49,241 bases of DNA, from assembly GCA_049700215.1 (NCBI GenBank), contig JBNAVT010000011.1, positions 1 to 49,241 on the forward strand, in the 5' to 3' direction. The notes beneath the pieces were generated by a model that was not told where the DNA came from, made no database searches, and saw only the letters and a program-made list of their open reading frames with translations. Origin of the DNA: Thermoproteota archaeon (GTDB taxonomy: Archaea; Thermoproteota; EX4484-205; JAAOZP01). Shown piece by piece: positions 1 to 49,241 of the stretch. Position 1 is the stretch's first letter, and each line of letters opens with the position of its first letter. The position numbers and the translations under genes were made by a program.

Positions 1-80
1 CGAGAGGGTTGAGAAAAGAATCAACCCGCCAAGCTTCTCATGGCTTCAGAAAGAAACTTGATTCAAAAATGGGGAAAGAG

Positions 81-434
81 TTAGCGCGCGCGCTTTTTGG
101 TCTGAGAGACACTTGCTATGCCCAGCCTGCTTATCCTAAGGGACTTGCCTGGAGGACTGTTTACAGTTAAAACAATGAGTCCCCATACTCCTGACACTGA
201 TATCGTCATCGGAATGCCGATGGTCACCATCTCAGGAATAACATGCTCGATCCCGGCGGTTAGAAAAGGTGGATACGGTACGACTTCTCCATGAGCAACA
301 TGTTCGACAGCCAGACCCAATACTCCGCCCCATAATAGGAGATTTAAAACATTAATCATTAAAGTCTTGGGAACTCTTCTTCTGAAAAGGCTCGTGAAAA
401 TGGCTACTGTCATTGGCACTAAGAAGCACGCCAT
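81..434 (-). CDS. Small integral membrane protein (about 3 TM); paralog of 441..758; candidate Ni/metal transporter subunit
   Basis: Hydrophobic ORF MACFLVP...LLWGGVLGLAVEHVAHGE; GAGGTGA RBS just upstream; 6 bp downstream of 441..758. Confidence 0.75.
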   Translation of the reverse strand: MACFLVPMTVAIFTSLFRRRVPKTLMINVLNLLLWGGVLGLAVEHVAHGEVVPYPPFLTAGIEHVIPEMVTIGIPMTISVSGVWGLIVLTVNSPPGKSLRISRLGIASVSQTKKRAR

Positions 435-440
435 AGGTCT

Positions 441-758
441 TCACCTCTTTTCAACACTTTCTAAAACCAGCACCTCTCTCCTCTTGGAGACGAGTACGCT
501 TATTTCCCAAGCTAGGAATATCGGTATTAGCATCGTGATTCCGAGCAACGTCCCATTCTCAATATATCCTTCTGTAGATGTTTCTATGAATTCTCCTCCT
601 TCAATGATGAAACCCAGCGTATGATCAACAAGCACCATTATTGCTAGTCCCCAAAGCATTAGGCAGAGCCAGTCTAAGCGATACGTCTTAGGATTCTTTG
701 AATAGATGTATACGGCAGTCACTAGTATTGCAGCCCACCAAGAGACCATTAGCCACAT
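441..758 (-). CDS. Small integral membrane protein (about 3 TM); paralog of 81..434
   Basis: LCLMLWGLAIMVLVDH matches LNLLLWGGVLGLAVEH of the neighbour; GGTGAGAGGGG RBS before ATG. Confidence 0.75.
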   Translation of the reverse strand: MWLMVSWWAAILVTAVYIYSKNPKTYRLDWLCLMLWGLAIMVLVDHTLGFIIEGGEFIETSTEGYIENGTLLGITMLIPIFLAWEISVLVSKRREVLVLESVEKR

Positions 759-798
759 CCCCTCTCACCATGCATTTTCAGGACATCGGGTCTTAATA

Positions 799-828
799 AG
801 TATTACTTTTTTTCAAAAAAGTAATACT
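799..828. promoter_or_regulatory. Palindromic operator with NikR-type architecture, abutting the putative TATA of the membrane-protein pair
   Basis: AGTATTACTTTTTT-TC-AAAAAAGTAATACT, perfect 14-bp arms; core GTATTA-N16-TAATAC versus E. coli NikR GTATGA-N16-TCATAC; minus-strand TTATTAAG TATA-like at about 791-798. Confidence 0.7.
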
Positions 829-989
829 ATAAAAAGACTTCATAGCATGCTCTGAGCAAAGGACACTTAACGTAGTGTGTTAAAGAAGCCTTTCTCGATT
901 ATATTTCTCCGGCGTCTTAACTTTTCATGTCGATCAGAATTCCATCCACGAAATGCTTTTCAGACTTTACGTCCAGCTCTAGAGAACTT

Positions 990-1173
990 TTTAGCGGGAA
1001 TGTATTTCCAATGTTTAGAAAGTTATGAAGATTTTGTAAGATGGACTGAAGGCGAGTATGAGATTCTAAACAACGTTACGAAGAGATCTTAGGTAAACCG
1101 CCTGAGAATAAGAGAGCGCGCTAAAAGATTCATTCGATTGTGTAAGCCGATCATAATATTGGAAGATGAATGA
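990..1173 (+). pseudogene. Degraded gene relic of unknown function
   Basis: Protein-like segments in shifting frames: ...WTEGEYEIL / KQRYEEILGKPPENK / AKRFIRLCKPIIILEDE*; one junction falls at GCGCGC 1116-1121. Confidence 0.3.
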
Positions 1174-1482
1174 TGAGGAGGTGATGAAGGTTTCGCTCTT
1201 TTCCTCAAGAATAGCGTAAGGGCGCATGCTCTCTAACTAATTTTTATCATTCAGTACTCTGGATCATGCGCTAAAAAATAGGAGAACCGCGGAGATTTCT
1301 TCACTTCTCCGGCTATAAGCATGCTGAAGGCTTAAGAATCCTCTTTCGGGCTTGCCTACGATGATGGGATTTTACGTGCAGGTGGGCATGCCAGTAAAGC
1401 GTGTAAACGGTCGCAAAAATATGGGTTTTAAGCCTTTTTTCTAGCAGAATGTCTAACGCGTTTTCCTAGTTTTAAACGCTGG

Positions 1483-2316
1483 TTAAACCATGATTTTCGA
1501 GGCGAGCCAGCCTAGGGTTGCTCCGAGACCTATGTAGGGTAATCCTGGCTGAGGCTTTTTAAATCGCCGCACCGTGTAAAGGACAACCATTAACCCTGCT
1601 ACGCTGCCGCTTAAAACCATTACTGCTGCAACAGGGCTTCCCGCCTCCAGGAAGGTGGATACTGTAAGCATGTTTGGGAAGGCCAGGTCTCCCAGTCCGA
1701 GGAAAGCTCCCCTCCTCTCCCCCTCACCACTCCTGAAATCTCTAGGCACTTCTTTAACCGGCGACATCACCATTGTAGGCAGGTTCATCTTCAAAGTTTT
1801 CTCAGCGAGGCTCACCATTCCTCCTGATCTGACCGCGAAATAGTCGTACACAGCCATCAACAGTAGGAGTATTGTGAGGACCGGTGGCGCGAGGGATGCT
1901 CCGAACCAGGCTGCTATGCTCGCGCTCAGGAAAACACCTACAGCGTCAGCAACATACCACTTGTAGAATCTGTTGAGCAGTATGAGTATTGACGCGGATG
2001 CTAGGACTGATATGCCAAGCCAGACTATGGAGTCTGGGAGAATAACGCTGATGGTTATCGTTAGAACTGTGAAGGCGCTGAAGTAGAAAAGGCCTTTAAA
2101 CAATATTTCTAAGCGCAGCCTGGCGATGACAAGGATTATGATGAAGACAGCGACTATCGTGAGCATTAAGTAAACGATGTTAACCGGGTTCTCAGGGTTT
2201 TCAAACAGGGTTAGCTGGTTAGCCACGTACAGCGGCGCGAATAAGAGTGCCAGTAAGCCTGTCGCCACATAGAGCAGCACGATGGTTACCGCCGCCGTGT
2301 TCAACGCTGTTTCCAC
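1483..2316 (-). CDS. Presenilin/signal peptide peptidase-family intramembrane aspartyl protease (PSH-like, A22)
   Basis: Multi-TM protein with YD (MAVYDYF), GxGD (LGLGDL) and PAL-like (QPGLP) motifs. Confidence 0.92.
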   Translation of the reverse strand: METALNTAAVTIVLLYVATGLLALLFAPLYVANQLTLFENPENPVNIVYLMLTIVAVFIIILVIARLRLEILFKGLFYFSAFTVLTITISVILPDSIVWLGISVLASASILILLNRFYKWYVADAVGVFLSASIAAWFGASLAPPVLTILLLLMAVYDYFAVRSGGMVSLAEKTLKMNLPTMVMSPVKEVPRDFRSGEGERRGAFLGLGDLAFPNMLTVSTFLEAGSPVAAVMVLSGSVAGLMVVLYTVRRFKKPQPGLPYIGLGATLGWLASKIMV

Positions 2317-2625
2317 TGATTAAGCTGGAAACGGCACGGATAAACTTTCCCCTAACCCTCCCCCGGGCCTGACGCGGCTTCCGTCCCCGGGTTTTCCACG
2401 CTCAGGATGGGTTAACAGGGTTTTCCTCCCGTTGACATCAACGTTTGGTTGTCAAAAAATCTTTAGAGAAAATTTATATTCTGAAGAGTCGGAAGCCGAT
2501 TACTGTTGACGCTGGTAGAAAAAAGAGTTGAGCGAAAGACCCGTGGCCCGTGCGGTGGCAACCATTATCCTTCTCCTCACGACTCTGAAAGTATTCTCAC
2601 AAGTCTGGCTGAGGAGGGTTAAGGC

Positions 2626-5600
2626 TTGCCGCAGGCAGATTCAGGTGGTCAAGCCCTGGACAGAATAGTTAAGAGAGACGGTAGAATAGTTGATTTCGAC
2701 AAGAGCAAGATTACTGAGGCAATATGGAAAGCGATAAAGTCCGTTGGCGGTCAAGACAGGGCTCTGGCAGAGAGGCTTTCAAACCAGGTTGTTGAACGCT
2801 TAGAGAGGCAGCTGAAGCCCGGCGAAATCCCCCACGTTGAGCAGGTTCAGGACCTTGTTGAGAAAGTGCTTGTCGAAAACAATCTTTACAATGTTGCTAA
2901 AGCATACATTCTCTACAGGGCGCTTCACGCTCAGATAAGAGAGTTCGTCGACAGCTATCTCGAGAACAAGAGCTGGCTGGTGAAGGAGAACGCTAACACA
3001 ACCTACTCGCTGCAGGCTTTAAACTTCCATATTTCATCCCAAGTAATCTCTCAATACTGGCTTCACAGGATTTTCAACAAGGGTAGGACGGAGATAAGGG
3101 AGGCACACTTGAACGGCGACTTCCATATTCACAACCTCGGGATACTTGGGCCCTACTGCTTTGATGATCAAACTAGAGTTTTAACAAAAGATGGTTTCAA
3201 GTTCTTTAAGGATGTAACGCTTCAGGACGAGGTTGCTACAGTTAACCTGAAAACTGGTTACCTGGAGTATCAGCATCCCACGGATAAACAAGTGTTTGAA
3301 TATTCTGGTCCTTTATTCTGCTTTGAAAGCAGGTCGTTAAGCCTCCGAGTAACGCCTGAACACAGGTTATTAGTCAGAGAAAGAAATGATGGGGAATGGA
3401 AATTCGTAAACCCAACCAATTTTAAGAGGAGATCGGAATTTCTTAAACAGGTAAAATGGAGAGGCAAAAATTCAAAATTCTTTCAAATTCCTATAGTAGA
3501 GGGTGGGAATAGACTTAGACACTTGGAGAAGATCCCGATTGAAGTTTTCCTCAAGTTTATGGGATGGTACTTGGCGGAGGGGGATGCCTGGGGACATGAT
3601 GGGAAAGACAGGGATTCGCCTAGCTACATAATCTCCATAGGTCAAAGAAATAAGAAAAATAGGAGAGAAATAGCTTCTTTGATTAAAAGGTTAGGGTTTT
3701 CTCCGAACTTGAGTGATAAGGACCATATTCAGTTTTCCTCAAAAGAACTATACTCGTATTTAAAACAGTTTGGAAAATCGGGTGAAAAGTTTGTCCCCCA
3801 GTTTATCAAGGATTTAGATCCGGAAAAAATCAAGGTGTTTCTCTTCTCCCTTTTTAAGGGAGACGGGACTATAGAAAACGGCGAATTAAGGAGATTCTCC
3901 ACAAAATCGAAAAAGCTTGCTGAAGACGTGATTGAATGCCTTTTAAAAATCGGAAAAAGCGGTACCCTCAGATGGGATGGCCGGAGATTTATAGTTTCAG
4001 TGCAGACTGAGCAGCTCACCCCAGTCTTCAATAAACGCCCTAAGGTGGTTCAATACCGGGGAAAAGTTTACGATTTGACTGTGCCTAACGGGACTCTGAT
4101 CGTGGAAAGAAATGGTAAAGTCGTCGCATCCGGTAATTGCGTAGGCTGGGATTTAAGAGACCTTTTAACGACCGGGTTCAGGGGTGTTAGAGGGAAGGTT
4201 TCAGCCAAGCCTGCTAAGCATTTTAGAGTAGCCCTGGGGCATGTTGTGAACTTCGTCTTCACGCTTCAAGGCGAGGCTGCTGGCGCCCAGGCTTTCTCAA
4301 GCTTCGACACTTATCTAGCACCCTTCATAAGATACGATAATCTCGACTTCAAGTCTGTGAAGCAGGCTCTTCAAGAATTCATGTTCAACATGAACATCCC
4401 CACGAGAGTCGGCTTCCAAAGCTTATGCTGGGACGAGCCGATAGTTATTAAAGAGAGGGGGAAGGTTAAGGTTGTTGAGATCGGTAAGCTGGTTGACCGT
4501 GAATTCGAAAAACATTCCTACAGGGTGATTGAAAAACACCCTCAAAGCTATGCTTTGGAGAACCATGATGATTACCAAGTTTTATCTTTCAATCCAGATG
4601 GAAAGGCTGTATGGGCAAGGGTTAAAGCATTCGTAAGACATAGGGTTCCTAGGAACTCTGAGTTCGTAAGAATTAGAACTAACCGTGGCGAGGCAAGGGT
4701 TTCAAAGGCTCACTCCCTATTCGGCTTCTCGAAGTTTAACGGTAAGTTTAACCCGGTGCCGAAATCAGCTGAGGATGTTAAGATAGCTGACGACTATCGC
4801 CGTTTAAACGAAGAAAACCACTTCATAGCCTTAAAGTCGTTGGAAAATCAGGGTAGGAAAGAGGAGATAGACCTGGTTGAAATCATAGATGAGCTTCCCA
4901 GCCTTCAAAAGAATGTTTTTGTAAAAATAAACCCCACGCACACGTTGAGAAGAATCAGGCAGAGGGTTGTTTTAGAAGAGCAGAGCCTCATCCCGTTTCA
5001 CAAGGAGTTTGGGCTTAAGGATAGAGGAGTTTGGGAAAGCTGGTTGAAAAAGAAATCAATCCGATACGACATCTGGAGAAAATACGGAGATTTAAATCAG
5101 AAGGTTGAATTCAAACTTAAGAACAGCGATGTTTGGTATACGAGGTTTTTAAACGGGAAACTATTGGAAAACTTCGTAAAACTTTGTGCCTGGTATGTTT
5201 CTGGGGGCCATACAGCCATTTCCACCCCCCTTTATATTTCCCAATCGCCCTCCGAAAACGCAAGGAGCATCATCAGGCTCTTAAAGGCTTTGAATGCCTT
5301 AGGCCAAGTAGCTCGCAACAAAGGGTATTCTAGGAAAGGAAGAAAAACTAAAACAGTTCTAAAGATAACTGGAAAAGGTCTCTTAGCTGAAATCGTTAGT
5401 AGAACCTGCGGCTATTTGTCTTTCAATAAGGTGGTTCCATGGTTCATCTTTGATCTTTCCCCAAAATATCAGAAGATATTCATCGAAACAATCTTGAAAG
5501 GCGATGGAGCAGAATATCGAAACTATTGGGATTATTCAACCACTTCTAGAAAGTTGAGTGCAGGACTATGTCTGCTTTTAAGTCAAAACAAATTTAGATT

Positions 5601-8600
5601 TGCTGTTTATACCGAGAAAAACAGTAGGCACAATGAAAAATGGCGAGACAGACTCATAATTCGAATCTTCAAAGAAAAATCGAAGCCGAAGAAAACATAC
5701 TTCGTTAACGACTTCGAAGCCAGAGTTTGCCTAGGGGTTGAAAAATTCAATTACGAGAGAGAGTATGAATACGATATTTCAGTCGATCTGCCTCAAGAAA
5801 ACTTCGTTGGAGGAGCGGGCCTACTTGTTTTCCATAACACGCCCTTCTCCAACATAACTCTAGACCTTAAGGTTCCAGACTTCATGAGAGACGAGCCTGT
5901 TATAATAGGAGGGGAATTCATGGATGCTACCTATGGAGACTTTCAAGAAGAGATGGATGTTTTTAACAGGGCTTTAGCTGAGGTAATGCTAGAAGGCGAT
6001 GCTGTCGGAAGAGTATTCAGCGTCGATGGAGAATGTTTCTGTCCAGTTAGGAATTCAGGAAGAATGAAGCTGGTGAAAATCGGAGAATATATTGACGAAT
6101 GGATGAAAAAAAGAAAACCGATCTATGTCAAAGAAAACAAGTGTGAGGTCATAGATGTAAGCGATCTAAATATAGAAACCTTAGGGTTGAAAGATGGTAG
6201 AGTTGATTGGTGTAAAGTAAACTTTTTAGTACGTCATCCAACAGAAAGTCTTTTAAAAATATCTACAGTCGGTGGCTTTAGTGTTAAGGTTACTCCTTCT
6301 CATTCTATTATCGTGCTAAAAGAAGGTAGGATTCAAAGCTTTAGAGCTTCCATGTTACGGAAAGGAGATTATCTGCTTATGCCAAGATCCATACCTTCAG
6401 GGAAAAGGAAACGTATAGTAATTTCTTTAGCTGAAGAATTCATTAAGAGCGGGGCGAAGGGAATTTACATAAGAGATGTTTTTAAAGGAGGAAAACCCTA
6501 CAAAGAGATGAGAAAAGTCATATATAGAAGAAAATATGGTAAACGGCTTTATGAATACTCCTATGGTGTCTCTGCCTTCCCCCTGGAGAACATTGGTTTG
6601 GATTTAGATGAGTTTGACCTGTCGAAGGCAAAAATAAGTCTTAAAGGCTCTTCGATAAAATTGAAAAATCTTCTTCCTATGACGAAAGAATTAGCGGAGT
6701 TTTTGGGATACTACTGTGCCGAAGGTTCCGCTGAAAAAGGAGGGATAAGTTTAGGATTCAATCTAGAAAAAGAGAAAAAGATGGCTGCTCACGTATCCAA
6801 GTTAATAGGAAAGATCTTTGGAGATATCCCTATCCATCTTCGAGAGATTAAAGAAAGAAATCTAATCGAAGTGAGGATTCATTCAAGACTTCTGAGAAGA
6901 GTGATTACCGAAGTATTCAAGATCGGAACAGGTATTGAAAAAAGAGTTCCTCAGGTTATCTTTGAAGCACCACTGGAAATGAAAAAGAAATTCCTCTCTG
7001 CTTATTTCAAAGGCGATGCTTGGTTAACTGAAAACATCACTGTTGATTCCACTTCCCGAGAATTAATTTATGGTATCTCTACCCTTCTTAAACAGTTAAA
7101 AATATTCCATACTTTAACGGAGTATTACCGAGATGGAAGGCCTACATGGAGAATAAACATATGGAAGAATAGAAAATTGAAACCCAAAGATTCATACAGC
7201 ATTTCTAAGATCCCCATAAAGGAGAGTGGTTTAGAAGAGGTTGTTGAGAAAATCTTGGAAAAGGAACCTTACTATTTTGACTCTTTAGGCAGAAGGTATA
7301 GAAATACGATAAGTAGAATTTTCAAGAAATTCGGAATTTCTCACAGTAGCTCTACTTCTCTTCGAAAGGTTAGAAGGGTGCTTGGATATGCGAGAAAATT
7401 AAAAGTTGAAATCCCCTCTTCTTTAAAGGAGATTGAGAAAGGTGATCTTCTGTTTCTCAAAGTCAAAAGAGTCGAGAAAACTGTTCCTTCAAATGGCATG
7501 GTCTATGATTTCTCTACTGAAAGTGAAAACTTTATTGCCGATCAATTATTGGTTCATAATACGTTCCCTATCCCAACCATAAATATAACTAAGGATTTTA
7601 ATTGGAGCGATGAAACAGTGGGGAAAGTCCTTGAAACATCCGCCAAATACGGCATCCCGTATTTCGCGAACTTCATCAACTCCGACATGAATCCGGAGGA
7701 TGTTAGAAGCATGTGTCTTCATCCCGATGAGGAGATTTTAATCAAAAATAGCGGGAGTGTTATGAGGAAGAGCATGGGTGAGCTGGTTAAAGATTATGCA
7801 GGGCAATTTGATGAGGATGGGTGGGCAATTCCCCGCAAAGAGTTTAAAGTCCTGTCTCTTAACCCAGAGACTTGGAAAACAGAATGGGTGAAGGTTAAGA
7901 GGTTTTTGAGGGTGATTGACAATAAAATGGTAAGCATAGTTACTGAGGATGGGAAAGAGTTTAAAGTTTCAAGAAACCATGTAATTCCTGTAGTAACTCC
8001 GATAGGGATAGTCAACAAGCTGGCGAAAGATGTAAAGCCGGGCGATATAACGCTATCTCTAAGATCAGCTAACCATGATCTCAGCAACGCTTATGAGAAG
8101 ATTGGGAAATTCGTTTTGGATGAGAAACTAGCGGGATTACTTGGCTTTTTCACAGCAGATGGGAATTACTTGTTTGAGAATAGGAAGAACTCGAAGTTTT
8201 ACGGTTTGCCTAGGGGACTGCAGTTTACCTTCAGGGAAAATGATTCGTATTTGAAAAATAGAATTAAAAGGCTTATAAAGCATGTCTTAGGGTGTCCTGT
8301 TAAGGAAGAGAAGGATCCGCGATATGACACTGCTTATCTCTATATCTACTCATCTGACATCGCTAGAATCTTTTATAATGCTGGATTCAGAAAATACGGA
8401 AGACTGCCTCAGGTAATATTCAACTCTCCACCTAGCGTTATAAGATCTTTTCTCAAATATTTCTTTTCAGGAGACGGGTACAGAAAGAATGGAGAGATAC
8501 ACATTAATGACAAAGAGTTGTCAAGAGATTTAACAATACTTTTCTCCATGATAGGAGTTCCTGTATGTTACAAGGATAAGAAAAACAGCCAGAGGATTTA

Positions 8601-9918
8601 CATTCAGCATAAGAAGTCAAAAATAAACTCACTCGGCTTCTTAGCTACGCCAACGCTGTATGAAAGAGTCCCAGGGTTGATGGTGAGATCCACCTACGCA
8701 GTGCCCGGCTTAAGCAGAAAAAGAATGGTTGGAATAGAAACTCTGTCTAAGTATTATGCGCATACGGGGGAAAGCAAGAAGTTTCTCAGCGGAGACCTAA
8801 TGTTTGTGAGGATTAAGGAGTGTAGGCTGACAAGTCTTGAGAGAGGTCAGGAGTTTTTCGACATAGAGCTTGAGAAGAACCATTTATTCGTTCACTCTCT
8901 CGGAAACATTACTCATAACTGTTGCCATCTGAGGCTCGACAAGAGAGAGTTGAAGAAGAGGGGTGGAGGCCTCTTCGGAGCAAACCCGCTAACAGGAAGT
9001 ATAGGCGTCGTCACGATAAACATGCCTAGAATAGGCTTCCTGTCTAAGAGCGAGGGCGAGTTCTTCGCCAGGCTCGACAGAATGATGGTTCTCGCGAAAG
9101 ACGTTCTGGAGATCAAGAGGAAATGGCTTGAAAAATTCACTGAGGCAGGCCTATACCCATACTCCAGGTTTTACCTGAGGCATATTAAGGAGGCTTTCGG
9201 CCACCACTGGAAAAACCATTTCAGCACAATCGGCTTAATCGGCATGAACGAGGCCTGCTTAAATTTCCTGGGATGCACTATCGGCGACCCCGAGGGCTTA
9301 AGCTTCTCGATTAAAGTCTTAGACTTCATGCGGAAGAGGCTGCAGGACTTCCAGGAGGAAACCGGGAATATATATAATCTTGAAGCAACCCCGGCAGAGG
9401 GGACTTCACACAGGCTTGCGAGAATAGATAAGAAAACTTACCTCGGCATCATTGTTGCGAACGAGGAGGAGTTTAAGAAGGGTGCTGCACCATACTACAC
9501 GAACTCAACCCACCTTCCCGTATACTACACGGACGACCTCTGGGACTACCTCAGGCTTCAGGATCCTCTTCAAACAAGGTACACGGGCGGGACGGTTGTT
9601 CACGTGTGGCTTGGGGAGAGCAACCCGCCTGTTGAATCCGTTGCAGCCTTAGTGAAGAAAATCTGTGAAAACTTTAAGCTGCCCTACTTCACGCTTACAC
9701 CCACGTTCAGCATCTGCCCTGAAGACGGATACCTAGCCGGGGAGCAACAAACCTGTCCAAAATGCGGGAGGACCGCCGAGGTATACTCGAGGGTTGTTGG
9801 CTATTTAAGACCCATAGACAATTGGAACGAAGGAAAGCGCGAGGAGTTTAAGCAGAGGAAGACTTTCGACAAGGCCATTACCAGGAAGCTCGGTATTTCG
9901 ATAGCTAGTGATGCTTAA
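2626..9918 (+). CDS. nrdD: Anaerobic (class III) ribonucleoside-triphosphate reductase with N-terminal ATP cone, interrupted by four inteins; spliced protein 714 aa
   Basis: ATP cone IVKRDGRIVDFDKSKI; GDFHIHNL; SMCC; NLEATPAEG; YYTNS; glycyl radical motif YSRVVGYL; GAGGAGG RBS before TTG. Confidence 0.97.
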   Translation: MPQADSGGQALDRIVKRDGRIVDFDKSKITEAIWKAIKSVGGQDRALAERLSNQVVERLERQLKPGEIPHVEQVQDLVEKVLVENNLYNVAKAYILYRALHAQIREFVDSYLENKSWLVKENANTTYSLQALNFHISSQVISQYWLHRIFNKGRTEIREAHLNGDFHIHNLGILGPYCFDDQTRVLTKDGFKFFKDVTLQDEVATVNLKTGYLEYQHPTDKQVFEYSGPLFCFESRSLSLRVTPEHRLLVRERNDGEWKFVNPTNFKRRSEFLKQVKWRGKNSKFFQIPIVEGGNRLRHLEKIPIEVFLKFMGWYLAEGDAWGHDGKDRDSPSYIISIGQRNKKNRREIASLIKRLGFSPNLSDKDHIQFSSKELYSYLKQFGKSGEKFVPQFIKDLDPEKIKVFLFSLFKGDGTIENGELRRFSTKSKKLAEDVIECLLKIGKSGTLRWDGRRFIVSVQTEQLTPVFNKRPKVVQYRGKVYDLTVPNGTLIVERNGKVVASGNCVGWDLRDLLTTGFRGVRGKVSAKPAKHFRVALGHVVNFVFTLQGEAAGAQAFSSFDTYLAPFIRYDNLDFKSVKQALQEFMFNMNIPTRVGFQSLCWDEPIVIKERGKVKVVEIGKLVDREFEKHSYRVIEKHPQSYALENHDDYQVLSFNPDGKAVWARVKAFVRHRVPRNSEFVRIRTNRGEARVSKAHSLFGFSKFNGKFNPVPKSAEDVKIADDYRRLNEENHFIALKSLENQGRKEEIDLVEIIDELPSLQKNVFVKINPTHTLRRIRQRVVLEEQSLIPFHKEFGLKDRGVWESWLKKKSIRYDIWRKYGDLNQKVEFKLKNSDVWYTRFLNGKLLENFVKLCAWYVSGGHTAISTPLYISQSPSENARSIIRLLKALNALGQVARNKGYSRKGRKTKTVLKITGKGLLAEIVSRTCGYLSFNKVVPWFIFDLSPKYQKIFIETILKGDGAEYRNYWDYSTTSRKLSAGLCLLLSQNKFRFAVYTEKNSRHNEKWRDRLIIRIFKEKSKPKKTYFVNDFEARVCLGVEKFNYEREYEYDISVDLPQENFVGGAGLLVFHNTPFSNITLDLKVPDFMRDEPVIIGGEFMDATYGDFQEEMDVFNRALAEVMLEGDAVGRVFSVDGECFCPVRNSGRMKLVKIGEYIDEWMKKRKPIYVKENKCEVIDVSDLNIETLGLKDGRVDWCKVNFLVRHPTESLLKISTVGGFSVKVTPSHSIIVLKEGRIQSFRASMLRKGDYLLMPRSIPSGKRKRIVISLAEEFIKSGAKGIYIRDVFKGGKPYKEMRKVIYRRKYGKRLYEYSYGVSAFPLENIGLDLDEFDLSKAKISLKGSSIKLKNLLPMTKELAEFLGYYCAEGSAEKGGISLGFNLEKEKKMAAHVSKLIGKIFGDIPIHLREIKERNLIEVRIHSRLLRRVITEVFKIGTGIEKRVPQVIFEAPLEMKKKFLSAYFKGDAWLTENITVDSTSRELIYGISTLLKQLKIFHTLTEYYRDGRPTWRINIWKNRKLKPKDSYSISKIPIKESGLEEVVEKILEKEPYYFDSLGRRYRNTISRIFKKFGISHSSSTSLRKVRRVLGYARKLKVEIPSSLKEIEKGDLLFLKVKRVEKTVPSNGMVYDFSTESENFIADQLLVHNTFPIPTINITKDFNWSDETVGKVLETSAKYGIPYFANFINSDMNPEDVRSMCLHPDEEILIKNSGSVMRKSMGELVKDYAGQFDEDGWAIPRKEFKVLSLNPETWKTEWVKVKRFLRVIDNKMVSIVTEDGKEFKVSRNHVIPVVTPIGIVNKLAKDVKPGDITLSLRSANHDLSNAYEKIGKFVLDEKLAGLLGFFTADGNYLFENRKNSKFYGLPRGLQFTFRENDSYLKNRIKRLIKHVLGCPVKEEKDPRYDTAYLYIYSSDIARIFYNAGFRKYGRLPQVIFNSPPSVIRSFLKYFFSGDGYRKNGEIHINDKELSRDLTILFSMIGVPVCYKDKKNSQRIYIQHKKSKINSLGFLATPTLYERVPGLMVRSTYAVPGLSRKRMVGIETLSKYYAHTGESKKFLSGDLMFVRIKECRLTSLERGQEFFDIELEKNHLFVHSLGNITHNCCHLRLDKRELKKRGGGLFGANPLTGSIGVVTINMPRIGFLSKSEGEFFARLDRMMVLAKDVLEIKRKWLEKFTEAGLYPYSRFYLRHIKEAFGHHWKNHFSTIGLIGMNEACLNFLGCTIGDPEGLSFSIKVLDFMRKRLQDFQEETGNIYNLEATPAEGTSHRLARIDKKTYLGIIVANEEEFKKGAAPYYTNSTHLPVYYTDDLWDYLRLQDPLQTRYTGGTVVHVWLGESNPPVESVAALVKKICENFKLPYFTLTPTFSICPEDGYLAGEQQTCPKCGRTAEVYSRVVGYLRPIDNWNEGKREEFKQRKTFDKAITRKLGISIASDA
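3157..4137 (+). mobile_element. Intein 1 with LAGLIDADG endonuclease (327 aa)
   Basis: LGPY|CFDDQTRVLTKDG...VYDLTV...ASGN|C; motifs FMGWYLAEGD and FLFSLFKGDG; AT-richer than the exteins. Confidence 0.93.
4420..5838 (+). mobile_element. Intein 2 with partly degenerate LAGLIDADG endonuclease (473 aa)
   Basis: RVGFQ|SLCWDEPIV...VSKAH...EYDISV...VFHN|TPF; motifs LCAWYVSGG and FIETILKGDG. Confidence 0.93.
6019..7560 (+). mobile_element. Intein 3 with LAGLIDADG endonuclease (514 aa)
   Basis: GRVF|SVDGEC...VTPSH...VYDFST...LVHN|TFPIPT; motifs FLGYYCAEGS and FLSAYFKGDA. Confidence 0.93.
7714..8919 (+). mobile_element. Intein 4 with LAGLIDADG endonuclease (402 aa)
   Basis: DVRSM|CLHPDEEIL...VSRNH...FFDIEL...ITHN|CCHLR; motifs LLGFFTADGN and FLKYFFSGDG. 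Confidence 0.93.
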
Positions 9919-10042
9919 ATTTTTAACCTTCTCTTCTTAAGCCCGTATTTTTCTTCTCGCGCGACTCCTACGATGCGTTAGAGTAGAGTAGAAATCGCAG
10001 ACACTCTTTAAAGCACCTGAAATACCACTCCATCTTGTTGTA

Positions 10043-10641
10043 CTACACACCCTCGATATGGAACCACACCTTAACGTCATGTTGCTTGTGGAGGTCGTAT
10101 GCCTTCTTGAAGAACTCTCCACATTCTTTCATAAGATCATTTATGAAGTTGATACGGCTATCGATACATTGCTCAGGTGTCATATGTTCTTCTCCATAAA
10201 AAAGCCCCGTTCTACCAATGTATTCCTCTGCTATCTTTCTATCTTCCTGATCGTCCTTTGAAAAAAATCTCTTCGTCAATAACTCTCCAACTCGTTCTTT
10301 ACTTCTTTAACATCCAAGACTTCAATAGGCCAGAAGAACTTTAAACCATGTCCCCGTGTCTTCGGATCGACCCTTACGTTATCCCCGTATTTCTTAATCA
10401 TAACCTTCACCTTACTCATTAAATAAGAAATAATTGGATCCTTTTTAGCTTCCTCAACTTCCTCTTCACCATAAGCGAAAGCACTGCGGATAATCGCAGG
10501 TATATACTTCAGCCCCTTTTTCTCCATGAGCCTTCTTTCACCAAATAACACGAAGTGCATCTTCTTTAGCTCTTCTCTTATCTTACTCGGGATTTGGGGC
10601 GCAGACTTAATAACCAACCAATACTCAGTCATCTCTTTCAT
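10043..10641 (-). pseudogene. Candidate immunity protein, apparently one ~200-aa gene split by a frameshift near 10280 (ORFs 10276..10641 and 10043..10279)
   Basis: Start overlaps the nuclease stop (ATGA at 10638-10641); adding 1 nt at GAGTTGGAGAGTTATTG would give ...NELEELLTKRFF; low GC. Confidence 0.5.
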
Positions 10642-13532
10642 CCTCCCGATACTTCGTATTTCTCGCCACCTATATAAATCTCCACTATGTTCGGGTACTG
10701 CTTCATAAGATTAACTAGGTGATTAAATAACTTTTTGGCTTCAGGAGTCTGAGGAACATGTAAGAAGCTGTAGATCAATTTCCAATCGTTCTCTTTAACA
10801 ATTTCAAAAAGATTGTCGGCCTGATCTATTCTACTCTTGAGTTCATCGCCATGCTTACACTCAACTATTGTCATTTTTCCATTTAGCTTCTTCGCAAAGT
10901 AATCGAGGATCACCCTTCCATCTCGCCATGTAAAGCGTTTTTCTTCCTCCAAAATTTCATACCCCAGCTTTTCGAGGAATTCCTTAGTAAACAGCTTAGC
11001 TGCAACGTGTTGAGGCTCAGCTAGCACTCCTTTTGGAAGGGGCTTAGTTAAGCCAATGATGGTCCTATGAATTCCCGTGCTGTCCTCGTACTCCACGACC
11101 ATCAAATCTTCCAAAGTGTACTCGTATGTCTCGCCGTCCACGGTCACCTTAATCTCGTATTTTTCATAGTACCTAATCGGGTTTACCTTAGGTCCTGCTT
11201 GTCTTGCCGCTACAGCTAGCCTTGGAGCCACCGATTTACCATCCCCACTTAATGCGGAACAGGATTTGATCACCACTCGGCATGGTTATCTCGAGGGTTG
11301 GACCATACCTACCGATGTCCCTGAACTGAGCCTTGCTCACTTGGAAGCGGGCATCTTCCTTCATTCCTTCAACACCAGAAAACTCCAAGTATCCTTCAGA
11401 AAGCTTTACTGTAACTTTTCCATTAGGGCTCACTGCGCTGAGCCCCTCAGCCTTTATGATGAATATGCCAAGTATGCCCTTAGCTCCTTCAATGTTGAAG
11501 TTTGCATCAATCCTCTGGCTCCATGCAGAATTTATCTCACCATTATCCTTAAGGTACACTACTCCCAAGACCACTTTCCCGTTGCTCAGCTCTCCGTTGA
11601 GCTTTGAGTATTCTGCGCCACCTACGATTACCTTAAGTATCTCATCTATAGATAGCCATTTCTGGTCTTGCTTTATCCCTATGATATATTCATCATTGCT
11701 CAAGAACACTATTGGCCCCGATGGAAGGTTCCTACTTAGGACTACGATTCCGCAGTACCAGTCATAACCCTGTTGCTTTAAGAACAGGATCTTCGCGCGC
11801 GCTAGAACTGTCCATTACTGCCTTCAGCCTCACCTCGTCTACCATGTTTGCTCCTCCACTGTGCATCAATAGCAGGTTTCCTTTCTCGGTTACTCTGAGT
11901 TCAAACTGATTTTCATCTGTATCTGTAGCCGTGAATTTGATGAAAATTGAGTCAGCTCGCCCATCTAGCTTCCCCATAAACTCACTAAGCGCGCGCCTGA
12001 GACATATTGAGGTACTGGACTATTCCTCATTAAGTAAAGCCTAACGTGAGTTGCTCCTTGACAACCAGGCACAAAGACCTTCTTCGTCTCCTCGTATCCT
12101 GGAACCTCCACCAAGTAGGTTCTCCACTCCTCTGGGGTTACGAAGTTAGTAGTTGAGATCGTTGTAAGCGCGGTGCTAGCATGCTTCTTTCCCTCAAGAT
12201 CGTAATAGACTGCTGTAACGTTGAGTCTTGCAATTGATGAGAGTAGCCTTGTTATTACGTTTCCCTCCCAAGTGCGCCAGACCCTGCCGACGTTAAGCTC
12301 CTTCTCCTCGACATCCCCGGTTACGAGGAGCTTGACATCCCTAGCCTCCTGCCCGCCAGTGTTCACTAGGGTTATCGTGAGGTTCGCGAACTTAGCTAAG
12401 GCCTCGGCCTTAAGCTCAACCTTGAGCCTCGGAGCCTCGGGTAGCACTGTTATGATGTAGGTTACTGTTTTCTCACCGTTCCAGAACACGACATCCAAGT
12501 TCTTTGGTTCAACGACGGCGAAGTATAGTGTGACGGTGTATACTCCGGGCTTCTTAGCTCTAAGGTAGAGGTAGGACGCTGGGCATCCTGAGCCGTATGG
12601 GAAGCCTACTGGAGGAGGCGCCCAGGCTTCGAAAGCATCCTTGTCGGAGAAACCCGCGCCAAGCAGGACTTGGAAGCTCTTAGCCTCCTGAGGATTCCTT
12701 ATCTGTGCACTAACCGTTATAACTTCTCCAACCTTGATCTTCGTTGGAGAGACGGAAGTGTCCACCACGAGGGGATCGTGAGCTGGAAGCAGTACCCTGA
12801 ACTCGCATACCTGAGACTCCACTGCTTCACGCGTCTCCTCGAAGTGCCCCGGCACTGCCACTAAGAAGCTTTCGAAGCCGAAGCCACCTTGGCTCGAGTT
12901 AGGAAAGAGCCCGATGTTTATTCCAACTCGTTGAATACTTCTCCAGTCTTAAGGTCGATGAAGGTAAGAGTGTAGGCATCTGGGTCGATGACCCTGACCA
13001 AATAAGTCCTCCTCTTAGGATACCTGTAGAGCACATGGAAAAGGTTTGTTCCGTTACTCTCATACTTTATTGAGCCTGCATCAACATCTTTCCCCCAGCT
13101 ATCAATCACCTTATAGGGTATCTCTACTATTACGCTTCCATTGTTGCTTTGGAAAGCTTTAATCTCACCATATTTTGGAATTATCGTGTAGTTTTTAAGC
13201 TCGTAGTATATCTGCGGTGGCAGTTTCAGAGTATCCTTGGCATCGATTATCGCCTGGCGAATTTCGTCCCCTGAGCAGCCTGATGAAACCAGTTGGGCTA
13301 TGAAGAGCCATAGCCTCTTAGCGAGCTCGATTGGGAATCCTTCCGGCATGATGAAGCTTGCCTCGGTTATTGAGCCGCTCGGTATCCTCCCCTTCTCAAG
13401 CTCCTCCTCTATAACCTTCAGAGCGGTTGACGCATCTATTTCCTCTGCATGTATTCTCAGGGTTAGCGCAGTGTTGAAGTATGAGGTTAGGATGATGGTC
13501 GTTAGGATTATGGCTAATGCTTTCCTGAGCGT
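10638..13532 (-). pseudogene. Fragmented large secreted protein with Ig/CARDB-like beta domains and a C-terminal PD-(D/E)xK nuclease (polymorphic-toxin-like)
   Basis: Five consecutive ORFs joined by frameshifts near 12935, 11990, 11795 and 11250; N-terminal signal-like LRKALAIILTTIILTSYFNTA; ANLTITLVNTGGQEARDV; C-terminal RVILDYFAKK...TIVECKHG. Confidence 0.7.
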
Positions 13533-14692
13533 CGCTGCTCACCTCTTTTGCCAATACCGGCCGACGTTAAACCGGCCAATGATCTTATCCTCAAAATTAT
13601 GATTAGCAGGAAAATTATTGAAACTGCCAGTAAGGCGGTTAGGAGCCTTAGGGTGTTAAGCTCTCTGCATATCCTTTCGTTTCTCTCAGCCTCATCCAAC
13701 AACTTTTTCTCATACGTATTAAGTAGGAACCTTAAGGCAATTATGTTTGATTCTTCATTCTCCAGTCTGTGTTTCAAAGTCTCCTGCTCCGGTTTGGAAC
13801 TGTTGAGCATAGCCCTCAGAAGCGCATTCTCATCCCTCAGCTGGAAACATGTTGAGAGAAGAGTTTCGCCCAGTTTTATGGTTAGGGATGCTGTTGAGTT
13901 TTGAGCTTTAGCGCTCAGCGTAAGTTTAGCCGGCTCCTTAAGGCCGGAGAGCCTCTGCCAATTGATAATAACTTCATACCTTTCGTCTCTACGCATTACC
14001 TTGCAATCTTCTGGTAGAGATCCGGTTTGAAGAATCGCCTTAAGCTCCATGATGTTGCCCGTGGTTACTTTGAAAAAGAGCCTTAGGGCTTCCTCCTCGA
14101 CGAAAATGGAGTCAGGAGTTATCTCAACGAATTCTATTGCTTCCTCTCCTTCAACCCGTATCATCACGTTTCCTCCTTCATACTTCCTCATACTTAGCCC
14201 GTAGCAATCGACTAGAAAGCTCCTGTTTGAGATCGTGTCATTATCAATAGCTATCCACAGCTGGGTTCCATTGGATTCTAACAAGGGATAGACGCAGACG
14301 TAGAAATCACTCTTTACGATCACGTTTGGCAACGGTACTCTAGCCCAATGGAGGGTAGCGTTCTTGAAATATTCAGAAATTGGTAAAGAGGCCCTGAGGA
14401 TTACGTTCAGGTCTTCATCCCTAAGCTCAACCATGAAGGGTTTTTCACCCCTGTCTATTATGAAGCCGTAGACCAGTATAGCGGTTATTCTCCACCTTGA
14501 AGCTGGAGGGCTAAACTTCACGGCCACGCCGTTGGGATAGTAGTCGCTCCAGAATCCTTCGGCTCCACAGTCATCGTAAGCCAGCTCGACACTCATCGCA
14601 GACGTATTGGTGAACGGAATGGCTGAAAGCATTATGATGATTATTAGCATCGTGCTCTTGAAGAAGCCTTGGATGGAGAGAAGACTGTTCAC
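13514..14692 (-). CDS. Secreted protein with N-terminal signal, beta-rich domain, coiled coil and C-terminal TM anchor
   Basis: Hydrophobic N-terminus; VELAYDD beta domain; heptad region QLRDENALLRAML...ELNTLR; TM LLTALLAVSIIFLLIIIL followed by a basic tail. Confidence 0.75.
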   Translation of the reverse strand: MNSLLSIQGFFKSTMLIIIIMLSAIPFTNTSAMSVELAYDDCGAEGFWSDYYPNGVAVKFSPPASRWRITAILVYGFIIDRGEKPFMVELRDEDLNVILRASLPISEYFKNATLHWARVPLPNVIVKSDFYVCVYPLLESNGTQLWIAIDNDTISNRSFLVDCYGLSMRKYEGGNVMIRVEGEEAIEFVEITPDSIFVEEEALRLFFKVTTGNIMELKAILQTGSLPEDCKVMRRDERYEVIINWQRLSGLKEPAKLTLSAKAQNSTASLTIKLGETLLSTCFQLRDENALLRAMLNSSKPEQETLKHRLENEESNIIALRFLLNTYEKKLLDEAERNERICRELNTLRLLTALLAVSIIFLLIIILRIRSLAGLTSAGIGKRGEQRRSGKH

Positions 14693-14706
14693 GGCACCAT
14701 CCCCCC

Positions 14707-15570
14707 TTATTCCTTCAGGATTTTCTTCTTAATCATCTCGGCGACCGGCGCTGGATTAACATCCTTGTAGGGTTCTATACCCGCCTCCGTGATCCTGACT
14801 AGACAGCAGGTCATTGATGGTTTTGAAAGAGACTTCTCCAGAATCACGGCCTTAACCTCCTCGCCCAGGCTTGTCGACACCATTCTGAGAATGCTCTTGC
14901 TCATGTAAACGAGGTGCTGTCCCCCGATCACGTCGAACTCCCTGGCGCCGAAGCCGGCTTCAGGGTCTATCGAGAAACTCTTCTTATCTATGCTTTCCGC
15001 CATCTCCCTCCTAGACTTCTCTTGAAAACTCCTGGCGGCTTCACTTCTCCTCCAGCTCGTTATTAAGAGAAGCGACTCGTAGCCCGTCGCCATTCCCACC
15101 AGCGTGTTCACCTCCAGCGAGAGCTTTCCTTGAAGAACCCTCGCTGTGGAGGCTAGGTGTTGAGTAGGCGTGTTCAATAGCTGCGCGTGATAATGGGGAA
15201 CCAGTGAGTCGACGATCATAAGCACGGGGACCCAGTCGTTCTTATCCACCTCCCTAGGTATTGTCTCAACTATCGCCTTGTGCTGCTCTAGGAGGCGGCT
15301 GGCCTGGTACATCTTAATCCTGGACAGGGCTTCCTCCCTAATGCCTCTCTTCAAGCATATTGTTTTCAGCCGGTCGGGGTCCCACTCCTCTGTTTTAACG
15401 ACTATCACCACATCCCTCTCCCTACAGGTCTTTAAAGCCTCAGCCACCAGGGTTAGAGAAACCGTGGTCTTACCGGTTCCAGGGCTCCCGTAAACCAGGT
15501 TTGAAACACCTGTCGGAAGGCCTCCGGTCAGCTCGTCCAGCGGCTTAATGCCTGTGCTTAGCTTCCTCAT
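14707..15570 (-). CDS. RadB/RadA-paralog RecA-family ATPase lacking the RadA N-terminal domain
   Basis: LSTGIKPLDELTGG; Walker A GSPGTGKT; Walker B LMIVDS; IGG; C-terminal RITEAGIE. Confidence 0.88.
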   Translation of the reverse strand: MRKLSTGIKPLDELTGGLPTGVSNLVYGSPGTGKTTVSLTLVAEALKTCRERDVVIVVKTEEWDPDRLKTICLKRGIREEALSRIKMYQASRLLEQHKAIVETIPREVDKNDWVPVLMIVDSLVPHYHAQLLNTPTQHLASTARVLQGKLSLEVNTLVGMATGYESLLLITSWRRSEAARSFQEKSRREMAESIDKKSFSIDPEAGFGAREFDVIGGQHLVYMSKSILRMVSTSLGEEVKAVILEKSLSKPSMTCCLVRITEAGIEPYKDVNPAPVAEMIKKKILKE

Positions 15571-16796
15571 CCTAAACCGCCCTCCGTGAGAGCCAAGAGT
15601 TGCCTCCCACCCTCCTGAACCTGTTTTAGATAACCCTGCCTCATGAGCGCGGCGAGAGCCCTGAGGCCCTCCGCGCCCAACGAGGCCCTCACCTCTTCTA
15701 TGAACTCGTTTAAGCCCGCTTTTCCACCCAGCCCCCTTAGCTTCTCGATTATCCTGGCTCCAGCCTCGTAGAACTCGCCAAGCCCCTCTCTAAGCTCGTC
15801 GTCAGGGCTTAAGACTTTCATGACTGGCTTACGGGCCTCCCTCTCCTTCTCGCTAAGCGGCTTAAGAAGCATGTTCACAGGAGCCTCTATGAAGCCGTAA
15901 TCCCCATTCTTGACGAGGATAAGCATGGAGTAGTTTGAAGCATCCTTCTCGGGCGCGGGGCTCATCCTCCACGGGCTAGTGGCGTTGGAGGGAGGTGAGA
16001 AGACTACGGAGTCAAGGTTCTCCAAAACTCTTTCAGAAACCTGTGACAGGTTTTTCTCGGCGAACACTATTGAATACCCTTTCCTCTCCAGCTCTCCAGT
16101 TAAGGATTCTTCGACGAAGAGCCTGGCGTTGTCAAGCCTCCTGTTTCTCGGCCATATCAGGCTCGGGTAGCTTACGGTCACGAGCGTCCTATGCTTGGGT
16201 TCAAGCTGGGTAAGCTTCGCCAGCGTCAAAAGCGTTGCGAAAACCTTGTGCGAAGCCACTGTAAACCCTGAGAGGTTGAAGACCACGCCCGACTCCAAAA
16301 AGCCACTGAACTCGATTGCTTCCCTTCTGCCGAAAGCCTGCCTCAGGGTTCCGAAGGTGAATGGTTCGAGAGGCGTGTAGACGGATAACCCGCCCTCCGG
16401 GGTTTCGAAGTCAAGCGTTGAAGCGACCCCAGGTATCGTGGTTTCCGAAGACCTTGACACGTTATCCAAGAGCGCTTTCGCCACGATGCTCTTCATGTTG
16501 AAAGCCCCGAAGCAATAGTCAATTATCTCCACAACTGATTCAATATACTGCTCAACCTTTTCACGATTCGGAGGCTTAACCGGATTAATGCCGTGTTTTA
16601 CGACGTCATAGTGTCTCGTCGCACCCATCCTTGCCACGCAGCTGAACTCATCGTTTAAGTCGAGGAGGATGACCTTCGCATCCTCAAACACGTTTTGAAG
16701 CAGGTATACGAGAGCAGCCTTGAAATTGCTCCCGGCTACGCCTATTCTGACAGAAGCCTCCAGCAACCCTAGGCTCTGCTCAGACACAACCCTCAT
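15567..16796 (-). CDS. Inactivated HerA/VirB4-like P-loop protein with probable C-terminal winged helix
   Basis: HerA landmarks in order but degenerate: IGVAGSNFK (Walker A), ILLDLNDEF, GINP, VVFNLS, LVTVSYP (Walker B position), ELERKGYSIVFAEKNLSQVSERVLEN. Confidence 0.65.
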   Translation of the reverse strand: MRVVSEQSLGLLEASVRIGVAGSNFKAALVYLLQNVFEDAKVILLDLNDEFSCVARMGATRHYDVVKHGINPVKPPNREKVEQYIESVVEIIDYCFGAFNMKSIVAKALLDNVSRSSETTIPGVASTLDFETPEGGLSVYTPLEPFTFGTLRQAFGRREAIEFSGFLESGVVFNLSGFTVASHKVFATLLTLAKLTQLEPKHRTLVTVSYPSLIWPRNRRLDNARLFVEESLTGELERKGYSIVFAEKNLSQVSERVLENLDSVVFSPPSNATSPWRMSPAPEKDASNYSMLILVKNGDYGFIEAPVNMLLKPLSEKEREARKPVMKVLSPDDELREGLGEFYEAGARIIEKLRGLGGKAGLNEFIEEVRASLGAEGLRALAALMRQGYLKQVQEGGRQLLALTEGGLG

Positions 16797-18148
16797 TTCA
16801 GCACCCTCACCCCCTGTTGGGAGATCAGGACAGTCCTCCCCTCGAGTGCAAACCCTCTGGACGGTAGGAACGACTCGACAAGCTCCTTCTTGCAGCCCAT
16901 GAGGATGACGTTGTCCGCTTCAAAGCTCGAGCATACCCATGGCTTTCTAAGCGTAAGTATCTTGATCGGGGCGTTCACATCGATGTTTCGAGCAAGGCCT
17001 CTAAGCCAGATAGCGGCCACGGGTTTAGACAGTTTTCTCTTAAGCAAGGCTCCACCGGAGGGCTCGTCTGCGAAGACCACCTCCATCCCGTCGCGACGCC
17101 TATACGTTTCAACGGTCTTCTTAAGCAGCCTGTTTCCGATATGCTTGAAACCCTTCTCAACAAGCCTTCTTCTCACCTCGTCCCCAGTGTCCCCGGTTCT
17201 CCCCTTAACCTCCACTACGAGGCTCACCGAGTTCCTCCTTAACTGCGAGAGGCACAACTGGAGGGCAAGGCCCTCCGCATCCCTTTCCTCACCCACTATC
17301 AGCAGCCTCCCCGCGAGCCTGACAGGGTTTAGATCAAGCAGCTCGGGAACCGGTGTTACGTAGGGCTTCAGGGAGCGCCACTCTTCCAAAGCCTGCCGTA
17401 CACCCTGCCCGGAGCCTGCGCCCACCCTCCTCAGCATCTCGGTGAACCCCTCGAGAGCCCGGGGATTATCGGAAGCAACCTCAACCTTCATTAACTCTCT
17501 TGCGGGCTTAGCCTCACACAGTATGGCGACACCACTTGCCACGCTTTTTACCACAGCCTCTACGAGGGAGGACAGGCTTCCCTTGAGCTTAAGCGTCTGA
17601 CGATGCTCAAAGGACTCTATAAAGACGTCTTCAGGAAGCTTTAGGCTGAGCCTCGCCCTCCCCGTTAAGACTTTTAGTAAACCAGCTGGGCCAAACCCGT
17701 GAAGGAAAGCAACTCTAGGAGCTGGCGCAAGCGACAGGAGGATCGTGTGGTCTTCAGGCTTGGCAGGCTCTTCCTCGCATACTATCCTCAGCCTAATCCC
17801 AGTATTAGGGGGTTTGCGGACGGTTAGGACAACGTAGAGGAACGCTGCTACGAATCCTATTTGAGTATAGTACCCGGTGTGGAAGAGGGCTGAGAAGAAT
17901 GCTGCCATAAACCAGATGAGCAGGAAGGAGAATACCCTTTTAAAGACCCTTCTCAAACCGTTTTTAAAGTACTTTCTCGGAAACAACAGGGACATGGCTA
18001 AGAACCCCATCGCCGCCACAGCGATCAGGCTCGTCAAGCCTCCTAGGTCTAAGCCGAGGGAGCGCCCGATGGAGTCTAAAAGCCTCTTAACCAAGCTTCC
18101 CGACACGATTACTGCAGCGAGCTTCAGGACGGTCTTGATGATGCTCAT
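16793..18148 (-). CDS. Membrane protein (about 4 N-terminal TM) with a cytoplasmic domain resembling a degenerate P-loop fold
   Basis: Hydrophobic helices in aa 1-110; RLLIVGEERDAEGLALQLCL resembles an eroded Walker A strand-helix; stop overlaps the next start. Confidence 0.6.
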   Translation of the reverse strand: MSIIKTVLKLAAVIVSGSLVKRLLDSIGRSLGLDLGGLTSLIAVAAMGFLAMSLLFPRKYFKNGLRRVFKRVFSFLLIWFMAAFFSALFHTGYYTQIGFVAAFLYVVLTVRKPPNTGIRLRIVCEEEPAKPEDHTILLSLAPAPRVAFLHGFGPAGLLKVLTGRARLSLKLPEDVFIESFEHRQTLKLKGSLSSLVEAVVKSVASGVAILCEAKPARELMKVEVASDNPRALEGFTEMLRRVGAGSGQGVRQALEEWRSLKPYVTPVPELLDLNPVRLAGRLLIVGEERDAEGLALQLCLSQLRRNSVSLVVEVKGRTGDTGDEVRRRLVEKGFKHIGNRLLKKTVETYRRRDGMEVVFADEPSGGALLKRKLSKPVAAIWLRGLARNIDVNAPIKILTLRKPWVCSSFEADNVILMGCKKELVESFLPSRGFALEGRTVLISQQGVRVLK

Positions 18149-18194
18149 TCTCCACCACGTATAGAAGCATTGTTAAACATGTATTTATAGCATG

Positions 18195-18419
18195 AGGTAA
18201 GCGAAAATTTCCGCTTACCTTTGGTAAAAAATTTACCGACGGAAGGTTTATATCCGCCGTTCTCAGCCAGCCCAGGGAGCGGTGTTTGAGCTCGAATCCT
18301 CCGGGGAATCGGGAGGATAAAGGCCACTATGGGCACCGGGGGAGTGGTGATAACTCTATCAGGGTTTTCGCTTACGAGCAGGTAAACATCCGTTTACCCC
18401 AGGTAAACGTCCGCCTACC
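18195..18419. promoter_or_regulatory. Cluster of GGTAA...TTACC inverted repeats in the divergent promoter region
   Basis: AGGTAAGCG-N8-CGCTTACCT (18195-18220); GGTAAA-AAA-TTTACC (18223-18237); GGTAAAC-ATCC-GTTTACC (18381-18398); GGTAAAC-GTCC-GCCTACC (18402-18419); TTTATAT TATA at about 18247. Confidence 0.6.
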
Positions 18420-18494
18420 GTCTTCAGCGACTCTATAGGAACACTATCCGGGTTTCAAGCCTTCAGACGCCTTTCTCCTTAATCCTTAAAAGGG

Positions 18495-19055
18495 TTGACC
18501 GCTTTTCTAGAGACGTTGCCAAACGAGGGCAATAAGATAGAGCTGGAGCCGGAGAAGCTCAACATGATAAAGGCTGCAGCTGAGCCTCACAGGATGAGAA
18601 TACTGGTAAAACTTCTAGAGAAAGAGGACACCATCACATCACTATCCAAATCACTCAGCTATTCGAAACAGCTCTTAATCCACCACCTGGAGGTTCTTGA
18701 GAAAAACGGGCTCGTCTCTAAGAGAAGGGTTGGGAACGCTGAAGTCTACAGTATTAGTGAAGCCGCTAGGATTATAGTTTCAGAGGTCTTGCAAACGCAT
18801 TCAAGAATCGGGGAGGCTGAGGCCCCTGGGGTAACTGTGGGAGCTGAGACGCGCATGGTTAAAGCGCCGGGTCTAGGAAAGACAGCAACCATTTTGAAAC
18901 TCATACCCCTGATCACCGGAGTATCCGTAGCGCTCTTTGCATCCGTCAGAGGGATCCTGGAGGGACAGCCGCTTTGGATCCTCAGCGGAGCCCTGGTCGG
19001 CATCTGCCTCTACGCGATTGTTTCAAAGCTCATCCGGCATGCAGCATCCTCATAA
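18495..19055 (+). CDS. ArsR-family winged-helix regulator with two C-terminal TM helices
   Basis: [14 protein letters not shown]...ITSLSKSL...[15 protein letters not shown]...YSI; hydrophobic [16 protein letters not shown] and [16 protein letters not shown]. Confidence 0.85.
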
Positions 19056-19341
19056 CCACAGGTAATCAGGGGAGGAGCGGTTTAACACGTCTCTACGGGG
19101 GAGCGTGAAGCCGGTTTTGAAAAACCTGGGGAAACGCTCAGAGGGATAGGATAGCGCGCTAGTTGCCACTGGGCTAGCTCAATTTCCCCCTTCCCTTTCA
19201 AGCCGCCTCAAGCCGCGCGACATGTACCGGAATACCGGTGTTTAAACGCTTGGAACAAGAGGGTTTCTAAGCGTTTGAAGAAACTTTACGAGGATAATCA
19301 TGCTGGTCAACTTTTTAAACATGCTTACACTCTGGTAAACC

Positions 19342-20811
19342 ATGCGTCTACTCGACGGGAAGAACCTGGAGAAGATCGGCATTATTGCCAGCGACTCCAG
19401 CGAAACCAGGGCTAGGCTCCTCCTAGAGGAGGAGAAGGAGCTTAAGGTTAGGGCTGAGGAGATTGTCGTGGTCGAGACGCCCATGGGGGAGGTGCTTGGG
19501 GTTCTTAGAAGCGGGAGCGGGGTGAACGAGGCTCTTAGGGCTAACGCCTATAGGCCGAGCGTCGCGTACGCTAAGAGGGGTGGAGTGCCTTCAGGAGCCA
19601 GGGAGATATATACTTTCGAAATAATGGTGATAGGGGTTTTAACCGGGAACGGGGTTGAGCAGAACCGGATGATAATACCGCCTAGAAGCAGCGTCTACAT
19701 GTTTAAGCCGGGTGTTTCCAATCCTCTTGAACACGTTGCGAGGAGCAAGCCGGTTGTCTGGAACGCTTGCCTGGAGGGGCATGAGGATTGGAAAATACCC
19801 TTCGACAGTTCCTTCCTGCCATACCATATTGGCGTGTTCGGCGCAACGGGAAGCGGTAAGTCTTGGCTTACAAGGTTTGTCCTGGTTCCAGTTCTTCTGG
19901 AATCCGGCTTCAAGGTTCTGATTCTCGACTGGAGCGGCGAGGACTATGCTCCGCACTATAAGGATAAGGCGGTTCCAATATCTTCCCTCAGGCTTGACGA
20001 GGAGGCCGTCGTCAGGTACATTCTGGAGAAGGCGGAGCACTTCGGCTACACTGGTCAGGCTAGGGATTCAAACCCCGTCAGGGAGGCTCTGGAGGACTAC
20101 GTGTCGAGAAGATGGGAGGAGGTGCGCCAGAAATCCTCTGAAGAGATGTTCCTAGACATGAGGAACCACTTTGAATACTGGATTAGGCAGTCTCAAATGA
20201 GGGAGGACTATAAGAGGACTGCTCTGCGTCGACTCGAGTATGGCTTCAAGAAGCTTAGGCCGATTGACCTGGAGGCTGTCAGAGGCTCGTTAAGCATAGA
20301 GGATCTTGTTGAGGACTTGAGAAGAGAGGAGAAGGGGCTTAGGGTCGTCGACATGAGCCTAGTGGGGAGTGACGAGAAGCTTTCCTTCTTCAACTCTCTC
20401 GCAAGGTTCCTGGAGGAGGGTATGGAGCTTGGAGAGTCCCTCGGGCTTGCGCTTGTAATAGACGAGGGGCCGCAGTACGCTCCCTGGGAGCCCAAGGGGA
20501 TACAGTATGAGTCTACTGAACACATTAAGAACCTCTGCGCCCTAGGTAGGAAACACAGGCTCTGCATCGTCTTAATATCTCAAGGGATAGCTGGAGACAT
20601 AGGTATTAACGCTGCCGTTAGAAGAAACCTTAACACTCAGTTTTTCGGAGCCCTGCACCCGCTTGACATGCAGGAGGCTGACAACTGGCTTAAACCCTAC
20701 GGGATTCAGAGGGAGTATCTTCTCTCGCTGAAGCCTGGACAGTTCTACTTCGTCGGCAAGGCCAACCCGTCTCCAATACCCCTCTTAATATCTTTCAAGC
20801 CGGGGAGCTGA
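19342..20811 (+). CDS. herA: HerA-family helicase/translocase (HAS barrel plus ATPase)
   Basis: N-terminal beta barrel; HIGVFGATGSGKS; ILDWSGE; VIDEG; GRK; ISQ. Confidence 0.9.
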   Translation: MRLLDGKNLEKIGIIASDSSETRARLLLEEEKELKVRAEEIVVVETPMGEVLGVLRSGSGVNEALRANAYRPSVAYAKRGGVPSGAREIYTFEIMVIGVLTGNGVEQNRMIIPPRSSVYMFKPGVSNPLEHVARSKPVVWNACLEGHEDWKIPFDSSFLPYHIGVFGATGSGKSWLTRFVLVPVLLESGFKVLILDWSGEDYAPHYKDKAVPISSLRLDEEAVVRYILEKAEHFGYTGQARDSNPVREALEDYVSRRWEEVRQKSSEEMFLDMRNHFEYWIRQSQMREDYKRTALRRLEYGFKKLRPIDLEAVRGSLSIEDLVEDLRREEKGLRVVDMSLVGSDEKLSFFNSLARFLEEGMELGESLGLALVIDEGPQYAPWEPKGIQYESTEHIKNLCALGRKHRLCIVLISQGIAGDIGINAAVRRNLNTQFFGALHPLDMQEADNWLKPYGIQREYLLSLKPGQFYFVGKANPSPIPLLISFKPGS

Positions 20812-20815
20812 CGCC

Positions 20816-22003
20816 ATGGCTTCTGAAACATCCTGGAGCAAGCTTCCCATAGATCTTCAGGAGCAGTTCTACGAGAGGGCGGAGAGGGAGGCGCGTAGGC
20901 TTGCAACCGTTATACATGATTTAAGGTCTAGGATAGAGCTGGCCAGGGGCAGGTTGGAGCCCTACCTGCATCAGTTGGAGTTCAAGGCCTCCGGGGATTT
21001 TTCCATAGCTGCTGTCGACGGCTCCTTCTCGCCTAGGCCGGCTGAAACCATTGGGGCAAGGTTCTCAGTGTATTCCGCGGGGTTCATAATGGTGAAGGGT
21101 AGGAAAATAGTTAGGGAAGGCTTTTTCTCAGGCGGTGTGCGTCACGATCAGGCTCACACCAGGGAGTTTTCCAGCGCTGTCCTGCACGTTCAGGAATCTT
21201 ATTTAGAGAGGAGAGCCGCCTTGGAGGCCTTGAAAGAGAGCCCTGACCTACTGCTTCTAGACGGGAGCTTCTTAGGGTTCGCGTACTCTCTTTTCAGGGT
21301 GAGGAGAGTAATCCCGGTGCCCGAGTGGATAATCGACACGGCTAGAGAAACCCTGGAGGCAACGGAGAAGCTGCTGGACTCGGGGAAGTGTGCCGGAGTG
21401 GTTAAGAGGGGGAGGAGCAGGGCTATAGGAGGCTGGTTGTCAATAGAGGAGGACAGTAAAAACCCTTTGACAGACTGTTTGGATAAGCAGATTCTACACT
21501 ATCTTATGAAGCCTCCTGCAATCCTTAACTATAGGGAGCTTCTGAAGCAGCCTGGCCTCCAGAGGGTCTACAGCAGGGTTAGTGAGCTGCTTGAAAGAGG
21601 AGGGTTAAGCCCCAGGGATGCTTTGGAGCAGGCTATGGGGTGGGTTGTTGAAAGCCTAACTAAGGCTCTAGACGTGTCTAGTGAAACAGCCCTTAGGCTT
21701 GAATCCAGGATAAACAGGGTTCAAATAAAGGTTAGTGCTGAGAACCCTCCCTTCGAGCTTGAAGCACCGGTTGAATCAGAGGAGAAAGTGTTGAATGTTC
21801 TCTTCTCGAGCGTTGACAATTTTAACATGGCGACGGGTCTGCCTCTCGCGATAGATCTTGTTGATGAAAGCGTCACGCTGCCAGCTGAGTTTACGAGGGA
21901 GTTTGTAAGGGAGGTTGAAGCCAGGATCGTGGATTCTTACGACGGGGATCCTGAGGAAGTAAGAGGGTTTTTCACAGCTATGAATCCTCAGAAAGAACTC
22001 TAA
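20816..22003 (+). CDS. nurA: NurA-family nuclease
   Basis: IAAVDGS, LERRAA, LLLLDGS, GVVKR, GLPLAIDLVDE; 4 bp after herA. Confidence 0.9.
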   Translation: MASETSWSKLPIDLQEQFYERAEREARRLATVIHDLRSRIELARGRLEPYLHQLEFKASGDFSIAAVDGSFSPRPAETIGARFSVYSAGFIMVKGRKIVREGFFSGGVRHDQAHTREFSSAVLHVQESYLERRAALEALKESPDLLLLDGSFLGFAYSLFRVRRVIPVPEWIIDTARETLEATEKLLDSGKCAGVVKRGRSRAIGGWLSIEEDSKNPLTDCLDKQILHYLMKPPAILNYRELLKQPGLQRVYSRVSELLERGGLSPRDALEQAMGWVVESLTKALDVSSETALRLESRINRVQIKVSAENPPFELEAPVESEEKVLNVLFSSVDNFNMATGLPLAIDLVDESVTLPAEFTREFVREVEARIVDSYDGDPEEVRGFFTAMNPQKEL

Positions 22004-22021
22004 CCTTTTTATACTTGGTCG

Positions 22022-22987
22022 TTGGCTGTCTGCTTGTTGGAGTGGATTATTCTTGCGCATGGGGATTGCGATGGAGTCTGCTCAGCTTCAATAATTCTCT
22101 CCGCGAAGAGGAGTGCGAAAGTGGTTTTCACGAACCCTGCTGAGCTTCTGTCTGGGCTTAGGCTGATTGAAGCCGGGAACATAATCATAACGGATATAGC
22201 GATAACACCAGCGCATGCGGATGAAACAGTCTCGGAATTGAGGAGGTTAAGCTCCACAGGGGAAATCGTCTACTTGGATCACCATCCTCTTCCACCAGGA
22301 TTGGGGTTGAAAGATCTGCCTGCGAAGACTGTCGAAGCCAGGGGGGAGGCGTGTGCGTCTGAACTGGCATACGTGTGCTTCAAAGAGATTTTAGACCCGG
22401 AGATAAGCAGGATCGCCGTCTACGGTGCCATAGGGGACTATAGTGACAATACTCCCGGGATCAACGAGATTTTGAAGAACTGGGATAAGAGGGAGCTGTA
22501 CTTGGAAGCAGGCATTCTCATCGCCGCTCTTGAAGGAGTGAAGAAGAGGGATTTCGTTTTTAAGAGAAGCCTCGTCGAATACCTCTCTGAAAACAGGCTT
22601 CCAAGCGCTGATAGAAACCTTGTTGAGATTGCTCTACGAGAGTCTGAGAGGGATGAGGAGATGCGCCGCTTGGTGAAGAGCCTGGTTAAGACTCACGGGA
22701 GAGTGTCTTACGTCTTGAACGTGGAATGGTCGCTCGGGAAGGCTGCGACCTACGCCAGGGCTTACGGCAACACGATAGTCGGGGTTGCGGCTGAAGAACA
22801 GGGTGAGAACATTGATCTAAGCCTTAGGTCCGTGGGCTTAAGCGACCTACACAGGGTCGCTTCGGACGTCGCCGGGATGCTCGGGGGTATCGGCGGCGGA
22901 CACGCTAACGCGGCTGGGGCGAGGATTCCACGCGGGAAGCTCCTGGAATTCGTGGAGATGCTTGACGAAAGGCTCGGAGCCTCCTAG
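22022..22987 (+). CDS. DHH/DHHA1 phosphoesterase (RecJ/NrnA-like)
   Basis: HGDCDG, ITD, YLDHH, GAIGD, LSLRS, GGGHANAAG; true start may be the TTG at 22037. Confidence 0.9.
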   Translation: MAVCLLEWIILAHGDCDGVCSASIILSAKRSAKVVFTNPAELLSGLRLIEAGNIIITDIAITPAHADETVSELRRLSSTGEIVYLDHHPLPPGLGLKDLPAKTVEARGEACASELAYVCFKEILDPEISRIAVYGAIGDYSDNTPGINEILKNWDKRELYLEAGILIAALEGVKKRDFVFKRSLVEYLSENRLPSADRNLVEIALRESERDEEMRRLVKSLVKTHGRVSYVLNVEWSLGKAATYARAYGNTIVGVAAEEQGENIDLSLRSVGLSDLHRVASDVAGMLGGIGGGHANAAGARIPRGKLLEFVEMLDERLGAS

Positions 22988-23067
22988 CCCACCTGCTCCC
23001 GCAACTCGTTTTCCGCAAGCTGCCTGGCTAAAAGTTATATTTCCGAGGCCCGCGTAATACTGGGAGA

Positions 23068-25614
23068 ATGAACAGGACAGTGCTGCTCCCGGTTATGGTT
23101 GCACTGCTGGTTTACGCCGCCACCCCCTGGTTAACCGTTTACACTTCAGCCGGCGGGCCCCAGTCCACCAGGGTCTTCCACCCTTTAAAGGACGCTGTGG
23201 TCTACGAGGATGATCCTGACCGTAACTTCGGCTTAAACTGGGAAATAGGAGTCAATTACATGGAGGGTTTCCGAGACCGCTCCTTCATAATGTTCGATTT
23301 AAGCAGCATACCTCCAGGCTCCATCATTGTCTCAGCATTCCTAAACGTATACATGTATGCTCCCCCGGGTTTAAACAGGAGCCTAGCATGCTTCCAGGTT
23401 GCTGAAGGAGACTGGGGTGAGAACAGTATTACTTGGAGGAACCAGCCGGGTGCAAGCCTGTTCGTAACGTCTGTTTCAACAGGCGATAAGCCGAAGTGGC
23501 TTAAGCTAGACGTTAAGAGCTCCCTGGCTAGATTTGCCTCCGGAAGCCGCGCTGGCTACGAGCCCAACTTCGGCTGGATGCTGAGGGATTATGCTGAGGG
23601 CCAGGGCTCATCCAGCTACCCGTTCTGGATGTATTCCAAGGAACATGAGGATTCGAGCAAACACCCGTATCTTGAAGTCAAATACTCTCCTCCCCGTCTC
23701 GACCTGGTTTCCTCAGGGGACTCGATGCAGGCTGGAGGCTGGATTAGGATGAGGGTCTACAGGGAGACTGAGGCGGGTGAAAGGATTACGCGCGGCTCCC
23801 TCAGGGTTAGGCTGGATTCAAGCTCGAACTCGACGAGCAGAAGATTCTCCTTGACGCAGGGTGGCGACGCGATAACGGAGTTAACGATACGGGACGGAGC
23901 GACCTTCGCAGACTTCTACTATTACGAGGAGAAGGCTGGAGCATGGAGCATAAATGTTAAGGCGGTGGACTACCCTGATTACGTTGGCGATGCTGAAACC
24001 ATCATGGTGACGCCCGGCCCATTAGAAGGCTTCGAGTTTGAAGCAGTAGAGTCTCCGAAGCAGGTTGCGATGCCTTTCCAGATAACTATTGTTGCACGCG
24101 ACACTTACGGGAACGTTAAGACCGACTACACCGGGGTGAACACTCTTTCAGACACGACTGGCACGATCAGCCCGAATAAAACCGGTGTCTTCGTAAACGG
24201 GAAGTGGTCCGGCTCCGTAACCATAGGCAGGATAGGTAGAAACATAAGGATCATGACTACGGGCCTGGGTAAAACAGGTGAGAGCAATGTTTTCAACGTT
24301 TCAGCCGGCCCTCCTGCGAAGCTCGTGATCGAGCCCAGCACCTTCAAGATGGCGGCTGGAGTAGTTTTTTCACACCTAAGCTTGTCGCTGAGGGATGTTA
24401 AGGATTTTGAAGCGACTAACACTCTAAACGTGACCGTGAGCCTCTCAACATCCTCCCAGGAGGGGGAGTTCAGGCTCTTCGGGACGGCGATAAGCATAAC
24501 CAGCGTCACGATCCCCGCGGGCTCAAGCACCGTTAAAATAGACTATTACGACACTATGGTTGGAAACCATGCTTTAACAGCCTCCGCCCTGGGCTTCACG
24601 TCTAAAGCGAATGTCACCGTGCTTGTCGACACAGCGCCGCCGGTTACAGTAGTCATGGTTGGGGAGCCGAAGCACGAGGCCGACGGGACTATTTACGTAT
24701 CCGGTTCAACGCCCCTCGTCTTCTCGGCGGAGGATGATTTAAGCGGTGTTAAAAACATTTTTTACAGGGTTGACGAGAACACTTGGGTGGCTTACAATGC
24801 TGCTTTCAACCTTTCACCCCACCCTGAAGGCACGCGTGAAATAAGGTATTACAGCGTGGACAGGGCTGGCAACACTGGGGCTGAAGGGAAGCTCGGACTC
24901 TTCCTGGATAAGTCTCCCCCAAGCATTATGGATGCTTCCCCGTCTGGAAGATTCTTTTCAAGCTCTAAAACAGTCTTTATAATAGTTAAGGCGGCTGATT
25001 CATCGGGGGTCAGGGATGTTGAGCTCACTATGGACGGTGTTGCACACGGTCCAATGGTTAGAAACGGCGACAGGTTTATTAATACTGTGAGCCTGAGCGA
25101 GGGAAGCCACAGCTGGAGCATCAGGGTGTCTGACAACGTGAACAACTCGGAAGTCTACAGCTACTCGTTCACGCTTATCCTTGACACTAGGCCGCCGGTA
25201 GTCACGGGTCTCTCAGGACCCTCTAACCCTGTTTTCGGGGAGGCGGCGACAGTAGCCTGCACGGTTTTCGACGAGCCTTCAGGCGTTAGAGACGTCTACC
25301 TCTGCTACTCCACGGATAAGGGCTCCTCCTGGGTGAGGACGGTTATGAGTCTTCAAGAAGGCCTCTACAAGGGCTCAATACCTTCTCAATTCTTCTTCAC
25401 GGAGGTTCAATACTATGTCGAGGCTGTTGACAACGCTGGCAACAGGTTTCAGACCGGTGTCTCAACCTACACCGTAGGCATACCATTATGGCTCTACCTG
25501 CTGGCCTTATCCCTAGTGGCCTTAGCGGTAGCCGTATTCCTGCTCAGGAGGATTCTTGCGAGAAGGAGGCCTACACAGCTGACGTACACTTCCTCCGGGA
25601 CGGTGACGCAGTGA
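23068..25614 (+). CDS. Large cell-surface protein: signal peptide, DNRLRE-like domain, Ig-like repeats, C-terminal TM anchor
   Basis: DAVVYEDDPDRNFG...RSFIMFDLSSIP...ITWRNQP; repeated DxxPP...SGV...DxAGN units; terminal TM followed by RRILARRR. Confidence 0.82.
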   Translation: MNRTVLLPVMVALLVYAATPWLTVYTSAGGPQSTRVFHPLKDAVVYEDDPDRNFGLNWEIGVNYMEGFRDRSFIMFDLSSIPPGSIIVSAFLNVYMYAPPGLNRSLACFQVAEGDWGENSITWRNQPGASLFVTSVSTGDKPKWLKLDVKSSLARFASGSRAGYEPNFGWMLRDYAEGQGSSSYPFWMYSKEHEDSSKHPYLEVKYSPPRLDLVSSGDSMQAGGWIRMRVYRETEAGERITRGSLRVRLDSSSNSTSRRFSLTQGGDAITELTIRDGATFADFYYYEEKAGAWSINVKAVDYPDYVGDAETIMVTPGPLEGFEFEAVESPKQVAMPFQITIVARDTYGNVKTDYTGVNTLSDTTGTISPNKTGVFVNGKWSGSVTIGRIGRNIRIMTTGLGKTGESNVFNVSAGPPAKLVIEPSTFKMAAGVVFSHLSLSLRDVKDFEATNTLNVTVSLSTSSQEGEFRLFGTAISITSVTIPAGSSTVKIDYYDTMVGNHALTASALGFTSKANVTVLVDTAPPVTVVMVGEPKHEADGTIYVSGSTPLVFSAEDDLSGVKNIFYRVDENTWVAYNAAFNLSPHPEGTREIRYYSVDRAGNTGAEGKLGLFLDKSPPSIMDASPSGRFFSSSKTVFIIVKAADSSGVRDVELTMDGVAHGPMVRNGDRFINTVSLSEGSHSWSIRVSDNVNNSEVYSYSFTLILDTRPPVVTGLSGPSNPVFGEAATVACTVFDEPSGVRDVYLCYSTDKGSSWVRTVMSLQEGLYKGSIPSQFFFTEVQYYVEAVDNAGNRFQTGVSTYTVGIPLWLYLLALSLVALAVAVFLLRRILARRRPTQLTYTSSGTVTQ

Positions 25615-25725
25615 ATCATGATGCTTCAACACTGCTCATCAAAGCCAGTGGCTGTTTAGAAAACGGTGGTTGAAAAATAGCTCAGCCTCTAGCAGTGGTT
25701 ATGGAGAAAAAATCTCGATATTTCT

Positions 25726-26115
25726 CTAAAGTAGGTTTTTTATAAGCTCTTTCTCCGTCACTATCCCAACCATTCTGCCTCCCTTCACGACGACAATCCT
25801 CCTTATCTCTTTTTCCTTCATCAAAGTCACCGCCTTAAGGATAGACGCCTCCGGGTCGATTGTGATAAGCGGCTTGCTCATTATCTCTCTGCACGCTACT
25901 TTCTTAGGGTCTTTACCCTCCATCAGAACCCTCTTGATCAAGTCTCTCTCAGTCACTATTCCCTCAGGCCTCCCCCCGGACTCGACCACGACAGCCCCTA
26001 CTCCGTGGCTCATCATCCTGCTTGCCGCCTCGAAAACCGAATCCGTCGGAAGAACGCTGACGACAGGAGAAGACATGACGTCCCTGACTTTTCTCTCCTC
26101 TTTCTCCGAGGACAA
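25726..26115 (-). CDS. CBS domain pair protein
   Basis: KVRDVMSSPVV...GIVTERDL...IMSKPLITI...GIVTEKEL. Confidence 0.93.
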   Translation of the reverse strand: MSSEKEERKVRDVMSSPVVSVLPTDSVFEAASRMMSHGVGAVVVESGGRPEGIVTERDLIKRVLMEGKDPKKVACREIMSKPLITIDPEASILKAVTLMKEKEIRRIVVVKGGRMVGIVTEKELIKNLL

Positions 26116-26207
26116 ACACCCTCCCCCCGGGATTTCTCTACCCCGCCTGGGTTAATAACCTTTTAGCTAAAAACCTCCTGTTCCAGCGGAGACGCTTTAA
26201 ACGGTTT

Positions 26208-27557
26208 TTGAAAGCATTAGTCAGGTTTTTATACATGAGAATAGTTTTTCCTGAAGGTTTGAAAGGCCCTAAGATAGCTTTCATCGGAGCTGGAAGCGTT
26301 GTTTTTGCGAGAACCCTGATCTCAGACATCCTCTCCTACCCGGCTCTCAGAGAGTCGGAACTGTGCCTGATGGATATTGATGCTGAGCGGCTTGAAACCA
26401 TAACTGGGCTCGCGAAAACAATGACTTCGAAGCATGCTCCCAGCGTAAGGGTTTGCAGCACGCTCAACCGGAGGGAGGCTCTCGACGGCGCTGACTACGT
26501 TATCATCATGATACAGGTGGGCGGGTTGAAAGCGTTTGAGAAGGATGTCTACATTCCTCTTAAACACGGTGTGAACCAGGAGGTTGGAGACACTCTTGGG
26601 CCGGGCGGTGTTTTCAGAGGCTTGAGGACAGTGCCTGTTTTAATCGACATATGCAGGGACATGGAGGACCTCTGCCCGGATGCTCTGCTGGTAAACTACG
26701 CGAACCCGATGGCGATAAACTGCTGGGCTATGAACAGGGCGACGAGAATAAGGAACGTTGGGCTTTGCCACAGTGTTCAGGGGACCGCTATGCAATTGTC
26801 GAGCTACATCGGGGTTTCCTACGAGGAGGTTTACTACTGGGTGGCTGGAATTAATCATCAAGCGTTCTTCCTGGAGTTCAAGCACCGCGGGAAGGATGCT
26901 TACCCGATGCTTTGGGAGGCCATGGGGAAACCGGATGTCTATGAGAAGGATAAGGTTAGGTTTGAGATGATGAAGGCCCTAGGGTATTTCATAACGGAGT
27001 CAAGCCACCATCTTGGAGAATACGTTCCCTACTTCAGGGTGAGCGAGGAGAGGCGTAGGAAATACTGTGAGCCGAGATGGTTCTACTACCAGATATGTCA
27101 GGAAGCGTGGAAGCCCCACTACGAGCAGATAAAGAGGCAGATCTCCGGCGAGGAGCCGGTTGAAATAAAGCGTTCCCACGAGTACGGGGTTATGATAATC
27201 GACTCGATGGAAACAGGGGAACCACGCAGGATAAACGGTAATGTTGAAAACACCGGCATAATAACGAACCTGCCCTACGGGTGTTGCGTTGAGGTGCCTT
27301 GCTTCGTCGACGAGGGTGGGCTGCACCCCTGCTATGTGGGCGGCCTCCCGCCGCAGTGCGCCGCGTTGAACAGGACCAGCATAAACGTTCAAGAATTAGC
27401 GGTTAATGCTGCTCTGGAGGCTGACAGGGAGCTGGCTTACCAGGCAGTCCTGTTCGACCCTTTGACGGCCGCGGTGCTGACGCCTGAAGACATTAGGAAA
27501 ATGGTTAACGAGATGTTTGAGGCTGAGAGGGAGTGGCTTCCGCAATTCTTCGAGTAA
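26208..27557 (+). CDS. melA: GH4 alpha-galactosidase/alpha-glucosidase (NAD+/Mn2+ dependent)
   Basis: KIAFIGAGS, DTLGPGG, NYANP, GLCHS, AGINH, TESSHH; true start probably near 26259. Confidence 0.92.
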   Translation: MKALVRFLYMRIVFPEGLKGPKIAFIGAGSVVFARTLISDILSYPALRESELCLMDIDAERLETITGLAKTMTSKHAPSVRVCSTLNRREALDGADYVIIMIQVGGLKAFEKDVYIPLKHGVNQEVGDTLGPGGVFRGLRTVPVLIDICRDMEDLCPDALLVNYANPMAINCWAMNRATRIRNVGLCHSVQGTAMQLSSYIGVSYEEVYYWVAGINHQAFFLEFKHRGKDAYPMLWEAMGKPDVYEKDKVRFEMMKALGYFITESSHHLGEYVPYFRVSEERRRKYCEPRWFYYQICQEAWKPHYEQIKRQISGEEPVEIKRSHEYGVMIIDSMETGEPRRINGNVENTGIITNLPYGCCVEVPCFVDEGGLHPCYVGGLPPQCAALNRTSINVQELAVNAALEADRELAYQAVLFDPLTAAVLTPEDIRKMVNEMFEAEREWLPQFFE

Positions 27558-27561
27558 ATTT

Positions 27562-28593
27562 TTAAAGCTTCTCTAAAACGAAGATGTGGGGATAAAGCCC
27601 GCCTGCTTCAACAACTCTTTCATGCAGTATCTTAAACCTCCTAGTCTTGAAAACAATTCTCCGGAAAGCCGTTGCCTTAAGGCTTATCAACACTATTCTG
27701 CCGTCGGTCTTAACTATTTTTGAAGCCGAGTTCAGGAAGCTGAAATAGGTTTCCCTAAGGTTCTTCTCCCTCCCCATTCGAACACCGTAGGGAGGGTTCG
27801 TCACCACCCTGTCTACGTTTGAATCATAATATTCTTCAAGCCTCCGGGCGTCGGCGATCCTGAACGAAACGTGTTTCCCAACACCAGCTGCCTCCGCGTT
27901 CCTCCTAGCCCCCTCAAGAAACCTGCTGTTAATGTCGCTGGCGAAAATCTTTACCCTGCCATCCCAGATCTGAGCCGCCTCTATCGGGATCGTGCCGCCG
28001 CCGCAGAAAGGGTCGAGCAGAGCATCCCCCTCACTAACCCCCGCTATCCTCAGCATTCCGTAGGCCAGCGGCGCCTTGATGGCTGCAGGATGGTTGAACG
28101 GTCTTTCAAACCTCTTGTGTAAAGACTCCCGCGTCAGCTGAACCCCGACGTAACACTTGCTCCCTATCACGTTGCAGACGATGTTCACGTCGAAGCTCTT
28201 TAAACTAACCTTCTTACCATACTTGTCGACTATGGCTTGCCCCGCGTACTTCTGAACCTGGACGGAGGTGAAAGCATGCCTGCCTATTCTCTGACACGTG
28301 ACCCTGAAGGTTTCAGCGTTCTCCAAATCCTCTATTTCAATACTCTTCAGCCCGTTGTAAACGTCAAGCAGGCCTTCTCCACCAGTCCTTATTTCGAAAA
28401 CGGACACGTGTTTCACAGCGTGATATATTGAGCGTAGAGAGAAAACCCTGTCAAGCTTCTCCTCGCCTACTTCAACGCTAACCCTGCCCGGGAGACTGTG
28501 GAACCTTGACGCTCCCACTCCTAAAACCTCTTCAACCTCTTTCTCAACGATGTCCTCAATACCAGGGTTTGTAGTAAGCAGAATAATCAACAC
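27562..28593 (-). CDS. trm14: THUMP-domain tRNA guanine-N2 methyltransferase (Trm14-like)
   Basis: TTNPGIED; THUMP TFRVTCQRIG; SLHKR; LDPFCGGGTIPIE; TNPPYG. Confidence 0.85.
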   Translation of the reverse strand: MLIILLTTNPGIEDIVEKEVEEVLGVGASRFHSLPGRVSVEVGEEKLDRVFSLRSIYHAVKHVSVFEIRTGGEGLLDVYNGLKSIEIEDLENAETFRVTCQRIGRHAFTSVQVQKYAGQAIVDKYGKKVSLKSFDVNIVCNVIGSKCYVGVQLTRESLHKRFERPFNHPAAIKAPLAYGMLRIAGVSEGDALLDPFCGGGTIPIEAAQIWDGRVKIFASDINSRFLEGARRNAEAAGVGKHVSFRIADARRLEEYYDSNVDRVVTNPPYGVRMGREKNLRETYFSFLNSASKIVKTDGRIVLISLKATAFRRIVFKTRRFKILHERVVEAGGLYPHIFVLEKL

Positions 28594-28680
28594 CGTGAAA
28601 AATTAGCTGCCCCATCGCCTTAAAAAACTTTATCCTATGGAAGCGTGTTTCCCAGCTGCTTAAACATCCCTCGTTGAAAG

Positions 28681-29580
28681 CTAGACTCGCATGCCGATTC
28701 TCTCAGCTAGTTTAAACGCATCGTGGAACCTAGATGGGCCCCTGAGAGACTCCTCAGCTATGTGGAACACGTCTATCCTAGAATCTTTTAAAAGGATGCG
28801 CCATCCTGAGGGCTCAGCCTTCTCCCATTTACCGCCGAGGCTCCTCACGAGCACCTCCCCAAGGTAGCTGCCGGTCATGAGCACGAGCCTCAGCAGAATC
28901 GTGCTATACGTGTTTTCCTCATCCTCCATGTCCACATCCCTGAAAAGCTCCTTGGGCCAGTAGGCGTCAATAACCCTGTCCAGCTCAACAAGCGAGTCCG
29001 GAGTATAGTCTATAGGCTTAAGCTCCATGCTGTAGAACCATTCAACGCATTCAGCGGAGCAGTGTCTGAAGAAGGCTGGCCCAGCCTCAGCAACCCTGCT
29101 GTCGTCAGCCACTATCTCCCCGTCCTCGCCACGCTTATAGAAGGCGATTTCCAGCCCCTCCTTCTTAGAGGCCTCAGCCCACTTTTCAAGATACTTGTCC
29201 ACCATCTCCAAGTCTGTCTCCTCAGAGTCGAGGCCGCAGTCTTCGAAAAGCTGCAGCTTCAAGTATTCAGCGGTGAACAGGGCATCCTTATTCTCATACC
29301 TTGTCCTCAGGTTGCTGATTATCTCGCTTATTTTCGCAAGCCTGTCTTTGTCAAGCTTGGAGTCAAGCAGCCTTTTAGCCATCGCGAAAATAGAGCGGAA
29401 CATGAATGCTTTTTCACCAGCGTCCGACGCCTCCTCCATCGAGTCGTTAATCCAGTCGTAGAAAACCAGTGTAAACCTGATCCTATCCTCATCACCCGAC
29501 TCCATCATTCTCGTGAAAAACTCCTTATACTCTCTGAATATTCCTGATAAAACCGGTTTATCCTCTTTTCCCTCACTCAT
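28681..29580 (-). CDS. Acidic hypothetical protein; C-terminal domain of DUF3806-like type
   Basis: 299-aa ORF; DYTPDSLVELDRVI...GSYLGEVL...GGKW pattern; family call is tentative. Confidence 0.65.
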   Translation of the reverse strand: MSEGKEDKPVLSGIFREYKEFFTRMMESGDEDRIRFTLVFYDWINDSMEEASDAGEKAFMFRSIFAMAKRLLDSKLDKDRLAKISEIISNLRTRYENKDALFTAEYLKLQLFEDCGLDSEETDLEMVDKYLEKWAEASKKEGLEIAFYKRGEDGEIVADDSRVAEAGPAFFRHCSAECVEWFYSMELKPIDYTPDSLVELDRVIDAYWPKELFRDVDMEDEENTYSTILLRLVLMTGSYLGEVLVRSLGGKWEKAEPSGWRILLKDSRIDVFHIAEESLRGPSRFHDAFKLAERIGMRV

Positions 29581-29653
29581 TAACTACGAGGGGTGGCTTA
29601 GGCTTAAAAACATTCTGCCAAGGCCTCCGGGTGAAACAATAGCCAAACCCTTT

Positions 29654-29860
29654 TTAAGAGGATACTTTGAGCCTGGCAGCCTGCTGCGCAACCTGGCGCC
29701 GAGCCTGAAGCCTCGATATCTCCTCTATCAGAGTCCTCTCCTTCTTGCATAGCAGCGTGTAGGCATCCTGCCCTATGACAACATCCTTCTTCTCCCTTAT
29801 TTTCTTAAGCTCGGCCTTCAGGTACCTGAGCAGCTCCTCCTCACTCTCACCCCAGCTCAA
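29654..29860 (-). CDS. Small coiled-coil hypothetical protein
   Basis: GGAGGTG RBS upstream of TTG; charged helical sequence. Confidence 0.55.
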   Translation of the reverse strand: MSWGESEEELLRYLKAELKKIREKKDVVIGQDAYTLLCKKERTLIEEISRLQARRQVAQQAARLKVSS

Positions 29861-30010
29861 CCGGGAAACACCTCCGTAAAAGCGAGGGGCCTGAGGCTAG
29901 GCGGACAAACGACATCCATGCTTCCTTCGACACTCCTAAGTGTCACTCTCAGCCCCTCCCCCACCCCTCAGGGAGCTAAACCCCGTCGAAATATTTAAGC
30001 TTTATCCCTT

Positions 30011-30078
30011 GTTTAAAAACCCTTAAACCCTTTTAAACCGAGTTAAACTGAATTAAACTGAATTAAACCGTTTTTAAG
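30011..30078. repeat. 10-bp-period tandem array of TTAAA(C)
   Basis: TTAAA starts at 30013, 30023, 30033, 30043, 30053 and 30063. Confidence 0.85.
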
Positions 30079-30160
30079 GAACAGCCCGCCTTTAGCGCAG
30101 CCCCAGGCTTGAACAAGAGTTTAAACACCACTGGAAAAACACTGTATTCGTGAAAATTTT

Positions 30161-31150
30161 TTAATATAGTGTTGACAACGCCAGCAGGATTAAGCCGTAG
30201 GCAGCCAGCACCACCGCCACCTCCCACGCTTTCTCAGGATAATCCTTTTTGAAAAAGAGCTTAACAGGCGTCCTCAGCATTCTCCCAACCGGCTTGGTTA
30301 AGGGAATCATGAAGGGGGTTCTAGACCGGTATTCGAAATATTCAGCGCCGTGTTTCCTAATCATATCCTCCTCCTCGCGTAGAGCTATTCCCACGAGAAC
30401 CAGGGCCGCGGTAACCCAGAGCAACGGGGGTGGGGCGAAATACCCTCCCCTGGGGGGTGTGAAAACATACTTGTCGTAAACCAGTAGGCCGTAGCTCCAG
30501 ACCAGGAAGCTCAGGTACTGCGGGTGTCTAGAATACTTGTAGGCCAGCGTGTCTGCGAAACCCTTCCCCTGAAGCCTGGTGTAGAACCATGTTGCGCAGC
30601 CGGTGAAAAACAGGATGGAGGCTGCGACCACTATCGCCCGGAAAAGCGTTTCGTCAAGGCTCCGCCCGTCGGCTGGGCTTAACACTAGTCTCAACGCGTC
30701 GTAAGGAAGGTAAGCTATGTCTCCAAGCTCCAGAATACTGCTTGCCGCGCTTATCTTCTCGTAGATTGAAGAACCCGGGGAAAGCTCTATGAAGGGGAGC
30801 CAAAGGATTCTTAAAAAGCCTATTCCAGCCAGGAAAAACATGACTGAAGCGTAGTAGCTGAAAGTTGGGAGGAGGAGGCTGGCTGAACCCAGGAGGCTCA
30901 GCTTGTGTTTCCCAAGTATGAATCCGAGTATAATCATGAGTAGGGTTGCCCCTAGGCAGGCATAGCCCAGTGGCCTAACCATGTCTACGAATTTCTCAGC
31001 CTCCTCCAATTCACCGGCGCCATAGTGCGGAGTAAACTCCATCATCAGCCCGTTCAGCAAGACGGGCAGCTCAAGCGTGGAGTAGAGCAACGCGCCGGAG
31101 AAGACTGCTGAAAGAATGATTGAGCACAGGATCGCCCGGGTTTTACGCAT
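30161..31150 (-). CDS. Membrane protein with ICMT/PEMT-like methyltransferase domain
   Basis: Multi-TM; YKYSRHPQYL, REEEDM, EYFEYRSRTPF. Confidence 0.8.
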   Translation of the reverse strand: MRKTRAILCSIILSAVFSGALLYSTLELPVLLNGLMMEFTPHYGAGELEEAEKFVDMVRPLGYACLGATLLMIILGFILGKHKLSLLGSASLLLPTFSYYASVMFFLAGIGFLRILWLPFIELSPGSSIYEKISAASSILELGDIAYLPYDALRLVLSPADGRSLDETLFRAIVVAASILFFTGCATWFYTRLQGKGFADTLAYKYSRHPQYLSFLVWSYGLLVYDKYVFTPPRGGYFAPPPLLWVTAALVLVGIALREEEDMIRKHGAEYFEYRSRTPFMIPLTKPVGRMLRTPVKLFFKKDYPEKAWEVAVVLAAYGLILLALSTLY

Positions 31151-31156
31151 TCCCCA

Positions 31157-32134
31157 TCAATACCCTAAGGGCTGTTTAGAAAAACGCTTCTCCCCCCTGA
31201 CCCAGGCCCCGACTTCCCTAAGCCTCTCAACCTGCTCCGGGTCGAGCTCGCCACTCGGCAATGGTCCAACGTTTAGAAGCAGGTTTGCGCCGAGCCCGTT
31301 AACCCTCTTCAAAACCTCTATCAGCTGAGCGCTAGACTTATAGTTCTTATCATCCTTGTTATAACCCCAGCTGTTGTTAATAGTCATGCATGTTTCCAGC
31401 GGGAGGCTTGAAACACTAGCCTTGTTGAACCCTGCGGTGTTCTCACCAGGCACATCCTGCTCAAATATTTGGAAATCCTCCCCGGGGAAGGGGTCTACGT
31501 GGTGATTATTCCCTACTAGGGCTGAAGGCTGGAGCGAGTGAATCATCCCGTAGAGATCTTTTAAACGCCAGTCGGCACCAGGCTTGTCCCACCATCCGTC
31601 AAACCAGAATCCCCCGACCTCGCCATATTTCTCGCAAAGCTCCCTGACCTGTCCAATGTAATAGTCCAGATACTTTCCCCAGTCTCCACCCGGCTTCCTG
31701 CCGGCGTACTGCCCAGTCAAACCCAGGGGGTAGTAGTCGGGATGATGCCAGTCTAGCAGGGAATAGTAGAAAAACACTTTAAGCCCCTTCTTTCTAGCCG
31801 ACTCAACAAGCTCCTTCAAGACGTCTCTCCGGAAAGGCGTCTCCGTAACCTTATAGTCTGTCAGCCTAGAGTCGTACATGCAGAAGCCGTCGTGATGCTT
31901 CGTCGTGAAAGTAACGTATTTGGCGCCAGCCTCCTTGAAGACGCTCACCCATTTCTCAGCGTTGAACCCTACCGGGTTGAAAAGCTCTACAAGCTTCTCA
32001 TACTCCCGGATGCTTATTTTCTCGTTCTGCATAACCCATTCCCCTCTCCCAAGGATGGAGTAGACACCCCAGTGTATGAATATGCCGAGCCTGGCTTTCC
32101 TGAACCATTCTACCGCGGCTTCCCTTCCGCTCAT
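31157..32134 (-). CDS. GH29 alpha-L-fucosidase
   Basis: WFRKARLGIFIHWG, TTKHHDGF, YSLLDW, WFDG nucleophile, NSWGY, LLLNVGP. Confidence 0.95.
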   Translation of the reverse strand: MSGREAAVEWFRKARLGIFIHWGVYSILGRGEWVMQNEKISIREYEKLVELFNPVGFNAEKWVSVFKEAGAKYVTFTTKHHDGFCMYDSRLTDYKVTETPFRRDVLKELVESARKKGLKVFFYYSLLDWHHPDYYPLGLTGQYAGRKPGGDWGKYLDYYIGQVRELCEKYGEVGGFWFDGWWDKPGADWRLKDLYGMIHSLQPSALVGNNHHVDPFPGEDFQIFEQDVPGENTAGFNKASVSSLPLETCMTINNSWGYNKDDKNYKSSAQLIEVLKRVNGLGANLLLNVGPLPSGELDPEQVERLREVGAWVRGEKRFSKQPLGY

Positions 32135-32248
32135 CGCGAACCCTATTCATCCCCGCTTATTTAAAAAACTATTGGGTGAGCTGCCTGTTGACAACCTGCT
32201 TTAAAGCCGGAAACGTTTTTATTTTTCAAAAGCCTGGTAAAGCCTTCG

Positions 32249-33223
32249 ATGGCGGGCGGGAAAATACTGTACTTGTCGCGTTCAGACGTTGAAAGCGTGG
32301 CCCTCGACGTTAAAACCGTAATCAGCCTTCTGGAGGAAGCCTTCAGGCTTAAGGGCCGGGGCCTCGTCGAAATGCCTCCTAAGCCCGGTATCCACACGAA
32401 GCCGGATGCCTTCATACACGCGATGCCGGCTTACATTCCTGGAATGAGGTCCGCCGGGATAAAATGGGTCAGCGGCTACCCTGAGAACCATAAGCATGGT
32501 CTCCCCTACATCAGCGGGCTCCTCATATTGAACGATGTTGAAACAGGCCTGCCCTATGCTGTTATGGACTGCACCTGGATAACTGCCTACCGGACTGGCG
32601 CCGCGACAGCCCTGTCAGCCAAATATCTTGCCAGGCGGGACAGCGAGACCGTGGGCATACTTGCCTGCGGCGTCCAGGGGCGTACAAACCTAGAGGCCTT
32701 AGCGTCACTGTTTAAAATAAGACGCGTCTACGCTTACGACATTTCCAGGGAGGCGCAGAATAAGTATGTGAGGGAAATGTCTGAGAAGCTTGGCGTCGAG
32801 ATCACGGGGGTTGAAGAGCCGAGGGAGGCTGTGGTTGAAAGCGACATCGTCGTGACCTCCGGCCCAATCTTGAAGAACCCTAGGCCGACGATCGGCAGGG
32901 ACTGGCTTCAGCCAGGCGGTTTTGCGAGCGCGGTGGACTTCGACAGCTACTGGAGGCCAGAGGCGCTCTCTCAGTTCGACAAGATAAGCACGGACGACCA
33001 CGCGCAGTTCCAATACTACAGGAGCATAGGGTATTTCCGTTCAACACCCGAGCCTTACGCTGACCTCGGGGAAATAGTTAACGGTCTTAAGCCCGGTAGG
33101 GAGAGGGAGGATGAGAGGACGATGGCCATGAACCTTGGGCTGGGTCTGGAGGACATGGCGGTGGCTCCTGAAATATACAGGAGGGCTTTGGAGAAAGGCC
33201 TTGGAACATGGCTGGATCTTTGA
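32249..33223 (+). CDS. Ornithine cyclodeaminase/mu-crystallin family (archaeal alanine dehydrogenase-like)
   Basis: HAMPA, GIKWV, ITAYRTGA, ACGVQG, GLGLEDMA. Confidence 0.92.
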   Translation: MAGGKILYLSRSDVESVALDVKTVISLLEEAFRLKGRGLVEMPPKPGIHTKPDAFIHAMPAYIPGMRSAGIKWVSGYPENHKHGLPYISGLLILNDVETGLPYAVMDCTWITAYRTGAATALSAKYLARRDSETVGILACGVQGRTNLEALASLFKIRRVYAYDISREAQNKYVREMSEKLGVEITGVEEPREAVVESDIVVTSGPILKNPRPTIGRDWLQPGGFASAVDFDSYWRPEALSQFDKISTDDHAQFQYYRSIGYFRSTPEPYADLGEIVNGLKPGREREDERTMAMNLGLGLEDMAVAPEIYRRALEKGLGTWLDL

Positions 33224-33237
33224 GAAAAAGTTTTAGG

Positions 33238-34240
33238 ATGATGCAAGGGTTCTCATGTCTCGGCGCACGCTTTGAAAACATGCGTGTCACGGAGGACGCG
33301 CGCTAAAGCCTAGGCGTTAACTGCGTTAGGCTTCGAATCTGGTTTGGAGATTCAGGCCCCTCAAGGCTTCCCTACGCTTTAAAGCTGGCTGAGAGAGCAC
33401 TCGGAGCCGGGATGAGAATCCAGCCTACGATATCTCTCTGGATAGTTGGGCAGACTTGTTTAAGCAGCCAGCACCCGCTGCCTGGGCCCCGCTTCCGTTC
33501 GAGGCTAGGCTAAGGCACGTGGCTTCCTACGTCCTGAGGGTTTTAAAAGGCTTGAAAAACTTGGAAGACTGTTGCACATACTACCAGATAGGTAACGAGA
33601 CTGATTACGGCGTATGCGGCGTGTTCGCCGGAAGCAAGCATAAGAGGATGCGGAGGAACATTAACTGGCTTAAGCGCAATATATGGCGGAAGGAAGCTCT
33701 AGTGTTGAAGGAGGCTGTTAAAGCGCTTAGGGCCTGCAGCGAGAAGCCGGTAGCGTTACACCTCGGGAAGACCTGGGATCTCACGCTCCTAGCCTCTTTC
33801 ATTTCAACGATGAACGAGCTCGATGTAGCGCGCGCTTTCTATCCGGCTGGTATGGGGCTCAGCCTAGACCACTTGAAAAGTTTGAAAACACTTGGAGAAC
33901 GCGGGGGCAAAGCTGTAGCTATCGCCGAGTACCGTACCCGTCTGGAGCGCTCAGCGGGCAGTTCTGGTTCATGAATAAACCCTCTGCGGGCTACCCCCTA
34001 ACGCTAGAGGGTCAAGCGCTCTGGGTAAAGAGCTTTCTGAAGCGCTGCTCGGAGCTAGGGTTCTTGGGCACGTTCTACTGGAGCCCGGAGCTTTATCTCT
34101 CTAAGGAGGCGGCTAAGCGGGTAAACACGCCTCCTGAAATTCCCCTTGGCTTCGGCTGGGGACCCATGTCTCTATTCGATGAAGACGGGTGCGCGAGGCC
34201 CGCCGCGAGTTCTCTGAAACATGGTTTACTGGACACGTAG
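33238..34240 (+). pseudogene. GH53 endo-beta-1,4-galactanase pseudogene
   Basis: Motifs across several frames: LGVNCVRLRIW, DSWADLFKQ, QIGNE, FYP, VAIAEY, GYPLTLEGQA, GTFYWSPE; several frameshifts and deletions. Confidence 0.82.
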
Positions 34241-34408
34241 CCATGCTACGCTGCCCAGTCCTAACCGTTCCAGTGTGTTTACATCGATTCACTAAACCAT
34301 TCCGCCTAATAGGCTCTCTAATCACCCGGCCCTAACGGGTTCACACCGGAACCGCGCACGGCTGTCGACGGCAAAATATTTTTATTTTAAAGAACATCGT
34401 AAGTCAGG

Positions 34409-35113
34409 ATGCAGCACAATATTAACCTGTCTGAGGAAGAACTTAGGAGAGCACTCAGCAACTATGCTCACGCCATGTATAACGCTAAGCTGGCCACGGG
34501 CCCTGGTGGAACTTTAAGCGCTAGACTGAGCCGTGGCAGCACGATATTCGTTAAGCCGAGCGGCTTCAACCTTGGGGAGCTTGGGCCCGAGGACTTCGTG
34601 GAGGTTGATTTGAAGACGCTTAGAGTAGTGAAGGGGGGTTTAAAACCCTCTATGGAGGTTGGGGTTCTAGCCAGCTGCCACCTAGCCAGGGATGATGTTA
34701 ACGCCGTCATACACGCCCACCCTCCTTTCTGCATAGCCCTGACAACAGTGGGGCTTGACCTGAATACTCCCCTTTACCCTGACCACGCGGTTTTCCTAGA
34801 GAAGGTTGCAAGCCTGCCTTTCTACCCGCCGGGCTCACAGGAGCTTGCTGAAGCAGCGGGAGAGGCTGCGAGGACGCATGACTGCATGCTGTTGAAGAAC
34901 CATGGCGTCATTACTCTCGGCTCGTCTCTGAGAGAAGCATACTACAGGCTGGAGATAATGGAGGAGAGCGCTAAGATAGTCGTTTACTCCTCGATTCTGG
35001 CCCTGCTCCTTAAGCAGGGCGGGAAGCCTGAATCCCTTTCAGCCGAGCAGGCTGAAGCAATCCGGAGGCTTCAGGCAGAGGCCTATAGGAGGAGCCTGGC
35101 TAAAAGCTGGTAG
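34409..35113 (+). CDS. Class II aldolase/adducin family (fuculose/rhamnulose-1-phosphate aldolase-like)
   Basis: GGTLSAR, KPSG, KPSME, VIHAHP, LKNHG. Confidence 0.9.
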   Translation: MQHNINLSEEELRRALSNYAHAMYNAKLATGPGGTLSARLSRGSTIFVKPSGFNLGELGPEDFVEVDLKTLRVVKGGLKPSMEVGVLASCHLARDDVNAVIHAHPPFCIALTTVGLDLNTPLYPDHAVFLEKVASLPFYPPGSQELAEAAGEAARTHDCMLLKNHGVITLGSSLREAYYRLEIMEESAKIVVYSSILALLLKQGGKPESLSAEQAEAIRRLQAEAYRRSLAKSW

Positions 35114-35118
35114 CGGCA

Positions 35119-36672
35119 TCACTGGGCCTCAAGCTTCTTAAGCTCCCTGAAATCCTCTCTAAGAGCCTCGTAGAGGCTCCTGTAGATACTGTAGAGCTGC
35201 CCGTATTTCGAAGCCGCCTCCTGAACCGGCTTAATCGTCTCTCCGCCCGTCAACCACTCGTTTATAACCTCGTATCCCTTGAGAACCCCTGTTCCAACTC
35301 CCGCGAGCAGAGCATCGCCGTATGGTGCTCCAATGCTGGCAGCCAAGTACTCCACATCCCTGTTTAAAACATCCGTTATTATTCTCCTCCACACTCTCGA
35401 CCTTGCTCCCCCGTTGACGAGTATCGCCCTCTTAAGAGGTATGCCCGCCTCCACAGCCGTCTCAATACAGTACCTTATGGCGTAGGCAATCCCCTCTAGA
35501 ATAGACCTGAACATGTGGGCCTTAGTATGGTTGAGCGTTAAGCCGAAGAAAACTCCTCTAACATACTCGTCCCACCAGGGGGCTCTCTCGCCAACCATCA
35601 TGTGGGGCATGAATATTAACCCGTCTGAGCCAGCCGGCACTCTTTCAGCCTCCATGTCCAGAATGCTGTAGGCGCTTAAACCAGTCTCCCTGGCAAGCAT
35701 GCTTTCAACACTCCCAAGATTGTCTCTAAACCACCTGATCGCGTAGCCCGCGGTTATGATTCCTGCGAAAGAGTAGAACTTCCTGTCGTCATACGCCACG
35801 TGGGAATAGTTTATGAGCTTCGGGGAGAACCTAGGCTCGTCCTGGATGAAACCGTTGCAGACTGATGTGCCAAGCATCATCGCGAGCTCACCGTCTCCGA
35901 GAGCGCCGACACCCAGCGCGGACATGGGCGCGTCTATCCCCCCGGCGCAGACGGGAGTACCCTTGGCGAGGCCGCTTAGCTCAGCACCCTCTGAAGAAAC
36001 CTCGCCGACAACATCCTTAGACATGCTTATCTTCTCCGGGAAAAAGCCCCTGGGTATTCCAAGGTCACTCATCAGCTCCTCGGCGAACCTCCTCTCCTTA
36101 GGGTTGAAAATCCCGCCGTAGTTGCCGATTGAAGAATAGTCCACCGATATTTCCCCGGTCAGCCTGTATACGCAGTAGGCGTTCGGCGTGACAAGCTGGT
36201 GTATCCTGCTCCAAACCTGCGGCTCATTCCTCTTTATCCAGAGCATCTTAGTATACCCGTAGTATGGGTCTATAGTATTGCAGGTTTCCCTGAAAACCCT
36301 CTCCTCCCCTATGTTCTCCCTGATCCACCTGCATTCTTCGCTAGCCCTCCTGTCAGCCCATATTAAGCATGGTCTAAGAGGCTTCATCCCCCTGTCGCAT
36401 GGAATACCCGAACCCCCGTAGAGGCTGCTCACGCAGTATCCAGCTATGTCACGCGGGTCAACCGCCGCCTTCTTCACAACGTCTTTAATAGTCTGGCATA
36501 ATGCTTGAAACCAGACGTCGGGCCACTGTTCAGCCCAGCCTGTTTTAAGAGTTATAACCCCGTACTCGGCTGTTGAGCTAGCGACCTCCCTGCCCTCCGC
36601 GTCCACAAGTATTGTTTTAGTCGCAGAAGTCCCTATGTCCGACCCGAGGAGGAGCCCCCCCAACTTCAACAC
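35119..36672 (-). CDS. FGGY-family carbohydrate kinase (xylulokinase-like)
   Basis: DIGTSATK, WAEQ, WADRR, GGID, GTS, GERAP, GGARS. Confidence 0.93.
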   Translation of the reverse strand: MLKLGGLLLGSDIGTSATKTILVDAEGREVASSTAEYGVITLKTGWAEQWPDVWFQALCQTIKDVVKKAAVDPRDIAGYCVSSLYGGSGIPCDRGMKPLRPCLIWADRRASEECRWIRENIGEERVFRETCNTIDPYYGYTKMLWIKRNEPQVWSRIHQLVTPNAYCVYRLTGEISVDYSSIGNYGGIFNPKERRFAEELMSDLGIPRGFFPEKISMSKDVVGEVSSEGAELSGLAKGTPVCAGGIDAPMSALGVGALGDGELAMMLGTSVCNGFIQDEPRFSPKLINYSHVAYDDRKFYSFAGIITAGYAIRWFRDNLGSVESMLARETGLSAYSILDMEAERVPAGSDGLIFMPHMMVGERAPWWDEYVRGVFFGLTLNHTKAHMFRSILEGIAYAIRYCIETAVEAGIPLKRAILVNGGARSRVWRRIITDVLNRDVEYLAASIGAPYGDALLAGVGTGVLKGYEVINEWLTGGETIKPVQEAASKYGQLYSIYRSLYEALREDFRELKKLEAQ

Positions 36673-36731
36673 CCTGATTAGAATACGGCAACAACTTTTA
36701 AATTTATCTGGGAAAACCAGGATTCCCCAGA

Positions 36732-37862
36732 CTATCCTTTCAAAATGATTTTCTTGACGAAGTTAATTATTTCAGCCTGGTCCCCGGTTTCCCTGACCTT
36801 CTCAAACTCTTCCCTCCTGCTATATATTAACAGGGCTTTTTTCGCCAGGTTTGCGAAAATCTCCTTGGAGAGGTGCATGGCTTTCACAGGATCCATCCTG
36901 TAGGTGAACTGGTCCTCGCCGAACCAGCCCTCGTAGCCAGTGTCTATCGCAGCATATATGAAGTCAACCATCCTCCAAACGTCCCCTGTCCCCGCGATCC
37001 TGTCCTCATCATTACTGTGCAGCTTAGCCGTGTTAATGTGGAAGTTAACCAACGGTATTCCAAGCTTCTTTAAAGCGTAAACCGTGGCGGCGGGCTCGAC
37101 AGCGTACATCTGCTCATGCCCGTAGTCGATGCACACGCCCATGTTCATCCCGCCGCATCTTTCATTCACCTCCTTCGCCACTAGGGCTGCCAGATGGGTT
37201 GTCGGAATAACCATGTTCCCCTCCCTGGGCTCGTGAAGCTTAGCCTCCACGCCGAAGACTAGGCCAGCCTTCTTAGCCTCCCTGTTTATTATCTCGCAGC
37301 CGTCTATGAATAGTTCCAGCTGCCTACCGTAGTTAACCTCGAAATTATAGTCCCAGCCGTCTGCACCTGGCCAGAGGGAGACGCTGCTGCACCCTATCTC
37401 CCTAGCTATCTCAACCGCTTGAAAAGCTATTTGAAGAGCATCCTCCCTGGTCTTTCTAGAGGGGTTCGTTATGCCGCCGAGCTTCCACTTAGGGTCTGTC
37501 CAGAGATTCGTGTTCATGTTCGTAGGCTTCAAACCCAGTTTCTCAAGCTCAGCCTTAACCTCGCTCACAACGCTTTCAACCCTCCGGTAGTTTGAACCTA
37601 TGAAGAGCACGTCATGAAGCTCAACCCCCCTGATCCCAGCCTTCCTAACCCTTCTGAGCTGGGAAATAATGTCGCTCTTGAAATCGGGATTGTCACTATT
37701 ATACCCTCTCGTGGCGAACCTGTCTAGGAAGTCGCCCGCAGCCCAGTGTCCAGCTGCAAACTTTATCCCGAAGTCTTCGAAAAACCTGTCCACGGTCTCG
37801 CCCTCAAGATACTCGGAGTACTCTGCCCCGAGCTTTCTAAAAACTTCTCTACCAGTCTTCAT
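36732..37862 (-). CDS. Xylose-isomerase-like TIM-barrel sugar isomerase (L-rhamnose/xylose isomerase type)
   Basis: GVELH, WPGADG, EAKLHEP, DYGHE, FHIN, DED; ATG at 37862 preferred over the ORF-track start at 37979. Confidence 0.85.
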   Translation of the reverse strand: MKTGREVFRKLGAEYSEYLEGETVDRFFEDFGIKFAAGHWAAGDFLDRFATRGYNSDNPDFKSDIISQLRRVRKAGIRGVELHDVLFIGSNYRRVESVVSEVKAELEKLGLKPTNMNTNLWTDPKWKLGGITNPSRKTREDALQIAFQAVEIAREIGCSSVSLWPGADGWDYNFEVNYGRQLELFIDGCEIINREAKKAGLVFGVEAKLHEPREGNMVIPTTHLAALVAKEVNERCGGMNMGVCIDYGHEQMYAVEPAATVYALKKLGIPLVNFHINTAKLHSNDEDRIAGTGDVWRMVDFIYAAIDTGYEGWFGEDQFTYRMDPVKAMHLSKEIFANLAKKALLIYSRREEFEKVRETGDQAEIINFVKKIILKG

Positions 37863-38111
37863 TTGTTTTCGAAGAGGCTTGAAGCTAAATAAGTTTTTCT
37901 TCAGCCTCACGGTGCGCGCTACACCCGCTGCTCTACGCGAGAGGGAAGACGGTTTCCAAGCATAGTGATAATTCCTCATTCCTATGCAGGTTCGTCCAGA
38001 ATTTAGACGGGTTTAAACAGTCACGCTGGGAGAGGCTGAAGCAAACTCGCCTACCCTATTCCTATCTTTTCCTTTATCCTAGTTATCTCCAACTCTATCC
38101 TGCGAAACCTC

Positions 38112-38702
38112 TCATCCATAGGCTTTAAGGTCGTTTCTTAAGCTCCTAACCTCATCTATTAAAACATCCTGTTTTTCAAGCATTAAGCTCATTTTATTTA
38201 GTACAGCATCCTGTTTCCCCAGCATCAGGTCCTGTTTTTCAATCATAGTGTCCATCTTGCCCAATAGTTGATCCTGCTTCTCCAGCATCAGGTCCTGTTT
38301 CTCCAGCACCGAGTCTTGCTTCTCCAGCATTTTATCCTGCTTCCCCAACATGCTGACCCCCACGTTTACGATTTCAACGAGCTGGTTGAGGCTGAAGCTC
38401 CTGTAGAATCCTTCCAGGGACATTACGTTGCCCTCATAGGGTTCCTCAACAACCTCCTTAACCGTCGCTGGCTCCGGATAGTTCTTTTTAGCAAAATCCA
38501 CAAACCTGGTTACAGGTTCCTCCTCCCCCTCCGCTAGAAACTCCACGTAATCGTTCACGTTCCTAGCCTGGAAACCCTTCAGACCTAAGGATTCTGCAGC
38601 CTCTAGAAGGAAAAGCCTGTAACCAACATCCTGTACTCTCTCCCCTCTTATCACGATTCTTCTCTTAAGCAACTTTTCGAAGAAATTAGGCTCAACAAGC
38701 AT
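38112..38702 (-). CDS. Acylphosphatase-domain protein with heptad-repeat coiled coil; native C-terminus apparently frameshifted (continues to 38051)
   Basis: GERVQDVGYR, GFQARN; KQDxML repeats; alternative frame MDERFRRIELEITRIKEKIGIG*. Confidence 0.8.
   Translation of the reverse strand: MLVEPNFFEKLLKRRIVIRGERVQDVGYRLFLLEAAESLGLKGFQARNVNDYVEFLAEGEEEPVTRFVDFAKKNYPEPATVKEVVEEPYEGNVMSLEGFYRSFSLNQLVEIVNVGVSMLGKQDKMLEKQDSVLEKQDLMLEKQDQLLGKMDTMIEKQDLMLGKQDAVLNKMSLMLEKQDVLIDEVRSLRNDLKAYG
38165..38350 (-). repeat. 21-bp/7-aa tandem repeats, K(Q/M)DxML(E/G), about 9 units
   Basis: MLGKQDK MLEKQDS VLEKQDL MLEKQDQ LLGKMDT MIEKQDL MLGKQDA VLNKMSL MLEKQDV. Confidence 0.85.
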
Positions 38703-38887
38703 TTAAGCACATATTTTAAGAAAAAGAAATAGCGTGCACTTCACGTCTTGCGGATCTAAAGTATTAGAAGCGTACGCTGCAGCGCTCCGACTAAAGCATT
38801 GCTTAATTCTGCCAGGCTTGTCAAGATTGGTTTCAAGAGCATCACGTCCCTATAAGTTTAAAAATAGTTTCCTCAAGCTTCCCCGAT

Positions 38888-39547
38888 ATGCTTCTTAAGG
38901 TTAAGGCAGTACTATTCGACTTGGACGGAACCCTAGTCGACACCTTCGAAGCGTTCCACATCATGGTCAACGATGTTTTAAGGAGGTTCAACAAGCCTGA
39001 GAGAAGCTTCGGCGAGAACGCTAGGCTCGTTGGGAAAACTTCGAGAACAATAGCTGAAGCAATCGCTAGGGAAACAGGCTTAAACACGAGCCTTGAAGAA
39101 CTGTCGACGATGATGGTTAGGGAATGGATTTACACGTACATGCCTAGGTACGGCAGGCTTTACCCCGATGCTCTGGAAACCCTTAGAGAGTTGAAGAGAA
39201 GAGGCTACCTGCTCGGAGTAGTTTCCAACACTAGTAGGGAGGAGCTGCCGAGCTACTTGAACAGTTTCAAAATAGGAGGCTTCTTCAACGTAACGGTTTC
39301 CGCCGGGGATGCTGAGAAGCCTAAGCCTGCGCCCGAGCCCGTTCTGAAGGCTGTTGAAAAACTGGGCGTGAAGCCGGAGGAGGCTGTTATGATCGGAGAC
39401 AGGCCGGAGGACGTTGAATCAGGAAGGGCTGCAGGCGCATACACGGTGGCAGTGTTAAGAAGCATTAGGCCGAGAGCTGAGCTTGAAGCCGCTCACCCCG
39501 ATTATATAATAGCTGAATTATCTGAAATACTTTCAATACTTTCTTAA
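38888..39547 (+). CDS. HAD-superfamily hydrolase (phosphoglycolate phosphatase-like)
   Basis: FDLDGTLVD, VVSN, KPAP, IGDRPED. Confidence 0.93.
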   Translation: MLLKVKAVLFDLDGTLVDTFEAFHIMVNDVLRRFNKPERSFGENARLVGKTSRTIAEAIARETGLNTSLEELSTMMVREWIYTYMPRYGRLYPDALETLRELKRRGYLLGVVSNTSREELPSYLNSFKIGGFFNVTVSAGDAEKPKPAPEPVLKAVEKLGVKPEEAVMIGDRPEDVESGRAAGAYTVAVLRSIRPRAELEAAHPDYIIAELSEILSILS

Positions 39548-39589
39548 AAAATAAGCTATTACCGGGTTTAAAGAGTCCCCCCTGAGAAT

Positions 39590-39750
39590 GAAAAAGAACG
39601 TGCTTTAAAGGATCGTTCAGCCAGCCGGCCGGCTGAGAAAAACATTGAACCTTAGGAGAATAGCTGGATAAAAACCAGGTTAAAGCGCGCGCTGAGTGTA
39701 TTGCCAAAGGCGATTCCCGTTGCCTGTTTATCGCAGACAATCAAGAGTGA
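39590..39750 (+). pseudogene. V4R-domain gene relic
   Basis: Frame 39664-39750 reads LDKNQVKARAECIAKGDSRCLFIA, the V4R C-terminal ExxCxAxGxxxCxF pattern; preceded by stops. Confidence 0.5.
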
Positions 39751-39790
39751 ATCTTCAAGTGTATGCTGAAAGCATCGCGCGCTTCGATTT

Positions 39791-39892
39791 AATCAAGAGG
39801 CTCTCGACTTCGTCAGGAGATACTATGAGGAGAAGGGTAAGGCTCCTTCATAGAGGCTGATCATCAAGCGCACTAACGTGGTTAAGACTTAA
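39791..39892 (+). pseudogene. Relic of a small helical/HTH-like gene
   Basis: NQEALDFVRRYYEEKGKAPS*RLIIKRT resembles LexA-N/DsrC-type helices; internal TAG at 39851. Confidence 0.35.
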
Positions 39893-39914
39893 AATCTTTA
39901 GTGCCTAGGACCAA

Positions 39915-40232
39915 TTAAATCTCTTTTAAATCTCTGATAAGCTTGCTGTAGAAACTGAACATCTTTTCATCCGTTACATGAAATTCGAAGGGTTCGTCGA
40001 ATCCTTCCTTCCTAAGCTTTGCAATAACTTCACAGGGTTTTAACTTTGTTAAGATTAATACGTCTATGTCGCTGGTTAAGACATGCTCGTCTCTCGCCAC
40101 AGAACCGAATAGAAAAACTCTGGATCCCCTATCTGCCTCACTCATCTTTTCTTTAATACTCTTTAAGAGCTTGGGGAGGTTTTTGAAAACCTCTTCCCTT
40201 CTACCGGCTTCTCTAATTAAAAACTCTTCCAA
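39915..40232 (-). CDS. Minimal nucleotidyltransferase (MNT) antitoxin
   Basis: LFGSVAR...SDIDVL; TTG start at 40232 overlaps the HEPN end. Confidence 0.88.
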   Translation of the reverse strand: MEEFLIREAGRREEVFKNLPKLLKSIKEKMSEADRGSRVFLFGSVARDEHVLTSDIDVLILTKLKPCEVIAKLRKEGFDEPFEFHVTDEKMFSFYSKLIRDLKEI

Positions 40233-40605
40233 CCAGCTCCTCGACCTCCCTAGCGAAGTCAAGTAGTTTTCTTGCCTCCTCCTTCTCGAAATCTCTAGGG
40301 AAGTATCTGGCAGTGATGTAAGCGTCTTCTAAGCTTGCAAACTCTAAGGCCTTTTCATCTCCAAATTTTTTAAACTCATCCTGTTTCCTCAGAATTTCAC
40401 CCAGTAAAAGGAAAAGCCTTCTTAAAGTATGAGTTTTAGGAAACTCCACCCCTTTTTGCAACAACTTCGCTTTTAGAAAAAGTTGCAACGATTGCTCAAC
40501 GTTAAACGCGGCAAGATCATAATCCCCCCTTGAAAAATGAAATTCAGCAGCATCCCTAAACTTTTTAGACCTATCCAAGAGCTTCTCAACCTCTTCCCTC
40601 CTCAT
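40213..40605 (-). CDS. HEPN domain protein (HEPN-MNT pair)
   Basis: YDLAAFNVEQSLQLFLKA, PKTHTL, YITARY. Confidence 0.9.
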   Translation of the reverse strand: MRREEVEKLLDRSKKFRDAAEFHFSRGDYDLAAFNVEQSLQLFLKAKLLQKGVEFPKTHTLRRLFLLLGEILRKQDEFKKFGDEKALEFASLEDAYITARYFPRDFEKEEARKLLDFAREVEELVGRVFN

Positions 40606-40653
40606 GAACCTTTAATATCCTCGTGAAAATATAAGTGTTTTAGAGACCGCATG

Positions 40654-43600
40654 CTAAGGTACTCCAGATCCTTGGTAAACCGGTGCAACCCTTTCTATGG
40701 AGGGTGCAAAACTGTTTAGAAACATCCTGTAGTACATCAAGCATTCCTCCACAGCACTCTTAACAGGGCTGCTCACCGTACGCTTGTAAACGTCTCCTCC
40801 AACAATCACGTCGAAGCTCCTGGAGAGAATAAGCGTGCTTCCTGAATATATCTCGATGGTGCCATTCCTAACTATGGGTTTAGCGAATACGTTGAGGCTT
40901 GCAACACCCCTCGAGTTGGCTGAAGCACTCGCCACGGTGTTTCCAGCCTCATCCTTGAGGCGGACTGTCCAACCTGGTGTGAGCCCAGTCACGTTCACAA
41001 ACCTCGGGTCGGCGTCAGCGCACGCTATAAAGTCGTCGAAAAACGCTGAAAGATAATTGTTATCCCTCCTTTCATCATATATGCTGAGGCCGACGTGGCT
41101 AAGCTGCAGCGTAGTGTCTGTTCCACTTCGAGTACCAACCTGCGTGCCCACGCTGCTGTAAACAGTGATTGTCATCGCCCCCGTGTTAACGCGCCGACTC
41201 CCAAGGAATGTGAACCACGTGTTATCGGTTAAGCCTCCCAAGTTCCCCGTCCGAGCTATATTTGTCCATTGAGGCGGAGAGCCTGCATAGCGCCATATCC
41301 CCAGTCGCCTATTACCTGAGTCGCGGTAGAACTCTAGCGTGTAGAAACCAGTGTCAGAATTGATCATCGCTAAGCCGGCGTGTTGATCTCTACTCGTCGT
41401 GTTGAACCTTACCTTTGAAAGAACGTGTATCGTAGCTGCTTCCGGCGGCGTGTTGTTCGTGAAGTAGGCGACATGCGCACCGCCCCAGGTTCCCGAGGGC
41501 CCGTCGGCGGAGACCCGAATGTAGCCAGAATGGTTCCAGCTCCAGGCTCCAGTAGTGGTAGCAAGCCTCCCGGATAACGGGTCTGTGGAGAAGTCGTCGT
41601 AGATGAAGGCGTTCCTCTTGCTGAGCACAAGCTCCCCTGCTACAGTGCCCTGCGGGTTTTCAACCGTGCGGAAGGGAAGCGCGTTCCGGTCGGTGGCGTT
41701 GTACCATAGGCTTGCGTTGATAAACGGGGTAGATGCTCTACCCCCCTCAGCCAAGAATCCCGCCACCTTAAACTGTATCTTGTTCGCAGGGTCAGTGTCG
41801 TAAGGCGTAGTGGATGTTCTACTCCAGAAAATAGCGTCATACTCCATTACCCTCCTCTGGTAGTCGGCCGTGGTCCAGACCCACAGCTGGTCCCTTCTCA
41901 CGCCTCCTATGAAGTAGCTCCGGAGCTCGTCGATAAAGTCTTCAGAGGCGAAGATAGCTATTCCCGCGTACTCGTTGTAGAGCACTGTCCAATTGCCGTA
42001 TGCTTGCGCGGAGGGAACGTTAGCCGGGACATTGTTCCTATCCCTGTGCATTATGTTCCTTATGTTAGAGTAGGTTCCGTTGACGATTCCCGGGTTAGCG
42101 ACGGAGGTTGCGAAAGAACCCCATTGGACCCTCAAGGGGCTTCCGGCATCAGTATCGGTCCCGCCTATCATCCCCATTAGAGACATGTAGGGGTAATCCA
42201 TGCGGACGCTTCTAAGCCAAGTCGCGTTCGCCACGTAAAGGAAGTATGAAACGTTGTAGGGTATGTAGAGAATAGTCTCGTAATGCATCTCGTTGTAGCT
42301 CACAGGCCCCTCCGGCGGCCTCTCCTGAGTCTTGTTAGACTTTCTGAAAGCCACTAGCCTGACCGGTGCCTCAGCGACCAGTGTGCCGCCCTTATCCTGT
42401 GGCCTTGGAAGTATCGTCCAGTCATCCGCAGGAACCTTCCTCGGGAACCACCAGCCCCCGCCGGGCATACGGTAAACATCGTACCCGAGCAAGACGTATT
42501 CCACGTGTGTTCCACTCCTCGGGTCGAGCAGGCTTATCGACCAGTCTACCCAGTAGCTCGTGGGGCTTGCTAGAAGCGTTAAAACATACTTACCGTTGTC
42601 GACGGTGGCGAAAGCACCGCTTAAAGTCATGTGGAGACGGTACTCCGGCTCCCTAGCGTCAGCGTCTTCAAGCCAGGTCAGCAGGACTTTCTGAAGGCTG
42701 CACCCAGGCGGGTAGTTCAGCTCGAAAACCAGCTTAGACCCGTTCATAATCCTCTTCCTCCACTCTAGGAACTTGTCACTGTTAGGCCAAAGATACCTGT
42801 CGTCCCACACCTCAGTCTGGTAGGGAACCTCGTAGAAATTAGGGTCGCTAGGCCAGTTCTTAGTAGCCATCACCCTGACCTGTTTAACAGGTGGGAGTGG
42901 GATCGGAGGATTGTTCTCAGGGGCTGAAAGCTTAGTGTTATACCAGTACATCGTCCCGTTGGGTATGAGTTCAAAAACATAGGTCTCCTTAATCTTAGAC
43001 GGGTCTCCCGTGTAGAAAGGCTCCACAGCGTTCGCCCGTATCTCGTACTCTATGCCAGCGTAGGAATACGATTCGACGATTATACCCCTGTTGTCCTGAA
43101 CCCTGACTAGGACGAACTGGTAGTAGCCGGGCTGGTGCGGCTGGCTACCCTGCTGAGACTCCCATCTCCAGAAGAGCCTGACGTTGCTGCTCTGAGGGTC
43201 GTAGAAGCTGGGCTTGATGCTGATGGTGTAGTTGCCACCACCGTTGTAAGTAAGATTCATCTGGTTCAAAGAAACCCTTCTCCAGCAGTATACTCCCGGT
43301 GGGACAGTCGGGTCGAACAAGTATATCTCGAAGTTACCTGCTCTAAGATCGCTAACCGGGACATTGTTCTCCCTGAGGACGAGCACGTTCAACTCTAGTA
43401 GGCCCTCCCTCTCCCTGGGGATCACTGAGGCTATGGTTAGGTTGAGGAGAATAATATGCGTAGCCCTCCACCCGACTACTCCCTGGTAGGTAGCGTCGAC
43501 ACTTATCTCCGCACCTATGGCTGAAATGCTGTTAGGCCTGTACCAGAACAGTTTGAAAAGCCTGTTCTCCAGCCTTCTTTCCTGGTAGTTGAAAACATAC

Positions 43601-44019
43601 GTTTTCGGCTTGTCAGGCTCCCCCTGCCGAGTCATATTGTATATGGTAAGCGCTATGCTCTTAGCCCTCTGAACAGGGTCGTTTACCCACTTCGTCTCAA
43701 TGTGTAGGCCCTTCCCCGCGTAGGCGGCCTGAGTTGAGAGAACCCAGTATGAGAAAGTCAGGTTAGCAATCCTCCTTGGAACATCCATCTCGGCAGTAAG
43801 GTTGAATTTCGCCGTGGCGTTCGCAAGAATCCTGGTAAGCATCCTCTTGAAATCCGAATCTATGTTCATAACTATCTCCCTGCTCGGATTATATTTGAAG
43901 AACAAGTGTTGAGTCGAGGTCAAGTATATCGCTGTCGAGATGAGGAGAATAATAGTGATCAGCGTAATGCTCATCGCAAGTATTACCTGCCCTCTGTCCC
44001 TGTTTGAAAGGCTCATCAT
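40654..44019 (-). CDS. Giant pilin-like adhesin with class III signal peptide
   Basis: MMSLSNRDRG|QVILAMSITLITIILL; long beta/aromatic-rich body with many NxS/T sequons; AGGAGGTG RBS. Confidence 0.82.
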   Translation of the reverse strand: MMSLSNRDRGQVILAMSITLITIILLISTAIYLTSTQHLFFKYNPSREIVMNIDSDFKRMLTRILANATAKFNLTAEMDVPRRIANLTFSYWVLSTQAAYAGKGLHIETKWVNDPVQRAKSIALTIYNMTRQGEPDKPKTYVFNYQERRLENRLFKLFWYRPNSISAIGAEISVDATYQGVVGWRATHIILLNLTIASVIPREREGLLELNVLVLRENNVPVSDLRAGNFEIYLFDPTVPPGVYCWRRVSLNQMNLTYNGGGNYTISIKPSFYDPQSSNVRLFWRWESQQGSQPHQPGYYQFVLVRVQDNRGIIVESYSYAGIEYEIRANAVEPFYTGDPSKIKETYVFELIPNGTMYWYNTKLSAPENNPPIPLPPVKQVRVMATKNWPSDPNFYEVPYQTEVWDDRYLWPNSDKFLEWRKRIMNGSKLVFELNYPPGCSLQKVLLTWLEDADAREPEYRLHMTLSGAFATVDNGKYVLTLLASPTSYWVDWSISLLDPRSGTHVEYVLLGYDVYRMPGGGWWFPRKVPADDWTILPRPQDKGGTLVAEAPVRLVAFRKSNKTQERPPEGPVSYNEMHYETILYIPYNVSYFLYVANATWLRSVRMDYPYMSLMGMIGGTDTDAGSPLRVQWGSFATSVANPGIVNGTYSNIRNIMHRDRNNVPANVPSAQAYGNWTVLYNEYAGIAIFASEDFIDELRSYFIGGVRRDQLWVWTTADYQRRVMEYDAIFWSRTSTTPYDTDPANKIQFKVAGFLAEGGRASTPFINASLWYNATDRNALPFRTVENPQGTVAGELVLSKRNAFIYDDFSTDPLSGRLATTTGAWSWNHSGYIRVSADGPSGTWGGAHVAYFTNNTPPEAATIHVLSKVRFNTTSRDQHAGLAMINSDTGFYTLEFYRDSGNRRLGIWRYAGSPPQWTNIARTGNLGGLTDNTWFTFLGSRRVNTGAMTITVYSSVGTQVGTRSGTDTTLQLSHVGLSIYDERRDNNYLSAFFDDFIACADADPRFVNVTGLTPGWTVRLKDEAGNTVASASANSRGVASLNVFAKPIVRNGTIEIYSGSTLILSRSFDVIVGGDVYKRTVSSPVKSAVEECLMYYRMFLNSFAPSIERVAPVYQGSGVP

Positions 44020-44501
44020 CACCACCTCCTGGCGAGCTCCAGGTGAATCTTCAAAACCCATCTTCTCCTCGTCGTGTAAGTTATTTCTGCGCCAGCAGCC
44101 TCCTTCGAAAGACTGAAGTCCTCGGGTGCAGCGTTGAAAACTCTTCCCAGCGGTTCCTCCTCGACAACATCCCCCTTCTTACTCATGTTGCAGACAGTCA
44201 TGTTATAGAGAGTGTTGGCGGGGAGGAGGGCGTTCAGCACGTTCTTCATCAGGCCCTCCCAGCCGGGCCTGACCCCTGTCGAGTTGAAAACAACCTCGTC
44301 GAAAACCTCCTTGTCGGCGAGGCTCGTAAGGAAGGCGTAGCAGTATTTCTCGAGCTCGTCACGAGCCTTAGCACTATACGGGTCTGGAGCCTTGGTCAGG
44401 TTTATCATGCTCCACATGGCTATAGCGATTATTCCGCTTGCGAGAAGCGCCTCGACGATCCGCATCTGCCCCCTGTTGTCGATCATTCCGCCCACCTCCA
44501 A
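44019..44501 (-). CDS. Minor pilin with class III signal peptide
   Basis: MIDNRG|QMRIVEALLASGIIAIAM. Confidence 0.82.
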   Translation of the reverse strand: MEVGGMIDNRGQMRIVEALLASGIIAIAMWSMINLTKAPDPYSAKARDELEKYCYAFLTSLADKEVFDEVVFNSTGVRPGWEGLMKNVLNALLPANTLYNMTVCNMSKKGDVVEEEPLGRVFNAAPEDFSLSKEAAGAEITYTTRRRWVLKIHLELARRW

Positions 44502-45673
44502 ACCCTGACCGTGAAAACATAGTGGAAGGAGCCTATTCTAACCATCCTTTTAAGTACGCTCGTCTTAATGTTCCCGGATGCCATCCCGGTCTGGCATATC
44601 GTTATGGAAGGCGGCCTGTAGAAGGTGGCAACGTAGTATTTACCCATGTATTTAACAGGCGTCATAATGAATGCAACGTCCTCGTCGATCGTGCTCGTAA
44701 TCCTGTATACACGATAGTTCTTAGAACCCCTGTTTATAATCATGCCGCTCTCACCGTTAGTCTCGTTTCTGAAGGTGCTTAGGTAAACGTAGTAGGGCGG
44801 GTTGGCTAGGGCAGTCTGGTTCCTCAAGTGTCTAGCAGCCGGTGTCTCCAAGGAGCCACTTATGCTCAGTATCAGGTAGTCGCCAACAGTGGTCCCGTTG
44901 AGAATATCCGTCTCGCCGAGCATGGAGGAGTTTACAGCCCTAATCCCATAGTAGTCCGCGTACACTATAAGCGCTGAAAAGCTCTTCTGAAGATCCTTGA
45001 CTCTTGTTTCAGCGTAGCTGAGGAGGTCTGTGAAGTCCAGGCTTGCTTTACCGTCAGTTCTAACGGGGCCTGTCTTAAAAACGTAGTCCACGTAACAGAC
45101 GTCCCGACCCGCCTCCTTATCGATAATCATGAAAACATATACTCCGGTTACGTTAGCGCTTATCGCCGGCCTCCCCTCGTAGGTTTTCACCGTAACCTCG
45201 ACCAAGCTGGGGACTTGGACGCCGCCCCTAAGGCTGTAATAGCCCACAACCCTCGTCGTCAAGTTTAAAGCAGGGGTAATGCTTATGCTAAACCCATACT
45301 TGTTTTCAAGCCCTAGAAGCCTAGCTATGGTCCAGGCGTCTATCTGAATCGTCTCAGGAAGCTGCCCGCCTCCAATGTTTATCATTCTGAGAACCTTATC
45401 CATGTCGAGCTCATAGGGCTCACCACCAGCCTTCTGAAGCCCGAAGGAGAGAAGCTGGCTGCTGTTCTCAACCTTAAGAACGTCTCCCCAGTCCTCAGGA
45501 ATACCCGTGCTTAGAAGAACCTTATCCATAATGGCTTGAGCAACCTCCTCAAGCTGGTGCTCCCTCGCTGTTGTGAAGGAAAGGTAGGCTGTGGGAATGA
45601 TGTACCCCATGAAGGTTACGAGTATGAGCAGGAGGATGAGGAAGGCGAACATGTTGTCAATAGTGACGTGCAT
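44483..45673 (-). CDS. Pilus-associated minor-pilin-like protein
   Basis: N-terminal TIDNMFAFLILLLIL helix; STGIPEDW...FGL motif; position within the operon. Confidence 0.72.
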   Translation of the reverse strand: MHVTIDNMFAFLILLLILVTFMGYIIPTAYLSFTTAREHQLEEVAQAIMDKVLLSTGIPEDWGDVLKVENSSQLLSFGLQKAGGEPYELDMDKVLRMINIGGGQLPETIQIDAWTIARLLGLENKYGFSISITPALNLTTRVVGYYSLRGGVQVPSLVEVTVKTYEGRPAISANVTGVYVFMIIDKEAGRDVCYVDYVFKTGPVRTDGKASLDFTDLLSYAETRVKDLQKSFSALIVYADYYGIRAVNSSMLGETDILNGTTVGDYLILSISGSLETPAARHLRNQTALANPPYYVYLSTFRNETNGESGMIINRGSKNYRVYRITSTIDEDVAFIMTPVKYMGKYYVATFYRPPSITICQTGMASGNIKTSVLKRMVRIGSFHYVFTVRVWRWAE

Positions 45674-45676
45674 TGA

Positions 45677-46210
45677 TCAACCGCCTCCACTATTCTCAAG
45701 CCTTCCAAGCCCAACTACTATGGCTCCGTCAACCCTCCTAGCCCACACCACGGGGTTGCTCGCACCGGAGTGGAGAACACCCGTATAGTTTACAAGGCGG
45801 GAGCCGACTTGAAAAACACCGTCCCCGGTTTCAACCACCACGTCGACACCCGGGTTCCTCCAAAGCGGTGAGGAAACGTTTATCGCCCTGTTCTCCTCCA
45901 AGTAGGCGACTAGAAACCAAACTCCGTCAACCTCTCTAAACTCCATCGCATAGCCATGTCCCGACACTGAAACTGGGAGGCTGATCGGCTTGTAGAGATT
46001 AATGTTGCTCTCGGCCCGGTGGCACATCACGTATAGTCCAGTAACCTCGTAGGCAACCTGGTTGGCAACCTCGCCCAGCCTCACTTTAAGGGAGTCGATA
46101 AAAACCCAGCGGTACACTATTGAAAACATGAGTAGAGATATGAAGAGGACAGCGTATAGGGCTGTCGTAAGAATTACTGTTTCAAAGGGCGTTGAAGGCA
46201 TTCTTCTCAC
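45677..46210 (-). CDS. Pilus-associated minor-pilin-like protein
   Basis: MPSTPFETVILTT hydrophobic helix; LGEVANQVA; position within the operon. Confidence 0.7.
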   Translation of the reverse strand: MRRMPSTPFETVILTTALYAVLFISLLMFSIVYRWVFIDSLKVRLGEVANQVAYEVTGLYVMCHRAESNINLYKPISLPVSVSGHGYAMEFREVDGVWFLVAYLEENRAINVSSPLWRNPGVDVVVETGDGVFQVGSRLVNYTGVLHSGASNPVVWARRVDGAIVVGLGRLENSGGG

Positions 46211-47019
46211 CTAATCGATATCTCAACGTCAACGATGTTCAGGAAGACTATCGTCCCATTACCTCCCTGGTCTGTGGAATACTCGTTGTAGTAGGCTCCC
46301 CTCTCGACAGTTATCGTGATGCTCGTGGAATCGATGAGCTGTATAACCCTGCTCGTCACGTTCACAACCCTGGCGCAAACATCGTAAACATTGCTCCCGC
46401 TGAAAGTGCCACGTACAATCCTCACGTAGGTTATTTCAACCACGTTAAGAGGATCCCAGTTAACCCCGTCCCTCGTAGCGTTGATAATGCCCGAGGGGAC
46501 AACCCGGATCCTTCCGAAATCCATTATGACCCAAGCCCCCTGCTCACGCTTCAAGTAGACCCATCCTAGGGGAGCCGGGTTCACCGGGCTGACTATGAGG
46601 CACTCCCACGGAGTGAGGCTTTGAACACCCTTTAGAACCTGATAGTCAAGCGAGGAGACGCCTCCCCCGCCTCTTAACTTAACAAGCGTAACGTTGTCCT
46701 CGAATATGGTTCCGCCATCGATCTTTATCGTCAGCTTTTCAGCACCGGGTGTGACGGCAAGCCCGCCGCTGCTAATCGCGAACCGTGTGTAGGCTGCTGA
46801 ACCCTTGGCAAGGCTCAGCCCCTCTATCATCTGCGCGAGGCTGATCATGCTCGCCTTACCGTTTTCAAACTCCGTGGCCTGAGCCTGCATCGAGAGGTTA
46901 AGCTGGGCGAAGAAGACTCCTCCGACAATCATGCCGAGAGTCACGGTTACAAGCATGACTGTGGCCACAACCTCTGACACGCCCCTCCTGTCTAGCCCGG
47001 AACTAGCCAACGGTACCAC
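46207..47019 (-). CDS. Minor pilin with class III signal peptide
   Basis: DRRG|VSEVVATVMLVTVTL. Confidence 0.85.
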   Translation of the reverse strand: MVPLASSGLDRRGVSEVVATVMLVTVTLGMIVGGVFFAQLNLSMQAQATEFENGKASMISLAQMIEGLSLAKGSAAYTRFAISSGGLAVTPGAEKLTIKIDGGTIFEDNVTLVKLRGGGGVSSLDYQVLKGVQSLTPWECLIVSPVNPAPLGWVYLKREQGAWVIMDFGRIRVVPSGIINATRDGVNWDPLNVVEITYVRIVRGTFSGSNVYDVCARVVNVTSRVIQLIDSTSITITVERGAYYNEYSTDQGGNGTIVFLNIVDVEISIR

Positions 47020-48835
47020 CGCCAGTCGGCACCGGGGCGAAGGAATAGTATGGTGCTAGCACTATCGTCGCCAGCGTGAATACTAGGAGCATTAGAGCGT
47101 GGAAGAAGCCTGAGGAAACCTCCCCATAGGCGATCTTACCACCTACCAGCCCCATCATGTAGACGTGTATGATAACCGGGGGAAGGAGGAGCTGAACCAT
47201 GTCTGCGAAAGCCATTGAGCGCCCAGCCATAAGCAGCATTGACCTGAAGAATGTTAAGAGGGCTATGACTGTTACGACGAGCACACCCGTCCCTATGTAG
47301 GGTATCATTAGCAGCGGCCTGAGCTCAGACCTCTTCTCCTTCTCCATGAGTATTATGGACTCGTTGAACCTTGCAAGAGTCTCAAGAGTCTCGGGAGTGC
47401 CCCCACCGACCTCGATAGCGTCGAGGAGGAGGAACATGCTTATCTTCGTAAGCCATGCCCTAACCTTCTTTGAGAACGTCTTATATATTTCAGCATGGCT
47501 TATCCCCCATGAGATCTGCGTAGCCATCGTCTTAATATGCTTCGAGAGACTACCGTAGTTCCTCTCGGAGAGGGAGATTATGCATTTCTCAGGGCTTAGC
47601 CCAGACTTCCTGATCTCGACAAGGTCCCTGAGGAATCCTGCGAAACCAGTATCCATACCCTTCTCCTTAAAACTGATGTACATCCTATAGGCGACAACCG
47701 GGATTGAAGCGAAGGAGAGGGCTAGGATGAGCCCTATCGATGCCTCGTAGCCGTGTTCAAGCTTCAAATACTCTGTAAGCCAGACTATGAAGTTGCTTAG
47801 AAAGTTGAAAGGCGGGATCTCCCTCAAGCCGGGGAGCATGAAGGAGACACAGAACCCTGGTACTAGCAGCGCCATTATGGGCGTGGCCGTAGCGGCGAAA
47901 ACAATGTAGGGAGAGTTGTCCTCCATCGGGTACTTCGGCTGAACAATGTCTATAAGCCAGAGGAACATGAGTGAGAAGAAGGGTAGGAAAGCATAGCTGA
48001 ACAACACGAATGACAGAATGTTTCCGAATATTCCGCCTCCGGCCCCGGCTACAAGCTCCCCGATAGACATTTGAACAGCGTAAATAGTGTATATGCCTAG
48101 CAGAAGGAGTATCGCGAAGACGATGTAGACCTCCATCAGTTGCCCAAGCCTCCCGCCGATGAGCTTAAGGTTCTCAAGCCTCTCCTGGAACAGGAGCTCA
48201 GTCCTTCGAAGAAGATAGTGGACAACGTCCCCGCCAGTCTTGAGAGTGGAAGCATACCCTAGGAGGAGCTCCCTGAACTCCTTGGAGGGAAGCTTCTTGC
48301 CAATCTCCTCAAGGGCTGTGACGGGGTCGTAGCCTAGTCCTCTAACCATGATGTCGAGAAGCTTAGCCGTCTCGGAGAAAGTTGGGAGGAGGGGGACGCG
48401 TGAAAGCCTCATTATGCTCACGTACGGGGAGATTCCTCCGGTTGACATCACCGCGGTGTAGGCTGCAGCATAGGGGACCTCTGAGGATAGGGAAGACTTG
48501 ATGCTTGAGATCTTCATCCTTGGCCAAGCGATGCCGAGGAGGAAGACGATGACTGGGAGGCAGAGGAGTAGCACCGGTATGAGGTAGACTTCGCGGAAGC
48601 CGAGGTTTAAGACGATCAGGTCGTAGCTTAGAAACAATACGCTTGACAACGCTACTGAGACGACCGCGGTTATGAAGGTTAATAGGAGAACTGTGGCGCC
48701 ATAGGCCCTAGGGTATACTCTTACCCCGGAGGCTTCAAGGTCGCCGCACATCTTCGCAACACTGTCTCCAAGCGGGCCGAACAGCCATGCGGCGAAGCTC
48801 GATATAGACAAGACTAAGTATTTTAACCATAACAT
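47003..48835 (-). CDS. Type II secretion F-family (TadC/ArlJ-like) pilus platform membrane protein
   Basis: Two T2SSF repeats: PSKEFRELLLGYASTLKTGG and FLRDLVEIRKSG...AIEVGG. Confidence 0.92.
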   Translation of the reverse strand: MLWLKYLVLSISSFAAWLFGPLGDSVAKMCGDLEASGVRVYPRAYGATVLLLTFITAVVSVALSSVLFLSYDLIVLNLGFREVYLIPVLLLCLPVIVFLLGIAWPRMKISSIKSSLSSEVPYAAAYTAVMSTGGISPYVSIMRLSRVPLLPTFSETAKLLDIMVRGLGYDPVTALEEIGKKLPSKEFRELLLGYASTLKTGGDVVHYLLRRTELLFQERLENLKLIGGRLGQLMEVYIVFAILLLLGIYTIYAVQMSIGELVAGAGGGIFGNILSFVLFSYAFLPFFSLMFLWLIDIVQPKYPMEDNSPYIVFAATATPIMALLVPGFCVSFMLPGLREIPPFNFLSNFIVWLTEYLKLEHGYEASIGLILALSFASIPVVAYRMYISFKEKGMDTGFAGFLRDLVEIRKSGLSPEKCIISLSERNYGSLSKHIKTMATQISWGISHAEIYKTFSKKVRAWLTKISMFLLLDAIEVGGGTPETLETLARFNESIILMEKEKRSELRPLLMIPYIGTGVLVVTVIALLTFFRSMLLMAGRSMAFADMVQLLLPPVIIHVYMMGLVGGKIAYGEVSSGFFHALMLLVFTLATIVLAPYYSFAPVPTGGGTVG

Positions 48836-49000
48836 GTTTCTTATATTCTTTTCCGTGATTTAAATACTGGCATGCGTGTCGTAAACACGACAATCAGACG
48901 CGTCGCTCGAATGACGAAAATCGCACTCCGTCAATCTAGAGTATAAAGACGAGTCTTTTAAAGCAAGAATGGTAAGCCTGTTTTTCAGAGAGTTCCCACT

Positions 49001-49050
49001 GTTCCAAACGGTTTAAAACAGTTTAAAACAGTTCAGCTCGATTTAAAACG
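49001..49050. repeat. 10-bp-period GTTTAAAACA-like array upstream of the pilin gene
   Basis: GTTCCAAACG GTTTAAAACA GTTTAAAACA GTTCAGCTCG ATTTAAAACG. Confidence 0.6.
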
Positions 49051-49146
49051 CCTAATACGTTAAGCGCTGTAAGTCCTATTTTAACGTTAAAAAAATTTAA
49101 ATACTATCTTCCATACAAACTTAATACGGTAAGAGGTGAAACAGGC

Positions 49147-49241
49147 ATGAAAATGCTGAACGACAGGAGGGGCGTAAGCCCAGTGATAACGACAGTAATA
49201 ATCGTCGCAGTAGGCATAACTATTGCAATCGCGGTAGCGCT
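49147..49241 (+). CDS. Archaeal type IV pilin, N-terminus only (truncated by the window end)
   Basis: MKMLNDRRG|VSPVITTVIIVAVGITIAIAVA; GAGGTGA RBS; TTTAAATA TATA at about 49096. Confidence 0.88.
   Translation, partial: MKMLNDRRGVSPVITTVIIVAVGITIAIAVA

Follow-up and report, generated by a model that had tools for sequence, protein, structure and literature searches.

The seven genes lying back to back at 14707-22987 of the window, a 49,241-nucleotide stretch of DNA from a Thermoproteota archaeon, are probably (at a rough probability of 0.7) two separately conserved archaeal modules that were brought together by rearrangement, and not one machine. All seven are present in the list of open reading frames. 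Six of them form arm 1 (14707-18148, minus strand) and arm 2 (19342-22987, plus strand), between which lie an intergenic region and the seventh, a gene for a membrane ArsR (Table 1). Module A consists of the triad TM451-U409-RadB-like and the nearby membrane ArsR gene; module B consists of HerA-NurA, with the DHH gene in genus g1. The two would be independent, vertically inherited units, put back to back by rearrangement in one subclade of a Brockarchaeota-like genus. The triad (a membrane protein, a dead Ced-like ATPase and a RadA-type recombinase paralog) looks undescribed. The literature, covered incompletely and without supplementary files, contained no description of an operon that joins a membrane protein to a dead HerA and a RadA paralog, nor of an archaeal HerA-NurA-DHH operon.

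Table 1. Features of the locus, in positions of the window
Feature	Position	Strand	Assigned by
RadB-like RadA paralog (triad gene 3), 287 aa, RecA-fold ATPase with intact motifs	14707..15570	-	Pfam, NCBIfam, PDB matches
U409 (triad gene 2), 409-aa pseudo-ATPase, HerA/VirB4 fold nearest CedD clade; winged-helix-like C-terminal end	15567..16796	-	AlphaFold, Foldseek, profiles
TM451 (triad gene 1), 4 N-terminal membrane helices and two cytoplasmic alpha/beta domains	16793..18148	-	ORF, AlphaFold model
Promoter/operator region of triad and ArsR gene	18149..18494	.	Palindromes, TATA-like element
ArsR/SmtB-type winged-helix regulator, two C-terminal hydrophobic (membrane) segments	18495..19055	+	HTH_5 domain
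HerA-family ATPase, Walker A and B intact; divergent stand-alone HerA-NurA subfamily	19342..20811	+	DUF87
NurA-domain nuclease, HerA partner	20816..22003	+	Pfam NurA
Small DHH/DHHA1 phosphoesterase, RecJ-like core, 321 aa	22022..22987	+	DHHA1, motifs

Synteny was followed by tblastn over 20 loci. All 16 other genomes of genus g1 have the complete triad, and the arms are adjacent in 8 of the 17 genomes of the genus (the window and 7 of the 16 others). In 8 genomes of the genus the HerA ortholog and the triad are on separate contigs, and in one no ortholog was found. On those other contigs the orthologs are 81-93% identical, and HerA-NurA-DHH is kept there together with a gene for an 850-aa surface protein. 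The gene nrdD directly precedes herA in one relative (G018) and is found at 2626-9918 in the window, which fits the insertion of the triad block between the two. At another locus (L028) only HerA was matched downstream of ArsR by tblastn; NurA and DHH were not.

Within the class the triad is present in 23 of 25 other genomes (g1 16/16, g2 2/2, g5 3/3, g6 2/2, g3 0/1 and g4 0/1). Strong matches to the U409 profile came from 24 of the 26 genomes of the class, counting that of the window; the 375 other Thermoproteota sampled yielded no strong match and 6 weak ones. Five of these weak matches were checked, four being DUF87-type HerA proteins and one a protein without a Pfam family. The HerA ortholog follows another distribution (g1 15/16, g4 1/1, g5 3/3, g2 0/2 and g6 0/2): the triad occurs without it in g2 and g6, and HerA-NurA occurs without the triad in g4. 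Some absences may be assembly gaps, because the genomes without one module are 57-93% complete. The original prediction had joined all seven genes in one system and proposed to look for both arms together in related genomes. The arms do not consistently co-occur there, and the single system is not borne out by the partial adjacency, the separate contigs and the discordance in g2, g4 and g6.

Arm 1 is, as judged from its nucleotide sequence, a translationally coupled triad. The overlapping stop and start codons predicted for its three genes are 4-nt ATGA overlaps at both junctions (16793-16796 and 15567-15570). All three genes are under purifying selection, with dN/dS values of 0.27-0.36 for TM451, 0.17-0.21 for U409 and 0.05-0.09 for the RadB-like gene, the strongest constraint in the triad. 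A physical association of the three proteins is putative, judged from the conserved gene order and the start/stop overlap. The complex prediction for U409 with the RadB-like protein scored 0.00 in both runs and speaks neither for nor against binding.

The AlphaFold model of U409 (pLDDT 85) gave 111 Foldseek matches at E<=1e-3, led by HerA 4d2i (E 2e-7) and VirB4 4ag5 (TMq 0.56, TMt 0.60), which places the protein among P-loop ATPases of the HerA/VirB4 type (FtsK-HerA superfamily); the family profile also reaches DUF87 proteins. A pattern search found no Walker A motif (GxxxxGK[ST]), and an acidic Walker B is absent. In the alignment with an intact CedD-like ATPase, the P-loop of U409 has a 3-residue deletion (GS---N vs GSTGSGKT) and SYPS stands at the Walker B position vs EEAH. 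The motifs are degenerate in all four genera. The fold, the deletion and the lost Walker B together uphold the prediction of a catalytically dead HerA/VirB4-like protein. The U409 profile matched the CedD-like ATPase encoded in the same genome with a probability of 91.7%, and the neighbouring HerA with 1.3%, and CedD is the only NCBIfam match of the g2 homolog of U409 (NF053655, E 2e-12). By sequence comparison, the nearest named relative of U409 is CedD. In a search of 1.84 billion proteins the profile found 13 representatives at E<=1e-10. No fused forms were found among longer proteins, which is weak evidence, and a 711-aa open frame in one genome (G024), considered as a U409-RadB-like fusion, was rejected since a stop codon separates the two genes.

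TM451 was predicted as a protein with four transmembrane segments and an eroded P-loop-like domain, and the first half of this description is sound. The AlphaFold model (pLDDT 69) has four N-terminal helices (residues 2-30, 38-55, 63-88 and 94-109), and a hydropathy scan recovered three of them and one weak segment. The P-loop-like domain did not materialize beyond weak leads. There was no match to TM451 in Pfam, NCBIfam or PADLOC, nothing in the PDB matched its model by Foldseek at E<=1e-3, and hhalign comparisons of its family with the g2 membrane ATPase, U409, a g5 protein and a CedD-like ATPase were all null. The VIA wide search with TM451 returned matches dominated by membrane helices. 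The positional counterpart in g2 retains an intact P-loop ATPase domain of the HerA/TrwB/CedD kind: its P-loop reads GGKSSGKT, its Pfam scores exceed the cut-offs of TrwB_AAD_bind and DUF87, and its best Pfam match is TrwB/FtsK-like. No significant similarity was detected between TM451 and this counterpart, and hhalign of the g5/g6 gene-1 set with the g2 gene-1 protein was null; the membrane part of TM451 is weakly alike in the g5/g6 counterparts (hhalign 70.7%). Evidence that gene 1 is homologous from genus to genus is thus weak and limited to the membrane part, because the cytoplasmic domains have no significant similarity to the g2 ATPase.

The third gene encodes a member of the RecA/RadA superfamily, whose RecA core contains Walker A (GSPGTGKT), the catalytic Glu and Walker B. 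Residues K34 and T35 (Walker A), E61 and D121 (Walker B) are invariant in 15 sequences, as is GGQH. The protein matches RadB 2cvf in the PDB (E 1e-13) and exceeds the Pfam cut-off for Rad51 (24.9 vs 22 bits). The predicted RadB-like ATPase is thus a RecA-family protein with intact motifs, and its score with RadB TIGR02237 (77.1 bits over residues 14-140) falls below the cut-off of 172.4. Like RadA paralogs of the RadB/aRadC type, it has a RecA core without an N-terminal HhH, with Walker A/B and a GGQH-type loop. Unlike them, it misses the RadB cut-off and carries about 100 additional C-terminal residues, and its gene always follows those for a HerA-like pseudo-ATPase and a membrane protein.

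Palindromes had been noted between the arms and are present there. GTAAGCG-N8-CGCTTAC at 18197-18218, of which contig C20 carries a copy, abuts the TATA-like element CTATAAATA, which precedes the TM451 start by about 40 nt, and GGTAAAC-N4-GTTTACC occurs in tandem at 18381-18419. The palindrome is retained in G018, where the HerA arm is absent at the triad locus. Neither Rfam families nor tRNAs were detected in the intergenic region. A 63-aa open frame at 18145-18336, considered as a fourth triad gene, was set aside as non-coding: it overlaps the promoter and its dN/dS was 1.6, 1.1 and 0.5 in three comparisons, the fourth having no match. The HTH_5 domain and two C-terminal hydrophobic segments agree with the membrane-anchored ArsR of the prediction. 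In 15 of the 16 other genomes of the genus this gene is no more than about 2.1 kb away from the triad, in two different arrangements. Across the genus, its linkage is with the triad and not with HerA.

CedD is an ATPase of the DNA-import (Ced) system of Sulfolobales, and the analogy to that system drawn by the original prediction is apt in view of the CedD matches of the U409 family. According to PMC11868833, CedB and CedD are paired HerA-clade proteins, anchored in the membrane and both required for DNA import. The triad resembles this pair in that two HerA-clade proteins are co-encoded, one with an N-terminal membrane part and an unknown middle domain, and in that it is chromosomal and conserved within a lineage. 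However, U409 has no membrane segment and neither Walker motif, TM451 has no demonstrable ATPase fold, and the third gene is a RadA paralog. The conserved cluster contains no CedA/CedA1-like, VirB6-like channel or pilin genes. The CedD model NF053655, with a cut-off of 600 bits, did not match U409 or TM451, and the homologs in g2 reach 46.6 bits (that of U409) and 22.6 bits, far short of this threshold.

These comparisons suggest that the triad most probably serves as a Ced-like scaffold, anchored in the membrane, on which a RadA paralog is positioned. In such a lineage-specific operon, gene 1 would serve as the membrane anchor. U409, with its winged-helix-like tail, would descend from a CedD-like ring ATPase of the HerA clade and no longer hydrolyse nucleotides, and the RadA paralog would be the only intact NTPase. 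Tethered by gene 1, the inactive U409 could build a Ced-like platform at the membrane, to which DNA binds and on which the paralog is placed as a recombination mediator or motor. A bolder form of this proposal is tentative, and we consider it unlikely: a Ced-like pair of ATPases would have given rise, in the triad, to a new kind of archaeal apparatus for handling DNA at the membrane, in which the rings serve as inert scaffolds, the RadA paralog performs the sole nucleotide-driven step, DNA entry or tethering is coupled to recombination, and the membrane ArsR acts as sensor-regulator through the TATA-proximal palindrome.

ArlH acts as a switch on ArlI/ArlJ, and the triad might likewise be a membrane sensor with a RecA/KaiC-like switch, or a housekeeping device for chromosome handling (a tethered FtsK-like remnant in segregation or division), unconnected with DNA uptake. 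It is a single-copy, vertically diverging unit that is nearly universal in the class, and four membrane helices followed by a linker and a degenerate motor recall the layout of FtsK, as does the TrwB/FtsK-like match of the g2 form. Pilin or channel genes are absent nearby, and further matches of the RadB-like protein are KaiC and, weakly, ArlH. However, that ArlH match has E 0.006, the nearest named relatives are CedD and RadB/RadA, not FtsK or ArlH, and the locus has no link to division genes. We regard such a role as improbable, and prefer the Ced-like scaffold.

The most likely role of arm 2 is the resection of DNA ends. Its HerA has the motifs GATGSGKS and VIDEG, scores 60.9 bits with DUF87 (cut-off 23.2) and evolves at a dN/dS of 0.04-0.06. 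NurA scores 32.9 bits with its Pfam family (cut-off 21) and begins after a gap of 4 nt, so that 19342-22003 holds a DUF87 HerA with intact motifs adjoining a NurA-domain protein. The DHH protein scores 46.1 bits with DHHA1 (cut-off 25.9) and 27.6 bits with DHH (cut-off 28.1), with the DHH and GGGH motifs present. The predicted intact HerA and NurA are borne out by Pfam scores and motifs, and the DHH enzyme by its DHHA1 score and motifs, with a DHH score slightly below the cut-off. The HerA ring would feed DNA ends to the NurA nuclease, and the DHH/DHHA1 enzyme would degrade the ssDNA or nanoRNA products. Like the HerA-NurA pairs of Sulfolobus and Thermococcus (PDB 4d2i, 9x1l), the two genes are adjacent and keep their catalytic motifs. 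Unlike those pairs, they are not linked to mre11 or rad50, a DHH/DHHA1 gene follows, and the sequence of this HerA matched no solved structure at E<=1e-3. The same genome has a canonical nurA-herA-mre11-rad50 operon on another contig (C5, 6950-13042), whose HerA matches solved HerAs (E 6.5e-29); the pair in the window is therefore not the only copy, a point on which the prediction had hung.

Of the 401 Thermoproteota genomes sampled, 93 have an ortholog of this HerA. NurA follows HerA in all 10 distant loci fetched, where the pair stands alone, and by tblastn the DHH gene lies beside NurA only in genus g1. In Deinococcus the DHH protein RecJ is reported to bind HerA (PMC4663267). The present arrangement is comparable in that a DHH-family protein, as a putative partner, accompanies HerA-NurA, and differs in that this protein is a DHH/DHHA1 core scoring 70.5 bits with the archaeal RecJ model (cut-off 360).

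A single membrane-linked system, with the dead ATPases as scaffold or hetero-ring of HerA feeding NurA, DHH and RadB, is very unlikely. The divergent adjacency in the window and 7 close relatives speaks for it, all the products plausibly act on DNA, and both modules are present in most g1 genomes, so that a functional link in trans may exist. However, the adjacency is confined to one subclade, the modules are on different contigs in as many genomes as hold them together, and their discordance in g2, g4 and g6 leaves a ring with the neighbouring HerA unsupported. The profile of U409 likewise points to the CedD-like ATPase and not to this HerA, and the HerA-NurA pair stands alone at all 10 distant loci fetched. 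Synteny largely refutes the one-system reading.

Least probable of all is an anti-mobile-element defence by the locus or either arm, of the HerA-effector type (cf. Sir2-HerA, DUF4297-HerA): HerA with a nuclease is a common defence layout, and PADLOC matches exist for HerA (2e-13 with mad8 and down to 8e-10 with HerA models) and for the RadB-like protein (5e-6 with mad8), but these are weak and at P-loop level, no signature of a known anti-phage system was found in PADLOC-DB 2.0, where U409, TM451, NurA and DHH have no match, U409 is absent from plasmid and phage records, each module occurs as a single copy, keeps its synteny and experiences strong purifying selection in different species, and the G+C of the region is that of the neighbouring genome. 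Defence, one of the roles offered by the original prediction, and a defence island were both discarded.

For this locus, divergent adjacency in a single genome was misleading and cross-species synteny settled the matter. Because stand-alone HerA-NurA pairs without a solved relative occur in nearly a quarter of the sampled Thermoproteota, here alongside the canonical operon, archaea may command a wider range of end-resection machinery than the four-gene operon of the textbooks. If the triad works as proposed, a DNA-translocation module of the Ced/VirB4 type would have lost catalysis and yet been kept by selection, as a platform at the membrane for a recombinase paralog. DNA transfer and recombination would then be connected, in a way that can be tested, in a lineage of hot springs that is uncultured.

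The seven open reading frames of the original prediction are all present as described (see the table), and the observation behind it was largely right. They lie on contig C11 of a 2.09 Mb genome (85 contigs, completeness 94.6%), whose close homologs carry the source labels Candidatus Brockarchaeota or Thermoproteota. TM451, U409 and the RadB-like gene (the triad) are coupled by ATGA overlaps. The interpretation that unified the seven genes into one system is wrong.

Features of the window discussed in the text
Feature	Position	Strand	Type or content
nrdD, intein-laden	2626-9918	+	2430-aa anaerobic ribonucleotide reductase (NrdD)
RadB-like gene	14707-15570	-	ORF
U409	15567-16796	-	ORF
TM451	16793-18148	-	ORF
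63-aa ORF	18145-18336	-	Overlaps TM451 start
Promoter-like cassette	18182-18413		Palindrome flanked by TATA-like boxes
ArsR-type regulator	18495-19055	+	ORF; two C-terminal hydrophobic segments
HerA	19342-20811	+	ORF
NurA	20816-22003	+	ORF
DHH/DHHA1 protein	22022-22987	+	ORF
Surface-type protein, ~850 aa	23068-25614	+	CBM96/DNRLRE, OmpL47-type barrel, Ig-like domains

Synteny was assessed by tblastn over 20 fetched loci. The triad was found in all 16 other genomes of the genus, and HerA-NurA-DHH adjoins it in only seven, each with U409 identity of at least 82%; at one of these (locus L028) only HerA was matched. In the nine more divergent genomes the neighbor of TM451 is a glycosyltransferase (annotated in two loci), and the HerA ortholog (81-93% identical) lies on another contig in eight; it was not found in the ninth genome, which is 77% complete. 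The HerA-NurA-DHH block is intact on separate contigs of genomes G018, G017 and G010, followed in the latter two by the 850-aa surface protein. Within the class, the triad occurs in genera g1 (that of the window), g2, g5 and g6, and the HerA ortholog in g1, g4 and g5; outside g1, five of nine genomes, 57-93% complete, carry only one module. The U409 profile showed no relation to the adjacent HerA (1.3%). Adjacency, contig placement, genus-level presence and this comparison indicate that the two arms are not one system. In G018, nrdD (ortholog of 711 aa) is immediately upstream of herA, while the two are apart in the window, which suggests that the triad block was inserted between nrdD and herA. 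The window nrdD (Intein_splicing and LAGLIDADG twice each, and a Hint fragment) coincides with a stretch of low G+C (0.378 at 6-8 kb). Wherever the HerA block occurs (L067, L068, L069), the surface-type protein comes after the DHH gene or, in g4, after NurA.

The window herA-nurA is not the sole housekeeping copy, since the genome has three NurA-HerA pairs, including a nurA-herA-mre11-rad50 set on contig C5. The C5 HerA matches the solved Thermococcus (E 6.5e-29) and Sulfolobus (E 3.2e-23) HerA; the window HerA has no sequence match to any solved structure. Its orthologs occur in 93 of 401 sampled Thermoproteota, 73 of these genomes lying outside its own class at 36-50% identity, and its dN/dS (0.04-0.06) denotes very strong constraint. 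In ten distant loci fetched, a NurA ortholog directly follows HerA in every one and a DHH match in none. We read HerA-NurA as a second, stand-alone resection module and the DHH/DHHA1 enzyme as a genus-level addition. The interaction of HerA with RecJ in Deinococcus (PMC4663267) offers a precedent. NurA is dimorphic among close relatives (L023-L029): the window protein is 63% identical (dS 2.1-2.7) to those of G025, G016, G011 and G023 and ~90% to those of G012 and G022, with the adjacent HerA 92-96% identical across all of them. These sequences suggest replacement of nurA by recombination. The third pair (C59:1747-6308, L073; HerA of 596 aa, NurA-domain protein of 600 aa) adjoins a bona fide radA, and this radA is truncated by the contig end.

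U409 has no match in Pfam, NCBIfam or PADLOC. Its AlphaFold model (20 homologs as input, pLDDT 85) gave HerA 4d2i (E 2e-7) and VirB4 4ag5 (TMq 0.56, TMt 0.60) as top Foldseek matches, with numerous further HerA, VirB4 and TrwB entries below. Against 1.84 billion proteins, the family profile retrieved only 13 representatives at E<=1e-10, and the weaker matches checked were mostly DUF87/HerA-like P-loop ATPases. The genome also encodes an intact CedD-like ATPase, with which U409 aligned over 238 columns (hhalign 91.7%, E 7.7e-7); in this alignment the U409 P-loop lacks three residues and SYPS replaces the acidic Walker B, losses common to all four genera carrying the gene. The last ~80 residues, modeled as helices then a beta-hairpin, may be winged-helix-like. 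A locus in another Thermoproteota family (G175:C67, L091, 8138-10772) has a canonical radA with a 448-aa protein encoded ~340 nt before it; this protein weakly resembles the U409 profile and has no Pfam match.

Of the two pseudo-ATPases proposed, U409 is borne out by its HerA/VirB4 fold and lost motifs, but TM451 is not: Foldseek and profile comparisons yielded nothing significant, and its model (four N-terminal helices, two cytoplasmic alpha/beta domains) is mediocre (pLDDT 69). Similarity to the g5/g6 counterparts is weak and confined to the membrane part (70.7%). The g2 gene in the equivalent position codes for a membrane protein of 670 aa that contains GGKSSGKT and matches TrwB_AAD_bind and DUF87 above their cut-offs; no sequence link between it and TM451 was found. 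For the RadB-like protein the best-scoring family is RadB, although its 77.1 bits fall short of the 172.4 cut-off; RadA, KaiC and the solved RadB 2cvf (E 1e-13) are matched too. The protein's Walker A Lys/Thr, catalytic Glu, Walker B Asp and GGQH motif are invariant in 15 orthologs. The dN/dS values of the RadB-like gene (0.05-0.09, the triad's lowest), U409 (0.17-0.21) and TM451 (0.27-0.36) indicate that all three are maintained by selection.

A TATA-like box ~40 nt before the TM451 start is directly bordered by a palindrome, GTAAGCG-N8-CGCTTAC. G018, whose HerA arm lies elsewhere, retains this palindrome as GCAAGCG...CGCTTGC, which assigns it to the promoter of the triad itself. The promoter-like cassette that carries the palindrome, roughly 100-240 bp long, recurs at C20:2321 and C83:685. 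The C20 copy (~2300) precedes a 401-aa gene whose start resembles a signal peptide, and the C83 copy (670-901) is 91% identical over 237 bp. The 63-aa ORF, which contains the palindrome, looks non-coding (dN/dS 0.5-1.6). In 15 of the 16 other genomes of the genus the membrane ArsR is no more than ~2.1 kb away from the triad, and two different arrangements occur; this proximity hints that it may regulate the triad.

The sole NCBIfam match of the g2 U409 homolog is CedD (E 2e-12; 46.6 bits, where the cut-off is 600), as it is for the g2 membrane ATPase. According to Wu et al. (PMC11868833), CedD combines a membrane domain and a HerA/VirB4/CedB-like ATPase with an uncharacterized N-terminal domain, and CedB and CedD are paralogs each needed for Saccharolobus DNA import. 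The triad shares the CedB/CedD layout. However, it has lost catalysis, includes a RadA paralog as an addition and has no CedA-like gene in its cluster, which places it outside Ced. A separate cluster of the same genome (C1:10332-15622; L074:2333-7623) is a possible Ced/Ted-like DNA-transfer system: besides a FlaI/VirB11-like ATPase of 626 aa and a CedD-like ATPase of 601 aa (171.7 bits against CedD), it encodes two small unknown proteins. A literature search found no description of an operon of membrane protein, dead HerA and RadA paralog. The triad, the interesting part of the region, is a lineage-specific operon under selection; we infer its function, and by analogy it plausibly works in a Ced-like way.
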